Assembly: GCA_951406725.2 (NCBI GenBank) | Contig: OX597823.1 | Location: 29,636,001 to 29,700,000 of the forward strand | DNA: 64,000 bases | Direction of reading: 5' to 3' | Source of the DNA: Octopus vulgaris | Lineage: Eukaryota | In this document: one piece after another, positions 1 to 64,000 of the stretch | Layout of the letters: every line of letters starts with the position of its first letter | Position numbering within the stretch: position 1 is the first letter of the stretch | Position numbers and translations under genes: made by a program | The notes under the pieces: model-generated | The model's input: only the letters and a program-made list of their open reading frames with translations | Told to the model about the DNA's origin: nothing | The model's database searches: none

Positions 1-140
1 AACCGATGCTGGTGTGTTTACGTCCCCGTCACTTAGCGGTTCGGCAAAAAGAGACCGATAGAATAAGTACTAAAGGTGGTGCTCCAGCATGGCCGCAGTC
101 AAATGACTGAAACAAGTAAAAGAGTAAAAGAGTAAAGAGT
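1..140 (+). mobile_element. SINE family A, 3' tail fragment
   Basis: Matches the tail of the fuller copy at 17372-17778 (gtccccgt...cggttcggcaaaa...gctccagcatggccgcagtcaaatgactgaaacaagtaaaagag) and ends in agagtaaa repeats. Confidence 0.85.
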
Positions 141-195
141 ATATATATTCAAGCGCGTGGGTTTGTTTACACACATATATTTTTTTCGTTTATTC

Positions 196-356
196 CTTTA
201 CTTGTTTCAGTCATTTGGCTGCGACCATGCTGGAGCACCGCCTTTAGTTGAACAAATCGACCCCAAGACATATTCTTTGTAAGCTTTAGTACTTATTCTA
301 TCGGTGTCTTTTGCCGAACCGTTTGTCAATGTATTTTGGGGGACAAACACAGACAC
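196..356 (-). mobile_element. SINE family A, 3' tail fragment
   Basis: Reverse complement of the tail at 1-140. Confidence 0.8.
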
Positions 357-509
357 ATAAGCATATGCAGGCAAGCATACATACATACATACATACATAC
401 ATACATACATACATACATACATACATACATACATACATAATATAAATAATATATAAATATATGTATATATACATACATATATGTAGATACCTACATATAT
501 ATGAATATA

Positions 510-915
510 TACCGCCAACTTTGCCCAAACGACCTGAACATTAGCTTCAAGGTTCATCCAAGACTGGGACCACGGGCCATACGTCCCCTGCCCAATTCGA
601 GATCACAGCATACATGTACTCTGCAACATAATTTCTTTTCCTCAACAGGCCCTGCTCTATTTAACATTGTCCCGAAAGAGATCAAAGAGGAAAAGGATCC
701 CATCAACTTTAAACGGAGTCCGGATAGATTCCTTCAAGGAATACCAGATAAGCCACCCATAATTGGATACAACTCACCCAACAAAAACTCACTACTTGAA
801 TGGACCATAAACAAAACTTGACTTAAACAGGATTTAGATAATCCTATCAGGTGGTGCTATTACGTTAGACATGGCCTGGACCAATCTTTGGTCGAAACAT
901 ATCTAAGGTTTAAGT
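510..915 (+). mobile_element. CR1-like LINE, 3' end (ORF2 C-terminus plus 3' UTR)
   Basis: ORF 501-821 (CPNDLNISFKVHPRLGPRAIRP...GPALFNIVP...PDKPP..GY...LLEW) aligns with the C-terminus of the RT ORF at 40630-41592. The 3' UTR caggtggtgctatta.gttagacatggcctgg is shared. Confidence 0.85.
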
Positions 916-1029
916 TTTTATGGCTGTATCTATGTCAATATATGTACGAATGTATGTATATGTGTGTGTAAGTGCGCGCGCGCATCCGTGTGTTTTGCGC
1001 ATGAGCTTCATGTGTACGTGGGTGTATGC

Positions 1030-1068
<39 letters not shown>

Positions 1069-1894
1069 TGTGTGTGCGCGCGTTTGAATGCGAACAGCTA
1101 GGTCAATGCAACTTTAGTGTGTGGGTGTGTGTATATATATATATCGGTGTATGAAAGACAGTGCTGAATCTTTCAATGTTTGGCAGAGTGACTTGCCTTT
1201 AGTTATCACAAATATGATTTATCACCTGACTGCGTGTGTGGGTGGATGTATTATGTGTGAGTGCGCCTCTGTGTGTGTGTGTGTGCGTGCGTGTGTTTAT
1301 GTGTATTAATACCGGGTCACTCAGTGCACATACAAACGTCGTTATGATGATGATGATGATCAGTAGCAGCAGGAGCAGCAGGAGCAGCAGGAGCAGCAGG
1401 AGCAGCAGCTACAAAGTAGCTTCCTTGCCAGGAGACATATCATTGTTGTAGCCAAGTAAATAGCAAATATGTGGACACTTGACATGCAAAAGGTAGCAGC
1501 AAAATCTCCCCCAATTCACATCCTAAAGTCTTAAAAAAAAAGTAACGTCAAATATCGTGTGCTTGGGTTCCGTATATATAAAAAAAAATCTGGATGATCA
1601 TGGCTGGAATGTCTGTTCGTTAAGGGCTAACGTGTGGACAAACAACAACAGTAAACTTCTAGTAGTAATCATTTCCCTCTCAAGCAATACCCGACCTTTT
1701 TTTAAAGGAAGGACATAGTTTAAATATTCGTATTGGATATACACTGAGTAACAATAAGGTAAGATGGCCAAAGGTGGAATGCTTTGACCATAGTTGTAGT
1801 GGCTGAAGGTCATCTTGAGGTTAAACAAGAGCTCGAGATTGTTAAAACTCAAGTTACCTTCTCGAGTCATGCTGACTTATGGTGTATGATTCCC

Positions 1895-2075
1895 CCACCT
1901 GGATGGGGCGCTACACCCTCGCAGGATAACTCATTTTTGCCAGGTGAGTGAACTGGAACAAAGTGAAATGAAGTGTTTTGCTCAAGAACACAGCGCGTCG
2001 CACAGTCTAGGAATCGAAACCACAATCTTGCGATCATGAGATAAAACACACAAACCACTAAGCCACGCACCTCCA
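1895..2075 (-). mobile_element. tRNA-derived SINE
   Basis: Minus strand has A box (gtggcttagtggtt), B box (ggtttcgattcc) and the core tgttcttgagcaaaacac. Confidence 0.65.
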
Positions 2076-2452
2076 CCATGATGCTATAGCCTAATTCATT
2101 TACTATGTAATCGTAGAAAGGATTGTCCAAACAGTTAAGGGGCACACTGAAGCCTGAAATTAACTAAGCCAGTCTTTCTTAACCTTGTTATCCTTGCGTA
2201 ACCCTTAAAATAAATTACATGTCTCAAGGAACCCCTGCACAAAATAAATTATACACCATTGCTTTCTCATCTACTTTTCATTTACCACGTAGTTCACGTG
2301 GTAAATATCATGTAATATCATATAATGTTTATAGAGTGTTAAACACTTTCGGTATGCAAATTAGGGACCCCTTCACAGAGTAACTGCTGCATTTGTTGAG
2401 TATATAAACAGTTTGGTTGCTTGTTTCTCTAGAGAATGTTACAATAACGTAG

Positions 2453-2500
2453 ACACATCTGATGAGAATCCAAAAGATTTCGAAAACCGGTTAAGGTTAT
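2453..2500 (+). ncRNA. Degenerate type I hammerhead ribozyme
   Basis: CUGAUGA (2459-2465), stem II GAAUC-caaaa-GAUUUC, GAAA, palindromic ACCGGU, then UA. Stem I pairing is poor. Confidence 0.5.
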
Positions 2501-2630
2501 TCATCATTTTTTTCAGTCAGCGGAGAAAAGGCTAAAATTTGTGTCCTGTTTTTAACTATACCATATGTTATATATATGTATGTATTATTTTCCAGTAAAA
2601 TAAAGGTAGAAGTATAAATATAAATACAGA

Positions 2631-2790
2631 TTAGTGGTACAACAAGGCATCAATATTTACTGGAAATTTTTTTATGTTTGTTGCACTCACACGTCTTTGC
2701 CAGTATATACGTAGTGAGGCCTTACTATAACGTCGTAAATGTATCCAACTGCTATTTCCAGTAAATATTGGTGTCTTGTTGTACCACTAA
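2631..2790. repeat. Inverted repeat, arms of about 36 bp
   Basis: ttagtggtacaacaaggcatcaatatttactggaaat (from 2631) versus atttccagtaaatattggtgtcttgttgtaccactaa (to 2790), next to (TA)n. Confidence 0.7.
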
Positions 2791-2793
2791 ACA

Positions 2794-2866
<73 letters not shown>

Positions 2867-2880
2867 TAGATAGATAGATA

Positions 2881-3460
2881 GATAAAACTTACTTCGAAAA
2901 GGATGCGTGGCGTTCGATCATATAATAATATAAATAATATATAAATATATCCATATATACACATAGATATATGTACATACCTGCATATATATGTATATAT
3001 ATACATGCATATATAGGTACAGAACATTAAAAAAAAAACGTTGAACACAATGAGAAATGAAAACATAAAAACAAAAACATAGAAAACGAACTTTCTTTTC
3101 GAACAACGAAAAAACAGAGAAACGAGACATACAACATAAAGAATATTTCCCTTCATCAGTTGTCCCTGTTTCACCTACTCTGCGTTCGAAGGCAAAGGCA
3201 ATACCCGACTTCATTGAAACAATCCTTCCCGCAAAGCAAATTAAATAAAATTTGGGATTTTTTGCGGAAGATGGTAAGAAGAACAGAACAGTGAGAACAA
3301 GACAGTAAAAACAAACGGTGACCAAGACGATAGAATGCTAAGAGGACGAGCTATGACAGGAGACAGGTATAAGCACGTTTTGTCTTTAGGAAGGAAATGG
3401 ACAGAAAGATAGATTCCCTTTCTTCATGTGTCAGCGACGAGAGAGTCAAGGTGGAAGAGT

Positions 3461-3491
<31 letters not shown>

Positions 3492-3946
3492 GGAACGGTG
3501 AAGAGGAGAGGAACAGAATAGGGAAGGGTGGGAGAGAAAACCAGAAAAGATGAAGAGCAAGAGAGGGGGAGAGATAGACAGAGAAGAGATAATAGAGATA
3601 GAAGAGTGCGCATCGTAATTATTAAGATAAAACTTACTTGGAAAAGGATGCGTGGCGTTCGATCATATAATGATATAAATAATATATGAATATATGCATA
3701 TATACATACATATATGTACATACCTGCATATATATGTATATATACATGCATATATGGGTATAGGACATCAAAGAAAAAAACGTTGAACACAATGAGAAAT
3801 GAAAACATAAAAACAAAAACATAGAAAACGAACATTTTTTTTTTCGAACAACGAAAAAAACAACAACAAACAAACAGGGAAACGAGCCATGCAGCTTAAA
3901 GAGTATACCCCTTCTTCAGTTGTCTCTATTTCATCTACTCCGTTTC
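2881..3946 (-). mobile_element. Penelope pLTR/retrozyme-like family R, tandem pair (period about 745 bp)
   Basis: gataaaacttact...ggatgcgtggcgttcgatcat starts at 2881 and again at 3626. Both units carry CUGANGA on the minus strand (CUGAUGA 3153-3159, CUGAAGA 3913-3919). Confidence 0.7.
3149..3207 (-). ncRNA. Rearranged (non-circularly permuted) hammerhead candidate, decayed copy
   Basis: Minus strand reads CGGG-UA-UUGCCUUU / GCCUUC-GAA-CGCA / linker / AGGGACAA-CUGAUGA-AGGG. One A of GAAA is missing. Confidence 0.65.
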
Positions 3947-3990
3947 ATTTACTTTCATTTTTGTATTTGGTCTCTAGAGTTATCTTTAAA

Positions 3991-4376
3991 CTAGCAGTAT
4001 CACCCGGCGTTGCTCGGATTTGTAAGGGAAATAACTATAAAGCATTTTTAGAGAGTTATAGCCAAAAAATAGCAAATAAATGAAAAAAAAATCCTGGTAA
4101 ATTTTTTTTTGAGAGTTAAAAAAGGTCGAGTTGCGTCCCCTAGACAGTCTGTGGTTTGTGTTTCTGATTCTCGACCCCATGTCGAATTTATCGATTTTTT
4201 TCAGAACTGGGGGAACTTTTCAAAATTTTCGCTGCGTTAGTTTTGAATTATGACATTGGGCTATGTGTGTGTCAAGTTTCATCAGAATCGGTTGAAAGCC
4301 GTGGTCAGGGTGAGGGTACAACCAAACAGACACACAGAAACACACACAGACAAACTGCCGTTTATATATAGAGAGA
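3991..4376 (-). mobile_element. Non-autonomous Helitron
   Basis: Minus strand starts A|TC and ends CTAG|T, with a subterminal hairpin ccgagcaacgccggg. There is no TSD. A related copy lies at 57796. Confidence 0.75.
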
Positions 4377-4733
4377 TAATCAGTAACATTTGTCATTGAA
4401 CTAGCTTATCGATTTTAGTATATTGGAAGGGAAATTCAAAAGTTTTGAGAGAGATGAGTAATAGAAGGACATCGCACACGAAATATGTGCCTGGGGTCAG
4501 CATGCAAACGAACTGAATGGTTGAAGGAACGAACTAACACTTGCGCTCATGTTATCAATCAATGCGCAATGCGATAGATGTAATTTTAAAGAAACCATTT
4601 CAAATGCTTAATTAATAATTATCTTTTCTTTCTTCTTATTTTTTCCAATCGACTTCTTGGTTTTCAGTTTTTAGGATTTTAAAATTTCATTAAAGTAGAA
4701 AATTGTCTGCAGAGTATTGCCGTTCTTACCTAC

Positions 4734-4736
<3 letters not shown>

Positions 4737-4805
<69 letters not shown>

Positions 4806-5290
4806 ACATACACACAAACACACACACATGCACACACATACATGCATACATACAAGCATACATACATACACACATACACACATGCATGAATACATATGTA
4901 CGCACACACACACATGCATGCAAATACTTACATTCATAATTCATACACTCATACATACATACATACATACATGCATACATACATACATACACACATACAT
5001 ACATGCATGCATACATACATACAAATACATACATGCATGCATACATACATACATACATACATACATACATGCATGCATACATACAAATACATACATGCAT
5101 ACATACATGCATGCATACATACATGCATTCATGCATTCAAATACATACATATATAATTCATACACAAACATATATACATATATACATATACATACATGTA
5201 TGCATACTTACATACATGCATCCATGCAAATACATACATACATACATACATACATACATACATACATACATACATACATACATACATACA
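4737..5290. repeat. Compound (CA)n/(TACA)n/(TGCA)n microsatellite
   Basis: Directly visible. It explains the His/Thr/Ile/Tyr-rich ORFs. Confidence 0.95.
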
Positions 5291-5293
5291 TTG

Positions 5294-5682
5294 AGGGGCC
5301 GCAATGGCCCAGTGGTTAGGGCAGCGGACTCGCGGTCGTAGGATCGCAGTTTCGATTCCCAGACCGGGCGTTGTGAGTGTTTATTGAGCGAAAACACCTA
5401 AAGCTCCACGAAGCTCCGGCAGGGATGGTGGTGATCCTTGCTGTACTCTTTCACCACAACTTTCTCTCATTCTTACTTCCTGTTTCTGTTGAACCTGTAT
5501 TTCAAAGGGCCGGCCTTGTCACTCTCTGTGTCACGCTGAATATCCCCGAGAACTACGTTAAGGGTACATGTGTCTGTGGAGTGCTCAGCCACTTGCACGT
5601 TAATTTCACGAGCAGGCTGTTCCGTTGATTCGGATCAACCGGAACCCTCATCGTCGTAACCGACGGAGTGCTTCCACTCAAC
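5294..5682 (+). mobile_element. tRNA-derived SINE family C, near full length
   Basis: Head ggccgcaatggcccagtggttagg...gtttcgattccc. The tail ttgcacgttaatttcacgagcaggc...ccgacggagtgc is shared with 18035-18360. Confidence 0.85.
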
Positions 5683-5953
5683 ATACATACATACATGCAT
5701 ACATGCATGCATGCATGCATGCATGCATGCATGCATACATACATACATACATACATACATACATACATACGTACATACATACATACATACATACATACGT
5801 ACGTACGTACGTACGTACGGAAGGCACATGCCCCCATTAATACGTGCACCCCAGAATCTTATAGTGTAGCATGTTGTCATAGAAACAGTGCCATACAAAA
5901 ACCCACAACAATGGTGTATTTCTGATCCTTGTTCATATGTGACTTAATATATT

Positions 5954-6185
5954 TATTTCTTTATTGCCCACATGGGGCTAAACATAGAGGGGTCAAACAA
6001 GGACAGACAAACGGATTAAGTCGATTATATCGATCCCAGTGCGTAACTGGTACTTGTTTAATCGACCCAGAAAGGATGAAAGGCAAATTTGACCTCGGCG
6101 GAATTTGAACTCAGAACGTAAAGCTAGACGAAATAGCGATAAGCATTTCGCCCGGCGCGCTAACGTTTCTGCCACTTCGCCGCCT
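5954..6185 (-). mobile_element. SINE family B
   Basis: Reverse complement of ggcggcg...tggcagaaacgttagc...ttctgagttcaaattccgccgaggtc; other copies at 7680, 14203, 57540 and 62590. Confidence 0.85.
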
Positions 6186-6264
6186 AAATATATTTCATCG
6201 ATCTTGATTGTTTACGTTCGAAAGTTCAATCATTGGTCTTCGGTGATTGAACGTAATGTTTAAC

Positions 6265-6960
6265 GACGTGTGGCTATGTGGTAAGAAACTTGCTTCCCAG
6301 CCACGGTTCCGGGTTCAATCTCATTTGAAGAGGAAGTGTATTTTACAATAGCCCTGGGACGATTAAAGCTTTGTAAGTAGATGGAGCTGACGGAAACTGA
6401 AAGAAGCCCGTCGTATCTACCTATATAAGTATTTGTATTTGTCTTTGTTTTTGCCTTCGTTCCTCCGCGCACCGCTTGATAACCAATGTTGGTCAGTTAC
6501 GTCCCTGTAAATTAGCGGTTCGGCAAGAAAGATCGATAAAACAAGTACCAAGTTTGGAAGCTATTTGTTCGACTAAAACTTTCAATGAGGTACCCCCATG
6601 GCTCTTGTCCAATGAACGAAACAAACAAAAGCCAAAGAATGAATGTTTTAAGAATTATATTCTAACCTGAATTGTCTTTTCTCCTTTTTAGGGGCTATTT
6701 TTCTTTTTAGGCTATTTTTGAGCCATTTGGTGGGGAGGGGCTATTTTTTGGTGGTGGTGGTGGTGGTGGGGGCGATATTTTTGGCTATTTGGGGTTCGTG
6801 GTGCTATTTTTCTTTTTGGGGGCTACTTGTTTGACTAAAACCTTCAGGGTGGTACCCCTATGGCTCCCATCCAATGCACGAAACAAACAAAAGCCAGAGA
6901 ATGAATGTTTTAAGAATCCTATTCTAACTTCACTCGTCTTTTTCTTTCTTTTTTCCTTTT
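6265..6960 (+). mobile_element. SINE family A, diverged, with a duplicated tail segment
   Basis: Head gtggctatgtggtaagaaacttgcttccc. The block ttgactaaaa...tggct...ccaatg.acgaaacaaacaaaagcca..gaatgaatgttttaagaat occurs twice (about 6565 and 6828). Confidence 0.65.
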
Positions 6961-7680
6961 TTTTTTTTGAGTGGTCGGGTGGGGGGCGAAAGAAATCGAG
7001 TGCAATGAAAAAATGGTAAACAACCACCCGGACAAAAAACGTCTTCAACTGTGTCAAGGTAGGAAAATAATAATTAAAACATTTAGAACTCTGTAACACA
7101 AATGAGGAGTGGTTGAGTGGTTGTATTTCAATAAACGCTATTTAGATTCCCATGTTTATTATATTTTTATATCTGGTGAAAATGTGTGGGTAGAATCCGG
7201 ATATTGAGATTTAAATAATTTACACAATGCATTCGGTAACATGAGAAACCTGCTGTTCATTTTCGCATCGTCATAAAATTTTTGTTGACAGTTTACTATA
7301 AAGTTAAATGCCTTCTGTCTAGCCCAAGTGTTTATTTACAATACGTACCCCGTTTCTATGTTATTATTTCGTTTCGTTTCTGGCTTTCTTCCCGATAGAC
7401 AAAAAAGCCTGCTTCTAACCTAGATCCATGACTCCTTCTCTGGAATTTTAAACGACATCAACAGGGTTATATTTGTGTGTTTTATGTATGTGTTCTCATT
7501 AATGTAGCAGCATGTCTAGACGTGCATATGTACCTAAATGCTAAGCATTTGGAAAGTTTTGTATATTTTGATAGTTCCGTCGATGGCTTATATACTGTAC
7601 GTATGCATGCAGGTATAACCCAATGACGTATGGATACCTCTACATCATGACTTCATTTGTCATTCTATCAACTGAAAGAA

Positions 7681-8072
7681 GGCGGCAGAATCGTTAGCAC
7701 GTCGGGCGAAATGCCTAGCCGTATTTCGTCTGCCGATACATTCTGAGTTCAAATTCCGCCGAGGTCGACTTTGCCTTTAATCTTTTCGGGGTCGATAAAT
7801 TAAGTACCAGTTACGCCCTGGGGGTCGATGTAATCGACTTAATACCTATGTCTGTCCTTGTTTGTCCTCCCTGTGTTTAGCCCCTTGTGGGTAGTAAAGA
7901 AATAGGTATTTCGTCTGTCTTTATGTTCTGAGTTCAAATTCCACCGAGGTCGACTTTGCCTTTCACCCCTTTCGGGGTCGATAAATTAAGTACCAATTGC
8001 ATACTGGACTCGATCTAATCGACTGGCCCCCCTCCCCCAAAATGTCGGGCCTTGTGCCCAGAGTAGAAAAGA
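7681..8072 (+). mobile_element. SINE family B, dimeric
   Basis: Two ttctgagttcaaattcc.ccgaggtcgactttgcc units (7741 and 7926). Confidence 0.85.
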
Positions 8073-8329
8073 TTCTATCAACTGAAAGTGTTATGGCGAT
8101 AGAAGAGAAGCGGCGTTTTCAAACCTAACCAGTAGGAAGCACACAGTTACAAATAAGCAGGGAGACGGCACGAGCTTATCTTAATATTGTCGTTGTGCTT
8201 TCCCATGATAGGGATCAACTTTAGTGGAAATTCTTGTGACTAAGTACTCCTTTTTTAGGGAGAACACTTTTCACCCAAATTATTGGAAATGCGGAAGCAC
8301 AAAGAGAGCAATCATCTGTGAAGATGGAG

Positions 8330-8540
8330 CAATTATGTATGCATACGTACCTATGCAATACATAAAGACATGACTCAGTGGTTAGGGTATTCGGATCACA
8401 ATGAGAAATGAAAACATAAAAACAAAAACATCGAAAACGGACTTTTTTCGAACAACGAAAAAAAACCAAACAAACAGAGAAACGTGGCATGCAACATAAA
8501 GAATATTCCCCTTCATCAATTGTCCCTGTTTCATATATAC
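8330..8540 (-). mobile_element. Family R fragment
   Basis: cacaatgagaaatgaaaacataaaaacaaaaacat...gaatattccccttcatcaattgtccctgtttc matches 3046-3172. The core is mutated to UUGAUGA and the copy is truncated before the other HHR strands. Confidence 0.75.
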
Positions 8541-8877
8541 TGATCCCTTTCTGAGGCTGTTTTACACCAACGGAAGAAGCGGTCATTCCTTGAGAGTCGA
8601 AATCACTTTGCTATGCTTTAGGCAGCTGAAGAAGGTAATTCCAGTAATTTCACTGTTTATTGATATTTGCCAGCATATTTTATTTTCAGTTGTTTTTTGT
8701 TTTTTTTCTATTGTTCTGTTCAGCTTCGCAGTGATTATATCGGATCTTAGGTTATTACTGAGACGGATTCTAAGCGGGGTTTGTTATAGGATTAAAAAGT
8801 ACTTTATTTATACTGTCTGTAAACAATTGCACGGTCACATTGAATTAGCACCTGCAAGTATATTAACGCCTGTATAT

Positions 8878-8915
<38 letters not shown>

Positions 8916-9141
8916 GAAATATTAAAATAACTAAGTCTCTCTAAAAGAGAACAGCGGCAGCGTTCCCGGAAAATAATAGTTATCGCCATACTAATATGGC
9001 ATTCTTATAAAAATAAGAAAAAAGCTGTCCGCTTATTAGCTCCATGAGGCCATCGCCTTAAGCTAGCTATTTGATACACAAACTGTATCCATATAACCTT
9101 CGAACTAGGGAGGTCAGTCGCTCCACACTACTTGACCGGCA

Positions 9142-9183
9142 GCTACAGACGCGTTTCGGGGTATTGCCCCTTTTCAATGCAGC
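9142..9183 (-). ncRNA. Type I hammerhead ribozyme, U3-A8 core variant
   Basis: GCUGCA-UUGAAAA-GGGG caaua CCCC-GAAA-CGCG-UC-UGUAGC: 6-bp stem I, 4-bp stem II, palindromic stem III, GUC site. Confidence 0.85.
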
Positions 9184-9691
9184 GTAGCCAGCCAGTAGGT
9201 GTCGCTTCCGACAATCTCTGTTCGATGGTTTTATTTACCTAGTTTCGGTGGAATACATCCACTTGTTTTCAATAATAGAAATATTAAAATAACTAAGTCT
9301 CTCTAAAAGAGAACAGCGGCAGCGTTCCCGGAAAATAATAGTTATCGCCATACTAATATGGCATTCTTATAAAAATAAGAAAAAAGCTGTCCGCTTATTA
9401 GCTCCTTGTTCGAAGGTTATATGGATACAGTTTGTGTATCAAATAGCTAACTTAAGGCGATGGCCTCATGGAGCTAATAAGCGGACAGCTTTTTTCTTAT
9501 TTTTATAAGAATGCCATATTAGTATGGCGATAACTATTATTTTCCGGGAACGCTGCCGCTGTTCTCTTTTAGAGAGACTTAGTTATTTTAATATTTCTAT
9601 TATTGAAAACAAGTGGATGTATTCCACCGAAACTAGGTAAATAAAACCATCGAACAGAGATTGTCGGAAGCGACACCTACTGGCTGGCTAC

Positions 9692-9732
9692 GCTGCATTG
9701 AAAAGGGCAATACCCCGAAACGCGTCTGTAGC
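9692..9732 (+). ncRNA. Type I hammerhead ribozyme, U3-A8 core variant
   Basis: Same as 9142-9183, with one G fewer in stem II. Confidence 0.85.
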
Positions 9733-9898
9733 TGCCGGTCAAGTAGTGTGGAGCGACTGACCTCCCTTGTTCGAAGGTTATATGGATACAGTTTGTGTAT
9801 CAAATAGCTAACTTAAGGCGATGGCCTCATGGAGCTAATAAGCGGACAGCTTTTTTCTTATTTTTATAAGAATGCCATATTAGTATGGCGATAACTAT

Positions 9899-9935
<37 letters not shown>

Positions 9936-9937
<2 letters not shown>

Positions 9938-10963
9938 ACAATAGTATTAAGGAATGACCCTGACAGGTCGTTCAACTCACTTGAAAAGAGCAGCTAAACT
10001 CAAACCGCAAAAATAGTAGTAATTCTGAAACTAAAGGAGAAATAAAAACATTTATCCCCTTCAACTTTGTACCCTGCAAGGTTTCAACATTTTTATGTAA
10101 TCGAATTTAATTAAATTAAATTAAATCCGTTTACGATTGGCTTGTCTCATCAGCAAAGTCGCCAAAGAAAAGGAGAACATATACACACGAGGCAGCACCA
10201 CCGAAGCCTCGAGTTTATATATCCTAAATTTTCGAAATCCAGGGGATAAATGATTTTATTTCTCCTTTAGTTTCAGAATTACTACTATTTTTGCGGTTTG
10301 AGTTTAGCTGCTCTTTTCAAGTGAGTTGAACGACCTGTCAGGGTCATTCCTTAATACTATTGTTGAATATATTATATAGTCTGTGACTATTTCTATTTTC
10401 TCACTTGACCGCTGGTTGCAGAAAATGTTTCTTGAATTTTTCTTGAATTTCTTTGCTACCCTATATTGATTAATTAATGATTTTTTGACTAATTCTGAAA
10501 TTGTATCAGCAGTTTATATTTGCTGCTGAGTAGTTGGCGCGGTTACGGTGGATTTCGAAAATTTAGGATATATAAACTCGAGGCTTCGGTGGTGCTGCCT
10601 CGTGTGTATATGTTCTCCTTTTCTTTGGCGACTTTGCTTTTCTTTGGCGACAAGCCAATCGTAAACGGATTTAATTTAATTTAATTAAATTCGATTACGT
10701 AAAAATGTTGAAACCTTGCAGGGTACAAAGTTGAAGGGGATAAATGTTTTTATTTCTCCTTTAGTTTCAGAATTACTACTATTTTTGCGGTTTGAGTTTA
10801 GCTGCTCTTTTCAAGTGAGTATAACGACCTGTCAGGGTCATTCCTTAATACTATTGTTGAATATATTATATAGTCTGTGACTATTTCTATTTTCTCACTT
10901 GACCGCTGGTTCCAGAAAATTTTTCTTGAATTTTTCTTGAATTTTTTTGCTACCCTATATTGA

Positions 10964-10970
<7 letters not shown>
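9936..10970. mobile_element. HHR-bearing retrozyme/pLTR-like element; partial minus arm plus about 1.5 plus-strand monomers (period 494)
   Basis: aggggataaatg repeats at 10241 and 10735. 9936-10241 is the reverse complement of part of the monomer. (TA)n lies on both sides. Confidence 0.9.
10063..10160 (-). ncRNA. Type I hammerhead ribozyme with long stem II insert
   Basis: GACUUUG-CUGAUGA-GACA [about 53 nt, including AAUCG/CGAUU] UGUU-GAAA-CCU ugca GGG-UA-CAAAGUU. Confidence 0.85.
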
Positions 10971-11042
<72 letters not shown>

Positions 11043-11827
11043 TATATATATATATATATATATATTATGTATGTATATATATTATGTATGTATTATGTAT
11101 GTATGTATATATGTATGTATGTATTGTATGTCTGTATGTATGTATGTATGTATGTAATTATGACTGTATCTATATCTGTGTATACTTTACCATTTTATAT
11201 CTGCTATACTGGAAATTTCTCTAGTAACAGAACGAGTGTCTTTAAGAAACAAAATTCATTCAACAAAACAAAGTGGATCTACGCTGGCTTGTGATAAGAG
11301 GAGTTGTACGGTGTGTGTGTGTGTGTGTGTGTGTGATGGAGGTGGCGGTAATGATTTTATCGGTTATCAATAATTTTTCCCTACAGGAAGACATCTGTCA
11401 TTAATATTCTTTCCTATTAATTTTAAATAAATGTTTACATTTGCAATCAAACTTGTTTTCCACCAATCTAAGCAGGTTTTACGCACATATATAGAGTAAT
11501 TGGTTGCTGGAAGGACAAATGCGTTTTGTTCATTTTTTATAATTGACATCGACATTTCTCAAGTTTCTTAGACTGTTCAAGTGGATGAGGTCGTTAACTG
11601 ATGTGGTTTTTCCCAGATATTAACCTATATACTGTTATTGTATTCGCCTCAAATAGGTGATATTGTGTGAAGAGAGAGAGAGCAATATATTTCAAAAAAT
11701 TATAGCTTGTATTGAGGTAGAGAGCATTTAACATTGCTATGATTATCATCTGTTAGAAGTGAAACCGGTTTATAACAATGTATTTTGAAATAAGTTAATT
11801 ATAATACGTGATTTGTGTGGGATATTT

Positions 11828-11961
11828 TGAGTTGGCGTTAGGAAAGGTAACCAGCCGTAGAAACCATGCCACAACAGACAATTGGAGTATGGACAACTCC
11901 CCGGCTGGCCAGCTCCTGTCAAACCGTCCAACCCATGCCAACATGGTTATGCTAATGATTA

Positions 11962-11962
<1 letters not shown>
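11828..11962 (+). mobile_element. RTE-related short element fragment
   Basis: gttggcgttaggaaagg..accagccgtagaaac...ccgtccaacccatgcc matches the reverse complement of 56720-56850. Confidence 0.65.
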
Positions 11963-12004
<42 letters not shown>

Positions 12005-12026
12005 TACACACACACACACACTATAT

Positions 12027-12280
12027 TGTGTGGCTTAATGGTTAGGATGTTGCACTCACGATAGCAAGATTTTGGTTTCGATTCCCGGACCAGGCAATGA
12101 GTTGTACTTTTGATTATTTCACATTACCCTGCAACCATTTGGTGTCTGACATGTGACATCTGACGATTTAATGAAGCGAGTTACATAACGTGTAGCAAAC
12201 ACCTTCTAATCACGTTAAACAATAGATCATCAGTGCAGGCTGCTCAGCAAGAAGTTGCACAATTTTTACCTGTAGTTTAC
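12027..12280 (+). mobile_element. Old tRNA-derived SINE
   Basis: gtggcttaatggttagg...ggtttcgattcccgga head; decayed tail with cacgttaa...gcaggct. Confidence 0.6.
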
Positions 12281-12296
12281 GACATTAGAGTCTTAG

Positions 12297-12357
<61 letters not shown>

Positions 12358-12363
12358 CATACA

Positions 12364-12424
<61 letters not shown>

Positions 12425-12438
12425 TTATAGAGAGAGAC

Positions 12439-12471
<33 letters not shown>

Positions 12472-12546
12472 TAGGTGTATATATATATATATACATATAT
12501 ATACATATATATATATATATACATATATATACACATATATATGTAT

Positions 12547-12582
<36 letters not shown>

Positions 12583-12583
<1 letters not shown>

Positions 12584-12978
12584 GTGTACATTTAAACACA
12601 CAAGAGATGGCTATAATAGGACATCTGACCCGCTAGAAGGAGTAGTTAAACTCCAAACCACTATTAGAGGTAATTTCGAAAGTAAATGATTTTATTTGCT
12701 AAAAGATAGCTTGAAACCATGGTATAGGCAATAGAGGGTAAATGCTTTTATTTTTTATTCCCTTTCGAAATTACACCTAATAATGGTTTGGAGTTTAAAT
12801 ACTCTTTCTAAAGGGTCAGACGCCCTGTTATGGCCATCTCTTATGTGTTTAAATGTACACCGTATTTTTATATGAACAATATATAGTCTTTCGACTAGTT
12901 TTTTTCTTCTCGCTAGACCACTGGTAGCAAAGAAATTTTCTTAATTTTTTTTGCTACCCTGGAATTTATTAATAATGA
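12583..12978. mobile_element. Diverged pLTR-like element with inverted arms and an HHR 3' half
   Basis: 12583-12682 is inverted relative to 12762-12860. GAAA-CCAUGG-UA lies at 12713-12724. 12880-12978 resembles 10375-10480. Confidence 0.65.
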
Positions 12979-13327
12979 TATATATATATACTGTACTGTA
13001 CTGTTCCGTGATGGTAAGATCAACAAAAATGTAGTCGATCTGGTGAGAGATAAATATTAGTTAGTAAATACAACATATGTTTTCATGTACTACTATTAGT
13101 TTCAGGTGCTGAGAGCATGCCAGACACTATTTTTAACATGTTGGGTACCCTAGCACAGTCATCAAGCACTACTCACATGGCATAACGAACTAAAAATAGG
13201 ACGATAGGATAAGAACAAAAAGCAAAAGAGCAATTAACAGGGGAAACAACAGAAGTCAATTGGACATAAGCTGTGAATATATTAGATTTATGCTCAGGGA
13301 AAGTTTCAGATGGAAAAATAGGAGTAG

Positions 13328-13362
13328 AATTGATGTTTCGTGCATGGCTCATCGTCGGAGAG
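13328..13362 (-). ncRNA. Decayed minimal hammerhead (family H)
   Basis: CCGACGA-U-GAGC cau GCAC-GAAA-CA-UC, compared with the family consensus CUGACGA-A-GAGC nnn GCUC-GAAA-CG-UH. Confidence 0.5.
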
Positions 13363-13551
13363 AGTTACAAGTGCAGACCAGAGGAAAAGGAAGAAAGAGA
13401 AGGTTGTCCGAAGAAAAGCACTGTGTCATTACATAGCCAAAAACAACTGACCAGAAGTAGGCAAGAGATACAGAATGTCCTTTTTGAAATGGAAGAGAGC
13501 AAAAATGGCCAATGTTTATGTGTGTGTGTGTGTATGTGTTTGTGTGTGTGT

Positions 13552-13583
<32 letters not shown>

Positions 13584-13722
13584 TTGTGTGTGATGTTTAT
13601 GAGCGTGTGTGTGTATGTGCAGTGTATTCGAGTATATAAGTTTTTGCATGTGTGTACGTGTGCGATTTGTAAGTAGCGTGTTTGTATATTAGGATGGGCT
13701 ACATGGGTTGGTAGTATATGCA

Positions 13723-13756
<34 letters not shown>

Positions 13757-14202
13757 TGTATGTGTGTGTGTGTGCGTGTGTGTGAATGTAGCTCTAACTC
13801 ATCTTTCTTCCGACAGGTCTGACAATTGTCCGCCCTCTACCCTAACGATTGCGATTACAGTGTTGTTAAGACCCGTGCAATGTCCTCAGCTGATCCTTTA
13901 CGAAATCCAAGAGGCACACGATCACTTCCAGAAGATTTGTCTTTGTTTATATCTAAAACTAATCCTTTAATTCCTCTTTCTCTAATACTAGCGTATTCAA
14001 TAGACTACCAAACCTCCTTATGATTCAGGCGAAGAATAAACACCCCCTTTATTATATACCTTACAGTTGAAATGTGCGTGTATTGTCTTTTGTTGCTGCT
14101 CCACAACTTTCCTTCCATGTAAATTATTCTGATCCTCGTATGAGATCCCATATTCTACTCGTAGTCCTTGATATAGATTATATACAATATTTATTCACAT
14201 AC

Positions 14203-14885
14203 GGGCGGTGAGCTGGCAGAATCGTTAGCACGTCGGGCGAAATGCTTGGCGGTTTTTCGTCTGCCGCTACGTTCTGAGTTCAAATTCCGCCGAGGTCGAC
14301 TTTGCCTTTCATCCTTTCGGGATCGATTAAATAGTACCAGTTACGCACTGGCGTCGATATAATCAACTTAATCCGTTTGTCTGTCTTTGTCCGTCCCCTC
14401 TGTGTTTAGTCTCTTGTGGGTAGTAAAGAAATAGGTATTTCGTTTGCCGCTACGTTCTGAGTTCAAATTCCGCCGTGGTCGACTTTGCTTTTCATCCTTT
14501 CGCGATCGATTAAATAGTACCAGTTACGCACTGGTGTCGATGTAATCAACTTAATCCGTTTGTCTGTCTTTGTCCGTCCCCTCTGTGTTTAGTCTCTTGT
14601 GGGTAGTAAAGAAATAGGTATTTCGTCTGCCGTTACGTTCTGAGTTCAAAATCCGCCGATGTCGATTTTGCTTTTCATCCTTTCGGGGTCGTTAAATTAA
14701 GTACCAGTTGCGTAGTGGGGTCGATCTCATCGACTGGCTCCCTCCCCCCAAATTCTGGGTTTGTGCCGAGTGTAGAAAAGAATAATTACCAGTTACGTAT
14801 TGGGGTCGATGTAATCGACTTAATCCCTTTGTCTGTCCTTGTCTGTCCCCACTATGTTTAGCCCCCTGTTAGCACTAAAGAAATA
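14203..14885 (+). mobile_element. SINE family B tandem multimer (183-bp period, 3 units plus an extra tail)
   Basis: ttctgagttcaaa at 14272, 14455 and 14638. Confidence 0.9.
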
Positions 14886-16142
14886 AATATTTACTCACAG
14901 ATGAGCCGCATACTTGATTTTAACTGGAAAATAGGAGTGCATCTTATATATGATCGTAAAACTAAAACTATGACGAGAAACACTAAATTAGGGGTGCATC
15001 TTATACACGAGTGCGACTGACATTCGAGTAACTACTGTAAATTGCTACATCGAGTTTAGATTTGCTTTTACTTTCTTTAACAGATCTTTCTGATATAATT
15101 TTACTCATGTGCGTCGTTTTCTTTTCATCTAACTACATTTTATAGAGTATTTTGTCCTTGTTCCTGGGTTTTTGTTTGTTAAAGATTTTCCAGCCTTTGT
15201 ATATATTTTTTAATTTTATAGGATATTCATTTAATTATTTCTATCTTATTTCCATAGATTTTCTTGCAATATTTTTTGCTTTCTATTTTTACTGTCACCT
15301 GATACAGTTTCTTCCAATTTATATTTCTATTAGATTCGTTAACAACATCAGACCATTGCTCAAATGCAATTATTTGGTCGATCTACGCAAAATCTGCCAA
15401 TTTGTAAATTTTTCCCCCTTTTTTTACATAGTGCCTCATACATACAGCAATTAAAAGTAAAACTTAACACACTGCGATCACCCTTCCCAAGTGGTCTTCA
15501 ATATTCCGTTATATAAAACATAGCCTCATTTGTGAATATCAAATTCAAGATGTCGGCCTCATTCGTCCCCGATTTCTCCTCATTCCACCTCCTCTCACTC
15601 TCACTCTCACTCCCTCTCTCTGGACTTAGCATACTGGGATATTGATAAATGTAATTTCGTCAATACAACACAGAGTTATATTTTCTTGAGATTTAAGAGT
15701 GTTATAACCTTTTACTATAATTTTCTTTTCCAATTACTGCGAGCGTAATTAAAATCTACAATTAACGCACACGAGAAAAATCTATTTACACGTCTCATCT
15801 ATTGATCCTAGTTGTATTTCATGTTTCTTCCATTTCTTTTCATGTCCATCATTAAAAAGTGACCTGTAATTTAGGTTTATGGAGAGTTACAAAGTTTAAT
15901 CGTTACAGATAAACCCTTTTCAAAACCCACATTTATCTCCATTGCCATCAACGTATTTCTACATTATCTTTTTCTTTTATTCTGGTCAATAGTTTTTTTT
16001 TTTTAAATGCCAGATATTTTCGATGACTTGCGTATTTATTTATTCTTTGTACGTTCCCGTAGATTCGAAAGTGAATATGCTAATCGCTATTGTATTTTCC
16101 ACCAGGAAAAGAGGTGTTCATAACACACTCGATTCCTTAGTG

Positions 16143-16587
16143 CAGTGGTTCCCAACCTGGGGTCAGCGGGCCTCTGGTGGTCCGCAAACGTAGTACTGCG
16201 GGTCCGTGAACTAAATTCAAAATTTCATATATATATATATATATATATGTATATAAGACGACAAAATTTCTGTAAAGAAATTTGAGAAATTCGAAAAGAA
16301 AATACGAAACTGGTTATTTCTCCCAAAACAATATTGCTATACACAAAATTTTCTAACATTTTTCTAACATAACGATTTAAATATATTTTTTAGCCACGTG
16401 CTTTCACATACTAGTTCTCTCATCCTATATATATATATATATATATATAGTTAATCCAAACAAGAAAACACAAAAGCAAAAAAACACAACAACGCGAGGA
16501 CGTGGAACAAATAAAGTATTATTGGACGCTCAAGAAAGAAGGGAAGAAGGAGGGTATATATATATGCAAATATACATACATATATGT

Positions 16588-16628
<41 letters not shown>

Positions 16629-16717
16629 AGGTATATATAACGATAAGCTTATCAAAAGGCGTCCGTGGGAAAACTAATTTAAATAAAAGTGTTGGGAACC
16701 ACTGTTGCGGACCACTG
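16143..16717. mobile_element. Non-autonomous hAT element with 8-bp TSD
   Basis: TIR cagtggttcccaac / gttgggaaccactg with a duplicated right tip. TSD CCTTAGTG at 16135-16142 and 16718-16725. A family H fragment is nested at about 16448-16555. Confidence 0.85.
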
Positions 16718-17371
16718 CCTTAGTGCAAAGGGTTATGGACATCCGGTATTTCGACATCATTGTGCCTCGCCAAATAGAAGCACCTCCGGGTTAACAAATG
16801 CAACAAGAGCCGATGGCCTTGTTTATACCTTTGCAGATTGGTGCTGTTATCAGTAAATATGCAAGCTCCTGTTCACTGTACGTGTAATGATTTACCATAG
16901 AGTTTTGTTTTGTCAGTAAACCGATACATCTACTCCATACTCTATTACTTCATTTAAGAAATTCAGCTTTCTTCACCTGATATCTGCAGTTTAACTTCAT
17001 TGATACCAGTGACCTGTGGCTTGCAGCTTACATTCAGTTCCTTTTTCTTAGCAAGTAGGTCAGCATTTTTGCGTAAACATATATTTCGTTTTCTCTTTTT
17101 TTTTAACATTCACATTTTTTTTTTGCATAGGAAGAGGTAAACAGACTATCATTGCTTGGCAACTGATGTTGGTTTTCTAATGTCCCCGTAACGGTTCGGC
17201 AAAAAAAGGACCGATAGAATAAATACAAGATTTTTAAGAAATAAGAATTGGATCCGATTTGTTCGACTAAACCTTTCAAGGTGATGCTCCAGCATGACAA
17301 CAATCCACTGATTGAAACAAGTAAAAGATAAAAGATATATTTTTTATTTACAGTTTTCTTACCAACTGCTC

Positions 17372-17778
17372 TTTTACTCTTTTTACTCTTTTACTTGTTT
17401 CAGTCATTTGACTGCGGCCATGCTGGAGCACCACCTTTTAGTCGAGCAAATCGACCCCAGGACTTATTCTTTGTAAGCCCAGTACTTATTCTATCGGTCT
17501 CTTTTGCCGAATTGCTAAGTGACAGGGACGTAAACACACCAGCATCAGTTGTCAAGCAATGCTAGGGGGACAAACACATACACACAAACACACACATACA
17601 CATATATATATATATACGACAGGCTTCTTTCAGTTTCCGTCTACCAAATCCACTCACAAGGCATTGGTCGGCCCGGGGCTATAGCAGAAGACACTTGCCC
17701 AAGATGCCACACAGTGGGACTGAACCCGGAACCATGTGGTTGGTTAGCAAGCTACTTACCACACAGCCACTCCTGCGT
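17372..17778 (-). mobile_element. SINE family A, full length
   Basis: tRNA-like head (caggagtggctgtgtggtaag...ggttccgggttcagtccc), core cttgggcaagtgtcttc, internal microsatellite, tail ending (agagtaaaa)n. Confidence 0.9.
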
Positions 17779-18034
17779 TAACATTCATTCCATTTTCACC
17801 ATCTTTCTCGCCCATCGTTATTTTCTCTCTTCGAATTCTTTGCTTGAATCCGTCAAGTATTTTGCTCTCTCACTTAACCATATTCTGTCTCCTCTGTTTC
17901 TGGCTGGGATCATTTTGCGTCCTTATATCTTCGAGTTGTTCTTTTAAGCAGTTTCTGTTTTATTCCGAATTTTGCAAAAGGCACCGTACAGGTATTATAA
18001 GGTTTGCAAAAGGCACCGTACAGGTATTATAAGG

Positions 18035-18362
18035 TTATTGGCACTCCGTCGGTTGCAATAATGAGTGTTCCATTTAATCCTATCAATACAAGAGCCTGCT
18101 CGTGAAATTAACGTGCAAATTTCTGAGTACTCCACAAACATGCGTACCCTTAACGTAGCTCCCAGTGAGATTCGGCGAAACACAGAATGTGACGAGGCTG
18201 GTCCGTTTGAATTACAGGTACTACTCATTTTTGAAAGCTTAGTGAACTGGAGCATCGTGAAATAAAGTGTCTTGCTCAAGGAAACAAAGCACTGTCGAGA
18301 GTCGAACTCGTGAACTTACGATCATGAACCCAATACCCTAACCACTAACTCACGCGCCCTCA
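18035..18362 (-). mobile_element. tRNA-derived SINE sharing its tail with family C
   Basis: Head gggcgcgtgagttagtggttaggg...gagttcgactc; tail ttgcacgttaatttcacgagcaggc...ccgacggagtgcc. Confidence 0.75.
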
Positions 18363-18536
18363 CCCTTATAGAGTTACTACCATAAGTCTACCGATGCGCT
18401 TAGCTATGTTAGAACTTCTATTGCTATCCATTGCTGGACCTCACAAGTTAATTTCCAGTAAGTCCAAATTGAGCCTCGGTTATAAAGGAAAATTTCTTTT
18501 CTTCCCAATCCCTAAGAATCTATTCTTCCTTCAATA

Positions 18537-18660
18537 AAGAAGAAGAAGAAGAAGAAGAAGAAGAAGAAGAAGAAGAAGAAGAAGAAGAAGAAGAAGAAGA
18601 AGAAGAAGAAGAAGAACAACAAGAAACAACAACAACAACAAGAAAAAGAACAAGAAGAAG
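18537..18660. repeat. (AAG)n microsatellite
   Basis: Directly visible. Confidence 0.95.
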
Positions 18661-19167
18661 CTCTTAACGGTGTTCCGTTGTGTTTTCTTACATATATTTC
18701 CAAGATATAATTCTTGGTTATATTGATTCTACTCGACGCTCACATTGTTAATTTGCCTCAATATTGTTACTATTTCATTTCAGTAACCTCTTCTTTCTAA
18801 TTCAGTGTTTCCTGTCATTCCGCATCTCGTAAACCTATTCTCTTCCCCGCAAAATATTCGCTCTCTAATTCCTGTTTAACCCATTAAATCCCAGAGTACT
18901 TAAATTTCTGAGTATTACATTAAAATTTTTACAGATTGATTGGAAGTCCTATACACAAGACAGTAAATAATTTAATTTTAAAAATTATAGGACAAAAAAA
19001 TGTATTTTGAATATGAATACAACAAAAAAGAACTTCTAATTTTTTTTATAAGTGAATCAGATATATTTGTAATTCATTGAGAAACATGAGAAAATCTACT
19101 GGAAAAATGGCAGAAATAATGCCAGCTCGGTGACCTGTGAATATTAGCTCGCAGCGTTAAGTTGAAT

Positions 19168-19331
19168 CGCGGCTGTGTGGTAAGTAGCTTGCTTACGAAC
19201 CATATGGTTCCGGGTTCAGTCCTACTGCGTGGCACCTTGGGCAAGTGTCTTCTACTATGTCCTCGGGCCGACCAAATCCTTGTGAGTGGATTTGGTAGAC
19301 GGAAACTAAAAGAAACCCGTCGTATATATGT

Positions 19332-19423
<92 letters not shown>

Positions 19424-19570
19424 CCGTCTATCAAATTCACTGACAAGGCTTTGGTCGGCCCGAGGCTATAGTAGAAGACACTTACCTAAGGTGCCACGTA
19501 GTGGGACTGAACCCGGAACCATGTGGTTCGTAAGCAAGCTACTTACTACACAGCCACTCCTACGGCTATG
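19168..19570. mobile_element. Two inverted SINE family A heads around a TA/TG microsatellite
   Basis: 19168-19323 (+) and 19421-19570 (-) are near reverse complements. Confidence 0.85.
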
Positions 19571-19592
19571 CCTACTTCCTGCATGTCCGAGC

Positions 19593-19641
<49 letters not shown>

Positions 19642-20470
19642 AGATAAAGTCTACATAGGATTTTATCAAGTAGCTAGCACGTAGAAACCAATGAAGGTAA
19701 AAATTAATATAAAATATTTAATCTTATAAATATAATTGTAAAATTATAATAAGGCAAGTACCAAGTAATGCCACATGCTAGAAGAAGACACCAAATGGTT
19801 ATATAAATAGCAAAAGCTTTTCAGTTTCTCCAACGTGGACATAAAGCTTATCGCAAATAGCCAGTGGCCTTACTTAAAATATAATTAGTGGCAACAAAAG
19901 CGGTATTAATAACAAAAGACAAACTTATCTCCAACGTAACACAGACGTTGTTAGAAGACAGAATATTGCGTTGTTCACCTTGAGAAGAACTCTCGCATGG
20001 AAACGTGGTGCATAAAAGCACGCGTGTTTATATCGTTAACAGACGAGAACCATTTGCTACGGGCGCCGGAACTACCAAATCACGTGATTTCGCTCGGTCT
20101 AACCCCCAAAGCCGTGCCTGCACCTTCCTCTTCCAGCAAATCACTTTAGTATGGTGTTTATTCAATTTATTCTTTTATTTGTTTCAGTCACTTGACTGTG
20201 GCCATGCTGGAGCACTGCATCTTTTAGTCGAACAAATCGCTTTTGCCGAACCTCTAACTTACGGGGACGTTGACACGCCACCATCAGTTGTCAAGCGATG
20301 GTGGGGGACAAGCACTGACACACAAACACACATACATACACACACATATACATACATACATACATACACACACACACATATACATACATACATACATACA
20401 TACATACATACATACACACACACACATACATACATACATACATACATACATACATACATACATACATACA

Positions 20471-20503
<33 letters not shown>

Positions 20504-20622
20504 GTGTGTGTGTGTGTGTGTATAGTTAATCCAACCATGAACAGAGAGAAAACACAACAACGCGAGGACGTGGAACATGTATAGTGTTATTGGACGCTCA
20601 GAGAAGGAAAGAAATAAGGAAG

Positions 20623-20657
20623 ATTTAACATTTCGAGCGGAGGTCTTCGTCAGAAAT
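20623..20657 (-). ncRNA. Minimal type I hammerhead (family H), partly decayed
   Basis: AUUU-CUGACGA-A-GACC ucc GCUC-GAAA-UG-UU-AAAU. Confidence 0.65.
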
Positions 20658-21121
20658 ATAGAAAAAAGGAAAAGTCCAAGGAAGGGAAGACGGAGAAAGA
20701 AAATCCCCAACGATAAACACGCGGTCACATATTGAAAAGGAGTGGAGGTCAGGCATGGGAGAGGGTGTGAGTGTCGGTGTAGGTGTAAATGGTAGCGACA
20801 AAAAGAGAAAAGTAGAAGTATAAAGAAAAAGAAAGGTAAAAAGAGGACGAGAAAAAGTGGAAGAGTCACGGACGAATTTTTGATGATTTCCAATCATGAT
20901 TAGAGTGGGGTACTCCGAATGAATGGTAACAGTAATTCGCAGGTGTAAAAATTCCAGGAATTGGTTATCCAAAGTCAGTCAGAAGGCCGGGGATCCGTGT
21001 GAGCGTGCGGTATATATATAGTTAATCCAAACATGAACAAGGGAAAAACACAACAACCCGAGGACGTGGAACAAGTATAGTGTTATTGGACGCTCAGGAA
21101 AGAAAGAAAGAAAGAAGGAGG

Positions 21122-21156
21122 ATTTAACGTTTCGAGTGGAGCTCTTCGTCAGAAAT
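21122..21156 (-). ncRNA. Minimal type I hammerhead (family H)
   Basis: AUUU-CUGACGA-A-GAGC ucc ACUC-GAAA-CG-UU-AAAU, with palindromic ACGU as stem III. Confidence 0.75.
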
Positions 21157-21728
21157 ACAGAAAATATATATATATATATATATACAACGGGCTTCTTTCA
21201 GTTTCCGTCTACCAAATCAATTCACAAAGCTGTGGTCGGCTTATAGTGGAAGACTCTTGCCCAAGGTGCCATGCAGTGGGACTGAACCCGGAACCGTGAG
21301 GCTGGCAAGCAAGCTACTTACCACACATCTACTCAGAAGTTATTCGAAAATCTGATCAAAAGTAAAGAACTCCACGGGACACGTCTGCGTGCACTACTCA
21401 GTTCCTATTATCGCTAATGAACACACACGCACACGCACACGCACACGCACACGCACACGCACACGCACACATAACACACACATACATACATGTAACTTGG
21501 TTGCTAGAGGGTTTTGTCTATATTTGAAGAGTTATTACCAATTTGAATGTTTCATCTAAAACTACGCAAAGATACTTCCAGAATCTGTACACACACACAC
21601 ACGTATTTACATACACACACACACACACACACAAATACACACATTCACACGTATAAATGTATGCATATGTGAGTGTATGTATATATATATACACGTTAGT
21701 ATCTCTGCACACTCATACACACAAACAG

Positions 21729-21775
<47 letters not shown>

Positions 21776-21910
21776 TCTCCAGATACAAGCACTTGTATCT
21801 GGAAATTCTTGAGCTGTTTTTACTTCTCTCCAGATGAAAGAAACACAGAAATATCTTGCTCGTTGCTTGTAACCCTTCAAAATAAGATAAAATAATAAAT
21901 AATATATACT

Positions 21911-21968
<58 letters not shown>

Positions 21969-22273
21969 CTGTGTGTGTGTTTAGATTCCTATCTGTCTAT
22001 GCGCGAGTGTAAATACTTTTGTGTTTATACATATTCTAAATAAACCCATCAGAAAGTGCAAGTATATGCCAAATGACATGGTGGGCTGGCTGGCAATAGT
22101 GCACAAGTAAGAGAGCTGCGCATGATTTTGTGCAACAATGGAAGCTAATCGACTTTGATCTTGCATATAGTAGTGCTCCACCAAACTGCAACAGGTAGGC
22201 TGCACATGTCAATTTAACAGATGAGTACTGCGCTGTTAGTCAGCGACAGCAATATATATATATATATATATAT

Positions 22274-22387
<114 letters not shown>

Positions 22388-22408
22388 GCATATATGCATG
22401 TATGTATA

Positions 22409-22463
<55 letters not shown>

Positions 22464-22850
22464 ATATATATACATATATGCATGTATGTATGTATATATA
22501 TGTATATATATATATATGTATATGCTTCTCTCTCGTTCTCTCTTTGCTGTCTGTCTCTCTCTCTATATATATGTGTGTGTGTATGTGTGTATGTATATAT
22601 ATATATATATACGCACATATATATGTATGTATATATGTATGTATATGGATCGACGGATGTGTGTGTACATATTGTCTATGCATGTGTGCATATGTCTGTG
22701 TACGTGTCTGTGCAAGTAGAAGTGGGCGGCGCGTAAGTGTTTGTGCATATATGTATGTGATTGTATGTATGCTTGTATGACGTAAATAAACGTTTCTGAT
22801 CTAAAAGGGAGAAGAGGTAAAAGTAAAATGAAAGGAACAAGAAAAGAGCT

Positions 22851-22903
<53 letters not shown>

Positions 22904-23374
22904 GACAGAGACAGACAGACAGAGAAAGTATGGTAAGACAGAAAATGGAAGTTACTCTACGAGATTTATTGAGAGGCGATGTGCCTGACATCGTTGTCTT
23001 CAAACAGACTTGCAGAAGGCAAAGTTGGTTGACTCCCACATGTAACGGTATTCCAGGAGAAGAGCACTTTGCTTAATATGCACTCAACACAAATATTATT
23101 CCGAAGCTAATATTCACATGCAAATGCGTGCACGGTTTCTCACTCACTCACGCACTCTGACACAGACACACACACATACACACACGCACGCACGCACGCA
23201 CGCCCGCACGCACGCATGCACGCACGTACGCACGCATGAAGACATGCACACACATACACACATGCACGCACACAGACACCACACACTCATACGAGCACAC
23301 ACGCACACACGCACGCACACATGCACGCACACATGCACGCACACAGACACACACACACACGCACACACATACGC

Positions 23375-23480
23375 ATGCACGCACGAAGATATGCACGCAC
23401 GAAGATATGCACGCACGAAGATATGCACGCACGAAGATATGCACGCACGAAGATATGCACGCACGAAGATATGCACGCAC
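23375..23480. repeat. 16-bp minisatellite (atgcacgcacgaagat) x6
   Basis: gaagat at 23385, 23401, 23417, 23433, 23449 and 23465. Confidence 0.95.
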
Positions 23481-23589
23481 ACATGCACACACACGCATAC
23501 ACAGAAGTCACTGTCATCAAAATGTGCATACATACATACATACATACATACATACATACATACATACATACATACATACATACATACTA

Positions 23590-23700
23590 AATACCCTGTT
23601 GTTGATGTCGAAATTCCAATGAAGGAGCCTTGGGTCTAGGTTAGGAACCGGTTCTTTGTCTATTGGCAAGAAATCTTGAAATGAAACTGAATAATGACAT
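23590..23700. repeat. Unclassified dispersed repeat
   Basis: A reverse-complement relative lies at about 7358-7470 (ctaacctaga.cca...ctcctt...tggaattt...acatcaacaggg). Confidence 0.55.
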
Positions 23701-24065
23701 TCATACACACCCTTGAAATGCAGCTCCGACCGATCGGCCCTTTGGTCGTCAATATACGCCAGTGAGTTGGGAGGGTGATGAGTGGGATAATTCTGCCAGG
23801 CACGTGTGGTTTTTGATTGTCGTCTGGGGTTTGGTGTCGGTCACAAACAGGGAAACAATGAATTTTCTTGAGGAAAAGCTCGGGGTCGTGTCGTATCGTA
23901 AGGCAATCACCCCAGTTATATATTTCAAATTGATGTGAAGTTCTGTAGAGTTTTTGTATAAATCAGAATCTGCGGTATTTTTCTCAAGCTGACTAATCTT
24001 GTATTTGAAAAGCCATTAAATTCTCCCCATCCAAATAAACTAATATTTGTAGACAAAAATCATTA

Positions 24066-24408
24066 CCGTATTTGATGGCCTATAAGACGCACGAGTGCAT
24101 AGAACGCACCCCAGCCTAGGCTATACTTTAGTAAATTAAATTACCACTAAAATAACGTTTTAATTACTCCATTTACCTGTACAACTTACCTGTATTACCT
24201 GTAATCATAAGCAATTTATTGCATCCACATTCGATATAAACTATCGGAGGCAATTTTTCACTAATAGATGGCAGTACATGTTTTGTAAACATACATACCG
24301 TTTTGAGCGAGTTTTGAGCCTACATTGAGTGCAGTGCATGCAGTGGGGCGATTAAAGCTATTTTAGGGTAAAAAGAAAACGGTGCGTCTTACAGGCCATC
24401 AAATACGG
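24066..24408. mobile_element. Tc1/mariner-superfamily MITE
   Basis: TIRs ccgtatttgatggcctataagacgcac / gtgcgtcttacaggccatcaaatacgg, flanked by TA. Confidence 0.85.
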
Positions 24409-24629
24409 TAAGCGTGAAAGTTAAGCAAAGGCACAACATTTTATACAAAATTTAACTGCTACAAAATAACCGACAATACAAAGAAAATCATCAAAACAAA
24501 GGAACTCTACGGACAGTCACAGAATATAACATTCGGCACAAACTAAAATGCTTCGCCAAAACCTTTCTTACATTACATGAATCAAAAGTTACGTTGGTAT
24601 TGTTAATAGAATAATAAAACAGATTAAGA

Positions 24630-24733
24630 CAGCGGTTCCCAACAGTGGTTCCCAACAGTGGTTCCCAACAGTGGTTCCCAATACCTTTAGATAAATGAAC
24701 TCTCCCACGGACCCCCTTTAATATGCCTATCTT
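24630..24733. mobile_element. hAT terminus with 4 tandem copies of the 13-bp TIR
   Basis: (cagtggttcccaa)x4 at 24630-24681, followed by sequence matching the reverse complement of 16645-16704. Confidence 0.75.
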
Positions 24734-24760
24734 ATATATATATATGTGTATGTATGTGTG

Positions 24761-24817
<57 letters not shown>

Positions 24818-24840
24818 ATATATATATGTATGTATATGTA

Positions 24841-24889
<49 letters not shown>

Positions 24890-24893
<4 letters not shown>

Positions 24894-25288
24894 TAATAAA
24901 TAAAATATATGCATACATACATACATATATGTACTACCTACATCTACATGTATATATACATGCATATATAAATATATATACGTGAGTACAGGACACCACA
25001 AATAGACGTAGAACTCAACGAGAAACGAAAACGTAAAAACAAACATGGAAACGGACCTTTTTTTTTTAACAACAGAAAAACAGAGTACAAGACAAACAAC
25101 ACAAGGAAAATTACCCTTCATCAGCTGTCCCTAGTACGACTCCATGCGTGTTTTGAAGGTGAGGACAGAACACGACTCGTCGAACTAGCCCTTCCTGCAA
25201 AAGAATTAAATAAAATTCCTTTGCAGAGGAGTAAAAACAAGGAAAGAAAATGTGACAAAACAGGACGTATGTAGATGTAGGTACGTAC

Positions 25289-25319
<31 letters not shown>

Positions 25320-25386
25320 CATATATTTTATTTATTGCACTATTGTATGACTGAGCGCCCTCGCGTCGTTTCGTTTCCTCCAAGTA

Positions 25387-25390
<4 letters not shown>
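24890..25390. mobile_element. Family R element with an inverted terminal segment
   Basis: 24890-25260 resembles 2925-3300 (minus sense). 25268-25390 is an inverted copy of the element end. (TA)n lies on both sides. Confidence 0.75.
25113..25174 (-). ncRNA. Rearranged (non-circularly permuted) hammerhead candidate
   Basis: Minus strand reads CGUG-UU-CUGUCCU-c-ACCUUC-AAAA-CACG-[14 nt]-AGGGACAG-CUGAUGA-AGGGU. Stem III is CGUG/CACG, stem I CUGUCCU/GGGACAG, stem II ACCUU(C)/AGGGU. G12 is mutated to A at a CpG. Confidence 0.7.
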
Positions 25391-25445
<55 letters not shown>

Positions 25446-25454
25446 AAAACTTAC

Positions 25455-25735
25455 TTCACATGATCACGTGATCGAACATGTTATCAGATGTTGCTACACA
25501 TCGCTGGTCACAATGCGCTTAGCATTCTTTTAGCTATCAAGTGACGCCATCCCGCTGGCTAAGCGAGCGGGCCAACAGAAGAACGGGTGAGAGAAAGCTG
25601 CGGCGAAAGAGTACAGCAGCCCCACACACTGCCGGAGGCTCGTGGAGATTTAGGTTTTTTCGTTCAATAAACACTCAACGCCCGGTCTGGGAATCGAAAC
25701 CGCGATCCTACAACCGCGAGTCTGCTACCCTAATT
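25455..25735 (-). mobile_element. SINE with a family C head and a different tail
   Basis: Head matches 5317-5420; the 3' part does not match 5480-5680. Confidence 0.7.
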
Positions 25736-25776
25736 GCACCTCCACACACACACACACACACACACACACGCGCACA

Positions 25777-25828
<52 letters not shown>

Positions 25829-25859
25829 TATATATAATGCTGACTCACTTGGCACTTCT

Positions 25860-26072
25860 GTATACATTTAGAAAATTCACACACCGACATGTAGTCGATT
25901 CAAATAAACGAATAAAAAACGGACATAAGGACGTGCGTAAGAAATTTATTAGCTTGACGCTTGGTGAAAGGAGAGAGTTTGACGTTTCGAGCATAGCTCT
26001 TCGTTGGATAGGCGACAGGGAAAAGTCCAAAGAAGGAAAAGAAACTGCCAATGGCACATGTGTAGTTACATA
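25860..26072 (-). mobile_element. Family H-related pLTR fragment with decayed HHR (25977-26010)
   Basis: Minus strand CCAACGA-A-GAGC uau GCUC-GAAA-CG-UC-AAAC. Confidence 0.6.
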
Positions 26073-26092
26073 GCTTTTATATATATATATGT

Positions 26093-26130
<38 letters not shown>

Positions 26131-26504
26131 ACACACACACACCGATAAGCAGTCATGCCCTTGTGCGTGAACATATTCATATCCAGATGAAATTTTAGAC
26201 GATGTAAGATATTTTTTGTGTTTTGAACAGACTTTGAGATAACTGGAAACTGGCAAGCAATGGGTTACGTCTAATTAATACACTAATTAATTATGACTAT
26301 ATTTAACAACCCACGTGAATATCATATCGTAAACACACATCAACACGTGTGTATATATATATATACATATGAACACACCCGAACTGTCTGTCAGATATAC
26401 TGTATATTGTTTTAGTCTCTCTCTTTCTCCTTCTCTCTCATTCTATCTGTCTCTCTGTCTGTCTGTCTGTCTCTCTCTCTTTCCCTCTCTGTCTCTCTCT
26501 CTCT

Positions 26505-26552
<48 letters not shown>

Positions 26553-26740
26553 TGCATACAACGCACACACTATCGCATACACACATGTGCTCTTTCACTT
26601 GCTAACAAGCATAAATATACACACATACGTACACACCCAAACAGTCTAGCATTTATTGTTTTTTTGTCTCTCTATCTCACTCATTCACCCACTCACTCAC
26701 TCACTCACTCACTCACTCACTCACTCACTCACTCACTCAC

Positions 26741-26800
<60 letters not shown>

Positions 26801-27019
26801 CCCACGTATTTAGCTCAATGCTTGCTATTTCTCCCTCTCTCAAAAACAAATACACAAATGCACTTATACTCAGAAATATACAGGGATTTAGCTTACACAC
26901 ACACATATACATTAACACACAAATGTATTTAATTCTACACACTCACATTCACATGTACAGACACTGACATACATGTACGCACTCATAGTCACATTTAGAC
27001 ATGTTGAATCGCTAGCTTC

Positions 27020-27197
27020 TGCACGCATTTTTTCTCTCCTTGTTTCTCTCCGTGTCTCTTTTCTGTGTATCTTTCTGTTGAAGAGCGTAGGCTCGAAACG
27101 TAAAAGACTTGTTTTATTTATATTCCTGAGCGCCATACAATTGATTGTTTGTACTCCACCTGCCTTCGTCTTTTGTTTATTTTCATAAAGCTTCCCG

Positions 27198-27200
<3 letters not shown>
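27020..27200 (+). mobile_element. pLTR/retrozyme-like fragment
   Basis: A near-identical reverse copy lies at 55596-55792. The 3' end abuts (TA)n. Confidence 0.8.
27071..27106 (+). ncRNA. Minimal type I hammerhead with CUGUUGA core
   Basis: CUUU-CUGUUGA-A-GAGC guag GCUC-GAAA-CG-UA-AAAG. Confidence 0.7.
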
Positions 27201-27258
<58 letters not shown>

Positions 27259-27546
27259 CATACATACATACATACATACATACATACATACATACATACA
27301 TACAAACGCATACACATACAATGAACAGGAATGGTGAAATAGACGAATAGACATACACATACATATACACATGCATGAGCACGTACACACATACGCATAC
27401 ACATATAGATACACACACACAACCATACACACACGCACACACATATATATACGACAAGGCTTTGATCGAGGCTAGACTACGATAAAATACACTTGCCCAA
27501 GGTGCCACGCAAATGGACTGAACCCGGAACCACTCCTGCACCTATA

Positions 27547-27610
<64 letters not shown>

Positions 27611-27629
27611 ATTTATTTATTTATTTATC

Positions 27630-27825
27630 TTTTACTCTTTCACTTGTTTCATTCATTTGACTGCGGCCATGCTGGAGCACCGCTTTTAGTTGAGCAAATC
27701 AACCCCAGGACTTATTCTTTGTAAGCCTAGTACTTATACTATCGGTGTCTTTTGCCAAGCCGCTAAGTTACGGGGACGTAAACATACCAGCATCGGTTAT
27801 CAAGCGATGTTGGGAGACAAACAAA

Positions 27826-27887
<62 letters not shown>

Positions 27888-28067
27888 CACATATATATTT
27901 ATATATATATATATATGATGGGATTCTTTCAGTTTCCGTCTACCAAATCCACTCACTAGGCTTTGGTCGGCCCAAGGCTAACGTAGAAGGCGCTTGCCCA
28001 AGGTGCCACGCGATGGGACTGAACCCGGAACCATGTGGTTCGTAAGCAAGCTACATACCACACAGCC

Positions 28068-28068
<1 letters not shown>
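27630..28068 (-). mobile_element. SINE family A, near full length
   Basis: Colinear with 17372-17778. Confidence 0.9.
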
Positions 28069-28131
<63 letters not shown>

Positions 28132-28281
28132 TTCGTTTTGGGATTTGGTTTGCAAGATTCTTTATATGACTTCGTGTGTTGAAGCATATTCTGTTTTCTG
28201 GGGAGAGTCATTTTCTTTTTGTGGCTTGTAATGTAACACACTCACCGGTAAAATTTCCACTTAGTTCTTATTTTTATTTTC

Positions 28282-28318
28282 CTAAAATTTTCGTTGCGTC
28301 TTGCAACCTTTTCAATAG
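28282..28318 (-). ncRNA. Minimal hammerhead, U3-A8 variant
   Basis: CUA-UUGAAAA-G-GUUGC aagac GCAAC-GAAA-AU-UU-UAG. Confidence 0.65.
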
Positions 28319-28389
28319 TCTTGACTCTGTCCGTTATTTACACTGCGTTTGTTGAGGGAGCGCAGTGTAAATAACGGACAGAGTCAAAA

Positions 28390-28426
28390 CTATTGAAAAG
28401 GTTGCAACACGCAACGAAAATTTTAG
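28390..28426 (+). ncRNA. Minimal hammerhead, U3-A8 variant
   Basis: CUA-UUGAAAA-G-GUUGC aacac GCAAC-GAAA-AU-UU-UAG. The two copies differ only in loop II. Confidence 0.65.
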
Positions 28427-28806
28427 GAAAATAAAAATAAGAACTAAGTGGAAATTTTACCGGTGAGTGTGTTAAATAATAAGGCACTAAAAGAGAATGA
28501 CTCTCCCCAGACACAACAGAATATAAATACACACACACACACAAACACACGCACACACACACATACACAGACACACACACACATATATGTTCATTCATGT
28601 ACATATAGTCATACGTATACATTAACACAAATACACAAATAATCGAAAGGAATGGTGAGCCGATGATGAAGAAAGATACGCTAATCCAGTATGGCAGTGT
28701 CTCGCAGAACTGGGATTGTCTGCTGGAATGGTTTTATGCCAAATTAGAGTTTATTAATAGAAAGTAGGACACACGCGTAGACAGACAGATAGACACACAC
28801 ACACAC

Positions 28807-28889
<83 letters not shown>

Positions 28890-29079
28890 CAAACATGTGC
28901 GCGCATACACGAATATATAGACATATACACGTATATGCAAAGATATAAACGGAGATCCATATACACACACACAAATGTGTGCGCGCATATAAACATACTG
29001 TATATAGACTGACGCATGTAAATACATGCCCATGAACACACACACACACACACACGCGCACCCATATATACGCACATAT

Positions 29080-29113
29080 AGGGAGAGGGAGAGTAAAAAG
29101 AAAGAAAGGAAAA

Positions 29114-29166
<53 letters not shown>

Positions 29167-29236
29167 ATGAAAGAAAGAAAGAAGGAAGGAAGGAGGGAAA
29201 GAAAGAAAGGGGTGAAGGAAGGACGGAAGAAAAGAA

Positions 29237-29267
<31 letters not shown>

Positions 29268-29322
29268 GAAAAGAAGGAAGGAAATGAAGGAAGGAAGGGT
29301 GGAAGGAAAGAAAGGGAGGAAT

Positions 29323-29353
<31 letters not shown>

Positions 29354-29460
29354 AGGAGGATGGGAATGAAGGAAGAAAGTGAATGCTGACGGAGAGAGAA
29401 AAGAAAGACAAAGAGCGATAGAGAGAGAGAGAGAAAGAGAAGAGAGAGAGAGAGTGAGAA
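29080..29460. repeat. Purine-rich (GAAA/GGAA)n tract
   Basis: Directly visible. Confidence 0.95.
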
Positions 29461-29821
29461 GTTAATCGATATTGAGTGAATTTGTGTTTTATTGATCCCT
29501 CATAGGAAATCCCACGGCTGTAAGTCCTCCAACGCCACACACACGCAGCTTTACCATCACCACCACTAATACCACCACAGCCTACACTACAACCGCGACA
29601 ACCACTGCTACAACGCACACTACAGCCTCTACAGTTACCACAACCACATCTAATACTACAATCGACAGTAATCCTTTTCTATTATAGGCGCAAGGCCCGA
29701 AATTTTGGGGGCAAGGGCTAATCAATTAGATCGACCCCAGTACGCAACTGGTACTTAATTTATCGAACCCGAAAGGATATATATTTTGATATAGGTTTAT
29801 ATATATATATATATATATATT

Positions 29822-30051
29822 CAGTAATTCGTCGACTCTCGCGGCTGTTACGTTCCAAAACTATCCACAGGAATAATTAAAATCTAAAAAAACACCTATT
29901 GGCCGCAGAAACCCGTGATATACTGAGGAGTCCGCGATATAAATTTACGCATATTAGCCAGAAAAATTTGCGAGGTACTGAATGCGTGATAGGTGAACCG
30001 CGATGTACTGAGTGGGCGATAGATGAACCGCGATGTGGCGAGTGATTGCTG
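29822..30051. mobile_element. Tigger/pogo-like MITE
   Basis: Imperfect TIRs cagtaattcgtcg / cgagtgattgctg. Same family as 32676-32908 in the opposite orientation. Confidence 0.65.
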
Positions 30052-30279
30052 TATATATGCGTATGTATGTGTGTGTACGTGTGTACATATATATATACGT
30101 ACATACATGGCACATATCATCACATTAGACTACTCTTGGCTTTACAACTTGGTCAAAACTTTAAATTCAACATTTAGTAAAGTTATGGATCAAAAATTAT
30201 TAATGCAATCCCTCTAGTTTAGATCTTTTTTCAATTGGCTATCACTCCTCGGCTGACAGAAACTATAATTTTGCGGTTC

Positions 30280-31140
30280 AGCTGCCATTTGCAGTAGACA
30301 TCCGCCAACAGATCACCGAACAAGCCTGGTGCATTAGCATGAAGTTCGTATGACAGAACACCCTAACTAGGCGATTTTTCTCTCGTGTGGCTGCTTCGCC
30401 CCCACTTGTATATCTGTGTCTGTTGCCAGCTTCTTGCAACATTTCACCTCCACTATCAACAGTCACAGTAACTCATTGAGTCGTTCCGACTCACATCTAG
30501 GCTCGAAGAGCTAAGAGGACTTCCGCTGAAAGCCGCACACGTCTGTTCAAAATCGAGTGTGTCATGATCACATCGCGGTCCGCCAAGAATCGAACTGTGG
30601 CTTTCTTACCACACTACGTCTCCACCATCCGTTCCCTCTTCTCTTAGAGTATACATCTTAGGCTTGACAAAGTTGCCTTCGAGTTACGCGCTGAAAAAAT
30701 AGTCGAGCGCCAATCTTGCCGCGCACACGACGATTGTTTCTGAGTAGATCTTCCTGTAGACTAGTTTTTCCCTATTGCTCCTTCCTCACAAAATCGGACC
30801 GATTCTGCTTTAATCGCCCTTTTCCGGGTAAACCACTATTTGTTGTCTATGACTAACTCTGTTAACAACCGCTTGACTAAATCGGTAATCCGGTTTCTGT
30901 AAGTTTGGCGCACCGGGAACCGGTCCCTGCCTACAAAATCTACATCGTACAGATAACAAATCTGCGGTCTGTATATTTGAATTGTGAGCAACCTACTCTA
31001 TACCTATCCACTGACCTATAGAATATTCTAGCTAGACCAGGATGATTCGATGCGGTTTGTCCATGTCTAAAATGGATCACTCGGAAAATCCAGCCGACAT
31101 CTGTCAGACATCTACAGACATTTGAAAAGTTTTGTATCGT
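30280..31140 (-). pseudogene. Heavily decayed LINE ORF2 remnant (Tx1/L1-like, endonuclease to linker region)
   Basis: Fragmentary minus-strand peptides TWTNRIESS, YTDRRFVIC and TLREEG resemble L1/Tx1 motifs; many stops and frameshifts. Confidence 0.4.
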
Positions 31141-31412
31141 AGCCAAGTATCTTTTCTATGGCTTTTGGTTACCCTGTTCCTTGTATAGGACACTGGGTCA
31201 TTAAGAATTTAGCTTTGCAGCCGCATGATTTCCCGTTCAGTCTCTCTGCGCGTTGCCTTCAGCAGATTGCCTTTAGCTATGGCCGCGGGTCAACCAATGC
31301 TTTATGAGTGAATTTGCAAGATGGAAATGTTGTGGAAGCACGTCGTATCTCTCTCTCCTCCACCTTCTCTCTCTTTCCCCCTCTCTCTCCCTTTCTTTCT
31401 CTGTGTGTGTGC

Positions 31413-31494
<82 letters not shown>

Positions 31495-31645
31495 GGCGCA
31501 GGCGTTGCTGTGTGGTAAGAAGCTTGCTTCCCAACCACATGGTTCCGGGTTCAGTCCCGCTGCGGGGCACCTTGGGCAAATGTCTTCTACTACAGCCTTG
31601 GGTCGACCAAAGCCTTGTGAGTGGATTTGGTAGAAAGACCGTCGT
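31495..31645 (+). mobile_element. SINE family A head
   Basis: ggcgcaggcgttgctgtgtggtaagaagcttgcttcccaaccacatggttccgggttcagtccc. Confidence 0.85.
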
Positions 31646-31768
31646 AAAGTTATACTGATGCTAATGTGATGATATGTGCCATCCCGAAGGCTGTAATTGA
31701 CGCAGCAGGATCATTCACAAAGTATTAGTTGAAGACATTCCAAAGGGGGTGTAGACTTTTGCAAGGCA

Positions 31769-31805
<37 letters not shown>

Positions 31806-31812
<7 letters not shown>

Positions 31813-32125
31813 GAGAAAATGGAGAAATATATCTAAATCAATCATCAACCATCAGATAATACCGAATCTAGTGTTTTAATAAAGTATATGATTCGGTATT
31901 ATCTGATGGTTGATGATTGATTTAGATATATTTCTCCATTTTCTCATTTTGTATTATTAATTTACGGTAAAAATAATTTTACCTTTGCCCACCTAATACA
32001 GTAAATGAATTAATTGCATCGCAATTTTTAACATTTATGTATTAGCTTTGTTGGGTACTTCTCTAGCAGTATATTGGATATATGTTATCCCATGGAGGGT
32101 TGAATTTACAACCCCTATCTCATTA
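31806..32125. mobile_element. pLTR-like insert with a perfect inverted repeat of about 62 bp
   Basis: 31807-31868 versus 31890-31950; (TA)n on both sides. No complete HHR is visible. Confidence 0.6.
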
Positions 32126-32624
32126 TATATATATATATATATATATTTATATGAACTGTTAGAAATATTTGTCACCGGTATTTCATTCCATTAATATTCA
32201 TTGCAGGTTGCTGTATTTGTCATTTATTTACGCCCCAATTTGATTATATTGACCTTTATTATCGAGCTTCATTAAAAAAAAAAAAAAAATAAAGAATACG
32301 GAAATAATTTATTGGACGGTTTGTGAATCAGGTTAGTAACTAGGATGTGTTATCTGTTTGTTTATGTTTTTGATAGATTAATTTGCAGTTAATTTGGCTT
32401 CACTGCGTAATTATTATGAACAAAGAAAACACGCATGCAGGAAATTATATGAAATAAAATACATGAGAATATTTGAAAATAAATAGGTAGTTGCGCCATC
32501 AAAATTCTCATTAATCGGTGTTTCTGGTACATTACATCCACTCATAAACTAATGTGTGTGTGTATGTGTGTGGGCGTATATGTATACAGGCATAATACAT
32601 TCATATATACACTCATACATTTCA

Positions 32625-32671
<47 letters not shown>

Positions 32672-32675
32672 CACA

Positions 32676-32908
32676 CAGTAATCCCTCACCATATCGCGTT
32701 TTACCTATCGCGGTTCACCTATCGCGGTTTACTATTTAAGCTTACGTCGATTCCTCCGTCATGTTGTTTTGCATTTATAATAAAATAAATATATACAAAT
32801 TATTAAAAAAATAGAAAATATACGGTACAGTACCGTTTCTACTTCGTGGATTTTCACCTATCGCGGGTGTTTTGAAACGTAACACCCGTGATAGTCGAGG
32901 GATTACAG
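32676..32908. mobile_element. Tigger/pogo-like MITE
   Basis: TIRs cagtaatccctc / gagggattacag, followed by TA. Confidence 0.75.
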
Positions 32909-32910
32909 TA

Positions 32911-33171
32911 TATTGGGATGATGTCGAGACGCTGGAGTTGAAGTGGTCTGATTGTTAGCGGTTGAATGCAGGACATTTAAAAGCTCTGGTCCAGACTGCG
33001 TATGATGTGCATTCGTCTCAAGCAAATCTCAAAAAATGGGGTAGCCAAGAGAGTCCACAGTACCACTTGAGTGGGAAGTATGGCAGCCTCAAGCTATCAG
33101 CTTGCCCAAAAGCACTCCAGTCTGGATGGTATACATTTAGACATAATTTAGTGCTAAACATTCTTTCTTAG
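32911..33171 (+). pseudogene. Fragment of an RLE-type non-LTR retrotransposon (zinc knuckle/RHN region)
   Basis: YDVHSSQANLKKWG...LSACPKALQSGWYTFRHNLVL matches the YDVLPSP.NL..WG...ILS.CP.AL..GRY.WRHD.VL pattern that precedes the restriction-like endonuclease. Confidence 0.7.
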
Positions 33172-34106
33172 ATCTCTTAATAACGGTCAATTACATAGTA
33201 ATTTCCCTTTGTTTAACGGTCATTTTCATAGCATATTTTGATTTTAATCAAATTTTAAAAAAGATTTTTTAAATTGTAAGGGTACAAAAAAAAGGAACTG
33301 TGATCAAAATGTTTTCCTGTTACTTCAATTAAAACTTAGTTATTGACGATAGAAGCAGTATTAGTTCAAATTAGCAATCTCTAAATCATTTTTAAAGTAT
33401 ATATCCAGTTGAAAGCCTTCTAAACTGCAATATTCTTCTCGAGAAAGCATCTTTTCTAGTGACAAATACTGCAATTTAGAAGGCTTTTAACAGAATGTAT
33501 GTTTTAGATATGATACACAGATTGATAATCAGTTAAGTAACATTGAAAAGTAAATGAAAAAAGCAACCCCCCCGCCCAAAAAAAAAAAGATGCACCAAAT
33601 AATCTGACAACCTAATACTTGAAACACTGAATACATTTTTCTAACCATTATTTTGTCGGCAATTTTGAAAAATATTCAGCAGCTAACAACAATATTTCAT
33701 TAATTCTCCAGTAATTTTTACATTCTACAGAAATCTTGAGTAATCCTCAAAAACCTTGAGTGGTAGAAAAAGGTATCAACTTTTTTTTAGCAATTTCCGT
33801 CTACGTTCTTCAGTTATCTTCAACGGTTTTAAGTAGAACAGAACATTTAGCAGCATTTCTTTAAGAATTCTTCCTTAGGCGCTGGCATGGTTGTGTGGTT
33901 GTGAAACTTGCTTTACAACCGCGTGGTTTCGGATTCCGTCTCACTGCGTGGCACCTGGGTCGTGTGTCTTCTACAAGTGCCCTGCACCTGTTTGGAAATC
34001 CGTCATGCAGACATACATGCACACACACACACATACATGCATGCATACATACATACATACATATGTACATGTATACATATATACATTAAACACACACATA
34101 CACACA

Positions 34107-34149
<43 letters not shown>

Positions 34150-34150
<1 letters not shown>

Positions 34151-34337
34151 TTTTATTCTTTTGCTTGTTTCAGTCATTTGACTGTAGCCATGCTGGAGCA
34201 CCGCCATGACCCCAGGACTTATTTCTTAATCCTAGTACTTATTCTATCGGGCTCTTTGCTGAATTGCTAAGTTACGGAGGCGTAAGCACACCATCGCCGG
34301 TTGCCAAGCGATGTGTGACAAAATAGACACAAACACA

Positions 34338-34378
<41 letters not shown>

Positions 34379-34541
34379 CACAACAGGCTTCTTTCAGTTT
34401 CCGTCTACCAAATCCACTCACAATGCTTTGGTTGGCCCGAGGCTATAGTAGAAGACACTTGCCCAAGGTGCTACGCAATGGGACTGAACCCAGAACCATG
34501 TGGCTGGAAATCAAGCTTCTTACCACACAGCCACGCCTGCA
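34150..34541 (-). mobile_element. SINE family A, near full length
   Basis: Colinear with 17372-17778. Confidence 0.85.
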
Positions 34542-34617
<76 letters not shown>

Positions 34618-34921
34618 GAAGGTTTGAAAATGCAATTTTAAAAGATGTTTATTTACTTGACCGGTTTCAATTTTTTTAGAAAAACCTGTAAAAGCGTTCT
34701 TGTGTTAGGTACTGCTTGTCACAAAATATTGCAATACTTATATACATTCTTTGATAATAATAAGAACATGTTAAAAACAGTTTACAGAAAAAAAATTTTT
34801 GAGAAATTATCCACAAGTTCATACAACCTGTTAGGATTACATTAAAAATCATGTTTGTTTGGAAGTATCTATATATATACACAGAAAATTATAAGTTCAA
34901 AAAGGTCATATTTCGGTAGTA

Positions 34922-34998
<77 letters not shown>

Positions 34999-36099
34999 TA
35001 TCTGTGTGTGTCTTTGACACCTCCACGCCACTGCTTGACAACCGTTGTTGACTTGTTTATGTCCTCGTAACTTTAACTTATCCGTTCGGTAGACGACACC
35101 AACAGAATAAGTACCAGTTTAAAACAAAATGTAAGTATCGGGGGCGATTTGTTCGACTAAAATCTCGAGCGTGGACGCAATCCAATGATTGAAACAAGTA
35201 AGAGATAAAAACCGCAATTCACGGCATTTCTACTTTTTCTGTAAAATCTTCTGCAATTTATACAAGTGATCTACAACAATACGTCAGTAAATTCTTCAGA
35301 ATTCTGCAACAGCTTATGAATAAATAAAGAACAGTCAGTCAGCATTTCATCAGGAATTGCCAATATTCTTGCATAGAACAGAGCAACAGACTGCAACAAT
35401 AATGCAACCAGTCTTTAGCAATTCTCAGGAATCGTCAATCATCAACAGACATCTTCAGTATTCTTCAGTAGTTTTACAGTAACCTTAAACAGTCTGCTGT
35501 AGTTGGCAGCCACCCCCAGCTTCTGCTGCCGCCGTCGCCATCGCCATCGCCTCCGACGCGAACAATCGCCATCATCTGCCACATCTTCTGCGACTTTTAG
35601 CTATCTTTAGCAATGCTGAGTAAAAGCGAGTAGTCTGCAGCACTGCGCTGACACATCAACTTCAAATATTTAGACAGAGTTATTGATACTCTAACAATAG
35701 AAATATCGATTAAATGTCACGAGGAAGAAATGACAATTTTAGTAACAGAACTGGTGAAGCCACGGTGTATTGATCCTGTTTGCATTTATTCAAAACACCC
35801 GTATATCATAGGTAACGAGGGTGGTGGTGGTGGTGGTGTGTGTGTGTAGGGGTGGGGCGAGGATTGAAGGGCAAAACATGGAATTCATGCCTTTCCCATA
35901 CTATAAGAGAAGCAAAGTAACTTCAGCAAAGAAATGTAACCCGTTTCTTGATTTCAGTTATCTGGACGCATGCTTTTACACCCCCGCAATCGCTTGTTAC
36001 ATAACTTGTACTTATTCAATAGATCAATCCTCAGAAGGGTGAAAATGAAGGTAAAACCTTAGTGGGATTTGAACCTGTGACTATAAAAGCTGGATTCGA

Positions 36100-38112
36100 C
36101 TTATTACATTTCTGCCAATTCTTTTGTTTACAGCGTGGCAACGAATGAAGACCACAGATTTACAAAAGCAATGGCAGGCAGAGGAAGAGGAGAGTGGAAG
36201 GAACGGTGTGGGGTGGTTACAGTCTGTGGATTTGATCCCGGTTCATGTCGAGTGATACTTTTCGATATCAATTTTAAAATTTCCTTAGAAGCAGGGGAAG
36301 TGAAACGAACTGCAGTAAAAATGGAAGCCAGAGAAGAATTACAAATACAGCAAGGAATTTCTTTAATTCGTTTCTTGGAAAGGTCAAACAGATGCAAGCT
36401 TTACCACTTTGCAATAAGAAGAAATTGAAAGGCAATTTCCGGTAGGATACAAAGTACATGAGAAAGTAAATGAGATCTCTGGCAGAAAGTCAGATGCTCA
36501 AACTCCAGGTGTATCAGAGCAATGGATGGTACCATGCTGGTTGAGAAGATCGATATTTTGAATAGACGGACAGAGTATATAGAAGATTTATTTCATGATA
36601 CGAGAGCAGCCTCTCCTAGTTTTTCTGACTCTGATGAGTGACCAACGGTCATAGTAACTGAGGTGCATACAGCCATCAAAACGATAAAGAAATACAAAGC
36701 TTCTGGGCCAGACGGATTTCTCAAAGAGATGATAAAAGCATTAGAGGAATATGGAATTAGAAAACTGGCAGAAGTAACAAGTAAGATTTATGATGATAGG
36801 GAAATTTCCAGAAGATCTGAGTAAATCTATCTTTATTGCACTCCCGAAGAAATCAGGAGCGGTGGAGTGTGAGAAACATCGCACGATTAGTCTTATGAGT
36901 CGTTACAAAGATCTTTCTGCGGGTAAGAATAACACCTGAGAATGAAATTAAGCAGTTTGGCTTTATAAAGGGTGATGGTACTAATAATACTGTTTCTGTA
37001 TTGAGAATAACGGAGCGGGCGGTGGAGAAGCAAAGAGAGGTTTTCATGTATTTCATAGATTACACAAAGGTCATGACGTGTTATCTGAAAAACTCGGTAA
37101 CCATGATCTGCAAGGGGAATATCTCCAAATCTTGCAGAGTATGTACATAAATATGGATGGAGAATGCAATGAATACACTAGCATCAGGAAAGGTGTTAGA
37201 GAAGGATGTATTGTGTCGCCAGATCTCTTCAATTACCGTAGTGAATTGACCACAAGAGAACTGGAGAAGGAAAACGGTCTTAGGGTACGAGTCAGAAACA
37301 TCACAAACTTAAGACATGCAGATGGCACTGTCTCACTTGCAGAATCAGAAGAGAAAATCCAGAAACTTTTGGAAGTAGTGGTCAGAGAAAGCGACAGTAA
37401 GGGTCTGTGCATAGATTGTAAGAAGACAGACTGTATAGTGGGGACAAAGAAGGGAAGCCCAAAGTGCATGCCGAAAGAGAAGAATCAAATCATTAAGCAG
37501 GTATCACTCTTCAACCATTTTGGAATATTGATCACAGAAGACGCAAGATGTGTGGAAGAGATCAAAAGACGAATAGTGCTGGCAAAAGCTGCATTCTCAG
37601 AATTGTATAGCATTTTGAGAAACCCTACTTTGAGCATCAAGACCAAGATCCGTATATTGAATTGCTGTGTCAACTCTATGTTAATGCATAGAAGGGAAGG
37701 ATGGTCTGTAACATTAGAGCTTCAGAAATGTGAAGGTGCTTGGAGAGCAGGGAAGTGTGGTTCTTCTGGAGACTGTTGAGGATAACATGGGCAAAGTGTC
37801 TAATGAAGAAGCGATCACCTCGGCTGCGGTAAATGGGAAACTATTTCAGGAAATAAGGATCAGACAAATGAAATTTTTTGATCGTGTGATGAGGAAAGAC
37901 ACTCTGGAGAATTTAGCGATGACCGGAAAGACTGAAGGAAAAGAAGCAGAAGAAAGAGAAGGATGACACAGATGTCGCGTTTGATGAACTGGTTGGAAGA
38001 AAGAGACATTAAACATCAGGAAGTGGAACTGTTACAGAAAACAAAGAACAGAGAATTGTGGAAGGACATCAAAGCCTGTGTCCTACATTCTGGACATGGC
38101 ACCTGAAGGAAG
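36100..38112 (+). mobile_element. RTE-clade LINE, 5'-truncated and decayed
   Basis: ORF 37078-37779 has RT motifs KGVREGCIVSPDLFN, NLRHADGTV and EIKRRIVLAKAAF. Upstream KASGPDG and IALPKKSGAVECEKHRTISLMS motifs; stops and frameshifts throughout. Confidence 0.9.
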
Positions 38113-38275
38113 ATTAACGTGACCTTTCTATCACCATGATTGTGTCATCAGCCTGATCTTTCCACCACAACACTGAACTTTCTATCATTCTTAAATTTCA
38201 CCTACTCTGAAAAAAAAAAAAAGAAAGGATCATTAACGATAATAAATGCTCATATGACATACTAAAAATAGCAGT

Positions 38276-38430
38276 TATCCTTCAAATCACATTCTACTAT
38301 CTTCTACTATCCTTCAAATCACATTCTACTATCTTCTACTATCCTTCAAATCACATTCTACTATCTTCTACTATCCTTCAAATCACATTCTACTATCTTC
38401 TACTATCCTTCAAATCACATTCTACTCTCT
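38276..38430. repeat. 32-bp minisatellite x5
   Basis: ttcaaatcacattctac at 38281, 38313, 38345, 38377 and 38409. Confidence 0.95.
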
Positions 38431-39145
38431 TCGAAATAAAAGGGTTGCATAACGTGCTCCCTAGATTCCATCGCAAAGCAAAAAGATAAGATTGTGACGC
38501 AGTGGCACAGCTAGAGTTCCTGTCAATAGGATCAGCCTTTCACTCGGAGTGAACGGCCCCCTCGCTCCATACCTCAGTCACGTCTGGAATGTCTTTAATC
38601 CTTGTTCCGTTTGAGCAGGGTTGACCTATGGGTAAATAATAAAAAAAACAACAGCAACAAGAACAACAAATGATGAATAAAACCATGTAAAATATCTCAG
38701 AAACAGCATAACAACAGAAACAGCATCAAGAGGCTAGTGTTGTGCAACAGCATGGCCGGAACCATAAGGATTTTCCCTTGCTATAAAAAAATGAAGATGA
38801 GAATATTACTGATTCTCACTGTCAGTTATAGAAATTCGGTCGGAGTATCAGCGATTGAGAAGTTCTTGGTCAATGGGAAAGACTGGTCGAAATTATGGTA
38901 TATTAATTTTGTAGAAGACCAATAGTTGGTCATATATGTCCCACCGTCGATATTGACCGAGGGAAAGGCAAGACCGATATGGCTTGGCACGGAGTCAGAC
39001 GACTGGGTATGGCTAACTGAAAATAGAGCGTATTTTGGCGACAGTCCTTTTGGGGACAAGTAGTAGATACACACACACACACGCAAAGCAGAGATATGCA
39101 CATTCAGCCAGACAGACTGACGGATGGACAGGCAGACAGACAGAC

Positions 39146-39196
<51 letters not shown>

Positions 39197-39230
39197 CAGA
39201 CAGGCAGACAGACAGACAGACAGACAGACG

Positions 39231-39288
<58 letters not shown>

Positions 39289-39341
39289 CAAATTGATAGA
39301 TAGACAGAAAGATAGACATATAGACAGACAGACAGACAGAC

Positions 39342-39404
<63 letters not shown>

Positions 39405-39785
39405 CAGACAGAGATTACAATGAATTAACTAAACATGCGAGTGAGAAGGAGGGAAACAGAGAACGAGAGAAACATTAAAACGTTTATTGTCAAATAGGTC
39501 AGCGTCGAATCAGCAATAGCCCAACGTCCGAGCCAAAATGTTTTACCAGCTTGGCACCAGTGTCATACCAGACGTTGCCTTCAGAAAGTTAAAAAAAACA
39601 AACAAAATGGAATAGGTACTCCAATGGGCATCTCATCTTTACACTCTAAAAGTTCTGACAACCATAGACCTAGACTAGTAGAGATAACGTCAGTGGAATT
39701 TGAACCTAGAACTTACAGTCGAAATATAGCGCAAAGCATTCTTTTAATCAGTACTCTAACGACTTTTCCAGTTGTCCACCTTTAT

Positions 39786-39829
<44 letters not shown>

Positions 39830-39916
39830 ACGCGTATGTATGCATATATTCATACACACACATATGTATACATGCTTATATCCATATGTATGGACATGTT
39901 TGTGTGTATAAGTGAG

Positions 39917-39947
<31 letters not shown>

Positions 39948-39951
<4 letters not shown>

Positions 39952-40336
39952 TATAGAAGGAGCTTCTACAGGACTAGAACTGTTTCATTCAGATGAAATC
40001 TTCAGGAAGCTGGCTGTCAAAATAAGTTCTGGTATTTATGCATTTAGGCAGATTTAATGGAGTGGTGGCGGGGGACGTTTTTTGGGTAGGTTGGTATTTA
40101 GGAGATAAACAGGGCACAAGCTATTGTTCTAAGGGGAGTGGTCAAAAGGCCAGAGTGTTTTTTTGAAATGAGAAGAATCAGTGAGAAAATAAATAAATGA
40201 ATAAATAGAATAAATGAATAGAAACAGATATATGGGATGGGATTTTAGGTAAATTAGAAGGCAATTGCTTTTTGGTGGTCAAGAAGAGGTAGGCAGTTAT
40301 TGTTAGGTGGAGGGAATAAATAGATAAATATACATG
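39948..40336 (-). mobile_element. pLTR-like HHR element, left arm of an inverted pair
   Basis: Near-perfect reverse complement of 41799-42190, with one 4-bp indel. Confidence 0.9.
39961..40011 (-). ncRNA. Type I hammerhead ribozyme
   Basis: Identical to 42127-42177. Confidence 0.8.
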
Positions 40337-40543
40337 AAATAACATATAAAATAAATATACATACAAACACACTTACATACACATGCGAATATACATATGT
40401 ATACATACATACGCACATATATATACACACATACACATACATACATATATGTATGTATGTGTTTATATATGCATAATTATGTATATGTTTATATGTACGT
40501 AGGTATATTTATGTATGTATACTTATGTGTATTTGTATGTGTA

Positions 40544-41655
40544 ACTTAGAATAACTTAGAAAAGTTTTTGGCCAGTATTGGCCCAGGCCATGTCTAACTT
40601 AATAGCACCACCTGGCGAAGTCTTTCAGTTCAGGATTTGGGCACCAAGGCCCATTCGAGCAGAAAGTTATTGTTTGCGGAGACATATCCGGGTGTGGGTG
40701 GTTTGTCCGGTACTGTTTGAAGGAATTTGTCCAAAGACTTCTTGAATTTTGTGTGGTCAGTTTCTTTTTTGACGTGTCCTGGTGTAATGTTGAAGAGAGC
40801 GGGTCCAATTGAGGTGAAATAGTTGTGCCGTATTGTCGTTATGTGATGCGATTTAGATTTTTGTTGTGGACGGATGGCACGTGGTCCAAGCCTTGGATGC
40901 ATTTTGAAGGTGATGCCAACATCATTCGGACAGTGCTGATGGAATATTTTCCACATCATACAGATAATGTAGCGTTCACGGCGTCGTTGGAGTGAATACA
41001 ATTTCAGCTTCTCTAGTCTACCCCAGTAGTCAAGGTCTGACATGCCATCTATCTTTTTTGTGATTGACCTTTGGGGAGCTTCAATTCTCATAATATTTTG
41101 TTTTGTGTAGGGAGACCACAGTGGACAGCAGTATTCAAGGTGGGGTCGGGCAAAAGTGGAGAAGAGAAGGATAATAGCGTGGGAATCTCTCGACTGGAAG
41201 GTTCTGAGAATCCAGGAACACATTCTGCGGGCCATGTCAACTTTGCTGCTTATATGTGTAGCCCAGCTTATGTTGTTGTCCACTGTTACTCCCAGGTCTC
41301 TGATGTTGTTGGATGCCATGAGAATTTCTCCAGAAGGAAGAGAGTATGGGAGTTTCAGAGCGTCCTCCCTTCCAAAGTGGATCAGTTCGAATTTGTCTTC
41401 ATTTAGCAACATGTTATTCTTTTCCGCCCATTGGACAACAGCCAGTAGGTCTGACTGAAGGTTTATTCGGTCATCCACGCCATTGATGACCTTCTGGAGC
41501 TTGGAATCATCAGCGAAGGTTCTGATGTTGCTGTGTTTGATGGTGTCAGTAATATCATTTATGTAGATGATGAAGAGAAGTGGGCCCAACACAGTGCCTT
41601 GTGGGACACCACTGCTGACTTTGGCTGGGCTGGATTTGACTCCTTCGACTACAAC
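40544..41655 (-). mobile_element. CR1-like LINE, 5'-truncated, young
   Basis: Uninterrupted RT C-terminal frame, short 3' UTR and (tctaagtta)-type tail repeats at 40544-40560. Confidence 0.9.
40630..41652 (-). CDS. Reverse transcriptase ORF2 fragment of the CR1-like LINE (no native start)
   Basis: SGVPQGTVLGPLLFIIYIND...FADDSK...RDLGV...RPHLEYCCPLWSP...LKLYSLQRRRER. Confidence 0.9.
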   Translation of the reverse strand, partial: VVEGVKSSPAKVSSGVPQGTVLGPLLFIIYINDITDTIKHSNIRTFADDSKLQKVINGVDDRINLQSDLLAVVQWAEKNNMLLNEDKFELIHFGREDALKLPYSLPSGEILMASNNIRDLGVTVDNNISWATHISSKVDMARRMCSWILRTFQSRDSHAIILLFSTFARPHLEYCCPLWSPYTKQNIMRIEAPQRSITKKIDGMSDLDYWGRLEKLKLYSLQRRRERYIICMMWKIFHQHCPNDVGITFKMHPRLGPRAIRPQQKSKSHHITTIRHNYFTSIGPALFNITPGHVKKETDHTKFKKSLDKFLQTVPDKPPTPGYVSANNNFLLEWALVPKS

Positions 41656-41716
41656 ATATATATATGTATATATATATGTGCGTGTGTGTGTGTATGTAGG
41701 TGTATGTATGTATATG

Positions 41717-41775
<59 letters not shown>

Positions 41776-41798
41776 ATGTATATATGTATATATGTATA

Positions 41799-42259
41799 CA
41801 TGTATATTTATCTATTTATTCCCTCCACCTAACAATAACAAACTGCCTACCTCTTCTTGACCACCAAAAAGCAATTGCCTTCTAATTTACCTAAAATCCC
41901 ATCCCATATATCTGTTTCTATTCATTTATTCTATTTATTCATTTATTTATTTTCTCACTGATTCTTCTCATTTCAAAAAACACTCTGGCCTTTTGACCAC
42001 TCCCCTTAGAACAATAGCTTGTGCCCTGTTTATCTCCTAAATACCAACCTACCCAAAAAACGTCCCCCGCCACCACTCCATTAAATCTGCCTAAATGCAT
42101 AAATACCAGAACTTATTTTGACAGCCAGCTTCCTGAAGATTTCATCTGAATGAAACAGTTCTAGTCCTGTAGAAGCTCCTTCTATAAAATAAATTACTTT
42201 ACTCTGCTATGTATTGAGTACCTTATTTACTGTGGTTAACCCCGACTCAACCCGGGACC
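41799..42259 (+). mobile_element. pLTR-like HHR element, right arm
   Basis: See 39948-40336. This arm extends about 70 nt further and ends at (TA)n. Confidence 0.9.
42127..42177 (+). ncRNA. Type I hammerhead ribozyme
   Basis: AGCUUC-CUGAAGA-U UUCA uc UGAA U-GAAA-CAG uucuaguc CUG-UA-GAAGCU. Atypical U-U at the base of stem II. Confidence 0.8.
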
Positions 42260-42276
42260 TATATATATATATATAT

Positions 42277-42335
<59 letters not shown>

Positions 42336-42349
42336 ACAATCTTACATAA

Positions 42350-42553
42350 TAAATTAATAAATAAAATAAAACATATACATATATACATACATATATGTAC
42401 GTACCTACCTCTACATGTATATATACATGCATATATGGGTACAGGACACAAAAAAAAAACGTCGAACACAATGAGAAACGAAAACATAAAAAGAGAACCA
42501 AGGAAATGGACATTTTTCTGAAACAACGAAAAAATAGAGTACAGGACATATGC

Positions 42554-42556
<3 letters not shown>
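42350..42556 (-). mobile_element. Family R fragment, truncated before the HHR
   Basis: gggtacaggacac...gtcgaacacaatgagaaacgaaaacataaa matches 3015-3135. Confidence 0.75.
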
Positions 42557-42604
<48 letters not shown>

Positions 42605-42984
42605 CTATATATATATACAGGTGTGCATGTATGAGTGTGTCGGCGTGTGTGTGTGTGCGAGTGTGTTATTCTTATACCTGCATATGCTCTTGTATGTTAT
42701 ATGCATGCGTGCATCTCCCCCCCCCCTCTCTCTCTCTCTCTCTCACTCACTCACTCGCTCACTCTCTGTCAGTGCGTGCGTGTTTGTGTATGCTGTGGTG
42801 ATGGCGATGGTGGTAGTGAGGTGTGTTTTGTGGAGGAGGAGGAGGAGGAGGAGAGAGAGAGAGAGAAAGAGAGAGAGAGCAGTCGCAGGAAGTACAACAT
42901 CAAACTCGGTTTCTTGCGTATGTGGAATGCAGATTGACTGATGGGCGTTACACACACACATACATGCATATATATATATATTTT

Positions 42985-43027
<43 letters not shown>

Positions 43028-43256
43028 GAGAAAGAAAGAGAGAGGGGGAGGAAGAGAAGAGGAAACGTATGATGGGAGGGGAATGGTGATATTTTATCCC
43101 TTGTGTGGCTTCACGTTGCTCTCGTATCCAATGTCTTCTGAATTGGTAGGATGTTGCGAAAGTAAACGTCACGAAACAATCAACAACAACGGCAGAAGTA
43201 GCAGCAGCGGGGTAGTGTTGGTGGTAGTGTTTGTAGTAGTAGTGGTGGTGGTGGTG

Positions 43257-43292
<36 letters not shown>

Positions 43293-43846
43293 GTTGTAGA
43301 GTTTATTGAATACCTAAGATTTTTCATAACAAAGACCATCGTCTCTGTTGGTGTGTCGCGTATCATAGGGTGATGTGTGGCGGTAGTTTCGGTGGTAGTG
43401 GCCGTAGCGGCTGTGGAGCCTGTGGCAGCAGTAGGGCCTGTAGCGACAGCGGCAGTGGTGTGATTGTGTGTGTATGTGGGGGGGGGGGATGTGTATGATA
43501 TATGTATGGGATTATGGTGAGTATCGTGGTGTATGTGTATATTTGTATATGCGGGGAGTAAATGTCCCTCCGGTCTCCGACTCAGACTAGATCGAGTAGG
43601 TCTATAGTATCATGTGTGCCATCCGTGCTCATCCCGTCTGTTCAGTTTTTCATTTTGCTCTTATTGCAGTTGCCCCAATACAAATTCCATGTTGAAATAT
43701 CAAAGACGATGGTTTCTATTGGAACTGTTTTCAGGTTTGAAATTTTGTGATGGAATCTTAACTATGGCACGAAAACAATGGCATACACATGTATAAATAT
43801 ATATATATGCATACATATACACAGACACATTCACACATTCATATAT

Positions 43847-44006
<160 letters not shown>

Positions 44007-44149
44007 CTTATATTTTTTTTCAGGATTAAATAAAAAGACAATAAATGGAAAATATGACATATATATATATAATTTTTTTTTAAGTGCAGTAAACAAACGA
44101 TCATATACTAAATACACAGACGAAGAGAAAACACAGAAGTAAGTTTCTG

Positions 44150-44984
44150 CATCATTTGGTCCATCTGGCTGCAGTATACTTCGACCGTGATTGATGAGCC
44201 AGCTTTAATCAAGTCATAATGGCTCACACCTGCCCCAGACCACCAAGTACACATCATCAGCTTCTTTTAATGAATTTTGCTTTTTGGGCTGTTTTGGTGA
44301 CTCGTTTTTGTTCAACCATTATGCTGAATGTTTAGGGTTGTTGTATTGGATCCATTTCTCATCACATGTTACAATTCGATTCAAAAATGATTCATTTTTG
44401 TGACGAGAAAGTAGCATAATGCAGCCTTCCAAACGTTGCTGTTTCTGATTTTCATTGAGTTAATGTGGAACCCACTTATCCAAGTTTTTCACTTTACCGA
44501 TTTGAACTAGGTGAGTTAATATTGTTTGCTTGCAAACACCAAAGAACAACAATAATTTACGGGCATACTGAGATGGATCTAACTATACGGTGGTTTTCAG
44601 TTCGTTATTATCCACCTTTGTTTCTGGTCAACCGCGTTGCTCATTTGTGAGGTCAAAGTTACCAGAACGAAATTTTGCAAACCAATTTGATACTGTCTGC
44701 GGTGTAATAACATTAGAATGAAATATTCCATTAATATTCCGAGCCGTCTGTGATGCTGTATTTCCAAGAAAGAACTCATATTTCAAAACTACGAAATTCT
44801 CTAAATAAAAATGGCAAAAAGCGATTTATAAATACTCTATAAAGCGGAAACTGAGTTAGAATAAAGAAATAAATGTATCAGCTTTCTAACAAAAAATATT
44901 GTCAAAATATAATAATGGCGCAAAATAAGCAGCTGTCAAAGTTTACCGTTTACCTTACTACAAATGTCATACTTGACGACCTAA
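44150..44984 (-). mobile_element. Mariner transposon remnant
   Basis: Minus-strand peptides YEFFLGNTASQTARNING, GNFDLTNEQRG*PETKVDN and GKVKNLDKWVPH*L...FLNRIVTCDEKWIQYNN; TIR-like end ttgacgacctaa|ta. Confidence 0.85.
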
Positions 44985-45519
44985 TAGTTGCACGACCAAC
45001 TAAAAACTTTCTTCTTGAAGGGAATACACAAGTCTGTGGACCGCTGGACTAAATGCATCGAAAAGTAAGGAGACTATTATAGAAAAATGACGTATTTGTT
45101 TATCCCCTGCTTTTGTGTAAATACATTGAAAAAACAAGAGTGCGTAGAATTTTTTATTCGCCCTCGTATTTTCAGTTGAGATGTAAACAATTGCGTCAAA
45201 GTTCCTGGTATTAGACAGAAGAGAAACAATAAACTGATTCACTGCTAGCAATTTCCAACTTAGATTATTTATGAGACACTGTAGTATTGACCAAAAATCT
45301 CAAATCAATCATATAACCATTTTTGGTCCTCAAAATCTAGAATAGAATTGACGTTTACAAAGTTTCACGTTATCTTTTAACATTTATTCATTTTGTTCAA
45401 CTAGCGAACTTCACAATGGTACAACAAATCACTGAATTTCTTTTCGGGTCCGTTCAAAATGTCTTTAAATTCAGTGTTCGACATTATTTTGTAATTTTTC
45501 TTTTTTTTTTAATCTTTTA

Positions 45520-45737
45520 CTTGTTTCATTCATTGGACTTCGATTATCCTTTTCAAAATTTTAGTCGAAAAAATCGATCCCCGTATTCATTTTTAAGTCT
45601 GGCTCTTGCTCTATTGAACTTCTTTGACGAACGTAAACACACCAACACTAGTTGTCAAGCGGTGGTGGAGACAAATACAAAGACACACTCGCATATACTA
45701 CACATACACACACATATGTATACACACACACACAAAC

Positions 45738-45775
<38 letters not shown>

Positions 45776-46074
45776 GTATGTAGATATACAATGACACACA
45801 CGCATATATTAGTATGCATACACACATAAACATAGATAAAACAGGCTTTCTCACTGTTTCTGTCTGCCAAATTCACTCGCTGGGCATTGCTCGACCAAGA
45901 GCAATTGAAGAGGACTCCTGTCCAAAGTGCCTCACTGTGGAACTGACCTTAGACCAACACTGGTTGTTAAGCGGTGGTGGAGACAAATACAAAGACACAC
46001 ACGCGTATACTACACATACACACACATACGTATACATACAAACGCGCACACACGTTTGTGTGTCTGTGTGTGCG

Positions 46075-46122
<48 letters not shown>

Positions 46123-46325
46123 CGCACATACAGACGCACATATATACATATATATACATATGTAGTTATACAAAGACACATACACACATATATAAGTATG
46201 CACACACACACATAAATATAGGCTTCCTCACAGTTTCCGTCTACCAAATTCACTCGCTGGACATTGCTCGACCCAGGGCAAGTGAAGCGGACTCCTGTCC
46301 AAAGTGCCTCACTGTGGAACTGACT
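45520..46325 (-). mobile_element. Tandemly duplicated, decayed SINE family A
   Basis: ccaacact.gttgt.aagcggtggtggagacaaatacaaagacacac at about 45642 and 45954. Confidence 0.75.
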
Positions 46326-48080
46326 TTGGAACGCCTCTATTAAGCCCATACATTGTTCGTTTCTTAGGGAATGTGCACATGATTTCTGTCGGTGAATAAG
46401 AAAATGGCATATTATTAGAATATTAAAACGAGTTGAAGCTTCTCCGGTTCTATCTTGAATAAAACAACAAGTCTATTTTGAGAATCCTCGTTAAATGGCG
46501 CTTCGTCTGTAACTACGTCATAAAAGAAGATCGAAATAATTTATTGGTGAATTGTGATCTCTTGTAACAAATGTTAGATCGATTCAAAAACAAATACTTT
46601 CGTTTTATAAAGCGTGCCGTTATCTCGCATACAAATATAACCGATTCGGCAGTATTACTGCACTTGAAATATTTGTTGCTTTGTCTACCAACATCAAATA
46701 CAACACAAATTGTAAGGCAGCTTGCTTCGAAAATACCTGGATATTGTCTGCCATGTTTTTTGTACATACGTTCACAAACCGTTCTTTGTAATAAGCCAAT
46801 ATTCTCAAACATGATTATTTCTGGAATTAAAATTTCCTCCCAACAGCAACTCTATACTCTTTAATAAACTTATTTTTGATATGTGGTTTCACTTATAATT
46901 ATCAGAGAACACTTCACGATTTGTATCACGCAACTACGTTTGTATTTGCATAAAGATTCTTTTAAAAACGCTAATTTGCTTACACGCAAAGTCTTCAGTT
47001 TTTTCGTATTCCTTATAATTGGTCAAACAGTAACATTTACAGTAATACTTTTAATATATAAGCCTCGACCGAATCTATACAAACGTCACACTCACAGCAT
47101 TTACTCCCATGGAAAAATAAATATTTGTTAGATCGCCATTTTCCGCTTTTAGAACAAACCAACAACAACAACAAAAAAGATTACTTTCATACAATTTACA
47201 CTATTGATCTAAAATCTTTAATAAAAACAGACAAACGCACAACCAACGTTGCCAGCGGGTGACTATATTTATAATGACATGAGCAATAATCAGTCTAGAC
47301 GAAATATAAATTCACACTGACTATTTATAACTAATAACAATACCTAATACGACAGCATAAATACCCGGTAGCGGGTTTTATTTATTTAGGGCGGGTTTGG
47401 GATCAAATATGAAACACTAATTGACACTAATAGAGGTGTGACTGTTACGTCATCAACTCTGACATATTTCAGTCAATGATTCATGTCACAAAACAAACAC
47501 TACAGCTAACAGAAATGTATTTTTGCCTTCAGGGATGTTGAAAATAACTTATATTAAATTTCCTCCAAAGTCTCTACGCTTCAAACGTTGTCTGTCTATA
47601 CTCAGGGATTTTGAGTACTTCAGTAGAAAACTTCGAACTCGAATGCAGGCGAAGGGTTTCACACCTTGTGATATGAAAGCTTCTTATGAGAGACCCCTTA
47701 GCGTGATTTGTTTGCTTCAGTTGTTGTTATATCAATCTGTGTAGAGGTTCATTGTTCTCTATACGGAATCTATAAAACCATGCAAAGCGATTGGAAGTCA
47801 TGTGAAAAAAAGTCATAAACTTGAAGTGAACTTAAGTCAATATTCGTTGCCTGTCAACATGTTATTGCTGTACATCATTCTCCTCTCTGTTTCTCACTCA
47901 CATTCAATCATTCAAATAATCATTACTTTTCTCATCTCCCCTATGCTAATATTTCAGTGGACAGGAGATAAATATTCATCATTCCACTATGAGCAGTTAT
48001 ATAAATATCTATATAGACATACACACATACGATATATATAGTATGGTATTATCCATATAATTCAATATTTATGTATATAT

Positions 48081-48243
48081 ACGACGGGCTTCTTTCAATT
48101 TTCGCCTACCAAATCCACTCACAAGGCTTTGGTCAACCCGAGGCTGTAGTAGAAGACACTTTCTCAAGGTGCCACGCAGTGGGACTGAACCCAGAACCAT
48201 GTGATTGGGAAGCAAGCTTCTTACCACAGAGCCACGCGTGCGC
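48081..48243 (-). mobile_element. SINE family A head
   Basis: Matches the other family A heads. Confidence 0.85.
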
Positions 48244-49737
48244 CAATATATATTATATATTTCTTCTGCATTCTCTTTTTTTTATAATTGTCATTTTACT
48301 TGTAACTACACCTTTTCTGTTTTAAAACCCATAAAAAATTACTTTTGAGTCGCTTTTGGGGGTACTAGAACGGATCAATTAGATTTCAGTTAATTTCAAT
48401 GGAGAAAATTGATTTGTAAAACGAGTAAATCTTAAGATAAACTCGGTCATAGAACGAATTAAACTCGTACTGCGAGGTATCACTGTAACACAATGATGGT
48501 GCGGAGTCACGTTCATGAAATGTGCCTCAAAATTTTCCAAGCCTAGGTCTGCTTATATTTCTTGCTTCCATGTCTTATTCTGCCAACATTGCGGTGATTT
48601 GGCAGATACGTGATAAAGTAGGATAAAATGTCCTTTCGTTAACAGTTCCAATCTCGCTAAAATAAATTTTGCTTTTCACACTTCCGGAGAAATTGAAATA
48701 AAGTGCCAACTCCTTGCGGCGTGTCATTCCATTAAACCTCGAAGACATCGTACACAGTAAATTACTATTTTTAAATCCCCCAACGTGAGATATTCAACAA
48801 CAGTACTTTGTAGTAAAGAAATAACCCGGAAATCGCGATACACAGATATTGTTTTGAGCTGAGAGGGGGTGCTAGATTCCCTTATTCGAAAATATAGACA
48901 CAGATCGTGTAGTACGACCAGCTGGAGACGATGTCTCCTGGGACTAAATTACAGCAACATTCGTCCTAAACCAGGACTGCCATGTTATGTTGGCAAACAA
49001 TCTTTACTGCATTGTACACAGTAGTACCTAGCAGTATTTATTCCATTTCTTTCTTTTTTTTCTTTTCTTTTTTGCGTTCTGTTTTCTTGACTTTCGATTT
49101 TTCCTGTCACCTGATCTTTAGGGATGGGGGGGGGAGTTCTTTTGGAAGCATTCGAGCAGGTCTCCGGAATTAAGGATAGCGTCTTCTATTTCCACCCCCA
49201 GTCTCGAAGATCTTAAAAGACGGTGTGAGTGAGGATCACGGGCGTTATCCTCGCTCCCTAACTGAAAGATGAAGAAAAGCAAAGGACATGTGAATGACGA
49301 TACCTTATGTCCAAGGAGAAAATAATTTCTCTTGTTATTGTTACTGATGGTGGTAGCGGTTTCTAGTCTCAGGACAGCTTTGGATAAAAAGATATATTGA
49401 TCAAAGACGGTTCGGCCGTGACCAGCCTGCCTTTTATTTTTGCAGGTGGTGTATATTTGTAACCATCTTATGTAATGTAGCCCTTTATTTCTGAGATGCT
49501 TAATGTAGTTTGAGGGAGATTTAACATGTATTTCTTGCCGGTCGGGTGACCATGAAGACACCCGTATTTGGTATAGATGCGAAAGTATGCAGTAAACACC
49601 TGTGCTCCTCCGAGTTATTTGGAGCAAAATCGCTGACAGCCCAGGATTCGAAACACACCTTACCACATGTTGGCTTCCAGTTAGCATTTCCGCCGCAAGT
49701 AGAAGGGATATGGTGTTGATATTGATGCCGATAGGGG

Positions 49738-50135
49738 TTGGTAGTGGTGGCGACGGCGGCGGCGGTGGTGGTGGTGATGTGGTGTGGTGGTGTGGTGGTG
49801 GTGGTGGTGGTGGTGGTGGTGGTGGCGGCGGCGGTGATGGTGTGGTGTGATGGTGGTAGTGGTGGTGGTGGTGGTGTGGTATGGTGGTGGTGATGGTGGT
49901 GGTGGTGGTGACTGGTGGCGGTGGTGGTGTGGTGTGATGATGGTGATGGTAGTTGTGATGGTGGTGGTGGTGGTAGTGGTGGCTGGTGGCGGCGGCGGTG
50001 ACGATGGCGGTGTGATGGTGGTGATGGTGATGGTGATGGTGATGGTGGTTGTGATGATGGTGGTGGTGGTGGTGGTAATGGTGGTGGTGGTAGTATGGTG
50101 TTGGTGTTGGTGTTTGTGTTGATGGTGCGAGTGAT
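49738..50135. repeat. (GGT/GAT/GGC)n trinucleotide tract
   Basis: Directly visible. Confidence 0.95.
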
Positions 50136-50722
50136 GATGCTTGTGTGGTTTTATCTTGATAAAACCGAGTGGATATTTGATACGCACACACACACACACA
50201 CACACACACATGTATATATGTATATATGCATGTATGCATGTATGTATGCATGTATTTGTAAGAAATTGCACCAAATGCAGTGCAAACAAGCGGACATACA
50301 TTAAAAAGTATACGAACATAAATACGCGTCTACAGTTACACTCGTACATGTCTATATATGCTTGTGCGAGCATGTGCGCTGAGAGAGAGAGACCCATACC
50401 TGCTCCCACCTACCCACCCACTGTCTGCCCGTATTCACATGCAGACACATGTTGACAATTATGAACAAACTGAAGCATGTTGTATATAAATTGATACACA
50501 TGCAAGCTTTTATACGTAAGCAACATGTAACTATACCCCCCACCCCTCTCTTCATACACATATAAACGTATACGTATATATGGATGTATAGTTTTTATGT
50601 ACATATATATATATATATATACATATATGTATATATGTATATAATATATATAATATATATATATATAATATATAAATACATGCACACACATATATATACA
50701 TACTCACACATATATATGTACG

Positions 50723-50770
<48 letters not shown>

Positions 50771-50805
50771 CCATATATCCCCATAAGCAATGTATAGTTG
50801 TATGT

Positions 50806-50836
<31 letters not shown>

Positions 50837-50936
50837 CATATGATATACATATATATACATATGATATATATATATATAATATATATAATATATGTAAATA
50901 TATACACACATACACACGCAAACACACATATATATG

Positions 50937-50974
<38 letters not shown>

Positions 50975-51036
50975 CCCACATATCTCCATATATGTATGTA
51001 TATGTGTATATATATATGCATAATATATGTTTATAA

Positions 51037-51092
<56 letters not shown>

Positions 51093-51481
51093 TGGATTCT
51101 TCCGTCGAAAACGCAATATGAGCTCCCAATAAAATCATAAAAGGAAAAAGTGTTGCTACTGAACAACCTGCGCATAGAACTTGTTTCAAGTGGGGGTAAG
51201 TCTGTGCAGAGCCTGCACCACTGTCCACACCCCCAACCTCGACTTGCATAACTTGCACTGCTGCAATGCAGGATACATGCGCCATACACAAAAGGATGCA
51301 TACCAAGTTAATGATGTAAGACCAAAACAGATCAATACCAGTCTCCTTTCATATAGCAGTCCACAATATGGGGAAAGGATATAAATAATATACATACATA
51401 TGCCTATATATGCATACATACATACACATATATATATATACATATACTTACCTATATACATACATATATATACATATACAT

Positions 51482-51524
<43 letters not shown>

Positions 51525-51550
51525 TACATATACATAAATACATATATACA

Positions 51551-51600
<50 letters not shown>

Positions 51601-51615
51601 CATACATACATACAT

Positions 51616-51658
<43 letters not shown>

Positions 51659-51914
51659 TATATACATATACATACATATACATACATATACATATATATA
51701 TACATATATACATATACATAAATACATATATACATACATATATACATACATATATACATATACATACATACATACATACATACATACATACATACATACA
51801 TACTTACATACATACGTACGTACGTACGTACGTACATACATACATACATACATACATACATACATACATACATACATACATACATACATACATAATGTTT
51901 GCCTCTCAAACCCT

Positions 51915-52187
51915 CTTTCGTGGAGCCGAAGAGATAGACCAGTGACGAGGAAGTGAAAACTGTAGTGAAGAAGTGGCTCAAAGAACAGTCAACAGAATTT
52001 TACAGTGCAGGGATACATGCTCTCATCCGAAGGTGGAACATTGCTATTGAGAGAAACGGTGACTATGTTGAGAAGTAGGGATGTGATCCACAGGAGACCA
52101 GCTTCATTTTGATGCATGATACATATTCTTGTGTTGGTAATTATACCTGTCCTAAACAAAATGGCATTACGTTTTGACTCACCCTCG
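51915..52187 (+). mobile_element. Mariner transposon 3' end
   Basis: [45 protein letters not shown], then TIR ...ttttgactcaccctcg|ta. Confidence 0.85.
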
Positions 52188-52499
52188 TACATTGATAAAC
52201 GCATTCGCGCATACAGACACCAACACAAGCGGACACGAAAACATATAGGCATACATGGACATACACGTAAATGTATGCCGGTACATGAACCAGTGATTAG
52301 GATGTTCAATTCCCGATCGTATCTTTGTGGATCCAGTTTGCCCCAGAGAGTGAGAGAGAGCATTGCGTTGTCTTCATCTACTCCTCTCATGACAATCCCC
52401 ACTATATAGATACACACACACAGATGAGAGAGGAAGGGAGAGAGAGAGAGGGGGAGTCAGAGAGAGGGAGCGAGAGAGAAAATCTCTGTGTTTGAGTGA

Positions 52500-52710
52500 A
52501 GCCGCATGGCTCAGTGGTTACAGCAGCGAGTTTACATTCGCTTAAGTAGTGAGTTCGATTCCCGAACTTGGCTGTGTTGTGCTTTTGAGCAAGACACCTT
52601 ATTTCACGTTGCTCCGGTTCACTCATTTGTAGAAACGCGTTGCGGCGTCACTGGTGTCATGTTGTACCGGCCTTTGCATTTCCCCTGGACAATATCAATG
52701 GCGTGGAGAT
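52500..52710 (+). mobile_element. tRNA-derived SINE
   Basis: gcatggctcagtggtta...gagttcgattccc...ttgagcaagacac. Confidence 0.65.
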
Positions 52711-52799
52711 GAGAAAGTCTTGTGATGACATTTTTTCTTCCCGTTTGACAGATGAAATAGCTACCAAACGGTTAATTAGTCTGTTATTAGATTCCTTAA

Positions 52800-53720
52800 T
52801 GACTATGTAATTGACGTCTTTTTCTTTTACGTTTTTATCCCATTTTTTCAGTTTGGTAAGGGCGGTCTGTGTATTTTCTTATTTTTTAAAAACAGTCGAC
52901 CACTCCTCCTCTTTTTCTTTATCGTCGCACTCTTCCTCTTGTTTTAATGGTAATTGTGTCGTCTCTGCTGATGTAGGTGATGTTTCCTCTGTCCTCTTCT
53001 CCTTCCTTTTCTTCCTGCCCTTTTTTTGCAGGTTTGCATTCGGTCCTTATATGGCCCTTTAACCCGCAGTTAAACATCTTGGCTGTCACCAAGACGATCA
53101 GCCTCTCCTCTCCGATGTTTATTATTTCTCGAATTTCTTCCAGCGTAGGGACCTCTGCCTGAACCGACGTGTTCAAGCATTGTCCTCTCTAATTCAGTTC
53201 CTCCACCTCTGAGGCCTGGAGAAAGGTAATTTCTTTTTCCTAGTCCATTATTATCGCCGCCACTAGCAAGGCAGCATCTACTTCCGTAGGAATATTCGTA
53301 ATTTTTATTTTCGATGTTCTTCCCATATATATGGGAAGAAGAAACACCTCCTTGGTTCTTAAAGTTTCTGAAGAGTGCTGCCTGGCCACCTCCTCTAATG
53401 TGAATCTCACTTCGACCGCTCCAAATCGTTTGCCTCTTGTCATGTATGTTATATCCGACCATATCGGTTTGAGGCATTTTTCAATTAATTTTTCCTGTCT
53501 CATCTACTCGTCTCTTTTCGACGTTGTAAATTTTGTAGATGATTCTTTTCCTATTTGTTTGCTCTGCTGTTTCTGTTGGAGGGGCTACTTGTATTTCCGT
53601 CCCCTCCTTTTTTAACATTGTCCTAAACATTTTAAAATTACTTTTCTCCGTGTTTCTTGCTGCCTCGGCAAAGATTAACTTTTTTTGGCGACACCGCCGG
53701 TGATTTTTCCTCTTCACCTG
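52800..53720 (-). pseudogene. LINE ORF1/gag-like remnant with CCHC knuckle
   Basis: Consecutive minus ORFs 53481-53717, 53240-53503 and 52919-53176 form a broken frame ending in ...FNCGLKGHIRTEC. Confidence 0.6.
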
Positions 53721-54174
53721 TTACGAAAACAGGCATATTGATAATTAGTTGATTTTGTGAGTCCATTGAACTCAATGGTGACTCCATGATGTTTTCTTTT
53801 TCTTTTTAACAGAACGCAATTTACGGTAAAACTCCGAACACAGAAAAATTTGGGCTTATGCCCCACAGAATTGGCTCAAAGCCGCACAGTTCAACAATAA
53901 TTCCATCACAGGGGAGAATTGAAAACAAGGTGCTTCAATGAAGCAATAAACAGTTTTTCAACAAAAAACAACCGCAAAAACAACCGCAACAGTCCAACAA
54001 TTAACACAAGAAACACTGGCAGAACGTTCAAACGACAAGAGACTTGCACTAGGAATAAGTCCAAGGTAAAATTACTACCTGCTTTTATAGCAAGTTGATG
54101 CAGGAAGCTTAACACGTTCCCCTTCGTCTTTTACTTTATGCACTTGAAAAAACCGCATTATTTATGGGATGACT

Positions 54175-54220
<46 letters not shown>

Positions 54221-54237
54221 GCACACAGATATATGTA

Positions 54238-54291
<54 letters not shown>

Positions 54292-54299
<8 letters not shown>

Positions 54300-54730
54300 C
54301 AAGAAAAAAAAATGCGAACTTAGATGCGAACTTAACCGTGGTATGACCAGCATCTTTCCTTATGCCTCTTGGAACTTATACCCACATTTTTATGAGTAGA
54401 TTTATCTTCTCTGGGATGTCAATAATCATTTTAAAAACTTTGTATTGTTGGAAAACATATATAGTCTGCTTGGAATCTTACTTCAGATTCATGGAACTCA
54501 CTCCTATAACTTCATAAGGATATTTACACTCTCTAAGAATATATGGAAAACCTATATGTGATTTAGCTGATGAATACTTGATATTATATTTGCAGCTTGA
54601 AATTAAATGCTTTTAGTATGAAACAATTGTACTAATCTACCGATCCATTCTTGTTGCTTTTTTTCTTGGTTATAATCACCCCACATAATTTTATGGTTAA
54701 TACCATAAAGAATCTTGGTGCATCTAAGTT
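54292..54730 (+). mobile_element. pLTR-like HHR element
   Basis: Abuts (TA)n, has short inverted end segments (aacttagatgc/gcatctaagtt) and contains an HHR. Confidence 0.65.
54560..54637 (+). ncRNA. Type I hammerhead ribozyme with long stem II
   Basis: UUAG-CUGAUGA-AUACU [36 nt] AGUAU-GAAA-CAAUUG-UA-CUAA, with palindromic stem III. Confidence 0.8.
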
Positions 54731-54900
54731 AAGTACCATATTCATTTGAATTCATTTGAATCTTAATTGTTTTTGCTGAAATTATATATATATACGTATA
54801 TATATATGTGTGTATGTATGTATGTATGTATGTATGTATGTATGTATGTATGTATGTATGTATGTATGTATGTATGTATATATATGTACGTATATCTATG

Positions 54901-54948
<48 letters not shown>

Positions 54949-55595
54949 GGTAAGTATATATATGAATGTATATATATATATAAATGTATATATATATGTA
55001 TGTATGCATGTATGTATGTATGTATGTATGTGTATATACTGTTACTTCTTTTAGTCATTTCTCTACGACAACGATGGAGCACTCCTTTGGACGGTTTCGT
55101 CAGTCTCATAAACCCTCTTGCTTTCTTATCAATATATTTCGCTTCCTGTATAAAGTGTCAAAGCCTGCGTGAATAAGTGCGTGTGCGCGTGCATCTTTAG
55201 GTGCATAGTAGATCGGCAGCGGTTCTGCAATTCTGTGTGTTATAGCATATACGTTACTGCACACATACACACACACACACACACACACATACGCACACAT
55301 ATTCCACTCTGTGTACATGTGTGCATGTGTGTGCATTTGTACTCGAAGATTCAGATCAGGAGGAAATGTAATTTCTTCGCAGTTCTTAGAATAGGAAGGG
55401 TGGAGTGATTAACAAAATGACCCAGTCAATTTTTACTGCGGGTATAATATACATTTATTACATAAGAAACTATGTATTTTTCGTGTCTATATCTATGCAC
55501 CCATATATGTATGCATGTATGCATGTATATATACATGCTTACATGTATCATGTATATACTTGCTTATATACATACATATACATATACATACATAT

Positions 55596-55792
55596 ATAAC
55601 GGGAAGCTTTATGAAAATAAACAAAAGACGAAGGCAGGTGGAATACAAACAAACAATTGTATTAGTATGGCGCTCAGGAATATAAATAAAACAAGTCTTT
55701 TATGTTTCGAGCCTACGCTCTTCAACAGAAAGATACACAGAAAAGAAACACGGAGAGAAACACGGAGAGAAACAAGGAGAGAAAAAAAAATG
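55596..55792 (-). mobile_element. pLTR-like fragment with CUGUUGA hammerhead (55697-55732)
   Basis: Reverse copy of 27020-27200; stem III is mutated from CG to CA. Confidence 0.8.
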
Positions 55793-55981
55793 CGAATCAA
55801 CATGGCGATACATATATATATATACACATATAAGAAGGGACGACCACTAAGTGGACATCCTTATGCTGGAAGTCGACCCCATATGGTCTTACTTCTAAGA
55901 AAGGAATGTTCTCAAAAACATTTAGCAAACGCCATAACGTAAGCGAGCAAGACAAATGAAAAGATACAAAATATACAGATT

Positions 55982-56037
55982 AATCACAAACCGGTTTCGT
56001 TGTTACCACTTACGTTACGCAACTCGTCAGTGTGATC
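55982..56037 (-). ncRNA. Type I hammerhead ribozyme
   Basis: GAUCACA-CUGACGA-GUUG [17 nt] CAAC-GAAA-CCGG-UU-UGUGAUU, within a pLTR-like segment at about 55831-56050. Confidence 0.85.
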
Positions 56038-56088
56038 GTCATAGCAAAATGTGTGTATGCATACACACACACACACACACACACACAT

Positions 56089-56179
<91 letters not shown>

Positions 56180-56209
56180 ATGGAATAATTACTATGAAGC
56201 ATTATGTAG

Positions 56210-57230
<1,021 letters not shown>

Positions 57231-57301
57231 ATATATATATATATATATATTTATAAATGTAACTACAAGTGGATCGTCAGCGAATTTTTTCCCCGTCTTC
57301 T

Positions 57302-57336
57302 GTTTCTGAGGAAGAGCTTTGTTGGAAACGTAAAAC
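57302..57336 (+). ncRNA. Minimal hammerhead (family H), stem II decayed
   Basis: GUUU-CUGAGGA-A-GAGC uuu GUUG-GAAA-CG-UA-AAAC. Downstream sequence (ccacgtcc.cgcgttgttg) matches family H. Confidence 0.6.
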
Positions 57337-57539
57337 TACCTTTCTTTTCTTCCCTGAGCGTCTGCTAATACTTTACATGTACCACGTCCACGCGTTGTTG
57401 TTTTTTCTTTATGTATGGAAATTCCTCTCTGAATTTCAGTAATAAAACACGCTTAACTAATATTTAGGAATTCCCAAAGAAAAGAGCAGATAATTTCAAT
57501 AATTTCAGAAGATATTTCCTGATTTAATTTGTCTGCTTA

Positions 57540-57755
57540 AAGCGGCGAGATGGCAGAAATGTTAGCAAGCCGGGCGAAATGCTTAGCGGTATTTCGTCTG
57601 CCGCTACGTTCTGAGTGCAAATTCCGCCGAGGTCTACTTCGCCTTTCATCCTTTCGGGGTCGATAAATTAAATACCAGTTGCGTAGTGGGGTCGATCTAA
57701 TCGACTGGCTCCCTCCCCCCAAATTTTTGGGTCTTGTGCCTGGAGTAGAAAAGGA
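57540..57755 (+). mobile_element. SINE family B
   Basis: Matches the 14203 copy. Confidence 0.85.
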
Positions 57756-57795
57756 TTTAATTTACCTACTTGAAGAAGGAGCACTTTAAAATTTA

Positions 57796-58194
57796 CTAGC
57801 AGTATCGCCCGGTGTTGCTCGGATTTGTAAGGGAAATAACTATATAAGCATTTTTAGAGAGTTATAGCCAAGAAATAACAAAAAAAAATGCATTAAAAAT
57901 GGAAAAAAAATGATGGTAATTTTTTTTTTAATCGTTGACTCATCGTAGACATTTTTAGAGAGTTACTTCCCTTATATAATAGCGAAAAAATGCATTAAAA
58001 TGGAAAAAAATGATGGTAAATTACTTTTAAAATCGTAGACTCATCGTAGACGCGCGCTAATACCCAGAAGGGCTCGATATGAATCACGACTATAAGATAC
58101 CCGCTTTTGGTTACACTGCACCGCAAAATGTGGGAGTAGTTAGGAATCTAAATCGTAGGAGACAGATACACATCTTGACTTTTATATATAAAGA
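57796..58194 (-). mobile_element. Non-autonomous Helitron
   Basis: Same CTAG/hairpin end and first about 130 bp as 3991-4376, with a different interior. Confidence 0.7.
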
Positions 58195-58301
58195 AAATAT
58201 ACTGTGCAGGTAAAGGACGACCATGGAAATAATGTTTCGCTTTATCTCTGTCCGTCATTGCAGAAATGTCCAAGCAAGATGGTCATCACTGGTCATCTTG
58301 T

Positions 58302-59085
<784 letters not shown>

Positions 59086-59228
59086 CACCGCACCATTTTT
59101 TTTTTTTTTGAAGAGATCACCATCCTTAAACCGATTCCAATACAATGGTAAATGACTAACTAACTAAATAAAAGGTGAATAAGAAGGGCGATCCCCTTCT
59201 CTCTCTACCTATCTTTGAATCTGTCTGA

Positions 59229-59301
<73 letters not shown>

Positions 59302-59551
59302 AGCCTATCTACCTATATTTCTATCTATCCATCTACATTCTCATGGAACCTCATCCCAAAAAACAAAAACAATGTTCTCTTCTTCCAAACAGCTCCTGTA
59401 AAAGAAAAAAAAACAAAAAAAATCAGCCCTATATAAATGAACAAGCTGTTTGTACATTCATAAAATTTTATTTGACAAGTTCTAGAGATGAATGAAAGCG
59501 CTAATAATAATAATGAAGAAATATAAAGATTTTTTTCCAAAATCCAGACGA

Positions 59552-59691
<140 letters not shown>

Positions 59692-60153
59692 AGCACATAC
59701 ATACACACATACAGCGAGAGAGAGAAAGAGTGATAGAGAGAGAGAGAGAGAGAGAGTATGAGAGAAAGCGATAGTAATAGAAGGATATCCAAAATAATCC
59801 GTGGTAGAGTTCAAAACTATTGCTCCGATGTCAATTCCAGAGGGAGTCTTCGTAAACTAACTTCCCCTGGAATCGACAATAGAAAAGATATCGTATCGCA
59901 CCATTGCGGCAGGAATTCATTCTGTTCCAGTTTCGATCAACTCTGGATATTTCTAGAGTTTGGTCCTTGTTCTCCACCCTCTTCCATCTCTACATCAAAG
60001 CCGACACATCCACCAACGACCACGCGAATGGTCTCACTAAGCACCAAGTCTAGTCTTTCATTTCCAGAACTGCTTCAATAAAATAAACACCCCATACTAA
60101 ATGCCACACACAAGAATTGAACCTTGGTACTCATGATTGCAATGTGAATTTCC

Positions 60154-60586
60154 GGATCTTTTCGGTTTGAACAGCAGTTTTTTCTAGCGGTGTCATATGA
60201 AATTGTCACCCATAATTATGACCCTAGTATCGATCTATTGCATTTCAATCTGTTTTAGGGTTAGGGTTAGTTAGGGTTAGGGTTAGGGGTGGGGGAAAGG
60301 GTATCTTTTTTTCTTCAGAAATGTAAATAAACCCAATCTGTTTCTTAAACGAGGGACATATTCATACGGCACAGAATGTTTTCACCTCAATAGCCGTCAT
60401 TGATTGGTTGAAATTGCAGAAATTGAAGGAAAAAAACAACAGAGTTCTTACAAACTATAGAATTTTCTCAATAAATCCAAGAGAAAAAGATGTTTTATAA
60501 ACACATTCTACCAGCATACGAAATTTAAAAGTGTTTAGCTACGTAGAAATTATTTTAAAAAACTGCCGTTCAAACCGAAAAGATCC
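60154..60586. mobile_element. MITE with 8-bp TSD (Merlin-like) carrying TTAGGG repeats
   Basis: TIR ggatcttttcggtttgaac.gcagtttttt / aaaaaactgccgttcaaaccgaaaagatcc. TSD GAATTTCC at 60146-60153 and 60587-60594. It splits a minus-strand SINE head. Confidence 0.85.
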
Positions 60587-61161
60587 GAATTTCCTTCCAC
60601 TCGGGAATGCCTGCATTCAGCGTTATATATGTGTAGACAATGCACATTTGTATTCGCATATTTGAATACACACACGCATTACTACAAACGCGCCACTCGC
60701 TCAGAGTTTAGATCAGGTGTGGATAATTATGTGTGTGTGTGTATGTGCGTGTGTGTGTGCATGTGTGTGTGTGTATTTGCATAGATATATATGATTGTAC
60801 ATGTATGCTCGTATGGATGCATATGTGTATGTGTGCATGCGTGCATGCGTGCGCATGTGTCTATATATTTTCATGAATATATGATTATGCATATGCATAT
60901 ATGTGTTTTTGCGTGCATGCGTACATGTGTGTGTTTGTGTGTGCGTGCGTGTGTGTGTGTGTGTGTTGTAACTCTTTTACAATAAATTATAAGAAATGAA
61001 ATCGCCCATGAGAATACTTAAGTAATTTATTTTCACAGTTCCAGGTGTCTAATATCCTGTAATTAACTGAAACAGCTTACTACCGAGCGGCGCGACGGAG
61101 AGAGGAATGGCGGGTGAGTGCTTTGGATGGGTGTATAGGGTTTCCAAAAGAGATGTTGCTA

Positions 61162-61213
<52 letters not shown>

Positions 61214-61539
61214 TGGGGGAGAGAGGTAGTCCCTGTTGGCATTTAAGAGAATAAGTAGTGGTTGGTTAGAGAAAGCATTTCCATGAGTCATGCCAAAAAA
61301 ACGATTCTAAGAGTTAGTTAGCACCAATATTAAACGTCGTTTATTTCGTAAAAAGAAAAAAAAATAGATAAAGGATTTGCTCAGAAGTGATTATATGGAT
61401 TCTTGTAATACGCTGAGTGTCAGGTTTAGAAATATTTTTTTAAAAAATAAAATGTCACTCTTTAAGAACGGTAGGAAAATAGAATCGATAGCGGTTTTTT
61501 TTTCTTTGTTCTTTAATTAGAAACAGGTGTTATTAGTGT

Positions 61540-61611
<72 letters not shown>

Positions 61612-61977
61612 CCAGTTAGAATTTTCTTCAGGTCGAGTAGCCCATCCCGCTCAAAAGGTCCCTGAATAAGGATTGTTTAAGGATGATGAACGAAACACTC
61701 ATGTTTCCAGAGGTGAATTATCCAAACCCAAAGAATTCCTCTCAACACATGGCTATGATGCTCCCCCACTACTTCTGCTCGTGATCAGAGATGCACATAT
61801 TGTCAGCCACTAAGAGTCATGGTTAACTGGTTAAGGTCAAACAACTGACATGCAAATCTGTGGTATTGAGCAGAATATTTGCTGTGGCCCATCTTTTATA
61901 TCAAGACAAAACAATGTACATGATAACACTTCCAATCAGTTAAAATCAGAAGTCATGAAAGTCAATACCTTTTACAT

Positions 61978-62227
<250 letters not shown>

Positions 62228-62230
<3 letters not shown>

Positions 62231-62480
62231 ACATGTTAATTCTGCAGAGATGTTGTCCTATGGCGTTTGGTGAAAACAATCTTTCTCGGGATTTTTGCAG
62301 AAAACAGGGGTTTTGCTTTCCTCTAAATTTACAGAACGTGTCTCAATCCCATTATTCTCCAGCCTCTTGGATAACCGTTTCGGTGCCCGTATCAAGTGCA
62401 CAAACCACTATCACAGGAACAGTTAAGTGTTCTACAATTTCTTCATCTGCCTAACATGGTTTTGGTATTTCTCATTTTCC
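62228..62480 (-). pseudogene. 3' end of an R4/Dong-like RLE retrotransposon
   Basis: Minus-strand EKYQNHVRQMKKL...VPVIVVCALD resembles KYQDL...VPVVIGALG and runs into (TAA)n. Confidence 0.5.
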
Positions 62481-62589
62481 TTTATAAACACTCAGCTATC
62501 GTACCGGATTACAAAATCAATCGTAACCAGCAGTATTGGCTGGTTTCCTCTCCTTGATTACATTTAATGTATTTACTTCAATAGCAAAG

Positions 62590-62708
62590 CATGAAAGGAT
62601 GAAAGGCAAAGTCGACCTCGCTGGAATTTGAACTCAGAACGTAAAGACGAACGAAATACCGTTAAGTATTTCGTCCGGTGCACTAACGATTCTGCCAACT
62701 CACTGCCT
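62590..62708 (-). mobile_element. SINE family B head
   Basis: aaaggatgaaaggcaaagtcgacctcg...ggaatttgaactcagaacgta. Confidence 0.8.
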
Positions 62709-62710
62709 AA

Positions 62711-63008
<298 letters not shown>

Positions 63009-63509
63009 GAACTCTAGCACTTTTGGGGAACGTCTGCCCCATTACCTCGGTGCACATTAAGATTTCTGTTTTTTCAACATTTATGTAATTTTTGAAATAT
63101 TCCTTTATTTACACGTCTTTAAAAATGTATTCTTCTTCATCTTGGGAAGCGACGACTTTTTGTGATCCAGAAACGACGTGGCATATATTATTCCTTCGAC
63201 ATGTTTTAAACTGAAAGAAATATTGTAAAAAAGAAAGAGAAAAAAATTGTGAATAGAAAATTCCAAACAGAAAAAAATATATTGACAAAGAAAATAACAA
63301 TGGCATTTAAATAAACAGATGGAACTACAAATATAAATGCAAGTATTGTCCCTCTCGAAAAGATACAGGAAACAAAACTGAACAAATTTGTAATGTAAAC
63401 ACAGATGCTGGTAGCCAAGCCAATAACAGAAACAGTCTAATGTCAACAAATTTTGACAAAAAAGAAAAAATAATAATAATAATGCCATGTCTCAAAAATT
63501 TTTTCTGAT

Positions 63510-64000
63510 TATCTGAAGAAGAACGGACAATGATTAACGTGGTGTAAGCTCTTGAAAAGTAGAGTAGCTTTTAATGTGCCTTCAAAGAGATGATTGAAAG
63601 AAGTCCATGCCGATGTATGGGAAGATGTGGATTTTATCGGCTGAAGTAGGGAATATGGAAGTGTGTGCTTGGTCTTTGAGACCGAGACTGAGACGAGACA
63701 AGACATTAAGCCATGTCTTCACATATCTGCCCGCAGGCAAGTGCCACAATATGGCACATTTGTAAAATAAAGTTCACAATCATGAGAAGTGTCTTGGATT
63801 TAGGATCGTCACAAACTTGGCGGCACTGTGCGAGTAGGTTGACGGCACCAAGATGATCATAAAGGAAATGCTTGGTTAGATGGGAGCTTAACGTTACCCG
63901 AAAAGCAAAGATACTTCCAGGAGCCCAAAGAGATACGATTGGTAGTGCAGTGTAGAAATCTCAGATATTATAAGCGTGAAGGTATTAGTCACGTGAAGGC
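63510..64000 (-). pseudogene. Possible decayed L1/Tx1-like ORF2 remnant
   Basis: Fragments NRISLGSWKYLC and HLGAVNLLAQC resemble the post-RT W..LC.PK..GGLG..NL motif. Weak. Confidence 0.3.

Follow-up and report, generated by a model that had tools for sequence, protein, structure and literature searches.

A young head-to-head pair of hammerhead-bearing repeats in an (AT)n microsatellite of Octopus vulgaris, probably inserted in the manner of a Penelope-like element

Results

In the window, a 64-kb stretch of Octopus vulgaris DNA (contig OX597823.1, positions 29,636,001 to 29,700,000) to which all coordinates below refer, an element at 8910-9902 is enclosed by alternating AT sequence. The left (AT)n tract (8880..8912) comprises 16.5 units and represents half of the inferred target microsatellite, and the right (TA)n tract (9902..9935) comprises 17 units and doubles as the left flank of a neighbouring element. 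Two arms of the same repeat unit lie between these tracts in opposite orientation. Arm A (8910..9405) has its RNA sense on the minus strand and holds 1.37 units of 362 nt, and arm B (9404..9902) reads on the plus strand and holds 1.38 units of 361 nt, close to the 1.4 monomers per arm estimated in an initial annotation of this DNA. The arms are joined 5' to 5' at 9402..9408, where the short CC/CTCC microhomology noticed previously consists of an exact CC overlap (9404-9405) and an imperfect overlap to 9408; CTCC is common to both arms with a one-base slip, and the match of arm A extends to 9408 with one mismatch. The 5' ends face inward with this 2-7-nt overlap, and the 3' ends of both arms face outward and merge into (AT)n. 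The arms are nearly equal in length (496 and 499 nt), as are the flanking AT tracts (33 and 34 nt), possibly by chance or through a duplicated target tract.

The 362-nt unit has a GC content of 41.6% and folds far more stably than its shuffled versions, with z-scores of -6.5 for the linear form (0 of 100 shuffles as good) and -6.3 for the circular form (40 shuffles). The longest ORF beginning with Met in a unit dimer is 38 aa, which bears out the absence of coding capacity stated initially. An ORF of an autonomous Penelope-like element (PLE), combining RT and GIY-YIG, was not found in the element, and a tRNA gene search of 8000-11500 returned none. In the window as a whole, the GIY-YIG family was matched by none of the 144 reading frames scanned (the 150 longest of 255 candidates, minus six that were repetitive or antisense to a known ORF), and two RVT_1 matches exceeded the cut-off.

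Segments duplicated within an arm are identical, as had been proposed: 8910-9043 and 9272-9405 in arm A agree over 134 nt, and 9404-9541 and 9765-9902 in arm B over 138 nt, with no differences in either case. The arms had been thought to differ from each other at about three sites, and the count is exactly three, namely 9106, 9063, and an extra G at 9170. All three sit in segments that occur only once, and none is a private allele carried by both duplicated copies.

Each arm carries one hammerhead motif, found with a type I descriptor permitting either C3-G8 or U3-A8, and the predicted cut falls where it was first placed. The motif of arm A (9142..9183, minus strand, predicted cut after 9148) is an intact U3-A8 variant with a 6-bp stem I, a UUGAAAA core, a 4-bp stem II, GAAA, the palindrome ACGCGU, and C17. 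In the motif of arm B (9692..9732, plus strand, predicted cut after 9726), stem II is one G short (3 bp); the four-G stem II is commoner in three of the four public runs compared (X10, X9, and X16). When the unit was shuffled with dinucleotides preserved, 0 of 5000 sequences matched the strict descriptor and 3 of 5000 the relaxed one. The minimum-energy fold of the hammerhead monomer mispairs the core, and two motifs folded together take as their minimum-energy structure a double hammerhead in which stem III is intermolecular and 6 bp long (-34.7 kcal/mol). All parts of a type I hammerhead are present, in the known U3-A8 variant, and the motif is predicted to fold as a dimer. The U3-A8 pair is described as a natural covariant that is active in vitro (PMC3088659), and hammerheads containing it are described from PLEs (PMC4209133). 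Since each arm has a single hammerhead, the locus itself is incapable of releasing a unit-length monomer by double self-cleavage. Three contigs of run X3 form a diverged group in which N7 is changed, the palindrome is kept (as ACAUGU), and stem II is degraded.

A U3-A8 hammerhead family of this size escapes Rfam: the whole window gave no match at the gathering threshold, and 8800-11100 gave 20 sub-threshold matches at E<=10, none of them to a ribozyme, which were treated as chance. A broken or unusual hammerhead, with a core read from CUG and 12 nt long, was considered and dropped, as the U3-A8 register gives canonical stems. A second hammerhead-like stretch at 9603-9645 failed the descriptor.

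The arm ends never coincide with the predicted hammerhead cuts, as the initial annotation had stated. Arm A runs from the central junction (5' end, unit position 9470) to the second of two CTATTAT sites (3' end, unit position 9603), and the 3' end of arm B is at the first (unit position 9540-9541). The sense strand of the unit contains CTATTAT at exactly two places (9534-9540 and 9597-9603, plus strand) and each arm stops at one of them, so that the two 3' ends are 62-63 nt apart and arm A carries a one-sided tail of that length; the sites are candidate start sites of reverse transcription. The arms had been described as phase-shifted. They do end at different points of the unit, but their phases are not arbitrary, as the 3' ends fall on only these two sites. 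What looked like a 3' phase shift amounts to a tail of 62-63 nt, present on one side only and bounded by two set ends, and it is the 5' ends that vary.

A single unit (9404-9764) was compared with public contigs from four of 24 listed runs, of which X10 and X3 are DNA-type and X9 is only guessed to be RNA. Matching contigs numbered 2499 in X10, 1745 in X3, 1 in X9, and 54 in X16. Among the matches listed, 17 contigs from X10 and 3 from X16 have a loose end running into (AT)n at 9603, and one from X3 has such an end at 9542. Opposite-strand joints were located elsewhere, at 9496/9706 (X3) and 9497/9567 (X16), in one contig each among the matches listed, and the central junction of the present locus was absent among the joints listed for the four runs. 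The head-to-tail joint 9764->9404 was found in all four runs, with 8 and 10 contigs in the two DNA-type runs; in X16 it was seen in one contig of depth 6.83, with no obvious enrichment over the DNA runs. No position at which many molecules start or stop was listed, although ends of molecules are not visible in contigs. Words of the unit were present at 0.87-0.93 in 20 of the 24 listed runs, which represent 10 studies and 7 organism labels and include four very small runs (5-6 million letters). This wide occurrence fits a high-copy repeat common to related species. No RNA run stood among those listed with these words, which says nothing about expression. Pattern scans of metagenome contigs, viral contigs, and prokaryotic genomes returned no match.

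The type I descriptor located six hammerhead sites from four families in the window, and at least three of the hammerhead families have the same layout, namely the present one and two others, whose tails are 111 and 70 nt. The nearest is a neighbouring, unrelated element at 9936..10968, which is built from a 494-nt unit, of which its arms hold about 0.6 and 1.47 copies, and has (TA)n on both sides. Its arms are joined 5' to 5' near 10241, its 3' ends are 111 nt apart, and a canonical CUGAUGA hammerhead is present at 10153-10070 on the minus strand; in the plus-strand copy, a short local duplication near 10620-10640 has replaced the hammerhead core. With 6 differences in 236 nt, compared with 3 in 993 nt, this element is older than that at 8910-9902, for which the same figures agree with the very young insertion proposed at the outset. 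An old relative of the 494-nt unit (68-73% identity) lies between (TA)n tracts at 12733-12979, apparently with a short inverted part.

A third inverted pair has arms of about 500 nt on opposite strands (39950-40445 and 41691-42259), with outward 3' ends that run into (AT)n and a 70-nt one-sided tail. It contains CUGAAGA hammerhead-like motifs with weaker stems at 40005-39967 (minus strand) and 42133-42171 (plus strand). The pair encloses a LINE-type RT fragment (40633-41811, RVT_1), which either came in later as a LINE insertion or was carried along as part of the sequence between the arms. A single-armed repeat at 55600-56050 has a canonical type I hammerhead (56030-55989, minus strand) with a palindromic stem III and microsatellites on both sides, and part of it recurs at 27000-27197 (89%). 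Another inverted pair, at 58302-59085 (173 and 125 nt, 87-91%), has no hammerhead match to the descriptor. Words of 11-13 nt common to the hammerhead families were taken as chance.

Discussion

In our judgement the element at 8910-9902 is probably a young copy of a high-copy, non-coding, retrozyme-type repeat that entered an (AT)n microsatellite by a PLE-style double insertion of two target-primed cDNAs. The retrozyme-type, hammerhead-bearing, non-coding nature of the unit proposed initially is borne out by its static features (size, GC content, self-pairing, and predicted motif), and the proposal of two reverse-transcribed copies is likewise supported. The repeat was likely inserted by the protein of an autonomous PLE. 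The outward-facing 3' ends suggest two nicks that primed two cDNAs joined by microhomology. On this view the first-strand cDNAs would be the top strand in arm A and the bottom strand in arm B, both of which run on into a flank.

In such an insertion, the RT-endonuclease of a PLE would nick both strands of (TA)n, and cDNA synthesis on the repeat RNA would be primed by each 3'-OH from one of two fixed internal positions. Pairing of TAT may help this priming, and a 62-63-nt tail would thereby be left on one side only. Each cDNA would then run for about 500 nt, across the hammerhead cut site and beyond one unit, before the cDNA 3' ends annealed by microhomology and repair filled in the remainder. 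According to Craig et al. 2021, PLE insertions are typically partial tandems with an inverted 5'-truncated copy alongside and a tail at one end, and they show a bias towards (TA)n (PMC8557442). At the present locus we find a partial tandem with an adjacent inverted 5'-truncated copy, a (TA)n microsatellite target, and a tail arising from two fixed 3' ends, of which the 9603 end recurs in two of the four public runs and the 9542 end once among the matches listed. In vitro, Frangieh et al. 2024 show that a PLE protein nicks and extends both strands, begins synthesis at two positions within the RNA by which the tail is defined, and does not depend on hammerhead cleavage (PMC11167929). Li et al. 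2026 relate animal retrozymes to PLE terminal repeats (bioRxiv 10.64898/2026.07.22.740005). On the other side, no autonomous partner turned up in the 144 frames scanned, and the (TA)n-targeting clade reported in Octopus, Naiads, is described as lacking canonical hammerheads (PMC8557442). We count both against the PLE reading, together with the tail length and the TAT at the start sites (see below), the near-equal arm lengths, and the absence of the central junction among the joints listed for the public runs.

The unit resembles the non-LTR retrozymes of animals, including the 350-390-nt repeats of Mytilus (Cervera & de la Pena 2020, PMC7229834), in being a non-coding, strongly self-paired repeat of 362 nt with a head-to-tail joint and a type I hammerhead of 6-bp stem I, 4-bp stem II, and palindromic stem III. 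It falls within the ranges used to recognize animal retrozymes (150-450 nt, GC under 50%, self-paired, head-to-tail). PLE mobilisation and circle-templated tandem cDNA have already been proposed for that group (PMC7229834; bioRxiv 10.64898/2026.07.22.740005). Unlike the animal retrozymes described there, the core is U3-A8 rather than C3-G8, and circles are a tentative proposal for the present family. The "active" retrozymes of Li et al. 2026 are defined by at least two consecutive hammerhead-bearing units on one strand; with one hammerhead per 1.4-unit arm, the present locus does not qualify. The head-to-head arrangement and the microsatellite target are not among the features given for animal retrozymes in the available text of these sources.

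The partial tandem, inverted 5'-truncated copy, one-end tail, (TA)n, and two internal starts are shared with PLEs as described in PMC8557442 and PMC11167929, and non-autonomous, tandem-forming PLE derivatives are described there from Chlamys. The present element differs from PLEs in having no ORF and a tail of 62-63 nt, compared with the 30-40 bp given in PMC8557442. Its start sites share TAT with the target, whereas the RNA start site of the PLE studied in vitro is described as not homologous to its target (PMC11167929). The hammerhead variants of PLEs (Cervera & de la Pena 2014, PMC4209133) offer a further parallel, as the available account includes the U3-A8 covariant, dimeric activation, and a model leading from a circle to copies of more than one unit. 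Paired hammerheads on opposite strands are given there as 100-700 bp apart, and the present pair is separated by about 520 bp. The stems here have canonical lengths, unlike the minimal PLE form with its long stem II and extra unpaired base, and the host group differs from those of the PLE hammerheads in that account.

Twin priming is well known from L1, where it yields head-to-head geometry with a microhomology junction. Here, one multimeric linear RNA would be primed at CTATTAT and an opposite nick would prime farther upstream on the same molecule, which would also result in the observed geometry and junction. However, the arms overlap across the whole unit, and by coordinate arithmetic a single RNA could serve for both only if it held three units or more and if some 160 or 290 nt were left uncopied from where the first cDNA stopped to the second start site. 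We consider this route quite unlikely. Far less credence is due to an origin at the DNA level with no RNA step, as a fold-back element or satellite rearrangement (a non-autonomous DNA transposon or an inversion within a tandem array). Long inverted arms would be expected from such events and a TA duplication could hide in the TA-rich flanks, but the outer ends are different points of the unit, hence there is no terminal inverted repeat, and in three unrelated families both outer ends are 3' ends relative to the hammerhead. An artefact of assembly or of a fold-back read is just as improbable. Structures of this type are described as troublesome for short-read assemblies (PMC8557442), and the locus-specific junction is not among the joints listed for the public runs. 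Nevertheless, the mirror symmetry does not extend into the outer flanks, three sites distinguish the arms, each arm stops at a different natural site, and public contigs contain other inversion joints of the family.

Under the PLE-style double insertion that we favour, the template must have been unbroken at the cut site and must have exceeded one unit in length. Both cDNAs pass the cut site and are more than a unit long, which rules out the cleaved linear monomer alone. An uncleaved multimeric transcript has close to an even chance of having been the template, a ligated circle fits as well and has a slightly lower chance, and jumping between monomers is unlikely. The initial annotation regarded the layout as the footprint of a circular RNA template. 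We do not find support for it in this form, as the 3' ends lie on two CTATTAT sites, one of which recurs as an (AT)n junction in public contigs, the head-to-tail joint occurs in both DNA-type runs, the layout is a pattern described for PLEs (PMC8557442), and a PLE protein is described as starting at two internal sites of unprocessed linear RNA in vitro (PMC11167929). The layout alone is no proof of a circular RNA template.

In the circular case, which we hold at somewhat under an even chance, the templates would be covalently closed 362-nt circles, formed when dimeric hammerheads cleaved and ligated the RNA, and reverse transcription would have gone round them 1.4 times, possibly on two different molecules. 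In its favour, both cDNAs span the cut site and each is longer than one unit, and the size, the GC content of 41.6%, and the strong self-pairing match those reported for circle-forming animal retrozymes (PMC7229834). Run X9, guessed to be RNA, contributes one contig, 392 nt long (362 + 30 nt), that passes through the 9764->9404 joint; this would be the form expected of a closed cycle, although contigs cannot show circles. At 9493 and 9584, where X10 and X3 taken together favour another letter by depth, the contig has the letters of the present subfamily. However, a tandem linear template yields the same cycle, and the joint is also found in both DNA-type runs. X9 bears another organism label, the contig has a depth of 6.86, and two runs of the same study have no unit words. 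Unprocessed RNA is described as the dominant substrate of the PLE protein in vitro (PMC11167929), and no private allele is duplicated within an arm.

The X9 contig equals arm B plus the fourth G; compared with it, arm A has two private differences and arm B has one. That all differences sit in once-only segments has a probability of 0.245 if they were borne by the templates and 0.094 if they arose after insertion, a likelihood ratio of about 2.6 in favour of template-borne differences. The proposal of two slightly different circular RNAs is at most weakly favoured, and with a ratio too small to decide it stands unsupported. Circular templates for PLE-type copies of more than one unit have already been proposed (PMC4209133, PMC7229834), and since the model dates from 2014 (PMC4209133) it would not be new in kind even if right.

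More speculatively, the family may be active as 362-nt circular RNAs, processed by a U3-A8 dimeric hammerhead and copied by a PLE protein from both (TA)n nicks at two UAUUAU sites, a reading that we regard as doubtful. If it were true, each insertion would record an act of rolling reverse transcription, and the family would make it possible for the first time to test directly, in a genome, the circle-template model of the tandem and inverted structure of PLE insertions. Such a test would draw on thousands of young copies and on several parallel families in one genome. The mechanism of tandem and inverted PLE insertion, and whether retrozyme circles are real templates, are open questions in the available text of PMC8557442 and PMC7229834. 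The present locus leaves the template questions unsettled, while offering a clean, very young example from a high-copy family with defined start sites. With at least three hammerhead families of the same layout in 64 kb, a genome-wide count could distinguish a circle from a multimer.

We did not find the family in print. Among the papers listed on octopus hammerhead ribozymes, no title or abstract describes such a family, and nothing was found in literature combining the mechanism terms. The word "ribozyme" does not appear in the text of a paper on Octopus vulgaris repeats (PMC13282606), and neither "hammerhead" nor "retrozyme" appears in the single supplement to that paper. The supplements of PMC7229834 and of the 2026 preprint could list a cephalopod family.

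Other repeats of the window include tandem SINE-like units of 183-186 bp at 14251-14725 and 7721-8007. The 183-bp unit at 14251 presumably belongs with the octopus-type units that it resembles. A second RT fragment is present at 36988-37776 (RVT_1 above the cut-off), which we take to be RTE-like.
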